Of a stretch of DNA of 64,000 nt, positions 1 through 64,000 are shown piece after piece. The notes below the pieces were generated by a model that saw only the letters and a program-made list of their open reading frames with translations, was not told the DNA's origin and made no database searches. Position numbers and translations under genes: made by a program. The stretch spans positions 22,540,150-22,604,149 of the forward strand of contig NC_134026.1 of assembly GCF_964204645.1 (NCBI RefSeq). The letters run 5' to 3'. Positions within the stretch are counted from its first letter, which is position 1; the number at the start of each line of letters is the position of its first letter. This DNA comes from Tubulanus polymorphus. Taxonomy: Eukaryota; Animalia; Nemertea.

Positions 1-1390
1 AAATGCGCCCCCGAGGCCCACCGGTTTGTCACCATAGTGATCAGACAAGCACTTGCGGATACATGACACAAAATTCAATGGCCCAGTTCTTTTACTGGCT
101 TTGACTTCAAGAACCTGTGGAATGTAGCGAAAAGGTATCAATTTATTCTTCAATATAAATACAAACAGACAGGGACATATGTATGAAAGCATAATAGCTA
201 ACTTGTCCAGGATTGCCGTCTGAGCAGAAGAAGTTTCCCATCAAAGCAAAGTCAGCAGTATCTAGCTTTTCTAACAACGGATCCTGTGGAAATCAAATAC
301 TGGTATCAGGGCAAGTGATAGAAGTTTACATGCTGTTGTTTGAAATGTGACTCGACACACTTACATTATTTGATAATTTGGAAATATTCGACATTATCTC
401 ATTTGGACCGTTTTCGTTGATCTTTACATTAGCAATTAACTGCAAAACAACACAAACAGACATCGTGTTATAGCCAGGTTCATTCAGAACAAAGAACACA
501 GAACAAAGAAGCTTATCCAAATAATCAGACCCAGGAGAGCATATTCAGGATCAGTTTGATGCAGTTTTTGATTTAGTTTTAAAAATTCCAAATACAAATG
601 ACATTTCTAAATGCAGATTTTCTCAAACAAACAATTCATTTGATTCATTCTGTACGAGTTGGACTTTGTGGTGTTCTTTATGACCCATACCTCCGAGTTA
701 ACGCCCACAACATGGAAAGGACCAGCTCCTGCACCAATGATTGCACCACTCTTCAAACCACAGTCTCTGCCGACTTGTTCTAAATTGTACTTCTACAACA
801 AATCATGAGTCGATTTAGGAGAACATTTCTACGGTTAATGACAAAAGTTTTCCACTTCTGTTATTTTGACCCACAACAGGGAGCAAAGTAGACCAGCGGT
901 GTATTATTCCAATAAGCAAGCCCAAGAAACCTTTAAAGCTCTTAACTTCTAGGCCTACTACTCTCTTCTATTTACCTTTTCTTTCATTACAATAGGAACA
1001 AGGTGGGGAGGTCCGCCAACATCAACAAGCTTTGTATCACCAGACAAACCTTTCAAGCATGCATGATAAATACAATAATCATTCGTGAATTCAATAGCGA
1101 AGCGCTTTAAAATTTACCAATCATAGGCCTACCTTGTGAAGTCAAAGCAAAAGGTTTCTCTGTTAGATTAGGACAATCAACAACTTTTACTGACACATCT
1201 GCAAAGTTTTTTAGTAGTCCTTCTTGCAGTACTACAATAAAAAAATATAACATATTTCAGAATTGATTAACTTGGTTGTCCAGTGTCCACAACCCAGCAA
1301 TTATCAAACTCAAATCCACTCACCAGCAGCCAATTCAGCCAGGTTAGGGCTAAAAAGTGTTGATTTAGTTACTTTTTCTACACCAGCCAT
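1..1390 (-). CDS. C11orf54: C11orf54 / PTD012 homolog (ester hydrolase / beta-keto-L-gulonate decarboxylase family), multi-exon, 3' end beyond the left edge
   Basis: GT-AG exons on the minus strand from ATG at 1390 translate to MAGVEKVTKSTLFSPNLAELAA / VLQEGLLKNFADVSVKVVDCPNLTEKPF / GLSGDTKLVDVGGPPHLVP / GAGAGPFHVVGVNSE / DFALMGNFFCSDGNPGQ / VLEVKASKRTGPLNFVSCIRKCLSDHYGDKPVGLGGAF. This closely resembles human C11orf54 as recalled (VVDCPDLT, GAGAGPF, KRRTGPLNFV). Confidence 0.9.
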
Positions 1391-2092
1391 TATTCTATGT
1401 CAGTGATTTTCTTATCACCACTGAAAAAAAATACTAGGTTGCATGTAATCAATGTCAATGACAATAAATGTTGGTCAGTGGGGTTAGGTCATCAAATGTC
1501 TAAATGTTAGAGTAAATGTAACATTCTAAATAAAAACTAAGACGATAAAGAATACGACGCTGGGGACTTTCATTCATCGTGTGAATACCAGATGTACGGG
1601 TGGTTTCAGGAACAACGGATTGCCCGAACACCGCAAATAAGATTATTGAACCCGGTTTATGGCGATAATTAGTGAAACAATATTCATCCTATTCGACTTT
1701 TTAATACAAAAGCATCGATCTAATAGCAATCTGTGAGTAAAACAATAATTTGTAGGCTAGATAATTGATCTGAATTGATATATCTTCAACTGTCAGAATT
1801 GGAATTTTTATAATAAAAGCAAAAAATACTCAAGTACCGGTAACATACGCTTCAACGGCTGAGAGTGCGGTTTCAGTGACATCGAGTTCTCAAGGTCGCA
1901 GACTGGTTCGTTCCGCTCCGCTGATTCTAGTGCACTGGGAATGGGATGAAGAGTACGTGTGTGAAAGATTTCCATGTGGAATAGACAGTTAGAGACAGAG
2001 AGGAGGTATATAGCTAATAATCAAGGACCCTTGACATACAAGGATGCACCGGCCCCAATATCCCTGTCATGTGTATAGTGGTCATTGACATT

Positions 2093-2349
2093 GCACAGGG
2101 GTTTGGCGATGGGCTTGGATTTTATTTCCGGGTTGTTGATAATCTCGCGAGAAAAGCGTGACGACCGTCTGATAATGATTCTTAACGACCAATTGTTTAT
2201 CGAAACTTTATAGCGGATAAATAAACAATATAAACACAAGGTATTTCCGTGATATTTTGAATTTATTCGCAGTTCATATTTAGCGCCATTCTCGCGAGAT
2301 TATCAACAACCCGGAAATAAAATCCAAGCCCATCGCCAAACCCCTGTGC
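2093..2349. mobile_element. MITE with ~60-bp perfect terminal inverted repeats
   Basis: GCACAGGGGTTTGGCGATGGGCTTGGATTTTATTTCCGGGTTGTTGATAATCTCGCGAGAA from 2093 is the reverse complement of the sequence ending at 2349; no clear TSD. Confidence 0.7.
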
Positions 2350-2363
2350 TTCTTCATTCAATA

Positions 2364-2426
2364 AATCGGCCACAATCAATTAGATTGATATTGAATCAAT
2401 ATCAATCTGATTGATTGTGGCCGATT
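2364..2426. repeat. Near-perfect 63-bp palindrome
   Basis: AATCGGCCACAATCAATTAGATTGATATTGA-A-TCAATATCAATCTGATTGATTGTGGCCGATT, one mismatch. Confidence 0.85.
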
Positions 2427-2574
2427 GTGACATTGTCCTCTGCAAAATATCAGTGACAATGCATTATCATAGGAGTCAGGAGATCCTCAACATCATGATA
2501 ATCATTTTTTCAATAATTATAAATATCAATAGGCATAGTTGTTCATTTTTTAAGTTATACACAAGACTGAAGAA

Positions 2575-5495
2575 ATGTCTGCATGGTTGAAAATTGGTGA
2601 CTTTTTTGTGCTTCCATGGTCCTGTTCTGGGTTAGAGTCTTCGATTGTTGTAGTAAGGGATCGGATGAGGATTTGTTTCGATATAGGCTACGCTCATCGG
2701 GAAACTGTCGAGGCTGAACATGTTTGCATAACGTATGTTGAAATAAATTCTGGAAACTATAAGCGGAGAGGGTTCAATAATGACTTATCTATTAAATGAA
2801 TTTAAACCTTCCTTCTACTGTATAGGTACATCTAATGTCTATTTCAACCTGACTTGAGAGCATTCCGGGTGGCCTAGCTCAGTCAGTCTTGGTAGTACTT
2901 ATGGAAGCCCTGAAACGACATTACGAATTACGTTTTACGAATTACATTTTAAGTTTTACAAATTACGAGTTACGTTTTACAAATTACGAGTTAGGTTAAC
3001 GATTTACCATATAAGCTCCCTGCATTTCGTATGTCGCGCGAGGTCAAGGTCTTATACAATTACGTTTTACGACTTACGTTTTCCATTGACTTATTGGCTA
3101 TTGCTTAAAAAGGTTTTTGGAAAAACACGGGCTTGCAATGAGTCGAATCATGACGAAGAATGAATCTGACTGAATTTATTTTGCATTTCGAAATATATAC
3201 ATGTATATTGTGAAATTGAGGGAGTTTCGTACGCATTTTTTATTACAAATAATAATAAGACCAAGGAAGTCAAAAAGTGACAATTTCAAATGATCAAAAG
3301 TATAGAGATTCAGCCTGCATACGCCCGGATTCATTAAATAATAAATTACAAACACTGACACTGTCCTGTTTGGCAAGGAAGGGCACAATGATTAAGACGA
3401 TACAAAATTGGAAATTATTCGGGGTTCATGGAAATAAAAAGAAATTGGACTCCATATCGGTGCAGATACAATTCTTCAATTGTAACAAATGATCATAACA
3501 AGTCTTAGCTTTTAATAATGAAAATATATATTTTTATTTGAAAGAAAAGCATTTGTCATCCATCATCGTTATTAGTTGAAGTATTCGGCAAAAAATTACA
3601 ATCGATTTCACCACAGTGCTGCCTTCTGCATGCTACCCAAAGTTTAATATTCACGACACGGAGAGTGCACCACAACCTTGACCTCTTGTGAAAAATTGAA
3701 CCGAAATGTAGTGGTAAATCATTGCCCAAAATAAGTCGTAAAACGTAACTCGTAAGACGTAATTCGTAAAACGTAATTCGTAATGTCGTTTCAGGGCTTC
3801 CATAGTCAGTCTTGGTAGTACATACCTGATAAAGGTCTTAATAGGACCAGAAAGGACTGGCAGTCGACCTAAATCATCATTTTTTCATCCATTTGAAACT
3901 GTATTGAAGGATATCCAAAAAGTCTTCACTGAAAGGGGTTAAATGAAGAGAAGTGACTCCATGATTTGAAAGTTTAACAATATGTTTCCATGCCTACGTA
4001 TCAAATTTCAGTTGGTAGGCATGGACACATATTGTTAAACTTTCTAATCAGGAGTCTCTTTTCTCTCAGGAACCCCCCTCAATGCAGATTTTTTGGATAT
4101 CCTTCAATACAGTTTCAAATGGATTAAAAAATGATGATTTAGGTCGACTGCCAATGCATTCTGGTCCTAATAAGACTTTTATCAGGTATGTACCACCAAA
4201 ACTGACTGAGCTAGGCCACTAGGAATGCTCTCAAGCCAGATTGAAATAGAGATTAGAAAGATATTTGTCTATTTTCGTTGTAGACATGGTCATATCGATC
4301 ATATAGCCGGTATTGCCCATCACACAGCTAAACGAGATTTGTATGGAATGTCGATGCCAACATATTACGCACCGAGTCATCTCGTTGATACTTTGAAAGA
4401 TGTCGGGAAAGTTTTTGGCAAGATGCAAGAGAGGTCTTCATCTATGAACAAGATGAATGTTCAAGGTATTGATTATGATGGAGAAGCAATACAGGTAGGC
4501 TATTAGACAATTGTATTTTCCCTGCTTAACAATATATCTAAGACATCTGGACCCAGTTCCACAGTTGTGAGTTAAGAGTTAACTCTGAGTTAAAGTTAGT
4601 TCATTTTCAATGTTTTAACCCAGGGTCAAATCTTAACTCGGAACTGTGGAACTGGACCCCGGACCCAGTTCCACAGTTGTGAGTTAAGAGTTAACTCTGA
4701 GTTAAAGTTAGTTCATTTTCAATGTTTTAACCCAGGGTCAAATCTTAACTCTGGAACTGTGGAACTGGACCCTGATGATAAGTTGAATTGAATAAAAAAA
4801 TGAAATGTTTTTCAAGACCGCGGACCTATTTTACTTCAATTAGATCATTCGTTGAATCATCTAAATCTTTCATCATCTTTTTCAGCTACCCTGGAATCGT
4901 AAATTAAAAGCCATTAAAACTGAGCATACGGTAAAAAGCCAAGGTTATATTATATATAAGGTCATTAGAACATTGAAACCCGCTTACATACATCTTAATC
5001 CACGTGAAATAGCAAGATTGCATAAAGAAGGACACGTAATACATGACATTATGGAAATTCCGGAAGTGGCTTACACAGGTGAGAACATCTATCTGATTGA
5101 ATCAATAACGAAATGAAATAAGATTCATGCAGGTGTGGCTTTGAATTGATTTTTCGCTTGTCGTTAACCTAGGGGATACTACTATCGCTGCCTTCCTGAA
5201 TCCATCTCAAAACCCGGATATCTTCAAAGTGAAACTGTTGATAACCGAAGCGACTTATATTGATTATATGGATAATGGAAGAAAAGTGAACATGGCTTAC
5301 GATCGTGGACATATGCATTTATGGCACATCGCAGAAAATGCCGAACTATTTAAGGATGTAGAAAACATTTTACTAGTACATTTCTCCGACAGATATGACA
5401 TTACATCTATACAGCAGTATGTTAATAGTTCAGTGCCACCATCATTGAGACATAAAGTTCATCTAGGACTTTGTAAAGGTGCTTTGCGCGAGTGA
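2575..5495 (+). CDS. Short-form tRNase Z (metallo-beta-lactamase fold), TM-type / plant TRZ1-like; exons 2575-2732, 4284-4494, 4886-5078, 5173-5495
   Basis: Phase-compatible exons give FDIG, THGHIDH (HxHxDH), TEHTVKSQGY, a short arm LKPAYIHLNPREIARLHKEG, AYTGDT, ITEAT, GHMH and HFSDRY, the tRNase Z motif series. Confidence 0.85.
2832..4256. mobile_element. ~500-bp foldback MITE, interrupted by a nested element, in intron 1 of the tRNase Z gene
   Basis: Long inverted arms CTAATGTCTATTTCAACCTGACTTGAGAGCATTCC...GGAATGCTCTCAAGCCAGATTGAAATAGAGATTAG; an uninterrupted copy lies at 38056-38560. Confidence 0.85.
2900..3804. mobile_element. Non-autonomous TIR element with TAYGG termini (IS3EU-like), nested in the foldback MITE
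   Basis: TIR TATGGAAGCCCTGAAACGACATTACGAATTACG / CGTAATTCGTAATGTCGTTTCAGGGCTTCCATA with 14-bp-period subterminal repeats (TTACGTTTTACGAA). TAY..RTA termini are described for IS3EU. Confidence 0.7.
4549..4772. mobile_element. Tandem dimer of a ~112-bp MITE
   Basis: Two head-to-tail copies with TIR CCAGTTCCACAGTT / AACTGTGGAACTGG; a related monomer lies at 47172-47264. Confidence 0.8.
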
Positions 5496-6166
5496 ACCTT
5501 ATTGTTACTTAAACTGTTTTTGTTGTTGATTATTGATAATATATTCGTTTATATAAAAAATGTTGGTATAGATTTACTTTCGTCTCCATGAGTCTTTTGA
5601 AGTGTCTCTATATCTTTATCCCTTGTTATCACAGATGAATATGTTTTTGTCCTTCGCTTGAAAAGAAAGTTAAGTTTCAGATGTGTTTTGAGTGGCAGGG
5701 CTTCTTTGACACACATTAGGCCTATGTATGTATACACCTGGTTGTCGTTTTTTTTTTTCTTTTTCATAGAATTTATCTTTGTTACGTAAATTTTAAAATG
5801 GTGTAAATCGACCAAACTTGGGTCTTTGGCGGGTGAGACTAACTCAATAGGCCAATTACCTATTTCTTAGCCATTCGATGCATAATTACGTGTAGATTTA
5901 AATCAGGAAAGAAAGTCGTGGATTAAAATCGTCCAGCTCCTTATGTTTATAGATTAACCAATAATAAATCATGGTGCGAAGTAAAAAAGGTGGAATTGAA
6001 TTAAATAGGAGCGCTGGCAAGTGAGGATAAAACTAGCAGTAGACTGGTTGCCGGTCGCTACCTTTATTGGACAGGCGAACAGTCTAAACTAGCAGTAGCG
6101 CCCTCTACTACATGTATAAATACATGTGAATGCGTGGAGCGTGTCGTGTTACATGCGGAAGTAAAC

Positions 6167-8046
6167 ATGAAGGCGCGTTGGTGGTTTGCTCGGTTTGCTA
6201 TTTTAGCGTTGTTTGTAGCAGCCGTAATTGCTCAAGAAGATGATGAAGATGACGATGGCCAAGTGCATAAAAAGTACGATGTCTCGGACAAAGTGATTGT
6301 ATCCGCAAGAGTAGAGGTAAGTAGGCCTAATAGACTAATTAGCGCGCAAATGTGTAGTGTTAAGTACCGAAATATAACATCTGATGAAATTACTAAAATT
6401 AGTAAATGCATTGTTAACAATTTTCTTCAGAGTTGCGACGGATGATTATTGAATAGCCTTCCTAAAGTGAAGGCTTTCATATTTGCTGATGTTCCTCGAT
6501 AGTATCCTTCTTATCATTTTTATTTTCTTTCCTTTCTATTGATATGATTTTTAGTTTTCACATTTTTCTATTCTATTCTATTCTTATCTACTATTATTAC
6601 CTCTCTATTGACCTGAAGTTTTTTTCAGGGGCCTATAGCATAGTTTGCCACACCCGAAATCTGAGCATATGTTTAGGAAAAGCGAACGATTTTGGGTGTG
6701 TCTTACATAAGCAAGAGGCCTCCGAAATCATTTTAGTTTCGCTGTTTAAGTGTTGGTTAAGATTTTCTATTTTACTACTTCTTTCAAAGCTTTCTTTTCT
6801 TTTGTCTATTTTTCTTTATATCTTTTTCTTTACATTTTCCTTGTATTTTTTGGTTTTATATTTTACCTGCATATACGATAGACTCTGCTTCCATTTGGGC
6901 ATGTATAACCCAGGACATTCTAAGTGACAATGGGTCATGATCACTGATTAATTAAGTAGAAAAACTTTCAATATTTGGTCTGGGGAATGTGTAAGGTAAT
7001 CGGCTCAGTGGCAAGCAGAATCTAGGGTAATGCTTCTTATGTTACAATTGGAATGCTTAGAATTCCCTTTTTTATATTCCAGAGCTGCGGAGGATGACGA
7101 CTGAATCGCCTTCCACAAGTGAAGGCATTCATTTATCAAGATATTGAACATTAGTATCCTTAGAATAGTAACCAGTCAAATTTGCTTTTTTCAAGTCAGG
7201 TGTTGGAAAAAGGAAAAATTACAGATAGTGGGTAATGGCATAGAATTCATCCTGCTCGCATGAATGAAAAGTCATTTACTCGACGTCATAAGCAATCACA
7301 TTATGATTAGGTCTATTAAGGAGCAAGATTGCACAGACACTCTGAAGTGATGTGGTTTGACAGATACAATGGAACCTCATTGTAATGACTGAGGACATAA
7401 TGATTTATCAGTTATAGCAAACATGGTTCGAATTTTGTCCCAGTCAGGGCAATTTTTTCATTTTCATACTAGATACCACACACTATCGGCTATGATGGAC
7501 ATATTTTATGGTCCCTGGGGTTCATTGTAATGTGGTTCCACTGTTTGATTAATTATCAAAAGAATGAAATTATATTGACCTGAACAAATTTTAGTTCAAA
7601 ATTGATTGATTTCCCATTCTTTTGAACAATTAACACCGTGCATGAAGCCCACTCATAATCTGAATCCGCATGTTTTGAAAATTGTATCCTACATTCATTT
7701 AACTCACGACTTTGACTGTAAATGGATTGCGGTAGTAAAACCCTTGACAATTTTTCTAGCGAAAATGTTCAGTTCAAAACAGTTCCAGGTCTCGATCCTG
7801 TCATCTTTTTCTTGAATAAAGCAGGGGATAAAGTTGAGGTACGTTTTTTTATTAAGTCGCTTTTGATATGTTGATTAGCCACCTCACTTAAAAGCGATCA
7901 TTAAATGTAAACTTGTTATTGCTGTATTTCAGCGAGTCCTGTTGGCCGAGAAGAAAAGAGAAGAGTGTAATAAAGCACTGACGGATAAAGGCTTTAAAAT
8001 GACCAAACCTGAAGTACCATATGAGGAAGATAAAGAAGAGCTTTAA
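6167..8046 (+). CDS. SELENOM: Selenoprotein M: exon1 6167-6316, alternative exon 2a 6431-6501 or 2b 7083-7153 (each with in-frame UGA = Sec), exon3 7760-7838, exon4 7933-8046
   Basis: Signal peptide MKARWWFARFAILALFVAAVIA, then ARVE-SCGGURLNRLPQVKAFIYQDIEHY-ENVQFKTVPGLDPVIFFLNKAGDKVE-RVLLAEKKREECNKALTDKGF...KEEL*. Matches the SelM pattern (CGGU-xLNRL-xxVKAF, PGxDP, C-terminal ER-retrieval tetrapeptide). SECIS present in the 3' UTR. Confidence 0.93.
6502..6510 (+). other. U12-type (minor spliceosome) 5' splice site after SelM exon 2a
   Basis: GTATCCTTC matches the GTATCCTT U12 donor consensus; phase 2. Confidence 0.85.
7154..7759 (+). other. U12-type GT-AG intron after SelM exon 2b
   Basis: Donor GTATCCTT at 7154. 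Branch CCCTTGAC at 7741-7748 with the branch A 12 nt before the AG at 7758-7759. TA+C rebuilds the conserved Tyr codon. Confidence 0.88.
7367..7543. mobile_element. Degenerate Tc1/mariner-type MITE in the SelM intron
   Basis: (TA)CAATGGAACCTCATT...AATGTGGTTCCACTG imperfect TIRs. Confidence 0.5.
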
Positions 8047-8789
8047 AATCATTTCGTTTTAGTTTTAGTGCTCAATCATCATTTATATGTATACGTATTC
8101 AATTTTTCTTACCTTTACGCATTGTATTTGAATCATATAACTAATTAATATACCTCAAACCCTATACTGTTTTCTACATCGCAAAAACTGCTCTACGATA
8201 TTGTAGAGATTTATGTGTTTAATTTAACCTTAAAATGATTGAAGTGTTAATTTAGTGCGTGTAACCAGATGAATTTTTTCCATTTTATACACGATAAAAC
8301 GTGCTTTTGCGATATACCAATACTTGATCTGGATCTTGCTGATACCTATAGTGAGGTTTCTTTTTTCTAAATGGATTGCTCATTATCGAATGAGGAATTT
8401 GTTGGTCACAACTCAAGATAGACTGGAAGTCAGCACGCGTACCGCAGTATGGGTTTGGTTTAACCCTAATATGCGGTACTCTAGCTTCAGTATATATCTC
8501 ATTCTACGTGTCAAACACTTAGATTGAGAGTGGTCTGAGATCCGTGCTCTATTGTGCTAAAAAATCGTTAGCAAGCACAGCTGGTTATTTTAGCTGGATC
8601 CATCACCGAATAAGATCGTGTACACTGACATGTATATCACAGCTGGTGCTGGAAGACAATGAAACTGTATGTCAGTAAATTCATATCCTGCAATATACTA
8701 ATTATACTATTTTTTAACACCTGTTATCATTCAACACGTCATCCTTAAATCAATACACATCTTAATACACATAAATTTGCAGTTAAACA

Positions 8790-8869
8790 GGCCAGTTTTA
8801 ACTTTAAACAAGAAGGTAATTCAACTAAATCAGTGGAGTTAACCCAGAAAAATTAAGTTAAAACTGGCC
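8790..8869. mobile_element. 80-bp MITE in the predicted SelM 3' UTR
   Basis: TIR GGCCAGTTTTAACTT / AAGTTAAAACTGGCC. Confidence 0.6.
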
Positions 8870-9132
8870 ATCATTTCAGCGACTAGGTACAAGTCAATAC
8901 TTGAACACTAATATGTTTATCATATAGAAATTGTTTGCTCACCAAACATGTATTTACTGATCAAGTCCGTATTCTTATCCCGGAATGTTTCTCTTCCATC
9001 ATCCTAGTGGAATGTGTTAGTGGTTATCTCAATTGTATGGTTCATTTATGATGGGTAGATGGTGGCATTGTTGAGAAAATCCTCTCCGACTTTAACTAAG
9101 TTTAATGCATCGTTGTCAATGATTAATTGAAA

Positions 9133-9200
9133 GCTGATTGTATGATTTTGTTCATCGAAATATTGCAAAATATGATGGACATTTGATGAAAATTAATAGC
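9133..9200 (+). promoter_or_regulatory. SECIS element (type 2) of SelM
   Basis: AUGA (9142-9145), 12 nt, AAA (9158-9160), mini-stem UAUU-GCAA-AAUA, then helix II UGUUCAUCG/UGAUGGACA and UGAU (9184-9187) completing the GA/GA quartet. Helix I GCU(G)AUUG/UAAUAGC. AATAAA downstream at 9410-9415. Confidence 0.85.
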
Positions 9201-9519
9201 AGCCGTTCAGTTATCTTTACAATAATGATCAATTGCTTTGTATTAGATCGCACGACTTGGATTTTACAAGCCATAAATTTATTTTTTTGGTTAATCATCT
9301 TATGATCTCACCATTTCCTGTACTCTATCTATCATCAAGTCTAACTACTATCAATGACTTTTGAAGTCATGGCAATTATGTTATATGCAAGAAGATTTTC
9401 GATTGAATGAATAAATTCTTATGAAAATTATATTTCAGTTATCTTGGTTAATCTTTACTTCCATTGTACTCCACAGTGCATTCCAAAAGTTACTTCAACA
9501 TTTGACTCCCCTTGATGGG

Positions 9520-10191
9520 GAGAACAAAAAGCTGGGTACCCTAATTCAATGTATTATAAGGAGATGTGTTATATGAGAATGCTGACAATTATCAAATATC
9601 ACGACCATGAATTGAAACTTTTATGCACATATAACCATGAGGACTGATGAGACTAAGATGGCTGCCGATTGACTGATCATGGCATTCTGATATGTTAAAG
9701 CATAGAACTACAATGGAAGGGAAGGCCTTTCGTTATAGTTCTATGGTTAAAGGTTCCTTCCCAATATATACCCATCACAAATTTCGATGAATAGTAATCT
9801 ACAGGTCTTAGAATTCAAGCCAAAAATTACCTTTTTGGACTCAAAAAAGGAGGTCACAGGACAATCGTCTTGTGTCAAGTAAATCCAAATGTGATGATGG
9901 GCCCGGGGGGGGGATACATATACATACGGAACATCAAGAAAATTGATCGGGCATCTTCAAAATTTCAAACATAGTCGGGCATCTTGCATCCGATTGGCGC
10001 AGTTTTGGGCTGTAGAAGTAGTATCTAGGGTAGATAACGTAGAAACCAAATCAAGACAATTCATTGAAGCGTCTTCAAAACTTCCCAAAATAACTGGATT
10101 GTTCCCTTTTTGTCCACCTGTCGTTCCATAGTCCATAGATGGACGAAAAATGAACGCAATAGCCTGCTGAGACTAGGCCAAAGTGGGCTAA
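9520..10191 (-). mobile_element. Degenerate Helentron/HINE-like (DINE-1-like) non-autonomous element
   Basis: Shares GAAGCGTCTTCAAAACTTCCCAAAATAACTGGAT and AACGCAATAGCC...AAGTGGGCTAA with the copies at 56.0-57.3 kb and 63.4-64.0 kb; left boundary approximate. Confidence 0.7.
9701..9745. mobile_element. 45-bp hairpin micro-MITE with a 7-bp TSD
   Basis: CATAGAACTA...TAGTTCTATG flanked by GTTAAAG at 9694-9700 and 9746-9752. Confidence 0.7.
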
Positions 10192-12016
10192 AATGGAATT
10201 GTATTCTACTCATTGATCATGTTAATTTATGTATCAATAATACAGCGTATTTTATCAGATCCTCATATATCTCCAGACATGCCCGATTCTAGTTACTTTT
10301 GAGACTGCATGGTTATCGTTTCATTATTCAACAAAAATAAGATGAATCCTAAATTTGCAGCACTTTCTATTTAGGGAAAATGTCCACATGAGGAAAATCC
10401 TTGAGAAGTCAACAAGAATGGCTAAAAGATTTTATGAAATGCTGGAATTCCAATTTATTAATTTTCTTCATAAAATTAACTTATTGAAACATTTTATTCA
10501 TCTCCTTTTCGTGAATATTATCACCATCAAGCATCTACGTTATCAGTGAACTGTACATCATTGTATTATTATCCACACGGTAAACATGCTCTTTGTTTTA
10601 CTTTTAAATATAATAATAACATACAAAGAATGTAGTGATGAGAGAGCAATTGCTAATGACATAACAAATTTTGTAAATTCACACATTGATAAACATACAT
10701 CGTGTACGAACCCTACCTATTTTTGCAACATTTTTCAATTAAGCATGAATTTAATTTCACATTTTATTAAATAGGGTCATATTATGTACAATACTTTTTA
10801 ATAGTAGTTAGCAAATTTCCATGCATTTGCATTTATCGATTTATATAAGACCAAGCATCTATGAAGAAAGCATCGCCATTGCATGGGCCACTGCTGTTAA
10901 CTACACGGTTTCCGATTCCATCCTGGATGAACATGTACACATCATACTTTAACTCGCACAAAGAGAATCAGTGGTGCCAGTTGGTGTAGCTTTAAGGTCT
11001 AGATATTCAACATTTTATTATTTAACTAAAGCCTAAGTTGCCAAACGAGGCTACTGCGTGCCAGGCTGCGTGCACCTGATTTTCTAGTTAGGCTTAACAA
11101 AAAATTCTAGGTTCGTTGTTCGGGACGTTGATATCCTTTCGTACATTGTTCATATTAAATGTTAAGCGTTCAATCATTTCCAAGGAAAACTAACTTACAA
11201 ACCATGTTTATTACTACAACGTATTCAAAATATTTTCACTTCACCATTAGATTACGAAAAATGCTGTATTCATGTAGATATACATGTATATTGTATTACT
11301 TAAAGCACCACAATGCTAACACCATTCAATTGGCATTTGCAATATAATGAGATGTCGTAAGATCAATCAGAACACATGTTCTAAGTCAGCCACAAAGAAA
11401 CACTCACACTGCATTGTAAAAGCAGAACCTTTTACATTTCTACATTCGTTATCAAGATGTTTGTCATGTATATGAATTCAAGTTACGAGAGCGTGGAGAC
11501 AGAAATGTAACTACAGAAATGTAACTTGCTGAGGGTTTTAGCCGTACGTGACAAGAAATCTTACAACAGATTCGATTGAGAATAAGGTTAAAATATACTT
11601 GTACCACTGAATATCAAGCAATGTAAGTTTCGTTTACATCCATGATGACGCCAATACACGCATGCTTAGGGCGAGAGAACACTGCTGCTAGTTATATTGT
11701 TTATTCATTTCATTGATATTATGATATTGGTAATAATAATGTTAGAAGTGTTGTGGCGCAGACATGTCAAAGGTACAAAAAATCTCGATGATGATTGTTA
11801 CAAAGGCCTGATAGTTCTGGAGATGGTAAGATAGATAGTAAATTGATGATACAGACAGAGATGATAAGAAAATCATAATAATCATATCGAGTTCAGAAAC
11901 AAAACAAATTTCTCAGAAATCTCTGCACAAAATAATGTCATTATTATTAACAATACACAAGCTCAAAACACCTTGTTTTTTGTACACAGTACGTTACGAT
12001 AATTTGATGAATTTCA

Positions 12017-15000
12017 TCAGCTCCTCTCTTCAAAGTTGCCATCGTCTTGCAGGATAAAATTTATCGCCAATTCTTCGTTCTTGTCGCATGCGAAATATGC
12101 CTGGATACAAACATCTTCCGGAAATCCCAAACTAACCATCTAAAATCGCGGAATGAAAAACATGACAAAACAATGTTTCAAAAAAATGTTTATTTTTAGG
12201 ACATTTTTATGTTTACACATAGATCTGTAAGGGACGAAATATGTGTCAAATCCTAATAATTATACGCCTTGCACTGAAATAATAGAGTCAACAGTACTTT
12301 TTTTTCAAGTTTATAAAATTTTCATTGAAATGTAATGTGTACTGACCATTAAACTTTTCAGTAACACAGCTATTTTTGGATTTTTTGGATAAGGTTCCCA
12401 ATAACTAATTACATTACAGTTTCAAACACCCGAATTGAAATACACAGTATTGATTACTCACGCGATCAATGGCAGCTTTTTCGGTCGGAGTAACTTGAAT
12501 CGTTTCAAAACCAGGCGCGGGAGGTGCAGCTTCAGACATGTCGGCTGGTATGCTAGCGCTGTCCGCATTCAACATTTCAATAAACTGTTCTTGATTCTGG
12601 GTGATTAACTGCAAAAATACAAACATATACATGTATACCAAATCTCAGCTCAAATTTACACAATGAATTGAATTGATAAAATGGCAATGAAGATGATATT
12701 AAGCATCACGGATATTTTGCTGTTTTTGAATTATTTGACGGGAGAAACAAACAGAAACTCACTTGTAATAACTCGGGATTCGATTGGCCGATACTTTGAA
12801 GGAGCATTGGTAAATTTTCTGGGTTAGATTGAACCATTCTTCTCATCGTCTGAAACTGGGGTAGATTTAGTAAGAAACCAAGCTGACCCATACCTGTAAT
12901 AGGAAAAATAAAAGCATTTACATTGTAATCAGAAGTTAAGCAAACGAACCAGAGTAAAAACTATTGATAATTGATACTCTAGCAGAATTTTGTGAACCTA
13001 ACCCCACAACACAAGGATTTTGTCAAGGATTCCAGGGACACCATACCAACTTGGAAGGTGGTTTGAAATGACCTTGACATTCACCACAGTAATAGACCAT
13101 GTCATAATTTACGGAATTGAATCACGAATCACACCACCTCAACAGAAAGGAGGTTTCGGACTCTCCAAAAGGTCACGTGACCAATGATATAGCACAATTG
13201 GAGGCCAACGGATTCCTCAATTCGATAAAAAGTACAATCGTCCAATTTTCCATGAAATATTCGATAAAGGACCATGGATCCAGTAGGATCAAATGAGTAC
13301 GGTTTACTTTTGAGCAGAAAAATCGAATTGTTATGGGATTTGCAATACGTATAAAGATGAAATCTTGGTAAACATCAACACTAGTAAGCAGGTTCAACTA
13401 TGATGATATATACATGCTCATGTAAAACCGGTAGGTTTGACTCACTAGCATGTGGCTAAACAATCAATGCAATATTTGTTCAATATACATTGAACTTGGA
13501 TATTGAAGGGCTCTCCCAGTGACATCAAGCACCGATTAGTAGAATGGGGAAAAATTCATTGAAATTTTGCTCATTTTCTCCCAATACTTCCGAATGGCAA
13601 ACAGCTGACAGACGAAAATTTCCATTCTAATTCTAACACCGAATTCCCTCCTGACCACAAAATATCAGCTTTGTATATCCAGTGACTACAATATGTGTGA
13701 CGAAGAGCTAACAGAAAGTTACTCTCAGAACCATTCTATAAGGATAAACACTGTTGATCCAAAAAAAGAATATGCTAGAGTGTTGATATTGCCGATCCAA
13801 ATTGAGCGCAATTTGGCCGTCTTGATTTTGATCTGGGCTACAGATGCATCTAGGGTAATACATATAAACCAAATATCTAGACCATATATCAAAGTGCAAT
13901 GAAAACTTCCCAAAGAAACTAGATCCTGTCCACAGAAGGACGAACAAAACAATAGCTAATAAATAAAATCAAGCCATTGATTTGAAATGGTTACCTCCGC
14001 CTCCTCCACCTTGTGCAGCTGCAGGTGTACTTGCAGCAGCTGGTGTACTGGAAGGTTGAGATGATGCCCGTTGACTGCCAGTGGCTGGTGCTGCGGCAGC
14101 CGGGGGTTGCCCCGCTTCCGGTGCGGCAACAGGTACAGCTGGAGCTTCAGGTGCAACAGTTGGTATATTTCCCTAGAAAAATCATATAATCCATTTTACA
14201 CTGATTATATTGAGTGAATATTAGGAAATCAGTACGTAACTGTACTTACCATACACAGATATTCGACTGCTCGGTCAGGATTATTAAAACTAGCTCTCAA
14301 CGCCCGTACCACCAATTCTCGTTGGAATCCCATGCTCATTATTTCTGTAACAGTATTCTCGTATGCGCTTCCAGTCACTAGTGCACTCTCCGCATTGACT
14401 ATTTCACCAGTATCACTACCAGCCACTTCATCAGTTGTGCTGTAGAAAAAATGCGAATCTCATTAAAGACCAATAATAACATATAGGCAGTGAACATCTG
14501 CAACCTAGTAACTCACCACACTCAAGTCTGCTAACTTCGTAGCTCATAAATTTGTATATTCATTAATCATTTTTATCTTTAAATTACCTTTCACTTTCTG
14601 TTTATTTTCCCTGGTCAACTCACAACTTAATTCATAATAATCATTTGTATTGTAACTTAATTCCTTATAGTATTTTTAAGTTGACGATCTCTAGCACTTC
14701 ATAACAGTGAGTCATACAACAATATTGATATATTGATTATTTGTAGTGTACACAACACCAGTCATCATTCTCTTGTGACCTGTATTGTCTAGAGATGTAT
14801 GTTACACGCACTTTTAACTGTTTGAAACCAAATACTTCGATTTCAAGAAAAAATATTTGATTCTGGATCCGGGAAGCAGTCAATGCACTATAGGGTAAAA
14901 GAATTAGCAAAACTTTGCAGTCACATATCTTGTATTAATTCGTATGAAAATTGCTACAAATTAAAAGGAATTGACTTTACTATTTGTAATAACAAAAACA

Positions 15001-16948
15001 ATTTACCTTAGAAACAACTAAAACATTTCTACATGATTACTGCACTGGCCTGCCGTATTAAAACTATCCTAATAATACAATTTTCTTACATTGCAGATGC
15101 AGCTGTACCAGTCGCACCGGTAGCCGAGGCTGGCTTATCTTCTTCTTTTGCTTCCGTTTCCATCGGGTCATCTTTTTTCGGTTCAGGCTGACTCGCAGCA
15201 GGAGTTTCAGCGGCAGGTTGCGGAGCCGCTGCTGCAGCTGGGGCAGTAGATGTCGATTCCATACTCTCTGCTGCAGGCTTGGGCGTCGCTTTCGGCTAGA
15301 ATGAATCAACATACTTTATTCAAAACAATTTTTCCGTGAAAATTCCTAAACAACAGAGTACTACGTAGTTGCTTAGTTTATGTTAGATATAAGTTTTGAC
15401 TACCAGATAGGCAGATATGAATTGAGAAATGAATACTAGCAAGTATTGTTCAAAAACCTATGGTATAGTAAGATTAATCAGGCTTTTCCTGGCTTTACTT
15501 CAAATTCCATGATTTACCTGGCCAGAGCTACAAAATATTCATTTCAGGCTTTTTTGGATCGCTATTAACATTTCAGGTTCTATAAATCCCAGCCGAGGAT
15601 GAGCAATGGAAGCAGTAAATGATCTCAAGGATAAAAGAACTAATCAGGGGTGGTTTTATGGACCGCGTGCTAGGATTAAGTCGTCTATAGATAATCATTC
15701 TCTGTGGCTACTATACAGTACATGAAATCGCTCAATCAATATGAACTACGTATGAATTGATATTTCCATTTCTTCCCATTTACCTTTGCCACCATTACAA
15801 CAATGAAGTTCTTTTCATCAATTTTGTATTCCGATATGATTTTGTCATCTTCAAGAATTCGACCTACAAAAAATACCCTGTACATTACATTTTTTAAAAT
15901 CATGATCAAGCTAACAATGACAGACCCGGCAGCTTTAGAAATGAACTGATAACAAATTTTAATGCAGGTTACAAAATTACCTGGCTGATTAGAGAAGAAA
16001 CAATGTGGGCCCCTATTATTTAATTTTTGCTTATCATCTCAAAGGTCTAAGAACCCCTGCATCAGTTTTGACCCAAGAGACATTTCATTCAAACTGAAAT
16101 TGTTTCAAAAAGCATGGATCAAGGGAATCTATTAGGTACCAAACCAAAAAAGAAACGTACCAGCATAGATCAACTTTTGACCGCCAACAGGAAAATCATT
16201 TCCACGCTCAGATGCGATTTTCTCTTTCAAATCTTTGACCTAGAAATAATACAATGTAATAATATCATTAAAGCAAACACCAGGTATAAAATGTTACGCA
16301 ATTTCAGGTTAGGCCTAAGGCATGTAATGATGCTTTTTCTGATTGGATAGCGATTCATTCTGCTCAGGAGGTTAAAGTTGAAGGGAGTAAATTTCTTAGA
16401 AGGCTTAATTAAAAACTAGTTGGCATGCTTTGATGCGATTTTTAGTGCGACATTTCCACTTTTGACTTTTTACACAAAGGCTCAATCAATTTACAAACAA
16501 GTTAGGAATTAGGGGCCTATCTTAGTGTCATCCGTCTCACCTTGCGCTTTAAGGTACGGACACTAACTCAGAAAAATTTTGATTTTGGTCCCAACCGGGG
16601 CACTTAAACTATAATAACAGGGACAGATTTTCAAATTTGGATCATTTTATCAAATCGACTATTCCATAAATTTTCTGTACTAAAATTGGGTACGTTCATT
16701 GGATTAGACCAGCAAAATCTCTAAAAATATATGATCAGCACTATTATAAGACGGGGAATTTGCCCTGCCTCCCCATTACGGGCACATGTGTAGTGGCGAT
16801 TGGCGATTCCCAATTTTCAAATATGCCTGGTTAGTGGTGAATTGCAAAATTCGAGATGTCTCCCCACCACACCGCCGCATACCTTCGCCGTCTCTTCTAT
16901 TTCAATTTTGAACGTCTTCTGTTGAAGGGTTTTCAGTGTGATGAGCAT
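12017..16948 (-). CDS. RAD23: UV excision repair protein RAD23 (UBL-UBA-XPC-binding-UBA), multi-exon
   Basis: [17 protein letters not shown] start, [28 protein letters not shown] (UBA1), [35 protein letters not shown] (XPC-binding), [27 protein letters not shown] (UBA2); stop at 12017-12019. Confidence 0.96.
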
Positions 16949-17571
16949 ATTGTCGTTTTGTTGCTCAATTAAAAACGATCGAAATGGGTTCAGCTCGCGG
17001 CACCGCTTACAGAATAGAGCAATTTACATTAATTTATCACTCGAAAATTCGAGCCGACTTGGCCGTCCTACGATCGCCGCCATTAAATGTGACGTCATCA
17101 TCGAAGCGGGTTCGAATCCCACCATAATCCTAGGCGACTACGAAGCGTCAGTGACGCGGGAACTTTTGAAATTTACTAATTTCTGTGAACAGCTAAAAAT
17201 CGCAGAAAAGGGCATAGAATTTCACTTGATGTAAAAGAAATTTGGACTGTGTGAAAATGAATCTAGCTTTCTATGGCACAGGAAATAAATCTTACCAGAG
17301 GCCTACAAAATTCATTTTCCAAGACTGAGCATCACGAAATGTTAATTATATTCCTGCCGATTCATGTTTCATGATTCCACCTCTATAGTAGCCTTCTGGT
17401 GACATTATATCAATAATTAACTCGGGGAAAAAAGATTTATTTATTTCAAAATATTTATTGAATTTTTATTTTCAGATCATAGCACAAAAATTAAAATAAA
17501 CACCACCGGTTAATTATTTACAAATAAAACGATTTAACTGTGCGTCCTTTCGTTGCGCAGTAGGCCTACGT

Positions 17572-18459
17572 TCATTTCTTCGCCCTTGCTGCTTTAGCCT
17601 TCTGTAAAAGAAAATCGATTAACGTTATTTTGCAAATTGGCATAATACATTAATAGGGCTATTATAGCTGAAAATTGCTCACTGACCGCTTTCGATGGCG
17701 TCTTCTTGGGACTTCTCTTTGTTCCTCGTTTCGCTGCCGTTGTCTTAGAATCCGCTTTTTTGGTTTTAGTAGTTTTACTTTTACCGTCGGCGGCAGCTTT
17801 ATTGGCCGTTTTCTTCGTACCGGTAGCCTTCGTCGGGGTGGCTATCTTTTTTGTTGTTTTTGCTTTAGTTGCTTTTACTGTAGCTTTCACCGTGACCTTC
17901 TTTGCTATTGGTTTCTTACCGGATCCCTCTTCATCGTTCTTCGGTTTCGGCGATTTTTTAGCTTTGGCTTCTTTCGTAATCTTTACCACTTGTTTCTTCT
18001 TAGCTGCAATCGATTTCGGTTTCGGTTTGCTGGCTACTTTTTCCTGTTTTGCTAATTCCGCCTTCACAATTTTGATCCTTCCGCTTAAACTAGTAGGATT
18101 GTCTGCCTGGGTTTTAGGCCGGGAAAGTACGCCACTTTCAAGACCTGAAAAAAAGACAATTGTTCAATTCATTACAAATATATCATATGTTTCAATAATG
18201 TCCCACTAACATAAACAATATCAAATTCAAACCATTTACCTTTGGTTAAGGCTCTCTTAATACGGTGTTTTACGAAGGAGGGATCAATACCATGTTGTTT
18301 GACCAGGTAATCTTTAATGAAATTCACTGATGCTCCCTTCGGATCGTCATTATGCCGGATGGCTTCGATCATCATTTTCAGCGTATCCGGACCGCTAGAA
18401 CGCTTCGGTTTCGGTGGAGATGCATGGACACTTTTTTCAGAATCACTTGAGTCACCCAT
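17572..18459 (-). CDS. Intron-containing linker histone H1, probably oocyte/cleavage-stage type (H1.8/B4-like); 3 exons
   Basis: Globular domain LKMMIEAIRHNDDPKGASVNFIKDYL...IKRALTKGLESGVL...GRIKI, a long K/A-rich tail with SPKK/TPxK motifs, two GT-AG introns, and AATAAA rather than a histone stem-loop. Confidence 0.85.
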
Positions 18460-19433
18460 GATCACAGGTCTAAATACACTATGAATTTTAGCGAGCGAAG
18501 TCTGATCTATTACTCCTATATAGATCGTTGAACCACCGGTTTAAATAGTCCATGTATCCGCAACGAGCCGTGACATGTTTGACCGAATGTCATGTGATTA
18601 CTAAACGGTTTCGATACGAAACTCTAGTTGGCCCTCGCGGTGTGTTTTTTTCTTATCAAAATGCTGTCAAAATACGAAATACGTGCGCGTTTAAAATTCT
18701 ACGAATAAATTTGACATATTTTTTCATAATGGAATTGTATGATTGAGTGAAATAATTCGGGTAGATTATTTCCAGTCTTCGGCATTGCGCAGTTTTGTCG
18801 ACAGAAGTCCATCCAGAAATTGCTTCGTGAATTGGAAAATCGTGGCTTTATCATTTTTGCAGTCAAGTATGCTCACGAAGTTTCAGAATTCACAACCACA
18901 AACCGAAATCTAGATGCTTTCCCAAAAATCTTGATAGAGTCCATCGAAAATATGGGATTAGGTTGGCTTTGAAGAATCGGAACGAGCACACCTGTATCGA
19001 CGAACGATGTTTTCATTTTACTACGAAATAAATAAATTAGGAAGGGTGTATCGAACGAACAAAAGCAATGAAAAATGATTTCCAATAATATACTATCATA
19101 ATCAGATCGCAGACTAAAAATACGCGCACGATACGTTATGGCATCGCGGGGTGTCGGAATGAGTCTCGATGTATTGACAAAGTTGCTGCGAGTCATTAAC
19201 GTTAGACTATTATATCGACACAAGGCTCATATGTAAAACGCTCATTTGCCATAGAAATTGATCAGAATACATATCAACAGTTATATCACCGTTTCAATGA
19301 AGCTTCACAATTTTACAACAACCACGTTGATCATTATTTTCGATTGGGAATCATGAAAATCTCCATGGCCACGGGTGTTGTCACTTCAAGTGATAATTTC
19401 ACATGGTGGATCGTTGGTTGAGTAAATACGGTT

Positions 19434-21562
19434 ATGGGAGGCAGTGATCGGGATAATTCTTTACATTCGAAAATATTATTAGGAATATTTCTAATTTTCG
19501 AGATGAAAATAACAGGAGCAATTGCATTTGAGAGTGAGTTTATATTTTTGATATAAGATAATTTTCTAAAACTTGGGATATAAATATATGATATTTTTCG
19601 TAGATGCTATAATAAAAACCCCTGGAACCGCGATGCGCTTAAACTGCGACTTTGAGTCAGCATGCCGATTATCTCTTTCCGAACAATTCGAAATAGTGCC
19701 AGCCCGGAAGATGCCTCCTTTCAAGGACCATACGCTCAACGGTAAGTATTTTTTAACTTTCGGCAAATTTTCTGAACCTATTTCTAAAGATAAATCATCA
19801 ATTCAAGCTAAGACAGGTAAATGGCAGCCTTATATGTTCGTCGCAAATATTCTATTTGAAAATATGCACCAGTTCACACCCTTTTTGGTACATTTTGGTA
19901 CGTGTTCAGTAGAAATCTTATATAGTTAACCAGTGGTAATCTAATCATTTCCAAATTGTTTTTTTTTTCATATTCTTGAATTTTGAGATATCATATAATG
20001 CATGCTAATATTGTGCATATTGTGCATATGCATGCGATTCTTACAAATCTTTCATTTACGACCCATTACGAATTTCAGACGCAAGCGGGACTTTATTGAA
20101 TGTTGACACATCTCGCAGCGGTGAAATGTCAATTAAATCTCCATGGCTCTCGTCATCCGAAGTTGTCAATGCCACTACTTGCATTAACTTCTGGTTTTAT
20201 TCGAAAATCGTAAGAAGTACGCGACGAGGCCGAACCCGTCCGATCTCTCTGAACACCTCAGTCATCACTGCAGATGGCGAACACGTTTTCTATGAAATCG
20301 GCATCTATGGTATCTTGTCCGAATGGCGGGAATTCGACTGGAACGTGCTTCTTGGTGGCCGAGATTATATGGTAAGAATTATGCGCACTTTTTTACTTTT
20401 TAGATTAGATATATACTACAGATTCAAATAATGTCATTTCTTAGCAATTATTACTTGGCAACTTAGCGGATTGAATAATGGACAACGATTCCTTTTCAGG
20501 TAGTATTGACTGTATCATGGCCATCTTTCCTGAAGGTTAATTTCTTGGTGTTCGATGATTTTCAATTCGCAGATGAATCCTGTACAGAGTTAAGTAAGCG
20601 AAAATCATTTTTCTATCTTGAATGGATTTAAACCAGTTAATCAATGAAATAATTTTGTCGTGATCGGCTTGAATTCAATGTTTTATGATCTCTTTACATG
20701 ACGCCGAGAGAGGAGATGTCATTTTATCAGGATGTTCCAGTGTCCGAACGGAACCTGTTTAGACCACCGGCATATTTGTGATGGTAGCGATGACTGCGGG
20801 GATGGAGCCGATGAAGCCGACCATTGCGGTAAGGACAACCAGCAAGCAGGTTGGAGCATGGACGTAACTAGATCGAAGATGCCGACTTAACGTCGTCACT
20901 CCAGCTACACCGTGGAACTGTTCTAAAGGCACTTTTCCGACTGTCACGCCAAGGTGCAGCTAACCCGTTTTTTGCAGTCTTCCTTTGAACTAGTCTGGTG
21001 CGCCGTCCTTCTACTAGTTTATACGTCCACAGTAATCATTTGACAAATGATAACTGCAAGCACAAGTTATTAAGTTACAACTGCAACATGTTTGTGATGC
21101 CATTAATTACTGGTGATGAAAGAGGTCATGAAATGATGAAATTGATGCCGGCATGATGGCTCTCAACATGACCCGATTGCCAGGCTAAAATGCTTGAAAT
21201 TGTGGGGGAACCACAATTCAGACAACGGAAGCTTGTTTTACAAAATACTAAGGAAAAAAAACGAAACAAAAAATTGTGCCTAATTTCTTGTTTTAATTTC
21301 AGTTGTTGCATCGAACTACATTTTCGTCGCAGTCCTTTTGGGAATTAGCGGTTCGATGGTTGTAACATTTATTCTTTACCGTCGAAGACTCAAAAAAATT
21401 GAACACAAAGGGTATTATTCGGTATTGAGGCAGCAGAACTCTTCCAGACGAACTTGTAAAGCGAGAACCAGTGAACCGGACACTCAAACCCATTTACTTG
21501 CTTTATATCACCAGTACTATATACAATCTCTGTCATCCAAACACAATTCGACTTACGTATAA
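19434..21562 (+). CDS. Small single-pass membrane protein with one MAM domain and one LDL-receptor class A repeat
   Basis: Exons give a hydrophobic leader, LNCDFES...DHTL...IKSPWL...CINFWFY...EWREF...[11 protein letters not shown] (MAM), [37 protein letters not shown] (LDLa), and [26 protein letters not shown]. Start codon uncertain. Confidence 0.75.
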
Positions 21563-23630
21563 AAATCTCTGAAAAAGATATACTAGCGAGATGTCCGATG
21601 TTAGGTTTGAAATGGCAATAAAGAAATCAAATATTGAAATTTACTGTTTTTGATATGACATTACCCAGTTAAAAGGCACGGGTGGACATTGAAGTCAGTT
21701 TTTCTATCGATGGAAGTTTTCACCTTAGCACCAGAATCCGCCGAAAAACGTGGAGAAGCTATTCAAGCACCAAAACCGTTTGGAATCGTGCATGGAAAAA
21801 TCGAAAATCGTTCGGATGCCTTCTTGAAATGATCTATCTGTCTATCGTGCGTGCTCCAGTCTGGACGGACACTTTCGATTGAAAGATCTGTCAATGTATA
21901 CCCGAAATTCTCCGGGTAAAATGTCAGAAAATGCCCTGAAAGTTGTTACAGAAGATAATAAGTTAAAGAAAGATATTTTCTGTGATCAATTCTTCGCAGC
22001 GTAAAATTGAACAAGAAATTCACGTAGATGCTTAGAACACAGGAAAGAAACACCGGTGCCTGGCCTATATGGGATTCGAAACCAATTTATATCATGTTGA
22101 ATTGAATAATGTTGAATTGAATTGTTGAAGTCTTCGGGTGCCGCTAGGTAGTGCTGTATTCGTTCTACGCGATCGTACTTTCGATTTCTTGCTTAAATTC
22201 ACGGTTGCGAAATATATGAATTAGCATGTTAATGAGCTCTATATAAAATCTAATACATGTTGAATATTTTTGTAAAAGTTTATACGCTCTAAACTATCGA
22301 AATTTTGTGGATAATATCCAAAATGAATCAAATGACAGTTACTTCCGGGTTTTTGACAGTCTGGGTTTAATATAGTCAGTAACCTGTCTGTGGTTTAGTT
22401 TCACGATCGGATATTTTCACAAACCACAGTCAGGAATGGGAAGGTCATTTTTGTATGAAATCTTCGTCAGCCAATTTGACTGACGAGTAATTTGCCTGGC
22501 ATTTCATTGTCTCTTAAGATATCTGTCTAATTTTTGTTGTAATCGACGCACAACAGATTCGTAGTTTGTCTGATACCTATAACACCTCACCTGACGATCT
22601 TAATCCATGTGCAAATCGGCCGTAAAGTGAGAGTAAATTTCCGTCCAGTCAACAGCTGCCATTTCGAAAATTACTGGAGGTGCTGGCACCTGTGGACTGA
22701 GGCCAGGACAACAGCACAAACTAACGAAGCGAAACGACGAAATTAAAAAAAATTAAGAAATCAATACTTATTTACATTTTGCTTTTACCATAAATTTAAT
22801 AATTCATTATTTGTTATGGAAAACACGAAGATTTGAAATAAAAGTTGGAAAACCATCAAAAATAAAAATTGTCGTTTCGTCTTGAAAGTTTTATATAAAT
22901 CCTTGTAGGTCCCCTTGTCTTATCATGCAACATGTGCAATACAGAGAAATGGCGGCCAATGGCGAAATTTGTGGAGAAATTAATCAATTTCTCAAAATAA
23001 TGTTGATTAATCACTCGAAACATACATAAAATTGGATTATTTCGAAAGGTACCTGTGTTAGTTTGTGAATTAAGCCATTAATTGTGGACTGAAGTGAATA
23101 GAAAGTATATTTTTGAAGTGTTACTTTTTTCAACCGTGTTTTGGTCCTTGTCATCCCTAACGTTGGTATAAGCCCATCCGATTATAAAAAGCTTACCACC
23201 AACGATTAGGTAACTAACTAGGTTTAATACGTTCCGCATCTACAGAAATGTAATTTTCACATTTTCCACCAAGGCGCAACAATATCTATTTCTATTTGTC
23301 GAGTCCATTCCTCCACAAAACTAATTTTACATTCCAAATAGGTTTATAGAAAGTTAAATGGTCAATAAAAAATGGAAAATGTATAAGATGGCGGTAATAT
23401 TGCCATGCCACCCTAAAAATCCTTGCATATAAAGGCCTCTGCTAGGAAAAATGTTCGACCCCTATGTTGAAAGAATTATGTGATAAAGCTTTGCTCGCTA
23501 CAAATGCTTTGATAGAACATTTTCAAAACTAGTTCGTGAAATTAGTCACAGAAATCGAGACTTATCTAAATCTACAACTAATGCTAATATGCATTTTCTT
23601 CAAATTTCGAGAGTTTCAGTAGACGTCGCT

Positions 23631-26600
23631 ATGGACTTTCTAGCCGAGAACAACCCGTGCGGTCAGAATATACTGCGTCTCGTTTCAAGGGGAAACGCTA
23701 TTATTGCGGAATTGCTTCGTTTATCAGATTTTATCCCGCCTGTTTTTAAACTAGAAAACAAACAAGACATTCAAAAATATGGCGAGCTGATGGCAGACTT
23801 CAGCTATTTCCAAAGCGCTGAATATTTCGATAACAAAATCGATTCGAAGGCAGTGAGTTCAAAATTTCATACGTGTATGATCTCAATGATTGGAATATTC
23901 GTATAAATTTTGTGATCATTTTTGTTTTCAGGAGCTGCAAGATTTAGACGAAGAATTTCGTGAAAATCATATTGAAATTTTAACGCGGTTTTACCTGGCG
24001 TTTGAAAGTGTGCACAAATATGTGGTCGATTTGAATCACTACATCAGTGAATTAGACGAATGTGTCTATGTTCACCAAACCCTTGAATCTGTCCTGCTAA
24101 ACGAGGATGGCAAGCAACTACTGGTAAGATATGATAAGATCCGCTAATCTTTGCTTATCATCGATGAATTGTGACCATGAGGCTTAGATCCTATATTGCA
24201 TGTTCAGTCGCGGTGGCAAGATTCTGTTCCCTGGCTATGACTTGATGCTTTGATTTGTATGTCTGCAAAGAAGTCTGATCCTTGCTGAACAAATTATAAA
24301 TTTGTATAATACATTTCAGTGTGAAGGGCTTTATCTCTATGGAATTATGTTAATCCTTCTGGATCTTAAAATTGAGGGGCCTGTTCGAGAAAGAATGCTG
24401 GTTTCCTATCACAGATACAGGTGTGTTTTCGATATCTTCAGTTCCTTTGAAGACTTGGAAGTTTCATAAGATCTTCTTCCACTTCTGAATATTTCAAATA
24501 ATTCCAGCGCTCAAAATGCAGCCATCAATTCTAATATCGATGATGTCTGCAACTTGTTACGAAATACTAACTTTTCCAATACTCCTGGAACAAGAAGACC
24601 AGCCAGTTATCCTGAATCTTATTTTGGGTAAGTATCTGTTAGGAACTGTAATACCAAGATATCTTGCATACAGCAAATGATAATTTGATATTCATCATTT
24701 TATTGTAAAAGAGAGCTTCATATGCAGCTCACATATCAAATAATATAAAAATATAAAATGTGACGGGGCGTTATACAGGAGGTTGACTGTAATAGGATCA
24801 TCAAAATCGTAATACATTTCAAGGGCAGAATTCTAAATGAAAATGTCCACTTAATTACAGACGAATACCAATTGATAATGATTTCGTCAGCATGGTAATT
24901 GGTCGCCTTCGTTCCGACGATATCTACAATCAGATATCGGCTTATCCGATGCCGGAACACCGCAGCACAGCTTTAGCCAATCAGGCGGCTATGTTATACG
25001 TTTGCTTGTATTTTGCACCATCGATTCTACACAACCAACAAGCGATTATGAGGGAGATTGTTGATAAACACTTCCCTGATAATTGGGTGAGTAATTCAAT
25101 CCTGTATTCTTTTACTAGAGATAATTTTTGGAAAAGCATGTTATACCAATAATGATGAAAGATCCACTAATTTGAATGCAAAAGGAAAATTTTTAAAATC
25201 TTTAGATTGTCATTAATTTATTACGTTATTTCATAGAGTAAAAAGTGATGCTACACTTATTGTACAATTTGTACGTCATATTGCAGGTTATATCAATATA
25301 TATGGGTATAACAGTCAATCTGCTCGATGCCTGGACACCGTATAAAGCTGCTCTGACTGCTCTCAGTAACACACTGGATACAAATAACATTCGCCAGTTA
25401 GTAAGTGTCTACGTTGATAAACATTACTAACATTGTTGTATGGATATGCATTAAATCTTTATTGATACAAAATTGTAGTGACAGTTCTTAAAAAGGGCGT
25501 TTACCACCGAATAAAAAGGTTTGGACCCCTCCCTATGGATATGAAAGCTAGATATAGTCTTGATAATAATACATTCATCCATGGAGCATACATCATAAAA
25601 TATGAGTTTTTAGTTAATCAGCACATTTATATCATATTTTTCTTTCAATACCAAAACTGTTTCATTATCAACAGGCAACAAGGTTTGCTGGTAAGGTACA
25701 GAAATTGATGCCCGCTGTTCAGAAATACCTGAAAGAAGGTGTTTTAGAGGATGAGTTTGTATTGGATAACGTACCAAAACTCATCAATGTCCTACGTGAG
25801 GCGAATGTTACCATACGCTGGATGATGTTACATACATCAATCCTTAGTTCGAGTATGTCTGCTTTTCATAGAATCATTCGATCAATTTTGCGAAATGTTT
25901 GACGCTGGAATTGTTTCTTATACTGATTGAATTTGTTTTCAAAGGTGCCGAAGCGAACAAGCGCTGTCGTCAGATAAGAGATCAAGTTATCGCAGACAGC
26001 AGATACAGTCCATTGGTGGTATTCAATTTACTCCTGAATACAGGACAGTTCGAATTCAAACTGAAAGAGGTAAAATTTATTGTTTTTGTCCCGTCAATTT
26101 TAGTAAAGAGTTTATGCCGAATAGCACTCGATCTTACCTTTACTGTAGTTATTCAAACGTATGTTGCTTGAGAAAAAGGAGAACTGGGAGAAATATAAAA
26201 AGGAAGGCAGTGAGAGAATGCAAGAGCTCAGTGAAGTGTTCTCCGGGACAAAACCTCTTACGAGAGTTGAGAAAAATGGTATGTAATTTGAGTTAAATCT
26301 ATTTTTAACTGACTTAAGGTTAAAGCTCCAGTGGACTATTGCATTCACTTTTCGTCTGTCTGTTTGGTTGTCTGTTGTCAGATTGTCAAGCATTTCATCA
26401 AGTGGCCATGGTGTCCCTGGATCCCTAGTTGTTATCTGGAGTTTGCTATCAGTTTTATTTGTTAATTTCTAGATAATCTGCAAGCATGGTTTGGTGATAT
26501 GAATAAACAAATTGATTCCCTTGCGTATGATGATTCAACTTCTGTGGGCAGGAAGATTGTTCAGCTTATTCAAGCTTTAGAAGGGGTTTGTTTCATTTTG

Positions 26601-29600
26601 AAAGTCACATGAAATGATCACACTTTATTGTCCCTCCCTATAATATAATATATTGTCCCTATATATCCTCCTAGATAATTTGAAAGGCTCTACATATTTA
26701 ATGGCAGTATTCATTGACAGGTGCAAGAATTTCACCAGTTGGACAGTAACATGCAAGTTATGCAGTTTCTGTTGGACACTCGGAAATATCTGAATCAGAT
26801 GATCCGTACTATTAACATCAATGAAGAAGTGCTTATCACTATTCAGATAGTGGCAGATATATCATATGCATGGTGTATCATCGATAGGTATGTAGCCGAA
26901 GATTTTTTAAATCAATTAAGAATGATTGCTAAAACAGCAATCCATCACTGAATGTAAAGTGAAGATGATTTAGTTTTACCAGCGACTACAAGTGATTAAA
27001 ATAGACAGTGGTTTGATTTCAGTTTCACTCAAGAAATGCAGAATGGTATCAAACAAGATCCATCATTGGTGATAAAGCTTCGTGCAACATTTCTTAAGGT
27101 AAGTACAATGCTTATTAATGGATAAAAACGAGACAATACCCCATAACCAACACAGTATTTGATTTCTCTCTATTTGATGAATGTTTTAGATGTCATCTGC
27201 TCTTGAAATTCCTCTACTGCGAATAAATCAAGCCAATAGTCCCGATTTGATAAGTGTGTCGCAGTACTATTCTGGAGAATTGGTTGCATATGTCCGAAAA
27301 GTCTTACAAGTGAGTTGTATATCCTCAAATGTGGAACTGGACCAGAATTTTACTTGAAGTAGTACACAAACCTATTCACAGGAAAACTTTTTTTTTTAAC
27401 AGATCATTCCACAAACAATGTTTGCCCTTCTGGCAAAAATTATTCATATTCTGACACATCAGATGCATGAACTACCAACAAGATTAGAAAAAGAGAAAAT
27501 GCGTGAATATGCTCAACTGGATGAAAGATTTGAGGTATTGTACATTTACCAGTACTTTAAATTAATCTTTTCATAAAGAATGTAACTATGTGGTTGGAAG
27601 AGGACTAAAACTTCTCTTAATGCTTTAAGATGCATACGGACTAAGGGACGCCTACATCTGTTATCTTTGTAATTAAATAGGTGGCGCAATTGACTCATTC
27701 AATATCTGTATTTACCGAAGGGATTTTGATGATGAAAACGACCTTAGTTGGAATAATCAAGGTACTACTAGATAGAAGACCTCCTACTATGGAGAAGCCA
27801 TCACTTATTTTACATTCAACCGATTTTTTCCAATGCAGGTCGATCCGAAGCAACTTTTGGAAGATGGAATCAGGAAAGAACTGGTTCAACGTGTAGCTTT
27901 AGCTTTACATCAAGGACTTATTTTTAACCAGAAAGCGAAGGTATCGTCAGAAACTATTAGTGTTATCAACCAGATAGTACCTCATAAACTTGTAGCTTGC
28001 ATCTAGTTTTGATGCATTTACAGTAGCTCCTTGTTAAAACAATTCAATATGAGAAACTGAAATTTCAGCCGCGAACAAGATTTCATCGAAATTATATGAG
28101 ATGGTGGATTAAATTTTGCAACCTTTATTACTAGCATAATTGTTGAATACTTACAGTCGAGTGAATTGATTCCGAGACTGGAAGCTTTAGGAGCTACGAT
28201 GGATGGATTCAGACGATCGTTCGAGTATATACAGGATTATGTCAATATTTCTGGCTTGAAAATATGGCAAGAAGAAATGTCCCGAATTATCAACTTCAAC
28301 GTTGAACTCGAGTGCAACAGCTTTCTTCGAACTAAGGTAGATTGACACAATAAACTGATCTCACAACTTTGGAACACTTAGTCCAGATCACATTTTTCCG
28401 CTATGACAATCGGTCTAAGATTTTACCTTGGCCAGAAATTGTATTCTTAACTAACTCCTTTGTTCACAGATTCAAGAATGGCAAAGTGTCTATCAATCCT
28501 CGACAATACGCATTCCAACGTACCCGCCTGTCGATAACCAGTCTGTAAACTTCATTGGACGTTTAGCTCGGGAAATTATTAGAATTACTGATCCGAAGTA
28601 AGTGATCTTAAGAAAACAAGATAAGATCTGCAGAAATTGAAAGTTATGGGTATAAGCTACAGGTAAATTGCATGGCTAAAGATGACTGTTGATATTGATC
28701 AATTCAGGACTACTAGTTATATCGATCAGATGAACAACTGGTACGATTATCGATCAAAACAGGAAGTCATGAATATGAGGATGTTCCGTCGATTAGAGGT
28801 GAATTAACTGTCTTATTACCTCTTACCCCTTAGCATATCTAAAACTGTCACCGAGCACTCCTTACTGGATCATGAGCGTTGTTAGCAAATCAACATTTCA
28901 CATAACACCATAATGTTTGTTTCTTTCAGAGAGGTGTTGGTACATTCGGTTTGACAGGACTTGATCGATTGATGAGTTTTATGATTGTTCAGGAATTGCA
29001 GAACTTCATATTAAGACTCAAACGTAACGTGTTCAAGGACAAAATGACCATGGAGGTTTTTGGCACACTGCTCAAATCGGTTGCACCAGTCAAAGGAATC
29101 ATAGGTAAAAGGATAAATTTAATCGGGCTCGATTGCATTAAAAGAAAGATATTTTACAAAGCATTTAGGTTGTGCCTTCATGGAAATATCAAAGCTGATG
29201 GCTTAACAGATTAAAGTTCACATCTCTTTAACATAGAATTGTTTACGAACTTAGCCCTAGATGTGTGAGAGGATATACTCCAATATTTCTGTTTTTTAAG
29301 CACAACCTCAAAGAGTTTACTCGGCTGCTTCCTCAAAGATAACAAAAATCTGGCCCTTATTTCTGGATATGATATTGAAGGTGAGAATTGCTGTTAATTT
29401 GTTATTATTTGTGTTCTAATTTCCCTTCTACGTGTGTTCATATTGCAATCCTTCATTGTAGGTTGGACAAATGCAGTTATTAAGAAGGCAAATCATCAAT
29501 GAGCTCAATACAAGCTGTAAATTTGATTCTAAATTCCTTGCCAGCTCACTACAAACACTGAATGAGTAAGTATATTTGTGTATTGTAGGTACTTTTATCG

Positions 29601-30651
29601 GTAGAAGGTATCTAGAGAGTGAGAAATTGGATTGTTGATACAGAATATTTACAATATTTTGAATATATTACAAATTATCATTTTAGGGCACTTTTGGCCG
29701 ATATCGAAAGGCATTATCAAGATCCTACAAAACCGTATCCAAAAGAAGACAATCCCCTTATGTATGAGTTGACTTCATACTTGGAAAATGCTGGTATTAC
29801 GAAACCACTGACCAAGATTTACATCACTACTGAGAAAATGCCATACCTCGCCATCTTCCTGTTCATGCTAGTCATTTCGCAACTGCCAAAACTAGTCTAT
29901 ATGAAGACAGTAGGTAAGAGTCGATACACAAATTTCAAATGATACAAGTGGTACTGGTAAACCATTTGACCTATGTGTCCGCTATAGCTATGAATAAAAG
30001 CATGTTGCAGTCTGTATGCATACGTATGGTATTATTTTTAGGGAGCATGGTGTGTAAGAAGCCAGCAGAGCCGCTGGATGGTCCCCCATTTGTTGTAGGA
30101 GTGCTGACTCTACTGCGTCAATTCCATCCAGAGAACACAACGCAGTTCATTTCCTTATTAGGACAATTTGTACGATCACATGTGGAAACTTGTCAAAGCG
30201 CTAAAACTCCCGAACTTCCCCAGGACGTCGTCAACGCTTTAGTTTTCATCGACGATTTTATCTACTACAGTGGAACTTCGAAAAAGGTCAGTAGTAACAT
30301 ATAATTTTTTGTGAAATCAATAATACCAGCGTTTTGACACAAATAACGAGAGAAATCCCACAATAAATTCAGCTAAAGACTATTAGCCATCATCGTACGG
30401 ATGATGGCTAATAGTCTTTAGCCGAAACGTTGCGCAATATATATATATATACTCTTCTATTCAAGTTTCACGTTTTGACTGAATTTATTGTGGGATTTCT
30501 CTCGTTATCATCTTACACGGATATTGTGTATCTTCTCGACTTGACACAAATATTTTCCAATTTTATTTTTGTTCATATTTTGTTTCAGATGGTTGAAAGT
30601 CACATTCCTAGTTACATTATGGACCAATTCAAAGCACTGAATGCTCAGTAA
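23631..30651 (+). CDS. WASHC5: WASH complex subunit 5 (strumpellin), more than 20 exons
   Basis: [102 protein letters not shown]..., [13 protein letters not shown]; stop at 30651. Confidence 0.97.
26320..26430 (+). mobile_element. Internally deleted mini-HINE in a WASHC5 intron
   Basis: CTATTGCATTCACTTTTCGTCTGTCTG (GTCY microsatellite end) joined to CAAGTGGCCATGGTGTCCCTGGATCCCTAGTT (3' end). Confidence 0.6.
30343..30508 (+). mobile_element. Penelope-like retroelement remnant with inverted ends and a hammerhead-like motif, in the last WASHC5 intron
   Basis: Outer inverted repeat ATAACGAGAGAAATCCCACAATAAATTCAG / CTGAATTTATTGTGGGATTTCTCTCGTTAT. Inner GATGA-T-GGCTAA-loop-TTAGCC-GAAACGTT. Confidence 0.55.
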
Positions 30652-30987
30652 TTGATTCTGTCATAATCGATGAACATACTGTCTTCTGATACTGGAGCCA
30701 GGTATTGCGGTATTGCGCTCAGGAGATTTTATTGATTGAAAATGAAGTCAAACATAAACCGCAACTGTGGATTTGTTACCAGACGGCTTATATACAAAAT
30801 GTGTAAACATTTCTAATTTTGTGTTAATGATTACTTGTAAAGATACATATATAATGATATCCATGGTGCTATAATTGAAAATATTATTGATAATATCACT
30901 GTAATTACATCACCTCAATTCGTACCTATTTGCAACCATACATGTGTTATAGAATATATAAAAATATAGTCTATGATATCGCGTAAT

Positions 30988-31140
30988 TATGGAATTCCTC
31001 AAGGGCCATATGACTTACGAATTACAAGTTACGTTTGACAAATTATGACTTACGTTTTACGAGTTACTAATACATTTCCTTCATCAATATGTTACGATTT
31101 ATGATTTACGTTTTATGACTTATGTTTTACGAATTACACG
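30988..31140. mobile_element. One-ended IS3EU-like fragment
   Basis: TATGGAA start followed by TTACGTTTTACGA-type subterminal repeats like those of the 2900-3804 element; no partner TIR found. Confidence 0.45.
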
Positions 31141-34059
31141 TTTCAGTCCCGGAGTTATTTTAGATATATTATAGGCCAGTGTGTGATAATTTTCTGAAGG
31201 GCCTGACCTACCCAGTCAGCGTTAGGATCCCGATTCTATTGTCTCTGCTGTTGTTTTCTGTCATTCAACTTGTCAAGGACTCCAGACCTAAGGATCCATC
31301 ACACATCATTGGAGCCGCTTTCCTTTGAACCCTGGATAGTTTTAAATAACCCCAAGTCCGGGTGGAGTAAAGACATCCATAAGACACATAGTAGAATCAG
31401 CTCTTATTTGTAAAACTTTCGAAATCCAACTTATCTACCATCTCCGGCCACATCAATTATTATCTAGAGACATCAACATGATCTCTACTAGATTATGGTT
31501 AATGTCAACGGGTCACACTGCTTTCTCCGTCCTCTTCTACCCCCCCCCCCCCATTACATAATTTGTATTCATCCTGGACTGTTCATATCTTGTGGTTTCT
31601 ACGGTACCGGTACCCCTGGTTGTTTTCATTTGTCACTTGTTCTGTTAACATTTATTCTGACACATTGCTTTTGTTTATGTCCTGTCAGTTTATATGCTAC
31701 GTAACTTCCGTTTTCTGGTCATTCCATCTGATGATGGCTGTTAGTCAACAGTCGAAATGTTGTGGTTGGTTTCGTTTTAATAGATTATTTCATATAAAAT
31801 TCGAATCATGCGACTTTTTCCGTCAACAACTGTCAACGGGCCCAGTGTAATGTGCAAAGTCGCATTGGTTTTGCCATTGAATCATGTAATCACATAATCA
31901 TGTCTTCCGAACGTGTAAAAGTTTGCCAGCGGACCAACCAGTTGGTGGGATTATTTATTGGGTTGAAAAAAAGAAGTACATTGCAAGAATTAAACACAGG
32001 AGCTCGTATCAGAGTTTTAGGTAGTATAAAAACTGTTGATTAACAGACACTAGATTGACAGATTATCTTTTTTACACTACCTACAACTCCATTGGGATCC
32101 CTGGGTGAAACTGATTGGACAACAGCGATGCCCACCGCACAGTTTGATAAAAATGTTTAACACTTAAATCGATTTAATTTCTTCACTAATTCAGTTTAAC
32201 TTAAATCGATTTAGGCCTTTATCCAGGAGTTGCTATATTAAACTTAACAAATTTCAAAATCAATCATATTTATCCTCATACAACAATTATACAAAATGCC
32301 AGGAGTGCTCGAGGAATTATATATAATGTATGCTCCTCAAACACGTGGACTTTCAAAAACAACTAGTCCAACCACCATAGGCGTATAAACTATAAACAAG
32401 AGTTTATACGCCCATGGTCCAAACATAGACTCTAAAACAAAAAAGTCTATGGCCCAACCATGGACTCAATTGTCCATGGCCCCCGCACTAAAACAAGAGA
32501 TAACCCTGGCCAAATACTCTGGAAAGCGTAGGATTAAGTAATCAATCTAATTTACATTTTTACATCATTTTATTTCACATATCAAATTATTAACTTTTAG
32601 CTTATTTTCTCAAATTTTAATAGTAATTTTATTTCTATTGAAAATGTACTATGTATGAAATTGTACTAACTTTAAAACCACAAAAGTTACATGTAAGGTA
32701 TTTATAAGTCTTTATATATGATACATTTCCACTACAGCTGATTTATACAACTTGCATCAATAGGAAAATAACAAAAATACACAAAGAATTGTAAACCTGA
32801 TTATACCTAAATGACAGGTATTTATGTACTCGAGGAAGTGCCTCAGTCATTTACAAAAACATGACCTGTATTTAGAAAAAGTCTCCAATATAAAATATAA
32901 AAACATTAAAACCAGAGATAAAAACACAAATTCAAACTGGAAAGCTTATGATTAACTAAACAGTCTTTGATTAAATTTTCATCAACTTTATTTTACAAGA
33001 TAACTAGAGTTTTGCCACCTTTGCTCAGACATGATTAAATTGGTTATTTTCTCACATGTTACATTTAATACAAAGTATTTTGGAGGTATCCTCTTATATG
33101 CAATCAACAAGATAAAATTGTTCACCTGTCAATTTGAATACAGCTGGCACAATCTACTAATTAACACTTAATATCAATAACTTAAGTTTATAGCTGTTTT
33201 ACATTCTTTCTAAAAAGTAAAATGTATGTACCAGATTTTAGATAGTAAGTCTACCTCGTATAACAATCAACGGTCACAGCAGTGATTGAGCGTGGCTAGT
33301 TCATAGGACGGTCGATCTTTCATCACAGTTTATTCAAAGCATTCTATCATATCAGTTATTTTCTTTAAGTGTGTTCGATTTAGTTAAGGTTTATGGTTAT
33401 TTGTTTCTGTTCATTACAATAACCGAGTCCGATAGAATGCTTTGAATAACAACAGAAAAAATCTCGGGTTTTCGCTATACTTAGGGAAGATTGTTAGGTT
33501 AACTCAACAGACCTATGAGTCCAATCTAGGTCTCGACGCGACCATTAACTCCTAGTGACTAACCTAACTTGACTTATCTATCGACCAAGGATCGAAGACC
33601 AATATCGTTAATAAATGGAGCTTAGCTTTTATTAGACTCTCACATTGCATAAAACGTCATAAAATAATATTCTTGAAAACACTATAACCAGACTGGTTTG
33701 AAAAAGGGTGATAAGTAAAAAAATCAATACTTTACTACAGAAGTCCGCTATTGTCTTTGGCGCTCCTGGATCTCAGTGTTTATAACATGCACTATTGTCT
33801 TTGCTGCTTTTAAAACAGTGTTCATCCTGATTCAGTGTTTGAGATACGGTAATCCATTAGCATTGTCGCTCGAATCAGTGTTTATAAGATTCACTATTGT
33901 CTCTGCTGCTCCTGGTAAAATGTTTTATAGAAATCAACCACCAATTGTAGAAGAATCCATCGTTGAGTGATTAATCTGTCGCTGGCTCCTCAGCTTATCA
34001 CCTGGGCTTCGGCAGTTTTCATCAGCAAATGGGTCACTCAGTATTCATCTACTTGTAGA

Positions 34060-35220
34060 TTTTCTGATGAGTAGTTGATCTCAAGCTGAGCTTTTCTTAT
34101 AGTTGAAATTTAGCTGCAATGATTAAAAGAAGATATCCCGTAATGACAAAATATTTCAATAAGAATTGTTCGTAATAATTTCATGTATATCAAGTTACCT
34201 TTTATGATTGCTTGGTTCGTAATCGGCGTGGATGATCTAAGTTGGTTGGTTAAATGAGTTGGATTCTAATTGGCCTCATCTGTATGCTGTTCCAGTTGGT
34301 TGATTTTGATGATGAATAGTTGATCTCAAGCTGGGTTTTTTCTTATAGTTGAAATTGAGCTACAATGATTAAAAGAAGATATCCTGTAATGACAAAATAT
34401 TTCATTTAGAATTTATCGCAATAATTCCATATATATTAAGTAACCTTTTGTGATTGCTGGGTTCATTATCGGCGAGGGTCTCCCAAGTTGGTTGTCTAAT
34501 TTTACATGATTTTTGTCGTTTTTCTGTGTAATTAGTCCGAAAGTTTACAAGGTTGAAGATAATTTTGTCGAATTTTAAATTTTTTTATAGTTTTCTCCGT
34601 GTAAAGTTTTTTCAAATCGGAAATCAAAGTACAGATATAGTTGTGTGATCGGCGGTCGATTTTACATAATTTTTCTTCGAAATCGATGTACTTCTTTGTC
34701 TTCTTAGGTTTCGTCGAAGCTGAAATGAATAAAAGGACAACATTCTGTAGTCAAACATTTCTTCATTAATCCTAATTAACATGTATATCAACTTGACTTT
34801 CAAGATTGCAGAGTTCAGCAGCGACTAGGATTTTCTTGACGGCGGTTAAATCTTCAGAATCACTTCTTTGTCTTCTTGGGTTTCATCGAAGCTGAAATGA
34901 ATAAAAGAACAACATTCTGTAGTCAAACATTTCTTCATTAATCCTAATTTACATGTATATCAACTTAACTTTCAAGATTGCAGAGTTCAGCAGCGACTAG
35001 GATTTTCTCGACGGCGGTTAAATCTTCAGAATCACTTCTTTGTCTTCTTGGGTTTCGTCGAAGCTGAAATTGAGTCAAAGAAAAACATTCTGTAGTCAGA
35101 CGTTTCTTCATCATTAATCCTAATTTACATGGGTATCAACTTAACTTTCAAGATTGCCGAGTTCAGTGTCATCATCTTCTGTCGTCTTGGGGCACCGTCG
35201 TCTTCTGGGGGAGTCCTGAA
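34060..35220 (-). pseudogene. Degenerate multi-exon gene (possibly TE-borne) made of tandemly duplicated exon-intron units: 245-bp x2 and 172-bp x3
   Basis: TAGTTGATCTCAAGCTG at 34072 and 34317; GAAGCTGAAAT at 34716, 34888 and 35060. On the minus strand each 172-bp unit reads TTTCAG-exon-GT(T/C)AAG, but the 94-nt exon examined is not frame-preserving. Confidence 0.4.
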
Positions 35221-35702
35221 ATGAAAAAAAAACAGAGATAAAAACCTGGTACGGAACAAAACTAATGTCCGAAAGCGTCGGCTCCCCGGCGCCGGTCATG
35301 TGCAGAAGATACCAGAAAAAGAGTCAGCCAGGAATTCGCTGCCCTCTACACGCCCTCACACAGAACGCGAAAACCTGAATGACAACGCCTCACGTTCACC
35401 ATCTAACCACCAGGATGAACTGGGCGACGTAAGTAACTGACAAACCTGTAAGATTGCTCGAAACACAAATAGCGCAGTACAACCAGCTTGCCCGAATTGA
35501 GATTCAGGATCTCAACTAGCACTCAAAGGCGTGACAAGAGACTTCATCCCTGCCCGAGGTGGTCACAAGGACTCAATGAAACTAGCACTCACAAGCCGAC
35601 AAGAGACTCGTACTTTATAAGTCGTATTTTCACATAAGTCGTATCAATTATAAATTCCAAATCTTCTGATTTCATTCAAAATACCTCGCGTAAGTCATAG
35701 CC

Positions 35703-36306
35703 TACGGAAGCCCCTAGGTGACATACGAGAAAACTTTTTCACAATTTCGACTTATTAAGTCGAATTTCGACATAATAAGTAGAATTTCGTGTTAATTAAG
35801 TCGAATTTCGACTTAATACGTCGAAATTCGACTTAATAAGTCGAATTTCGACTTAATAAGTCGAATTTCGACATAATAAGTCGAATTTCGTGTTAATTAA
35901 GTCGAATTTCGAGTTAATTAAGTCGAATTTCGAGTTTTATTTTCATGTCGAATTTCGACTTATTAAGTCGAAATTCGACTTAATTAACACGAAATTCTAC
36001 TTATTATGTCGAAATTCGACTTCGACTTATTATGTCGAAATTGGACTTATTAAGTCGAATTTCGAGATAATAAGTCGAATTTCGTGTTAATTAAGTCGAA
36101 TTTCGACTTATTAAGTCGAAATTCGACTTAATTAACACGAAATTCGACTTATTATCTCGAAATTCGACTTAATTAACACGAAATTCGACTTATTATCTCG
36201 AAATTCGACTTATTAAGTCGAAATTCGACTTATTATGTCGAAATTCGACTTAATAAGTCGAAATTATGAAAAAAATTATCTCTTATGTCACCTAGGGGCT
36301 TCCGTA
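35703..36306. mobile_element. IS3EU-like non-autonomous element with a 6-bp TSD, filled with palindromic ~20-bp repeats
   Basis: TIR TACGGAAGCCCCTAGGTGACATA / TATGTCACCTAGGGGCTTCCGTA; ATAGCC duplicated at 35697-35702 and 36307-36312; interior is an array of AAGTCGAA(T/A)TTCGACTT variants. Confidence 0.8.
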
Positions 36307-37697
36307 ATAGCCCGATATGCCGGCAACAGATAAATAAAAAATACGCTACAATATTGTCTGTGTAAGTGTTTAGACTGTTACAATGTAACTTTCTTGGGGT
36401 AGGGCACGATATATAGGACCTGCACGGTCAGCTCGGGATACGACTGGGCCGGGGACTTAACCACGCTGGAACTTGAGAATCGTATATCGAATTTTCACGG
36501 GTTATTCGCGGAATTCGTATAAAACCACGACTTACAGATAACTCGTAAAAATATGACTTACACATAACTCGTACATCACGTAAGTCGTCGCAAAATCGTC
36601 AGTCCCGAGGGCTTCGACTTATGCGGGGTTGACTGTATATGGAATTGAATTTTTAGTCAGTTTTGCCAAGTCCTTCGCAATTATTTTCTCACAATATAGG
36701 CCTATGTTGTTTCATAAAAGGTAAACCCAGATAGTTAAGTAATATGTTATTAATAGTAATGAGTCACATCATTTTAAGTTGGCAATGATGAATGCTAGTT
36801 TTACGCTATGATGTCAATAAAGTAGTACGTAATTGTGCAAGCGGAAACTTCAATAGTTCATTATTTATTTATTTAACGTTCACACTATTTTCGTGGAGGT
36901 AATTGGAAATATGGCAACAACGGTTCAGAATGAAGATTACCCGGTATTCTGAATCCGGTCGTTCTTAGTTGCGATGATTTATTTAGGTACCGGTCGTTCT
37001 TAGAAAAGAGATAATTCTGAAATCAGTTTTTCATGAAGTAATCTCTATAAAAGGTAAGTAGGTTAGCGTCATCGATGATACATCGTCAGGTGCTGACACC
37101 TATTGACATCATTTGTAACTCAATGGCGGAAGTAAATGTGGGAGTATATGTCAAAATACAAATTGTTTTTGAATAAATCGAAGAATTACCAGCAGTGCTG
37201 GGTGTGTGAAGGTGCGATAATTATACAGATCTGAAAGTCTTAAACTGGGGCAATAGGAAGATGCGATAGTATAGAATGTAGTAGGCCTCTAGGCGCCGTT
37301 GGATATATGAATTAATTAGTTGCTAAAACTGTGCTGTCACTACTGTCAGTCAGTGTCAATTGACAATTGTCATGTCAGAGTACTGTCATAGGGATTTGAC
37401 TTAAAAAGTTTATAGTACCTAGGATACTGGGGTCAAAACTTTTTGTAACAAGTCCCTGTCTCAAAGTAGGCTAAATAAACCTACTGTAGAAGGCTGTTAG
37501 AACCATCGTTTTACTTTCATTTCTTCATAAATTACACATTGATTTAAGGCAAGGCTTAGGTCCAACAAATTTTTCTTTTCACTGGGAAAAATATTGTTTT
37601 CTAGGTCTCCTGAGTAGTTTGAAATCAAAACGAATTGATTGCATTGAAATACTACTACTACTGCTATAATCTGACGTACTACTACTGATCAATCATC

Positions 37698-40600
37698 ATG
37701 TCAAATTATAACCAAACTCGAGGATCCTACGAAGAGGGATTCACATCTTATCATTCAGGAGGTAAGTGACGGTTTTCTTAGTCCTCTATAAAGGCCTAGT
37801 CAAATCCGCCTGAACCACATTTTTCCTAGTGCTGTTTCTTTTTTGGCAGGTCGTGATAATGCAAATGATTTCAACAGATTATCTCAAGCTATTGGGTCGA
37901 ATATACAAAAAATTACACAAAATGGTAAGTGGAGGTGCTATGGAAAAAGGGTGAAATCCTATAATCCTGATTGGGCATATCTTATCCACAACCGCTCTCC
38001 CTATGAAGTTCATGCAAAACAGATCAAAATTGAGATGTTAAAATTGTAATTTGAACTAATGTCTTTTTCAACCTGACTTTAGAGCATTCCTGGTGGCCTA
38101 GCTCAGTCAGTTTTAGTCATACATACCTGATAGAAGTCTTATTAGGAACAGAATGCAATGGCAGCTGACCTAAAATATCGTTTTTTAATCCACTTTAAAA
38201 TAAACTGTATTGAAGGATATCCAAAAAATCTGCATTGAGAGGGGTTCATGAGAGAAAAGAGACTCCATGATTTGAAAGTTTAACAATATGTCTCCATGCC
38301 TACCAACTGAAGTTTGGTATGTAGGCATGGAAACATCTTGTTAAACTTTCAAATCATGGAGTCACTTCTCTTCATTTAACCCCTTTAAGTGAAGACTTTT
38401 TGGATATCCTTCAATACAGTTTCAAATGGGTTAAAAAATGATGATATCGGTCTGCCAGTCCTTTCTGGTCCTACTAAGACCTTTATCAGGTATGTACTAC
38501 CAAAAATGAACGAGCTAGGCCACCCGGAATGCTCTCAAGTCAGGTTGAAATAGACATTAGGCGCTGAAATCATTGGGAGCAAATTTTTTCTCGCAGTTTC
38601 TTCGGTGCAACGAATGGTTGGTCAAATCGGAACATCGCGTGATTCAGAACATCTGCGAGAAGAACTGTGAGTATCTAAAAACATTTATTTCTCTGATCGG
38701 TTGATTTTCGCTATCATTTGACCCTAGAAAAGGCAGAAATGATATGCCTACAATCAATAGTACCAGTATATAAGAAAATTAAAGAAATTCTGCAAGTCAT
38801 ATTTGGCTTAAACTATTGAAATCCAAAATGTGAGTTATAATTGTGTCTATATCATTTTGTCATCTGTACATTAGGCCTACCGTATATATTTTTAGCCACA
38901 AAATTGAACACTACACAAACCAACTTGCCAAAGATACAAATAAACAGTTGAGGGATATGGTTAATCTATCAGCTCCAGCATCATCATCAGAGCAGGTATA
39001 GTGTCAAATTTACCTATTGATAAACACCTTTTCGAGAACCAAGAGTGGCTGAAGGATTTCTTCTTACCCTCATCCTCACCCCTAGCAGATGAGGGTCTCA
39101 ACTGAAAGTGCTGTCTGCCGCTTCAAAAGCCAGTGAGGCCCGTCTGATTTCTAGGTCCTTCCCTTTTGCTAGGAGGGCTTTATAGAATTTCCCGCCAGAC
39201 CAAACAGGTACTATACAGATTCGAAAACAATGCTTGATGATCAGTTAGCTTATCACTATATAGTATCTAGTTAAGTTTCTTTGGCCTGTTTCGGCGTCCC
39301 GGAGTTAGAATTGTCATTAGAAAAAAAATCATTTATTCTTGAAGCGACAACGGAAAATGCAGAGGGAAAAACTCACCGATGATTTTTCAAAATCTTTGAA
39401 CAACTTTCAAGTGGCATTACGGAAAGCTGCTGAAAAAGAGAAAGAAAGCATTCGTCGAGCTAGAGTCAACTCAGGGTATGGACCAGTAAGTATATTTGGA
39501 TTTTGTATCTCAGTAATACGTATGAAATATTTTACATTGGATTTATTTTGGTTTGATTGATTTCAATTTGTTAATCGTTGCAGACAGATTTTGAAGGTCT
39601 CCGAAGTACGAGCGATGATCAGTTGATAGACATCGGGTATGTTATTTTAAAACGGGTAACAGAGGATTGTAGAGTTGGAAATTAATACTGAAGATCAATG
39701 AATTGATAGGCCTAGTTGAATGTATGGATTTGTTTCGTTTAGACGCAGCAGCACTTCACAAACTCAGCAAGTTCTGCAAATGGAAGAAGACGTCAATTTA
39801 CAGTTAATTCAAGAAAGGGAAGAATCTGTTAAAAAGTTAGAAGTGAGTTAGAACTATTTATATGGAATCAATGACCCCTTGATATTTACAATATCTTGAC
39901 GTGTAATTTCTTCTTTTTTCCGACAGAGTGATATTATTGGCTTGAATGACATTTTCAAAGAACTGGGCATGTTAGTTCATGAACAAGGAGAGGTTATAGG
40001 TAAGACAAAGAATGACTGGTGGTCAATTTTAATTTTCGTTGCAAAAAATGTTTTTGGACAACTAATTATAAACTTAAATTAGCTATATTGTGTTAAACAT
40101 GCATATTACAAGCTACATAGTCCTGCCTTCTATAATGAAAAATATGTGTGTGGTATTGTAAATTACAGATAGTATCGAAGCAAACGTTGAAAATGCTCAA
40201 ATTCATGTACAAGAAGGAAACACGCAGTTAGAAAAAGCAAGAGATTATCAGGTACATTTTCATATTTGATTTCCACTATTGAAATCTTTGAAAAGTCACT
40301 GTGTAAGAGTAGATAGATATGCTGGTGGCATGTATTTCTAATCTAAACATACTAACTTTCGTGTATTTGGTTAATTCTATTTTCAAATTATTAATAGAAT
40401 ATCATTTTTAGCCCATTTAGGACTTATAGAATCCCAGTGTATATCTTCCCTAGACATATCTGCTGCCCAAAAACTAATCCAGTCAGATTCAAGGTGGCCA
40501 ACTGGTGGCCATCGTTTTTCGCCAAAATCAGCACTTTTTACAGATTTTTGGGAAAGTTTTCAAGGGAAATTTTGAAGATGCTTCAATCAATTATCTTGAT

Positions 40601-41783
40601 CTTTCCTATGTGTATGTATCCTAGGGCCCATCCGCATAAGAAAAATTGGGTTGATCGGCACAAGATTGCTGTCCTATGACTTTTCTTTTTTGGCCAAAAA
40701 TTTCAATGAAATCCGTAATGGGTGTACTTTGGGGAGGGACCTTTAACATTTCAATCAGTCAATTTTCATGCAATTGGTAGCCATCTTATTGTCATCGGTC
40801 CTCATTCGCAGATGAAAAAAGGTTTTTTGGAGGAAAATATCAACAGGTTTTAACTTAGTGTTGATATTTGATAATTGTTAGTACTGTCATAGGATACATC
40901 TCTTCACATGGAATTGGTATCATCCAGGTTTTGTTCTCACTACCAGAGGAGTGGAATATTGAATTCTATTTCTTTTATATTGGTACTGATGCATATTTTG
41001 TTACGTAGCTCATCTCATGTTCTATGAGTATGGCGTGTTTCAAGGTAGTTGGTTTCTGTATATGTACACCAGGGGTGTTGAATATTGAAAGTGTCAGATT
41101 GTTGAGCATTTCGAACCACTTCCCAAGTAGGCATAGAGTCCCTGGACCCTTAGTTTATTTACTAGTTGACACTGTTGAATATTTGCGTTGGTTTTTTTTG
41201 TCACGGCATGTATTGTTTGTTTGTATGTTTAGTTAGTCTGTTTGTACTTGATTTTTTCCTTGTTTCCTCTGTGCATTTCAGTCAAGTGCGCGGAGAAAGA
41301 AGTGCATCCTTGTTTTGATTCTGTTAGCCATATTAATTGTTATCGGTGTAATCATCGGTATAGTTTACGGAACAAAAAGTGGTGGAAAATAAATCAAAGG
41401 TAGAGATCAAGAAATTAGTTTAATGATTTAGATAAACGAATTGCAGCCAACATGAGATGATTGACTCTAATATAGTCAATATTATTGCAAAGACAATGGC
41501 TTCAGCCTGAGAATTTGACTGAAACCATTAAGTAAAAGTACACTTTCACAACAGCACCTAGAGCAAAAATGGGATTTAGGTTTAGTCAATGTCGGTCATG
41601 AAATTGTGGTGAAAATGTCTTGGAATTTCAAGCCCCGAAAAAACCTCCATATTTGATACGTGTATTTGATACGATTCTATTTTTCAGAAACGCTATCGAA
41701 AGAGAATATTCATCATTATTGCAGTTCTTGTCATCGTGATAACGATTTTGGCGCTCATCATCTGGGGGGCGACAAAAAACTAG
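37698..41783 (+). CDS. STX7/STX12: Syntaxin-7/12 (endosomal Qa-SNARE) with two alternative terminal TM exons (41282-41392 or 41688-41783)
   Basis: [97 protein letters not shown] (Qa SNARE), followed by TM exons. Confidence 0.92.
38056..38560. mobile_element. Intact ~505-bp foldback MITE in a syntaxin intron
   Basis: Nearly entirely palindromic; same family as 2832-4256. Confidence 0.85.
40408..41155 (+). mobile_element. Helentron/HINE-like element in the intron before the syntaxin TM exons
   Basis: Starts TTAGCCCATTTAGGAC, ends TTCCCAAGTAGGCATAGAGTCCCTGGACCCTTAGTT; body is the reverse complement of the 56.9-57.1 kb copy. Confidence 0.75.
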
Positions 41784-44432
41784 CAGCAACGTTACTGTAA
41801 TGGAGATAAATGCAAGTCGTTTCGTCATCAGAATTTTAATTTATTACAATATACTTCAAAAGAGGCTTCACGAATCCATTTTTGTTGGTTCCATTCTATC
41901 TAAGCTTGCTTCATGTTTTCTTGTTTATTGAATTGAATCCTCATTACTGTACAGTAAATAACAGATACACCTTTTCAAAGACTTTGATGTTATTTATGCT
42001 TGAATTAATGAAATTCTGTTTGGGACACTTGTGTAAATGCAGCATTACCATCATAGTTTTTACTGCATCAACCCTAGGATGGAAATATTTGGCTTTCCTT
42101 TGGCTATTGGTCTAGTGAAGATCGCAATGATAGAAGTAATTCAGTGCCACATCAGTGTGCAGACCTCTCCTGAGCAATGCAACATATCCATAGTTTACTA
42201 TGTTAACTATTGTAGGTAGGAGGCTTGGATGAATTTTGATGGTCCCCAAATATAATGATATTTCTAGTTCAAGACACCTTCCTGTATATATAAGGTATCA
42301 CTTTTTGACATATGTACATTTTCCTTGCACTTTCAATAATTTTTTCTTCAAAAATCATTGTTTACGCATTCCAATACAATATTCCTGTATTTTGCAATGA
42401 TTTAAAAAAAATGTTTTTACATAACTGGTATGCGTCTTTTGTGCTTGAAATGCATTTGGTTCTTGTTTTGTTAGTTGACAATTTGTTTGATTCAGCCTGT
42501 ACAACACGCACCATGGAGTTTCATATTTTGAATAATCTAATGTTTAAGAAACAATTAATTCGTATTTAATTTTGGAATGGGCTTCCACTATTTCAAGACT
42601 AACAATATTTCTACTAGTAGACTGTCACGCTCGGTCAAATTAGGACCGTTAGAATTCTACTGATTTGCCACAAAGATCAAGTTAAGAAGAGATAAGCGTT
42701 GATTAGTACATAGGTATCGAACAGTCTACTCTATTTTTGTGGTTTCTTAACCGCATTTGCTTGACTGTTATTTTAGGGATAAATATTTGAATGTGAACCT
42801 AGTAATGAAAAATACACTTACCCGGTATACAATGTATTTCAATGAGAATACTTTCAAAAATGTTCATTTTAATATTATTGGATGTTGTAGTGCCCAGTAC
42901 CAGCAATGTGCAAAGTAATGTACCATAATACGTAGAAAAAAGATTTGTGCTAAAATAAATCCTGCATATATGTTATATGTACATAATATTAATCATAAAT
43001 TACTAGAAGTAATTGAAAAATGCAGTTAGAATAATCGCCTCGATAAATAGCTACTTTGAGATCTCAATTCTGTCTCATTTTGAAGAAGTCCTAGGACACC
43101 TGGTAGATAACCAACCCATAAATTCGTAGATGTATATACCTTTAATCTGCCTCTTAGCGTGAATCAGCGGGGTTGGGGCTGATTAGTTGGAATATTTGCG
43201 TAAGCGTACTTCGCTAACCCAGAAACTGTCACTAATTCATAGATTGTCGAAGCTAAAACGTAGATTCACCTATTCTATAGACTATACTAATAATAAAATA
43301 TTTGTCACAAAATCGTGTTGCCAACATTTTCTTAATGTGCTGTAAATTATCGAAGTAAAGGAATTGATAAATTTCTTTTCGAGTGAACGGCTATTTGTTG
43401 TTTATGTGTGTAATAATGAATAGTACTGGGCCAGTTTTATTGACCAAGAACTATTAGTCGAAGCTGAAATAACCTGGGAAGTTGAAACAACTATAAAAGT
43501 GGCCACTGTGTTTTATGCTAGACGAATAGAGCTTTCAATCTGTACATAATGTATAGCATTTTGTGGAAAAATAATATATAAATTGCGCAAATTGTAGGTC
43601 TATTAATTAAGAAGAATATAATAATTTATGTATATTATATTATGATGACAAATCACACAATAAAATTGAAGATGATGTATTGTTGAAATGAAATTTTATC
43701 ATATTTCTTATTTCTGTTTTCAAGCAGTAAGACTTATAGTAACTAGTTTCGACTCATTTTAAGGATTCAAAACTTAGTACACAACTACGAGACCTGAAGT
43801 GCCTAGAATACCATAGCTGCATATGTCATGATACGCAGCTATGACCAAGACTTCTGTTTATAGAGTACACAGTCATTAAGCTGTAGTCATAGCTTGCAGT
43901 ACTGTCTCATCAATTATTTATCCTAATTCTCCACTCCTCTGATAATGAGAATAACAGAAAACAAAATTCTTAACGCTAATTGATATTTATGATGATATTC
44001 ATTTATTTGGCTCATCTTAAATTGGTATAAAATCTAAGAGTATACATGTATACTACCCATATATAGCATATCAAAAAATATATTTACTTTCATCTCAAGT
44101 ACTGATACTGGAGTAAGACAAACATGGACGGAATATTTATTTGAAGCACTTATTTCATATTCTAACATAAAATAACAGATTTTATGACAAAGATGCTAGC
44201 TAAAACAGAAAAGCCTATCCTATACATGTATATCGATAAAATTTACATTTTTATGGTTTTACTTGGGTAAAACCCTATTATCAATCTGCCCCAATGCCTA
44301 CATACTACGATAGATAATTTAGCGGAGACAGAGATATAATATACATCATCATATTAGTAAAGCAGTTTGTTATATTAATACAGCAATGTAATCAAATGCA
44401 GTTTTTGACTGGTTCCACATCCATTCTGTCGA

Positions 44433-50869
<6,437 letters not shown>

Positions 50870-51370
50870 CTCGACTTTTTAACAACGTCGTCGTCGTCGC
50901 CGTAGTTTAAATAGGGTTAATGACTATGCGTGCCACTGTTTCCCGTAAGCTTTGTGCCCTTTTACGAAATAACGAAATCAATGCCTGAAAAAAGTGCAAA
51001 ATTCGATTCATTTCATTAATTGTTGAAGGAAGGCAATTGAATTATTGAAGAAGTACATACAAATATTGAAGAAGTACATAAAAATACAAAAGGCCTTTCT
51101 TTCTTTTCTTTGACTTTGTTTCTAGAACAAGTAAAACAATAACAGCCTTACCGTTTCACATCCATAAACACAATGTCAATGTCATTTAAACATCAATCGA
51201 TCGATTGATTTTCGAGTAATTTTACAAATTTGAAAATTTGTTCATGTCAAAACTTGTCAAATTTGTAAACAGGAAACAGAAAGCGCCAACTAGCGGTTGA
51301 AGTACATCGGTCGTACGGAAACTACCGAAGGTGTCCTTACACGTTCACGGAAACTGCCGACGGCGTTTAC

Positions 51371-51422
51371 CGTGGTTTTCCCCGATTGGCTGAAAATTCT
51401 CGTCCAATCATCGCGCTCCATC
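51371..51422. promoter_or_regulatory. ER stress response elements (ERSE) in the calreticulin/C19orf44 shared promoter
   Basis: 51371-51389 read on the minus strand is CCAAT-CGGGGAAAA-CCACG (exact CCAAT-N9-CCACG). 51404-51422 on plus is CCAAT-N9-CCATC (near match). Confidence 0.8.
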
Positions 51423-51515
51423 TGGCTGTATGTCACGTGGGTTATTAGAGCTTCCTTCCCCTCCATTTAGTTGGCCGTTCACTTGGACCGTGGATAGTTA
51501 GAGTCTCCATCGAAA

Positions 51516-54348
51516 ATGAAGTCTGCAGTGTTTTTACTCAGCTGCTTGATCGGTCTGGCCGTTTCAGAACCGAAAGTATACTTCAAAGAAACTTTTGAAA
51601 GTAAGTGCGACGGTTTAAATAGTGATCTGATACGTTAAATTCTGCTCGAAACCAGAACCCGGAAGTGAAAATCAAATTCAGTAGCCGGCTGGCTGATGCT
51701 GTCGGTGTGGAGGCAGTAATTCAGACATGACATTTGCCATTCCATTCCATACATCTGTATTCTATGTCAGTTTAATGCATTCAAAAATTGTCCATGTTAG
51801 TATGTTATTTTTTGCCGTTTTCTGAAGCTTAGAGTTACTTTCAGTTTCATCTACTCTTAAACTGATCAGATCAGGTCTTTCCTGACTGCCTCGGTCCTCG
51901 TTCACTGTTACAATGGCAGTAATCATAAGGAACCGTTTGACTTTTGCTCCTTTAGCTCATTCTTCGTTTGTTTTGAATTTTTCCAGAGGATCCTATAGCT
52001 GGTGATGATTGGGTGGTGTCCGAACATAAATCAGACTTAGGACAGTTTAAATGGACTGCTGGAAAGTTCTATGGTGATGCCGATAAGGACAAGGGTATGT
52101 TAGATTTATCAAATGTTTGATCTCTAATTAGTTTTCTTCCATATCTGATGTGATGCTTACTTCGATTGTTGTCGGAAAAATTTGCGTATGAATTTTAGGA
52201 TAATATAAGAGAATTTGCTTTACAGGTTTGCAGACAAGTCAGGATGCTCGTTTCTACGGAATCTCAAGAAAGTTCGAGTCGTTTTCGAATGAAGGCAAAA
52301 CCCTAGTCGTCCAGTTTTCTGTGAAACATGAACAGAATATCGACTGCGGCGGTGGTTACTTGAAACTTTACGCTAGCGACGCGAACCAAAAAGATTTACA
52401 CGGAGAGACTCCATACAATATAATGTTTGGTAAGTTTTTCCTTGGTTGGTTATAACCTTCCAGTTCAGCTTATTTAAGAAATGGTTGTCTGTGGTTCTTG
52501 ATCGATAATAAATGTGTCGATCTTGATGAAAGTTGGGCGCATATGTTAGTCTGGGGTCTCGTTTGCAGTGCAAAGAATGCAGCGACATGACCTCATGATC
52601 GAGGAACAAGATCGAAATTCAAGTTGTCTTAACAAAATTTAACTGTTAGTCCTATTTACCTAATCCAAAATGCAATGGAAACTAACGCATGGTAATTTTG
52701 GAGTTTGAGCCCGTCATTGTCACCCATGGCTTGTTCTTGATTTTAGGGTAACCAATTCTTACAGTGAAAGTATTGTTTTCGTTTACAGGCCCTGACATCT
52801 GTGGTCCAGCTACCAAAAAAGTCCATGTGATATTTAGCTACAAAGGCAAAAATTTACTCATTAAGAAAGAGATCCGTTGCAAGGTATGTTGTAGGGCAAT
52901 GTTATTTGAATCACATCATACGCTGTATTTGCAGTAACTATTTTTGTCTAAAATTTGTTTATGAATCTTTAATCCATTTCAATGTTCTTTCTATCCGTTA
53001 GGATGATGTATTTTCGCATTTGTACACTTTGATCGTAAAACCAGACAACACGTACATCGTAAAGATTGACAACGAAAAAGTTGAATCGGGTGAACTAGAG
53101 GCGGACTGGGACTTCCTTCCAGCAAAGAAAATCAAGGTAGGTCTTTCTTATTCCAACAGTTTACCTTGTGATACAGTGGAACCTATGAATCTTTCTGAGG
53201 TTGTTATTCTATGTTTGCACGAACTGCTTTAATTTTTTCTTAAGTCTGAGAACTCTTGAACTGTGTACTCAATATTTGACACTGTATTTAGAATATAACA
53301 CTGCTCGCATTGACACTATGTTTATTTGCATCCATGCTTGACCATTTTATTAAGCGTTGCCTGTGTTTTTATGATTTTAGGACCCTGAAGCAAAAAAACC
53401 AGAAGACTGGGACGAGCGCGAGACTATCGATGATGAAAATGACAAGAAGCCAGAAGACTGGGACAAACCAGAACACATTCCAGACCCAGAAGCCAAGAAA
53501 CCTGATGACTGGGATGATGAAATGGACGGAGAGTGGGAACCACCACAGATTGATAACCCTGAATACAAGGTACATACTGACTCTTAACAGGCATCAATTA
53601 TTAATACGAAGTTGAGATTGTATTTGATAAGCTTCTCTGTTTTAGTTGCTCAGTTTAATGGCTTACTCGAATCTTGAATCGTTTTAGGGAGAATGGAAGC
53701 CAAAACAAGTACCAAATCCTGCTTACAAAGGCAAATGGGTGCACCCAGAAATAGACAACCCAGAATATACTGCTGATGATAAACTATACAGTTTTGATAG
53801 CTTTGGTGTGTTAGGATTAGATCTTTGGCAGGTATGTGATAAGATTGTATTACTTATTATATTGTTGAGATTATGCTACTAGAAGTCTACCTCAAAATGG
53901 GAAAAGATGTGTCTAATAACGAATTTTATTTGCTATTTTTGTTAGGTTAAATCGGGAACTATCTTTGACAACATGTTGATCACTGACGATGAAAAATATG
54001 CTGAAGAATTTGGAAATGAAACCTGGGGTAAAACTAAGGTACGTTGAATCAGACGTGTGTCATCAGAGAATTTATTTTCATGCATTGTTGTTTGTGAAAT
54101 ATTTCTTATCTCGTGTTGTTTGTTTATCGTCATAGGATGCAGAAAAGAAGATGAAAGACGCACAAGACGAGGAGGAAAGGAAGAAGCAAGAGGAAGAAGA
54201 TAAGAAAGCCAAAGAAGAGGAAGAGAAGAATAAGAAAGAAGGCGAAGATAAGGATGACGAGGATGATGAAGACAAAGATGATGAAAAGGAACCGTCGGAT
54301 TCGGAAGAAAACAAAGATGACAAAAAGGAGAAGCACGATGAATTATAA
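51516..54348 (+). CDS. CALR: Calreticulin, multi-exon
   Basis: Signal peptide [51 protein letters not shown]-domain KKPEDWD repeats, acidic tail ending HDEL*. Confidence 0.98.
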
Positions 54349-56021
54349 GAACTGTTAATACTGATGCTGTCCTTATAGAATACTAACCATTAATCTCTCA
54401 TTATCGCTCTATGAAAGTGCATTATCGATTCATCATTTTCACTTGATCATCTCTCATCGCATCATTTAATCTCTTAGAAGTCTCTTGTTGTCGTTGTTAC
54501 CCATGCGGTTGCGCTTTCATAGATACGATTGTGTGTATTTTCAAAGAAAAACCTGTTTATTTTTATCAAGGCATTAGGCAGATTTTTATTTTGTCTTTTC
54601 AACCGTGCAGAGCGGCGCTGGCTGTTTGTTTACAATATTGATATATCATAGATAAGGTACATTCAATCAATTCCGATCTAGCTCTCTTTGTCCGGGTCTG
54701 CCACTCGGAACGAATCCTTGCCAATATCGTTCAAATGTTGCTCGTAGTGTATTGTATGTATATGTGAAGGGCTTGGCATGTTAGAAGTATGACAATCATG
54801 TAATGCCGGAATCATTTTGTCCAACTCTGATTAGGACTAGTTTGATTGTAGTTAAGCGTGAAATTCCAGATTTTGGGGACCATATTGAAGTAAATTTTTC
54901 GAAAGAGAAAGTCATGCTATTTGTGTGTCGTGAAAGAGTTCACCGTTTTGGATGACGGCTCTTCATTTAGGCTAAACTGTGTTTGTGTTAGATAGGGTCA
55001 GTATCAGTATTAGCTATATACATCTCTGTCCTTGGGTTCTCATTTCAATTCCGTACGCCATTGTTCATCGTGTCTTTGATTGTCATCATTCATAACTTGT
55101 ATTCACGAAAATCGGTATATCGGTTCTCATAACACATTCTGACTTTGTGCATTACATGCTCGAAATTCTTTTTGTTTTAAGAAAATTGTGTCTCAAGTCT
55201 GAACTCTTTAATTCATACTTTGTCCGAATTGAATCAAAAAAGGGATTGGAAACAAGTCTTTAAAAGAGTAACGATTTTGTCACTGTTTTGTTTTTTATTC
55301 TGAGGTACGCTTTTGTTATTTAATAATAGTTGATGTGTACATGATATTTTATGTATTTGATTCGGTAACTGTTAATATATTCGGTGTGGTTGGTATGTAT
55401 TTTCATATAACATACTGTATGTCTCTGGACGCTTTTTGTCTTAAAACAGAGCACTCACATCATGCTACTACTGAAAATGCTACTACTACTATTACATACA
55501 TGTTTTCAATGGAGATTCTTCTTTTCACGTGTCAATCCAGTTCACACACAAAATTTTGAGCCGAAAACAATGCTTTTGTACATTGGTAGAATTTTTAAGT
55601 TTTCTGAAAATAATGTACAGGAGATAGTGAACTATAAATAAAGAAAATTGGTATTCGTAAATTATTGGTTTGTTCGTGTTGTTTAAAAACTCGTAGATGA
55701 TGAAAAGTCTCAAGTTTTTAGTATGAACATGCAATGTTTGCTGCTTCCTTCCTGTCGGTCTGTACCCAACCCCTCGGACAATCAGCAGTGTGTACAAACA
55801 GCAGGTAGACGGCTGCAAAGGTTTTTCCTGAGGCTATGGACCCTGTAGTCTACAATTGTCCTTGAGGTTAGGTGAAAAATTTGCTAGGCATGTTCAAATG
55901 GAGAGTAAGAGCCTTTTACAGCAGAAGAAAGAATTTTAAAGCAGCTCTTTAGGTAATCGGTATTGTATCCCGATTGCTGGCAGAAGTTTGAAGTTGATTC
56001 GATCAGAAATATCCATATAAA

Positions 56022-57287
56022 CTGGGGTCCAGGGACACCATGCCCACTTGGGAAGTGGTTCCAAATGCTCAACAATTTCAATATTCAACGCCCCCTGGTG
56101 ACCATATACAGAATCCAATGACCTTGAAACTCACCACAATCATAGAACATGTCAGCAGCTACGATTTTGTAATTGATTGTGATAACAAAATATACCTCCT
56201 TACCACTTTAATATGGAAATACTAAGTTATTCTACTATTCAACGCCCCCTGGTGACCATATTCAAAACCCAATGACCTTGAAACTCACCACAATCATAGA
56301 ACATGTCACGAACTATAACTTTGTAATTGATCATGGTAACAAAATATGCCTAGGTACCAATATAATAAGGAAATACTAAGTTATTCTACTATTCAACGCC
56401 CCCTGGTGACCATATAGAATAACTAATGGCCTTAAAACTTGCCACAATCATAGATGATGTCATGAGCTACAACTTTGCAATTTATTGTGGTTACAAAATA
56501 TGCATTGTTACGAATATAATATAGAAATATTAAGATATTGCATTATTCAACGCCCCCTGGTGGCCATATATACAAAAACCAATGACCTTCAAACTCACCA
56601 CAATCATAGAACATGTTATGAGCTACAACTTTCTAAATGATTGTGGTAACAAAATACGCTTAGGTATCAATATAATGTGGAAAAACTTTTTCCCACTTAC
56701 GAATGAGTACTGCAGACACCAAGATGGCCGCCAATTGCGTGATAATTGGCTGATGAAAAATACCTGTCTCAGGTTTAAAACATCCCTTTCCAAAGAATAC
56801 CCATCACAAATTGCAATGAGAAATGATAAACCAGTAGGAAGCTACAGGACTCAGAATTTGGGCCAAAATTAACATTTTTGGGCACTAAAAAGGTCATAGG
56901 ACGGCCATCTTGAGTCGGATCGACCCAATTTTTGTTATGCTGATGGGCCCTGGGGGAATTCATATATATCCGAAAGATCAAGGTGATCAAAGCGTCTTCA
57001 AAATTTCCCTCAAAAAGTTCAGATGTGAAAAGCTCAAAAGTGCTGATTTTGGCGAACAACAATGGCTGCCAGTCAGCCATCTTGAATCTGACAGGGCCAG
57101 TTTTTGGGCTGAAGATGTGTCTAGGGTAGATACATGTGTAACCCAAATATCAAGACATTACCTTGAAGCGTCTTCAAAACTTCCCAAAATAACTGGATTC
57201 TGTCTACGGACGGACGAACGGACGGACGGACGACGGACGAAAAGTGAACGCAATAGCCCGCTGGGACTAAAGTCCCAAGTGGGCTAA
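56022..57287 (-). mobile_element. Helentron/HINE-like (DINE-1-like) non-autonomous element with internal 154-bp tandem repeats
   Basis: Read on minus: TT, subTIR GCCCACTTGGGA with adjacent inverted copy, GTCC microsatellite, central tandem array, subTIR TCCCAAGTGGGC, short GC-rich end, TT. Confidence 0.8.
56083..56690. repeat. Four 154-bp tandem repeat units
   Basis: ATTCAACGCCCCCTGGTG(A/G)CCATAT starts at 56083, 56237, 56391 and 56545. Confidence 0.9.
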
Positions 57288-58867
57288 AAACTCATATTAT
57301 AATGTAGATAATTTATTTTTTGTATGAATTATATCACATTTTTGAATACTTTCAGCAGTTCTTACAAAAAACTGCTATTTGATATCAATCTATGACAATC
57401 TAATTATCAGTTAATTAAATATATTACTGATCACCTAATCTACTTGGTATATTAATAGTTATATACTGAAATTATGCACCATGATATGCCTTAGTTCGAT
57501 AGGCAAGAGGATGAGTAGCACCAGGAAATAATGCATGCATAATAAATTAGCAATCTAATGTTGCGTTTAAGGGAGTATATGAGCATACAGTAGTACATTA
57601 AGATCTGTAAGTATATCCACCAAGAAAATAATATTACTAATCTACTAAAGAATAATAATTTTTTTTCATTCACGAAGACATGATTAATTTTCAAATCTCT
57701 TAAACTGACTTCGTTTTTCAGTATTACAACTTGAATTACTAATGATTTAATCTCAAATAAAGCACTCATTAAGTTGTATATTTGACACAAGGAAATGAAG
57801 TGTTGTTTACAACATAAAAATCAACAACATAAAAATATTACACGCGCATGCATTAATAAGTAAAATGAAAAATACATCAAGATAATTCTATCTAGTCACA
57901 TTTGAATATGAAATATATGAATGTATAATAGAAATTTAGCAAATAGTAACACAACATAAATATAGCAATTATAATACATATACATATATCTATAAAGATT
58001 GATAAAATGAAGTTTGATAAAATGTCAACATATTCTCAAAACATATAGCATTATTCATTAATCATTTGTTATACATATCATAAAATAATTTCATAAAAAA
58101 TCATTCACCGTTGCACGAAACTAAAATCAGAAATTCTCATGACAAAATAGAATCTATGAAGTGAACATTGACCATCTGAAAACTCTTAAGGTCAAAAGAA
58201 TATAGTATACCTGACGAATACACTAGGTACATGTATAATCACTTTTCTAAGCTACGCTACGAATGCATTGCATGGATGGTGCACTGGGCTTTCTGTAATA
58301 CAAATTTGTTCAGTAATCAGCACACAGAACACAGGGATATATGGCAATAATACCATAGCATAAAGCATATAACAAGATAAACTAAACATGGGATAAGTTA
58401 ATTATTATGTACTTCATAATATAGCACCGTAATTTCTTGAAATACACACAGACTTTAGTTGCTGACGTAAGACAAAGTTCGGAGTTTGATTCTTTCATAA
58501 ATTACATGAATATGCTGATTTTGTTCACAAATCAAATACGTGATAGATCAATTTGATTAACATACTGGTACCTATAGGTGCAGCAAAATAGCTTCAATGC
58601 ATTCAAAATATGAATATTCAGCACCAATCACATTCCAATATAAAAGCTACTATCTGTTCCAAATTGATTTGAGTAGACTTTTAAACTTATTACGACTCCC
58701 TCTTCTGGTTATCATCTTTGTTCACAATTGCATAGACAGGTTCCTAAAAGTCATGACAAAATATAAATAAACCTCAGTTAGACGAACTACTGAAATCATA
58801 ATGATCATCAAATATATTTCGTCTATTACTGGTATGAATTATCTGTATAAGAATAAGTGAACTGAAT

Positions 58868-61800
58868 TCATTTTTCTACCTGTAAATTAACTGGACTTGC
58901 AAATGGATCGGCAGGAAACTTCACATCAAATGCAGCTATGGCTTCGTTCGTTCCGTTAGCCGATGCAAAGAATGGGTCCATAGCAAACGGATCAGCAGCC
59001 ACAGCCGGTTTCGTTCCTAAGGTTCTCTGTCGTGGAACTGGCGCCGGAGGAGTTAACTTCGGAATTCCACACGTATCTAACTGTTGAGGTCTCGGTGGTG
59101 GTGCAGGTGCGACGTCAGGTAATATAACCTTTTGATCATTGGGAAGAGGTGGGGGTGGAGCCCTTGGCGATGGCATATCAAAATCAGCTTCGGCACAAAA
59201 AGGTACATCTCGAGGTGGTTTGGTAGGATTCGACTGACTAGCAAACAGCATAGTTGTTGGGCTTTGATTTGAATTATCTTTTACATTGTCAGCAGTTGTG
59301 CTATTTAGTGACAAATCTTTCAATGTGACTTTAGGCTGCACTTTGAATTCAGCAAACATCTCTTCTTTCCGCACATACGGCCTATTTCCGCCCAAAGGAT
59401 CCAAATCGCTGAACAAATTCTCCATTGATCCCGATTTCGAGCTCGGTTTTGATGAAGGACGTGAATCTGGTTTCTCAGTTTGTTCTTTTTTCGGAAGTAG
59501 AGGGCTATTACCTGCGAAAGGATTTGGTGTAAGATCCATCGCTGGTGGCACGGGTGAGCCAGTATTTAATGGCTCATCTGGGTGAAACAAAGTGGGATTC
59601 TGTAGAGTAGAAAGGTCTTCAAATACTGAATACTTGTCATACTGGAATGAGCCTTGCTGACTTGAAGAGGCTACCGCCTCTGTCTGTGGAGGAAAAGTGC
59701 CTGGTTGTGGTTGAAAAGCTGGTTGACCGAATAGATCTGTACTCTATAGAATAGAAATAGAATTATTTATAGAAATCATGATTCTTACGCGGTCATTAAT
59801 TCAAGTCATTAACACCCATAGACATTTTTATGGCTGATCATAAATTGCTAACCTGACTAGTTTGGAATGTTTGTGAAGGCTGCTGTGAAGCAGTCGCCCA
59901 GAGGTTTGTCGATGCTCCGAAAGGGTCGATACCGGGTTGAGGTGGACCAGTTGTTACAATTGTGAGAGGGGTTGGTGAGAACGGATCCGATTCAAATGCA
60001 TTCATTTGCTGTATACCCTGCAGGAGATATCATTATCAAGACTACAGAATTCATCAACTACCATTTAAGTTTGCGAGTCACTCATAAACCAGTACCTGTT
60101 GAATCGATTCCAATTCTGTAGCTAAATCTAATAAAGTCCCAACATTTTCCGGATTTTCCTCCGATCGACTTGTAACGAATTCAAGTTTTCTTGGGGCCTA
60201 AATCACGCAAAATAATAATCATGAATTGACAAGTGAAGTGAAATAATGATGCAGAATTTTGATAGTATCATTTTATTCACAAATATTTCATAACAGGCAA
60301 TATTTACCTCATAATCAGATTCATCTTTTTTCTCACTTGGTTGTTGATTTTCTTTATCAGCAGATTTCTGATTTTCCTTAAGAGGTTCATCTTTGTCTTT
60401 ATCAGCTTGTGCTTTTTTCGCATCCATTTCTTTCTTCTTCAGTTCAAACACCACTTGGAAGAGATCACGAAGTGTCAGAACAAGATGTTCTGACTGAAAA
60501 ACCAAAAATGTCAGCATAATATTGATTGGAAGACCCAACAATTCGAATTCTACAGATCACAACAATTCAGATACACGTAATCGGGTGGGTTAAATTTGAT
60601 TTAACAACACGAGGTCCAGGGACACCATGCCCGTAGGGTGAAATGCCTTACAATCTGAAAATTCAAATATTCAAAATGCTCCCTTATGAACATATACATA
60701 AACTAATGGGCATATCCAGGATTTTGAGAAAGGTAAATGGACCAACTAAAAACTGAGTGATGGTGAGATAGCAAAGCACCTAACAGAGGGTTGACGGCCG
60801 TTCTTAGAGTCATGTAGTGTATGATTGGACCCATTTTTCTTATGATGATAGGCTCTATGGGGATACATACACATATGAAATATCAAGAAAATTGATCAAA
60901 CCGTCTTCAAAACTTCCCATGAAAACTTCAAAAATGTGTAAAAAGTGTTGATTTTAGTAAACATAATGGCCACCATACAGCCATCTTAAATCAGATCAGG
61001 CCAGCTTTTTTGGCTGTTTAGGGTAGACACATATATAAAACAAATATCACGACAATTCATTGATGAATCTTTAAAACTTCCCAAAATAACTGAATTCCAT
61101 CTACAGAGGGACAGACGAATCACTGCAGTGAATGCAATAGCCCGCTGGGACTATGATCTAGGTAGACAACAAATTTGAACTTCAAAACCAATTGAATTCC
61201 CTCATATAATGTATAATAGATATAATTGTAAATATATAATTCTAAATTTCTCTTACCGCTTTTTCCGATTTGATACCAAAAAACACGTGTGTTCCATCTT
61301 TATTGCCAAAAACATATCCAAAGGCTCTTGCATCAGTGACATCTCGTGAAATGAATGATATCCGATGAACAGGATGTTGGTGTTCCACTTTCTGTAAGAA
61401 ATACTTATTCATTCAATATCAACTCTTCACACCATCAATCTGACACGAATAGAGAACTAAAATAAGGCTACAAAAATTTATTTCACAATGCACGTGAATG
61501 CCCAACAACTTTTGGAACCCGACTATGGATTTCAATTCTAAAAGCAAACAGTTCAAACAAAACAATTCTCTGGTGGTCATCTAGATCTGGATTTAGAGAC
61601 TTTTAACCTAAACCGAGGATTAATAAGTCATTATTCTAAAATTATTCTGAAACTTACCCCTAGCTTTTCGTCGATGATTTTCATACCGTCGAGAGTGATT
61701 TGAATGGTAACTTTTTGTTTATGAACTCCTGCCGCTTTCACATCAAGTTTCACCCTCTGCATGGCCTCCTGACACATTCGATCACCGCGCGCGTTCTCCA

Positions 61801-62262
61801 CTGGTGTGGTGCCAATCATTTTCCCCTTGAATACGACTCCATCTCCGCGAAATCGAGCTGGATCTAGCATATCATCTGGAAGATAATTACCAAACTAACT
61901 TTCATCCATAAATTAGTAATATCAATTATATTAATCAAAGATATAGAATAACAACTAAAGTCAAGTACTAATTATACTATATAAACATGTGCTGCAAAAT
62001 TTAGGTGTGTATATAGCCAACATGAAGTACATACCAAGCAAGTTAAGTAACACAAGTTAGACAATGTGCTGATTACATATCTTATTACAATGTTGAATTG
62101 GCTAACACAACTTTCAATTTCAATTCCTCTTACAATTCCATTTTATCCAAAACAAATATCTACCAGAAATAAAAGTGCAAGAACCTACAAACATTTACCT
62201 ATAGATTTAGCTTTAGACTTGTCCTTCTTCGATGATTTCGTAGATGCCACATCTTCAGACAT
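58868..62262 (-). CDS. DAB: Disabled (Dab1/Dab2-like) PTB-domain endocytic adaptor, multi-exon
   Basis: RFRGDGVVFKGKMIG...ARGDRMCQEAM...HPVHRISFISRDVTDARAFGYVFG...FFGIKSEKASEHLVLTLRDLFQVVFELKKKE (Dab PTB), DPF/NPF motifs and a Pro-rich tail. Start at 62262 is probable; further 5' exons are possible. Confidence 0.92.
60610..61155 (-). mobile_element. Degenerate HINE-like copy in a Dab intron
   Basis: GGTCCAGGGACACCATGCCC at the left end and CAATAGCCCGCTGGGACTA at the right end. Confidence 0.7.
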
Positions 62263-63410
62263 TGTTTCTTATTTCTTGAGATAAATATACGTCTCTAACC
62301 TTAATAGTAAGAAATAAAGAGAAGAAATCAAATACTGCTGCGAAATATATGTAATTCAACGCTATCCTTAACCTATATGAATATACTCTATAACCACAGA
62401 TTAAACTTTACAACTTTATCAGTTGTAAGGATCCTTATATGTCAAGGGGCTGAACCCATAATTTAGGTCATGTCTCTCCGTTGGTTGTGTTGTGTTGGCC
62501 AGTGACAGTACCAAGTACAATCAACGTCAGTTAGGAATTTTATTGAATAAGTGCATTTCATATCATTGTTCTTATTTGAATAGAAAGATACACATCAGCT
62601 ATGCGCAACCACAATATATGAAGAGGTCGAATTGATATAAAATCGATTAAAAAATAAATACATCAAAGCACTCTGGTGAATCAGAAAATTTGTAATCATC
62701 TACTGAATTAATCTCTAAATTAATTCCTAAAACGAATTCCTAGTTTTTCCCCCAGTTCAGGTTGAAACACAAAGCGAGTTAAAAAATGTTAATGTCAAAT
62801 ATAGCTGCAAAGCAGCGATGACGGGTTTTCTGTAAAGCCATTCAGAATGATGGGAATTGTAGTAAATTGAAATATCGATACATAGAATAAAATGCATTGA
62901 CAGATTCGAACCTAATATGCAACCACTGTGTAAACGTCAAATATGATTCAGCCTTGAAACCGAACATACGTGGACGTACAATCACAAATATTAATATATT
63001 TGACCAGGCACTTATTTTGGCATTCAAACATCATGATACTGTATTATCACCATCCTTAAAAATGGATCTGTCCTATTAAGAACTCATCTTAAGCACCTGC
63101 TGAGCCGATAGATTGAGTGAATTCACAGATAAGAACGTATTATGATTTAGAATAGATTAGATTTAAGAAGTTAATGTTTTTATTGAAATATTTGAATAAA
63201 TACATATATTGTAGTGTAGATTCAATCAATAAATTATGAATTGATTTGGTCTGGGTTTCCGGCTGATGTTGATTTTGGCTTTTATGGATTACAAATTCTA
63301 CAGTGATAAACAATTGATACCTGCAACATGTGTGTAAATCAAACCTATTCCACTAGTTGCGTGTGTTTCCTAATAAACGGGAGAGTCACTCTTGATCTGA
63401 GTTATTAGAA

Positions 63411-63974
63411 CTAGGGGTCCAGGGACACCATGCCCACTTGGGAAGTGGTTCCAAATGCTCAACAATCTAACAATTCAGGTATCAAAGGTATAAAACATCC
63501 CTTTTCAAAGAATACCCATCACAAATTGCAATGAGAAATGGCAAACTCAGAATTCGGGCCAAAATTGACATTTTTGGGCACTAAAAAAGGTCATAGGACG
63601 GCCATCTTGAGTCCGTATCCCAATTTTATGCTGCAAAGTTATGCTGATGGGCCCAGGGGCATTCACATATATCCGAAAGATCAAGGTAATTGATCAAAGC
63701 ATCTTCAAAATTTCCCTCAAAAAGTTCAAAAATGTGTAAAAAGTGTTGATTTTGGCGAACAACAATGGCTGCCAGTCGGCCATCTTGATTCTGACAGGGC
63801 CAGTTTTTGAGCTGAAGATGTGTCTAGGGTAGATACATGTGAAACCCAAATATCAAGACATTACATTGAAGCGTCTTCAAAACTTCCTGAAACAACTGAT
63901 TTCCGTCTACGGACGGACGACGGACGAAAAGTGAACGCAATAGCCCGCTGGGACTAAAGTCCCAAGTGGGCTAA
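63411..63974 (-). mobile_element. HINE-like copy lacking the 154-bp array
   Basis: Both ends nearly identical to 56022-57287 (GGGGTCCAGGGACACCATGCCCACTTGGGAAG...GGACGGACG...CTGGGACTAAAGTCCCAAGTGGGCTAA). Confidence 0.82.
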
Positions 63975-64000
63975 AAATAATGTTCATTTAGTCATAGAAA

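Follow-up and report, generated by a model that had tools for sequence, protein, structure and literature searches.

Selenoprotein M (SelM) is predicted to act as a redox enzyme in the endoplasmic reticulum (ER), and its substrates and chemistry are poorly defined. The splice layout to which the SelM gene described here is best compared is that of the JNK genes. In vertebrate JNK, a U12/U2 hybrid intron 'cannot be properly spliced', and it is the pyrimidine tract that determines which exon is the default; for JNK2, the hybrid intron accompanies an exclusive exon choice, which is governed by the pyrimidine tract (PMC1874599; papers given by PMC number are cited here and below from excerpts). 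Among human clusters, exclusive splicing of this U12/U2 type is seldom seen (5 of 629; PMC5740500). Hybrid introns form an annotated class of which only few members respond to inhibition of the minor spliceosome (PMC11347168), and the block of cross-type splicing may therefore not be absolute.

For selenoproteins, the nearest precedent for a swapped selenocysteine (Sec) exon is the ascidian selenophosphate synthetase SPS-ae, in which alternative 5′ exons give Sec or Gly forms (PMC4561486). Amphioxus SelP has repeated Sec domains (PMC3473315). In the oyster alternative oxidase exon 10 is duplicated, both forms are expressed and a switch under stress was shown (PMC5589949). A first-pass annotation of the DNA analysed here had stated that no selenoprotein with duplicated, mutually exclusive Sec exons was described. 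This holds among the literature matches listed, and SPS-ae has to be named as a partial precedent. The full-text search, with subscription journals mostly outside its scope, gave no duplicated or mutually exclusive internal Sec exon among the matches listed, and the literature on SelM isoforms and minor introns contained no duplicated Sec exon among the matches listed. In its excerpts, a catalogue of human exons duplicated in tandem (PMC8373072) has no SELENO, TXNRD, GPX, MSRB or SEPHS entry, with MAPK9 present as a control. Likewise, the excerpts of PMC3473315 and PMC4244043 hold no case of a duplicated Sec exon, and those of the SELENOM review PMC10668967 do not mention a second one.

A SelM gene with two Sec exons

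The gene studied here is a genuine SelM gene in which the Sec exon is duplicated in tandem and the splice layout is of the JNK type. It lies in a stretch of 64,000 nucleotides of the nemertean Tubulanus polymorphus (the window), which has a GC content of ~36%. The features of the gene are as follows:

6167..6316, +: coding part of exon 1, with a signal-peptide-like N-terminus (judged by eye), an acidic linker and strand beta1; aligns with the N-termini of SelM homologues
6317, +: U2-type donor GTAAGT of exon 1
6317..6430, +: intron 1 up to exon 2a, U2-U2, 114 nt, in frame and stop-free
6431..6501, +: exon 2a, Sec exon with CDGU, the derived copy; active-site loop and helix alpha1 (mapped from a homologue model)
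6502..6509, +: U12-type 5′ splice site GTATCCTT of exon 2a (compare human CTA/GTATCCTTC)
6502..7082, +: hybrid intron between 2a and 2b, with a U12 donor and a U2-type acceptor (16/20 pyrimidines), without a U12 branch site
7083..7153, +: exon 2b, Sec exon with CGGU, near the family consensus; predicted default
7154..7161, +: U12-type 5′ splice site GTATCCTT of exon 2b
7742..7748, +: CCTTGAC, a branch site of U12 type; its branch A (7747) lies 12 nt ahead of the acceptor G
7760..7838, +: exon 3, 79 nt, common to both forms, with the U2-type donor GTACGT
7933..8046, +: coding part of exon 4, ending in KEEL and then TAA; ER-retention-like signal
9124..9213, +: SECIS candidate, type 2, with ATGAT at 9142-9146, AAA at 9158-9160, TGAT at 9184-9187 and a flanking helix I
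9410..9415, +: candidate polyadenylation signal AATAAA, the first after the stop codon

The first-pass annotation had described exons 2a and 2b as paralogous Sec exons of 71 nt, and their coordinates, lengths and translations were all reproduced. Both are in phase 0/2, follow an AG acceptor and carry TGA as codon 5. Exon 2a encodes SCDGULLNSLPKVKAFIFADVPR and exon 2b encodes SCGGURLNRLPQVKAFIYQDIEH; they are identical at 50 of 71 nucleotides and 14 of 23 amino acids. The frame relations were also as first described. Either exon on its own joins exons 1 and 3 in frame, resulting in 414 nt and 137 amino acids with one Sec and the KEEL end. With both included, the 485 nt contain a TAA where 2a meets 2b and give a product of 73 amino acids; with neither, the frame shifts and a stop follows at 69 amino acids. 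A profile scan of the whole window found no third copy of the Sec exon (next best score 6.9, compared to 66.9 and 49.9). Retention of intron 1 (6317-6430) would add 38 amino acids ahead of exon 2a; the chance that this intron is stop-free was ~0.04 by shuffling, times one third for its length. When the frame running from exon 1 through intron 1 into exon 2a was used as a query, it gave 0 homologue matches among 4 candidates.

Exon 2b matches the Pfam family Sep15_SelM (PF08806; cut-off 26) with 30.4 bits, exon 2a stays below the cut-off with 20.0 bits, and exon 3 matches the family as a fragment under the cut-off. In addition, exon 2b matches the structure of mouse SelM (2A2P) with an E value of 3.6e-6. 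The Sep15/SelM domain carries CxxU and not CxU as in Sep15, and a hydrophobic N-terminus and the KEEL end, both judged by eye, are ER-targeting features. TGA is found at the Sec codon in all 24 homologous SelM loci from metagenome contigs, which were retrieved with a pattern that also allowed Cys. The fold was modelled for one homologue, L001, and not for the window isoforms themselves; it has a pLDDT of 83.6 and 2A2P as its best structural match (E 1.3e-8). Mapped on this model, the Sec exon covers the CxxU loop and the entire first helix. None of the proteins in our profile searches (37, the best 150 of 952, and 17 proteins) closely matched this species. Within the family, a 207-residue protein (P0040) contains two tandem SelM domains with CSAC and CSGC, which is a duplication of the whole domain, and two SelM-like proteins (P0130 and P0156) combine CDGC with a cysteine-rich C-terminal extension.

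The SECIS candidate is located 1.1 kb past the stop codon and ahead of the first AATAAA (9410), and it would be common to both predicted isoforms. The search pattern matched the + strand of the 64 kb only at 9142, with 2 more matches on the - strand; among homologous 3′ regions, this pattern detects an element in 11 of 17. The fold of the candidate is modest (z -1.79; 10/200 shuffles). Rfam gave no SECIS match in the window, and its SECIS_1 model, at E <= 10, recovers just 3 among 18 homologous loci, 1 of them above the cut-off. A SECIS model made from 8 homologues contained no base pairs, and its lack of matches carries no information on the candidate. SECIS elements of SelM in non-placental vertebrates have AA (PMC3316567).

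The surroundings of the SelM gene include a linker histone H1-like gene (17594-18540, -) and strumpellin exons (23487-30304, +). A ribonuclease Z-like frame (5145-5495, +) ends ~670 nt upstream of the SelM start; its NCBIfam match is weak (E 8.7e-7) and far under the cut-off. Between 4549 and 4772, a 112-bp unit occurs twice, head-to-tail and 99% alike, with ends that look palindromic; this is possibly a small transposon.

Splice-site types and exon choice

The U12-type donors of exons 2a and 2b and the U12-type branch site had gone unremarked in the first-pass annotation. The octanucleotide GTATCCTT stands at the end of both Sec exons and has no further occurrence on the + strand of the 64 kb. 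By chance ~1.3 occurrences are expected per strand, and both are placed exactly at the exon ends. Scoring was against general U12 consensus strings rather than a species-trained weight matrix; these strings are consistent with the SELENOM entries for human and mouse in PMC6717393. A CCTTGAC-type motif at the matching distance was found at only 16 of the 6779 AG sites in the window, and the distance of 12 nt falls within the optimum of 11-13 nt between branch site and acceptor of U12 introns (PMC3584512). The acceptors of 2a and 2b, on the other hand, have 14/20 and 16/20 pyrimidines, respectively, and do not contain the CC of a U12 branch site, with best consensus matches of 6/9 (2a) and 5/9 (2b). 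Since the donors are U12 and the acceptor of 2b is U2-type, the intron between the two copies is a U12/U2 hybrid. Elsewhere in the window, ATATCCTTTC occurs at 11131 (+) with CCTTGAC...CAC ~1.9 kb downstream, which may be a chance occurrence or an AT-AC minor intron of a gene nearby.

This layout suggests how exclusive exon use could be achieved. The major spliceosome would join exon 1, with its U2 donor, to the U2-type acceptor of 2a or 2b, and the minor spliceosome would join the chosen Sec exon (U12 donor) to exon 3 (U12 branch site). Joining of 2a to 2b (U12 to U2) and of exon 1 to exon 3 (U2 to U12) would be cross-type and is predicted to be blocked, with the frameshift as a back-up should this block leak. 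The mutual exclusion claimed in the first-pass annotation thus finds stronger support than was claimed, as the U12/U2 layout supplies a predicted mechanism for it. Two other locks were considered and rejected. Steric hindrance is ruled out by the 581 nt of the middle intron, and a docker/selector RNA structure was dismissed because no perfect complementarity of more than 9 nt exists between the introns (exact matches). Exon 2b is predicted to be the default exon because of its stronger pyrimidine tract and consensus-like sequence. Exon 2a would be a minor or regulated form, in which the acidic active-site region would alter the pKa of selenol and thiol or the binding of partners. All in all, we think it likely that a single SelM gene places exactly one Sec exon in each mRNA and yields two isoforms of 137 amino acids that differ in the active-site loop and the first helix.

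A minor intron is listed for SELENOM of human and mouse as well, with the donor contexts CTA/GTATCCTTC and GTA/GTATCCTTT, respectively (PMC6717393), and the common TA exon end suggests that it has the same position as the one in the window. Of the 24 SelM loci that our pattern retrieved from metagenome contigs, 8 look genomic. In 6 of these 8, an intron lies at the end of the 71-nt segment or close to it, and 4 of the 6 have the U12 donor GTATCCT at +71 (L008, L018, L021 and L022). Of the others, L011 has a U2 donor at the boundary, L014 is unclear, L006 has an intron elsewhere and L012 has none. The SelM genes of L011 (2800-2880) and L008 are closely similar and have a U2 and a U12 donor, respectively, which is likely the result of a U12-to-U2 conversion. 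The minor intron after the Sec exon looks ancestral. Duplication of the exon together with its splice sites ahead of such an ancestral U12 intron would create the layout at once. No second Sec-exon copy was found in the 24 metagenome loci, including the 8 genomic ones, all of which are distant and 7 of which span exon 1 to exon 3; the duplication therefore looks restricted to a lineage. We also searched for alternative exon-2 pairs among the proteins of other species, with the segment located in 195 of 234 proteins, and found none: the 212 close pairs differ by at most 3 residues in the segment.

Constraint on exon 2a and the active-site region

Comparison of 2a and 2b by the Nei-Gojobori method gave pS 0.50, pN 0.25, dS 0.82, dN 0.30 and a dN/dS of 0.37; with only 15 synonymous sites, pN reached or exceeded pS in 3.2% of 5000 bootstraps. 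As a pairwise dN/dS cannot assign the constraint to 2a, neutral decay of this exon was simulated in 200,000 runs with substitutions only and no indels, using nine columns whose conservation among 27 homologues is 90% or more. The splice sites, CxxU, the open frame and the conserved columns survived in a fraction of 1.5e-5 at 0.41 substitutions per site, 1.8e-3 at 0.2 and 3.9e-2 at 0.1. Moreover, all 9 amino acid differences between 2a and 2b fall in columns that are variable among 109 distinct homologous segments. Mean conservation at the differing columns was 0.41 compared to 0.66 (permutation p ~1e-4, which is too small a value, as the motif used to pick the segments fixed some of the conserved columns). 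The dissimilarity of the flanking introns, also part of the first-pass annotation, was recovered in three of four comparisons, which scored like shuffles; the 112 nt upstream are borderline, with 23 of 300 shuffles scoring as high. The substitution pattern and the constraint on 2a argue for the earlier proposal that both exons are under selection. The profile score of 2a (49.9) is lower than those of all 23 homologues (51.5-76.9, leave-one-out), and its residues A19 and L6 occur in 0 and 1 of the 109 homologues, respectively; this low score and these rare residues would also fit relaxed selection. On the best reading, selection at the protein level has probably acted on exon 2a through most of its history.

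The active-site motif CGGU had been called canonical for SelM, which applies to vertebrates (PMC10668967, in excerpt) and not to the family as a whole. The first x of CxxU varies among the 109 distinct segments (S 41, G 21, A 13, R 10, K 10, P 6, D 3, others 5). As CDG is present in 3 of these, one of which reads CDGCLL, the change from G to D alone lies within natural variation. Among the segments that have W in place of Sec (40), none has D at this site; the W is probably UGA read as Trp, and in some C forms a Sec may have been written as C. The net charge of the first nine residues is +2 in 2b, the commonest value, and -1 in 2a, outside the range of 0 to +3 of all 109 segments. It is this charge shift around the site, and not the change from G to D, that is the more unusual feature of 2a. 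An acidic surround raises the pKa of a thiol or selenol. The XX dipeptide shifts the redox potential in thioredoxin-fold proteins (PMC2665069). A functional difference between the isoforms is plausible, given expression of both exons, and we put it forward tentatively, at a little under an even chance. It is possible, and to us rather doubtful, that a tissue- or stress-controlled switch operates between a basic CGGU and an acidic CDGU form with different redox potentials or clients, kept exclusive by the minor spliceosome.

Other explanations of exon 2a have to be weighed against its use in a second isoform. It might be a recently silenced or barely used duplicate that was constrained earlier and is now skipped, so that the gene makes one ordinary CGGU SelM. 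This would fit the profile and Pfam scores of 2a, which are lower than those of 2b, its weaker pyrimidine tract (14/20 versus 16/20), its rare residues at three positions and the absence of a second copy from 8 other genomic loci. However, the 81 nt of the exon and its splice signals contain no lesion despite a dS of ~0.8, the substitutions avoid conserved columns, and the CDG homologues, with CDGCLL among them, speak against silencing; we consider this explanation unlikely. An only apparent constraint is a further alternative, either because gene conversion from 2b repairs the core of 2a or because the copies are an artefact of assembly or haplotypes. Codons 13-17 in the centre are indeed near-identical in DNA. 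On the other hand, differences, including synonymous ones, occur throughout the exon, the longest identical stretch being ~10 nt, and a divergence of 30% with unrelated flanks is not allelic, so that this alternative appears highly improbable.

Exon 2a could also act mainly on the output of the gene. Its U12 donor would bind U11 and draw splicing to 2a, and the level of SelM would follow the activity of the minor spliceosome: when minor splicing is slow, the next intron would be retained, and an in-frame TAG at the exon end would lead to decay. Intron retention after either exon does create this TA/G stop, the U12 donor of 2a is perfectly kept, and the donor of 2b could compete for the same branch site. 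For a decoy, however, constraint at the protein level across 2a is unexpected, and the TA/G context is also found in single-exon orthologues. We therefore regard a mainly regulatory exon 2a as very unlikely, and continue with the reading of two isoforms that each contain one Sec exon.

Comparison with known systems

The gene in the window resembles the SelM family, represented by mouse 2A2P, in the CxxU before helix alpha1, the signal-peptide-like start and the ER-retention-like end, as well as in a SECIS element (here a candidate) with AA and a minor intron after an exon ending in TA. It differs in the Sec exon, which is present twice in the window gene and has no second copy in 8 other genomic loci. 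With SPS-ae it shares the principle of one selenoprotein gene with one SECIS (a candidate here) and alternative exons over the Sec position. In SPS-ae, according to the excerpts, the alternatives are 5′ exons that give Sec or Gly, whereas the SelM exons are internal, in tandem and of equal length, both encode Sec, and they are bounded by minor-spliceosome sites. Like the oyster alternative oxidase, it is a redox enzyme of an invertebrate in which one exon copy is conserved and the other derived. In the oyster gene, by contrast, the duplicated exon is terminal and has no Sec, and a minor intron is not mentioned in the excerpts (PMC5589949).

If both isoforms exist, they would be two natural forms, 9 residues apart, and thereby a clean test of how the sequence close to Sec affects redox behaviour and partner choice. 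If in addition the switch were real, it would offer a natural paired test of what sets the chemistry and substrates of SelM, in which the SECIS and the remainder of the protein stay the same. The case would also show how duplication of an exon ahead of an ancient minor intron can bring about exclusive splicing immediately. Moreover, selenoproteome counts can miss isoforms, because standard gene finders are expected to fail both on UGA and on U12 splice sites.

The closest match in splice layout is found in exons 6a and 6b of JNK (MAPK8/9/10). Both systems have a U2 upstream intron, a U12/U2 intron between the duplicates and a U12 downstream intron, and in the window gene, too, the exons are tandem, paralogous and equal in length and phase. 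The gene and the lineage are different ones. Unlike the JNK exon, the Sec exon has a length that is not a multiple of three and holds catalytic residues and a recoded UGA. Exclusive exon use was shown experimentally for JNK2, whereas for this SelM gene it is predicted from the sequence. The splicing lock is thus already known from JNK, and the duplicated internal Sec exon appears, within the literature searched, to be the new element.

Follow-up and report, generated by a model that had tools for sequence, protein, structure and literature searches.

A predicted mutually exclusive pair of Cys-x-x-Sec exons ahead of a U12-type intron in a nemertean selenoprotein M gene

The closest described relatives of the arrangement reported here are the genes of the JNK kinases. 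In JNK2/MAPK9 and its paralogues, exons 6a and 6b lie around a U2-U12 hybrid intron which, in the account given by Chang 2007 (PMC1874599), cannot be properly spliced, and the same account proposes that the JNK2 exon pair arose by duplication of one exon together with part of its flanking introns. Such pairs are rare, since in the figures given by Hatje 2017 (PMC5740500) only 5 of 629 human clusters of mutually exclusive exons (MXE) show U2/U12 splice-site incompatibility, the same lock that is proposed below. A second precedent concerns the gene family itself. The entries of Olthof 2019 (PMC6717393) place Selenom/SELENOM among the minor-intron genes of mouse and human, with the 5' splice sites GTAGTATCCTTT and CTAGTATCCTTC and with PWM scores for human and mouse of 89-91 (5'ss) and 74-84 (BPS). 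No link between SelM/SELENOM and mutually exclusive exons or exon duplication was found in the literature covered; full-text searches did not find SELENOM alongside either 'mutually exclusive' or 'U12', and a term search of a 2026 review of selenoprotein genetics returned no such SelM exon pair.

The DNA analysed here is a window of 64 kb from Tubulanus polymorphus that holds a gene for selenoprotein M (SelM) on its + strand, the strand of all features given below. The reading that we favour, as the probable one though with a good deal of room for doubt, is that the Cys-x-x-Sec exon of this gene has been duplicated in tandem before an old U12-type intron, that the two copies (exons 2a and 2b) are predicted to be mutually exclusive, and that the mRNA seen is the one with exon 2b. 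The new element is that this exon, which lies upstream of the SelM U12 intron, is present as a tandem duplicate; the intron itself is already known. The original prediction of a JNK-like layout agrees with the description in Chang 2007 (PMC1874599): two homologous exons stand in tandem, with a U2-type intron upstream, a U12-type intron downstream and a hybrid interval between them, and the origin proposed there for the JNK2 pair would fit the SelM gene as well. According to the same source the default in JNK2 is the downstream copy, and the downstream copy is likewise the form seen for SelM. The two systems differ in that the JNK proteins are kinases and SelM is an unrelated small ER redox selenoprotein, in that the exon swapped in SelM is the one with the active site and its Sec (UGA) codon, and in that the upstream copy of JNK has a proven (neuronal) use as described there, whereas use of the upstream SelM copy is predicted.

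The coding part of exon 1 (6167..6316) starts with the ATG at 6167 and comprises 50 codons, the translation of which has a hydrophobic N-terminus that was read by eye as a putative signal peptide. The following intron (6317..6430, 114 nt) is predicted to be U2-type, with the donor GAG/GTAAGT, and leads to exon 2a (6431..6501, 71 nt), which encodes SCDGULLNSLPKVKAFIFADVPR and the TA of a split Tyr codon. Exon 2b (7083..7153) is also 71 nt long and encodes SCGGURLNRLPQVKAFIYQDIEH, again followed by TA. Between exon 2b and exon 3 lies a U12-type GT-AG intron of 606 nt (7154..7759, AG at 7758-7759). The first letter of exon 3 (7760..7838, 79 nt) is the C that completes the Tyr codon; 26 codons and the donor GAG/GTACGT follow. 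The coding part of exon 4 (7933..8046) consists of 37 codons ending in KEEL, read by eye as a candidate ER-retention motif, and a TAA stop, behind which the 3' UTR extends from 8047 to 9341 as in the RNA contig. Whether assembled with 2a or with 2b, the four-exon model runs to codon 138, with the TGA of codon 55 as its only internal stop. The sequence features named in the original prediction were all located at their positions, and its translations of the two exons, SCDGU... and SCGGU... with TGA as codon 5 of each, were reproduced.

Support from RNA comes from a single spliced contig of 1737 nt (run X4), whose joints 6316>7083, 7153>7760 and 7838>7933 correspond to the exon order 1 > 2b > 3 > 4. 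The contig starts at 6139, its first piece (6139-6314/6316) is joined to 7083, and its last piece spans 7931-9341. The type of run X4 is unrecorded, and we call it RNA because this contig is spliced; runs X2 and X3 gave only unspliced, DNA-like pieces of 151 nt, and run X1, which matches the entire stretch almost identically, may be the source of the window. Exon 2b is therefore the copy carried by the mRNA seen, and the intron between exons 2b and 3 is removed as had been predicted. The contigs (not reads) of four runs from one study, matched at 95% likeness and for X4 also at 80%, contained no piece in which exon 2a is spliced to anything or stands together with 2b. During contig building, alternative paths of equal length may be collapsed into one, so that the contigs cannot argue against a use of exon 2a.

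Assignment of the gene to the SelM family is borne out by the profile PF08806 (Sep15_SelM) and by matches to two known structures. Exon 2b scores 30.4 bits against the profile, above the cutoff of 26, while exon 2a scores 20 bits (E 7e-4), below it, and exon 3 scores 17.5 bits over profile positions 29-54; exons 2b/2a and exon 3 thus match adjoining, successive parts of PF08806. Against mouse SelM (2a2p), exons 2b and 2a score 28.3 and 16.8 bits, both at residues 21-42, and exon 3 scores 13.4 bits against Sep15 (2a4h). The CxxU centre reads CDGU in exon 2a and CGGU in exon 2b. By its lower scores against both Pfam and 2a2p, exon 2a has diverged further, and exon 2b is the family-typical copy.

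A selenoprotein gene should be accompanied by a SECIS element, and the 3' UTR offers a weak candidate found by hand at 9130..9207, within the transcribed part. Its AUGA (9142-9145) faces a UGAU (9184-9187), and it has an 8-bp helix, an unpaired AAA (9158-9160) and a mini-stem; the predicted fold has an MFE of -16.2 with a z of -1.68, and a fold as good was reached by 14 of 200 shuffles. Rfam gave no match to a SECIS or to any other family, either in 5500-10000 at E up to 1 or across the whole window at the gathering score, and a strict scripted filter returned nothing, the candidate at 9142 having come from a looser listing. The window contains no snRNA genes by Rfam at the gathering score.

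Which spliceosome would recognize the sites around the two exons? Each exon is followed directly by GTATCCTT, at 6502-6509 behind exon 2a and at 7154-7161 behind exon 2b, the latter being the donor used in the RNA contig. These are the only two matches in the window, both on the + strand. Their count is within chance (2.07 expected; at least 2 in 61 of 100 shuffles), and what lies beyond chance is not the count but the placement, right after two homologous 71-nt exons in identical phase. Both donors match GTATCCTTT, the U12 donor consensus, at 8 of 9 positions, and the U1 consensus at 3 of 9; the same U1 string is matched by the donor of exon 1 at 8 and by that of exon 3 at 7 of 9 positions. 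The U12 string agrees with the SELENOM entries of Olthof 2019. The exon positions -2/-1 before both GTATCCTT donors are TA, not AG, and the validated U12 GT-AG introns described in Kwon 2023 have no AG at -2/-1. Donors of the AT-AC type, ATATCCTT, have 5 matches in the window against 3.59 expected.

The acceptors of the alternative exons, TTTTCTTCAG ending at 6430 (2a) and TTTTTTATATTCCAG ending at 7082 (2b), are of the pyrimidine-tract/CAG kind, and the claim that both exons combine U12-type donors with U2-looking acceptors is upheld. Before exon 3, the motif CCCTTGAC (7741-7748) matches 7 of 8 positions of TCCTTRAY, the U12 branch-site consensus, and its A, at 7747, lies 12 nt before the terminal G of the intron (7759); matches of at least 7/8 at 9-20 nt precede 53 of the 3370 + strand AG sites in the window. 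The best U12 branch match before exon 2b reaches 5/8, and before exon 2a TTGTTAAC reaches 6/8 at 13 nt. A branch site before exon 3 and none before exon 2b, as anticipated, is thus what the sequence contains. The acceptor of exon 3, AATTTTTCTAG, has a 7-nt pyrimidine run between branch motif and AG, and the branch motif fits the loose U2 branch consensus as well. For this reason the original prediction that skipping of both exons is barred by a U12-type acceptor holds for the branch site at exon 3, while exclusion of a double skip by the major spliceosome does not follow from the sequence. The distance of 12 nt lies inside the optimum of 11-13 nt between branch-site A and AG that is stated in Turunen 2013.

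One could read these donors as ordinary major-spliceosome sites whose U12 resemblance is fortuitous, as the unremarkable number of GTATCCTT matches and the exon 3 acceptor, with its short T-run and U2-compatible branch motif, would allow. We judge this reading to be already very unlikely, with the U1 match of 3/9, the TA at -2/-1 and the branch distance all pointing the other way, together with two further observations from outside the window. The orthologous human/mouse intron is listed as minor with the PWM scores given above (PMC6717393), and the same signals are carried by a second SelM gene (L001), a vertebrate-like contig.

Contig L001 was found by a metagenome pattern scan that returned two loci, the other of which (L002) was rejected as a bacterial chance match. 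It encodes VKAFVVQDIPL followed by TA and GTATCCTT, and then has TCCTTGAC 15 nt before an AG; the exon is present in single copy, and GTATCCTT occurs once in the 3152 nt. Following VKAF..D.., its intron interrupts the Tyr codon that is also interrupted in the window gene. Vertebrate SELENOM, of the same family, has TA before a GTATCCTT GT-AG U12 donor and a TCCTTRAC-like branch site in the entries of Olthof 2019 (PMC6717393), and from the TA before the donor we infer that the human and mouse intron lies in the same codon. Given that human and mouse SELENOM have the minor intron and that L001 has the same donor behind a single exon, the U12 intron of SelM is, by these comparisons, ancestral. 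Vertebrate SELENOM, as listed there, and L001 have one exon ahead of the intron, whereas the window gene has two. In L001, moreover, the Sec codon sits on a separate upstream exon, whereas the window gene has Sec and the VKAF helix on one exon. The proposal of an independent JNK-like instance has its one new element in the exon duplication, and is overstated where it treats the U12 intron as a special device of this gene, since the intron is listed for human and mouse SELENOM.

These features suggest how the choice between the exons could be made. We propose that an ancestral single exon was duplicated together with part of its flanks and that each copy kept its U2-type acceptor and U12-type donor. 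The U2 donor of exon 1 could then pair with the acceptor of either 2a or 2b. The donor of 2a, however, would be unable to pair with the U2-type acceptor of 2b and would pair only with the U12-type acceptor at 7759, which would remove 2b within a U12 intron of 1258 nt (6502-7759). The rationale for predicting that the hybrid interval (6502..7082, 581 nt, U12-type donor and U2-type acceptor) is unspliceable is the principle described in Chang 2007 (PMC1874599) combined with the lack of a U12 branch site before 7083. Exon 2b would be the likely default copy and 2a a restricted alternative. As to mutual exclusivity itself, the JNK-like hybrid layout that was predicted is present, and exclusive use in RNA did not emerge, with only 2b spliced and no RNA piece carrying 2a.

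The reading frame would act as a second lock beside splice-site incompatibility, and unlike in JNK this lock is added by the 71-nt length of the exons. A transcript with both 2a and 2b would meet a TAA at codon 74, where the two exons join, and one with neither would meet a TAA at codon 70, so that the frame also enforces exclusivity, a point absent from the original prediction. Exclusivity might then be mainly a matter of reading frame and mRNA decay, transcripts with both exons or neither being made and subsequently degraded. This has in its favour the two premature TAA codons and the report in Kwon 2023 of a small number of U12-type sites that both machineries splice, by which U2/U12 incompatibility is not absolute. 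We nevertheless regard it as improbable, given that the 2a donor matches U1 at only 3/9 and the best U12 branch before 2b only at 5/8, so that 6502-7082 offers neither machinery two sites of its own type, and that the equivalent JNK intron is described as not properly spliceable in Chang 2007 (PMC1874599); the frame lock and the spliceosome lock are, in any case, compatible with each other.

A different control, of the kind found in Dscam or ATE1, would be exon choice through competing intronic RNA pairings of docking and selector sites. In favour of such pairing, the stretch 6953-6974 shows partial complementarity to two splice-site regions, the 2b donor at 7141-7162 (73%) and the exon 3 acceptor at 7744-7758 (87% over 15 nt). 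When all five splice-site regions were set against intron windows, however, none gave a best duplex energy outside the spread of its 40 shuffles; the 2b donor reached -14.9, where the shuffles averaged -13.1 (sd 1.9), and the exon 3 acceptor reached -13.8, where they averaged -14.3. The sequence is, moreover, AT-rich. With energies no better than those of shuffled sequence, we rejected docking/selector pairing, which would be the least credible of the explanations considered, and retain the spliceosome lock as the preferred mechanism.

A central question is whether exon 2a is used at all. The two exons are identical at 50 of 71 nt and at 14 of 23 residues, and over 22 codons dS is 0.97, dN 0.31 and dN/dS 0.32. 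Their flanks are unalignable beyond TAGTATCCTT; compared without gaps, the flanks agree at 22 of 60 positions on the upstream side and at 18 of 60 on the downstream side, and the donors at 8 of 8. A dS of about 1 together with unalignable flanks points to an old duplication. A third copy was looked for in the window and rejected; there are two copies only. Exon 2a retains five features, namely its AG, the full U12 octamer, TGA, Cys and an open frame. When 21 random substitutions were placed in the 81-nt unit under a uniform model, only 0.17% and 0.24% of 20,000 simulations each kept all five, figures to be read with the fact that the features were picked after seeing the data. Conservation of amino acids between the copies is not significant on its own (P = 0.11 for at least 14 identical), and the selection argument on 2a concerns 23 codons only.

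The main competitor of the preferred reading takes exon 2a for a duplicate that goes unused or is decaying, in a gene that constitutively makes the 2b form, with no alternative splicing. We consider this unlikely, yet it is the alternative to be taken most seriously. In its favour, the sole spliced RNA piece carries 2b, exon 2a is the weaker copy against both the family profile and mouse SelM, and AG, GT, TGA and open frame alone survive 5-6% of the neutral simulations, no extreme figure. Against it stand the rare joint retention of the complete set of features, the age of the pair, over which a copy without function should have decayed, and the presumed collapse of equal-length paths, which would leave the contigs mute on 2a. 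The DVP-x-Y ending of exon 2a, furthermore, is found in a natural protein, P0003, a two-domain Cys-type SelM-like protein. This protein was one of two returned by a full HMMER search at E up to 0.001, neither of which has a 2a-type segment; the other, P0004, was rejected as a spurious repeat protein. Word-indexed protein searches with exon 4, exon 2b and the read-through from exon 1 through the intron into 2a gave no hits. Taken together, the pattern of retained features suggests that exon 2a is probably a used alternative exon, though its use may be rare or nil.

If 2a is used, a single selenoprotein gene would offer two versions of its Cys-x-x-Sec centre, with a rare, easily probed splicing lock deciding between them. 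The 2a form would be a SelM that has CDGU where the 2b form has CGGU, differs in the helix behind it and is translated by means of the same candidate SECIS. In thioredoxin-fold proteins, the two residues between Cys and Sec tune redox properties. A fuller reading, for and against which we see the case as evenly balanced, is that one gene with one SECIS would yield two SelM enzymes, with CDGU or CGGU and a changed active-site helix, one per transcript by a major/minor-spliceosome lock; such a gene would hold the first pair of mutually exclusive exons to exchange a Sec-coding active site, and would mean that the JNK switch had been invented again, independently and long ago, in a redox protein. 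The further suggestion that minor-spliceosome activity is coupled to UGA recoding found no support in the data. Since the mechanism was known before, as was the SelM minor intron, the locus opens no long-standing question. It illustrates a general rule, namely that a duplicated exon ahead of a conserved U12 intron automatically becomes a mutually exclusive pair. For annotation, the in-frame TGA and the U12 donor mean that gene finders will miss this SelM gene, and certainly its second isoform.

The selenoprotein M (SelM) gene comprises four exons on the forward strand, as read from the sequence between 5000 and 9500 with script-checked boundaries. Exon 1 runs from its ATG at 6167 to 6316 and ends at the donor GAG|GTAAGT, exon 3 (7760–7838) ends at GAG|GTACGT, and exon 4 (7933–8046) encodes a C-terminal ...KEEL followed by TAA. 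Between exons 1 and 3 lie two 71-nt versions of exon 2, 2a (6431–6501; SCDGULLNSLPKVKAFIFADVPR) and 2b (7083–7153; SCGGURLNRLPQVKAFIYQDIEH), each with TGA as its fifth codon and each ending in TA, such that the first base of exon 3, C, completes a split Tyr codon. With either copy the model gives 137 codons and a single TGA at codon 55. Against the Pfam profile PF08806 (Sep15_SelM), 2b scores 30.4 bits (cutoff 26), 2a 20 bits and exon 3 17.5 bits, the exon 2 versions and exon 3 covering adjoining parts of the profile. Residues 21–42 of mouse selenoprotein M (PDB 2a2p) are aligned by 2b (28.3 bits) and by 2a (16.8 bits), and exon 3 aligns weakly with Sep15 (2a4h). The 64 kb window holds no third copy of exon 2, since tblastn with both peptides returned only 2a and 2b.

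Four sequencing runs of one study, none on record as RNA, were compared with the window as contigs. In one of them, X4, a 1737-nt contig joins 6316 to 7083, 7153 to 7760 and 7838 to 7933 and extends to 9341; X4 is treated here as RNA because this contig is spliced. The contig shows the 2b isoform in RNA and the removal of 7154–7759 exactly at the predicted U12-type (minor spliceosome) sites, as had been proposed for the intron between 2b and exon 3. Run X1 matches the full length of the window identically and may have supplied its assembly, and runs X2 and X3 gave only unspliced pieces of 151 nt. Exon 2a appears in spliced form in none of the contigs of the four runs. Contig building may collapse equal-length alternative paths between common flanks, and because the data are contigs this absence says nothing about 2a use. 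Within the 2a–2b interval, a separate 218-nt X4 contig (6668–6884, depth 10.9) may derive from precursor RNA before splicing, from a repeat or from a different transcript. Inside the U12 intron, X4 contigs of 412 and 164 nt match about 45–55 nt of 7451–7515 with 7–8 differences (80% likeness), probably a dispersed repeat.

The window contains two matches to GTATCCTT, starting at 6502 and 7154. That number equals the chance expectation (2.07); the placement does not look like chance, because each match adjoins the 3' end of an exon copy and the phase is the same in both. Scored against consensus strings, the 2a and 2b donors agree with the U12 type at 8/9 positions and with the U1 (major spliceosome) type at 3/9; for exons 1 and 3, agreement of the donor with the U1 type is 8/9 and 7/9, respectively. 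TA precedes both U12-type donors, and Kwon et al. 2023 state that AG never stands directly before the donor in validated U12 GT-AG introns. Upstream of exon 3, CCCTTGAC (7741–7748) agrees with TCCTTRAY at 7/8 positions, and 12 nt separate its A from the AG, the optimal distance being 11–13 nt in Turunen et al. 2013; a comparable motif at 9–20 nt accompanies 53 of the 3370 AG sites in the window. The best match ahead of exon 2b reaches 5/8. The original prediction was thus correct in its description of the splice signals. Ahead of exon 2a, TTGTTAAC matches at 6/8, 13 nt from the AG, and the sole donor on its 5' side belongs to exon 1 and is of the U2 type. The acceptor regions of 2a (6411–6430; TTGTTAAC AATTTTCTTCAG) and exon 3 (7741–7759; CCCTTGAC AATTTTTCTAG) are alike, which is unexpected under a simple tandem-duplication history and could reflect chance similarity between AT-rich acceptors.

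How would a transcript be limited to one copy? The layout is that of JNK2 exons 6a/6b, with a U2-type intron upstream and a U12-type intron downstream, and the interval between the SelM copies likewise combines a U12 5' splice site with a U2 branch site and 3' splice site. Chang et al. 2007 report that the JNK2 hybrid intron cannot be properly spliced and show the downstream exon to be the default form; they propose that the pair arose by duplication of one exon and part of its flanking introns. In SelM, the exon 1 donor would join to the acceptor of either 2a or 2b; the only acceptor usable by the 2a donor would be 7759, removing 6502–7759, and the 2b donor uses the same acceptor, as seen in RNA. 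Steric hindrance is ruled out as the cause of exclusivity because the spacing is 581 nt. Competing RNA pairings were rejected, as inverted repeats are no better than shuffles; an intronic segment at 6953–6974 is partly complementary to the 2b donor region (7141–7162) and the exon 3 branch and acceptor region (7744–7758), with duplex energies no better than those of shuffles. The reading frame constitutes a second lock, absent from the original prediction, such that joining 2a to 2b puts TAA at codon 74, where the two exons meet, and omission of both copies leads to TAA at codon 70. Because the exon 3 branch motif also fits a loose U2 consensus, the sequence does not prevent the major spliceosome from skipping both copies; the product would be out of frame. 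The 114-nt intron between exons 1 and 2a (6317–6430) spans 38 codons that are all open in the exon frame (ORF 6005–6445), and its retention would keep the frame into 2a. The lock mechanism is known but rare, because 5 of 629 human clusters of mutually exclusive exons show U2/U12 incompatibility in Hatje et al. 2017.

Selenom/SELENOM is listed as a minor-intron gene in mouse and human (Olthof et al. 2019, supplementary file 1), with 5' splice sites GTAGTATCCTTT and CTAGTATCCTTC, branch-point sequences ACCTCTTTAACA and CGCTCCTTAACA, and lengths of 321 and 371 nt, respectively. The TA before the donor suggests that this intron lies at the same codon. A pattern scan of metagenome contigs yielded two loci: L002, rejected as a bacterial chance match, and L001, a SelM gene of vertebrate-like type. 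One exon of L001 ends VKAFVVQDIPL plus TA and is followed by GTATCCTT and then by TCCTTGAC 15 nt before the AG, and the next exon starts with the C that completes Tyr; a single exon copy precedes the U12-type intron. L001 differs in that its Sec-coding part (TCGGU QLNRLRE; 2618–2583, minus strand) is an exon of its own with an extra intron before the VKAF... exon, so that exon 2 of the window is the counterpart of two exons. Because the SELENOM listing and L001 share its signals, the U12 intron at the split Tyr codon is, by sequence comparison, an ancestral feature of the SelM family. What is new here is the tandem duplication of the Sec exon, the SelM U12 intron itself being already known. 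A full-text search, with supplements unindexed, returned no literature tying SelM to U12 or mutually exclusive exons, and no description of the exon pair appeared in the limited, supplement-free collection searched.

The two copies are identical at 50/71 nt and 14/23 residues, and the alignable part of their surroundings is the 10 nt TAGTATCCTT; compared without gaps, the flanks agree at 22/60 positions upstream and 18/60 downstream, with 8/8 at the donor. Nei-Gojobori estimates (dS 0.97, dN 0.31, ratio 0.32), of low power at 22 codons, point to an old duplication under constraint. Neutral simulations, 20,000 from each copy, applied 21 random substitutions to the 81-nt unit. The full set of AG, GTATCCTT, TGA, Cys and an open frame survived in 0.17% and 0.24% of them; AG, GT, TGA and an open frame alone did so in 5–6%, and at least 14 identical residues were left in 11%. 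Under this crude model, with scored features picked after the fact, the result favours retention of both copies as splice-competent, Sec-coding exons. Exon 2b is the family-typical copy; the 2a ending ...DVP-x-Y also occurs in a natural SelM-like protein, P0003, from a full HMMER search. P0003 (207 aa) has a signal-like N-terminus, two tandem SelM-like domains in which Cys replaces Sec (CSAC, CSGC) and a C-terminal KAEL, which represents another route to two SelM centres per gene product.

The exon-pair architecture and the ancestral U12 intron are nearly certain, use of 2a is fairly likely, and a predicted 2a/2b switch is probable. The combined account, a Sec exon tandem-duplicated before an old U12 intron, with predicted mutually exclusive copies and an mRNA carrying 2b, is held with moderate confidence. 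The original observation is confirmed, and its interpretation, exclusivity hard-wired by U2/U12 incompatibility and coupled to UGA recoding, is supported in part only: nothing in the data ties the minor intron mechanistically to recoding, and vertebrate SelM has the same intron without the exon pair.

Rfam gave no SECIS match. A SECIS-like stem found by hand at 9130–9207, within the transcribed 3' UTR, places AUGA (9142–9145) opposite UGAU (9184–9187) with an unpaired AAA and a mini-stem; its fold is unexceptional (z −1.68; 14/200 shuffles fold as well), and it is considered a candidate SECIS. The SelM promoter probably has its TATA box at 6113–6120, where TATAAATA stands about 20–25 nt ahead of position 6139, at which the RNA contig begins. 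Upstream on the same strand (+), another gene has its final coding exon at 5175–5495; this exon closes with TGA (5493–5495) about 650 nt before the SelM transcript start and matched no Pfam family at E ≤ 0.01. The WASH-complex protein strumpellin is encoded by a further gene, whose first coding exon is the open frame at 23487–23906 (+); this frame matches PF10266, the strumpellin profile, over its 53 N-terminal positions (55 bits, E 4e-15).
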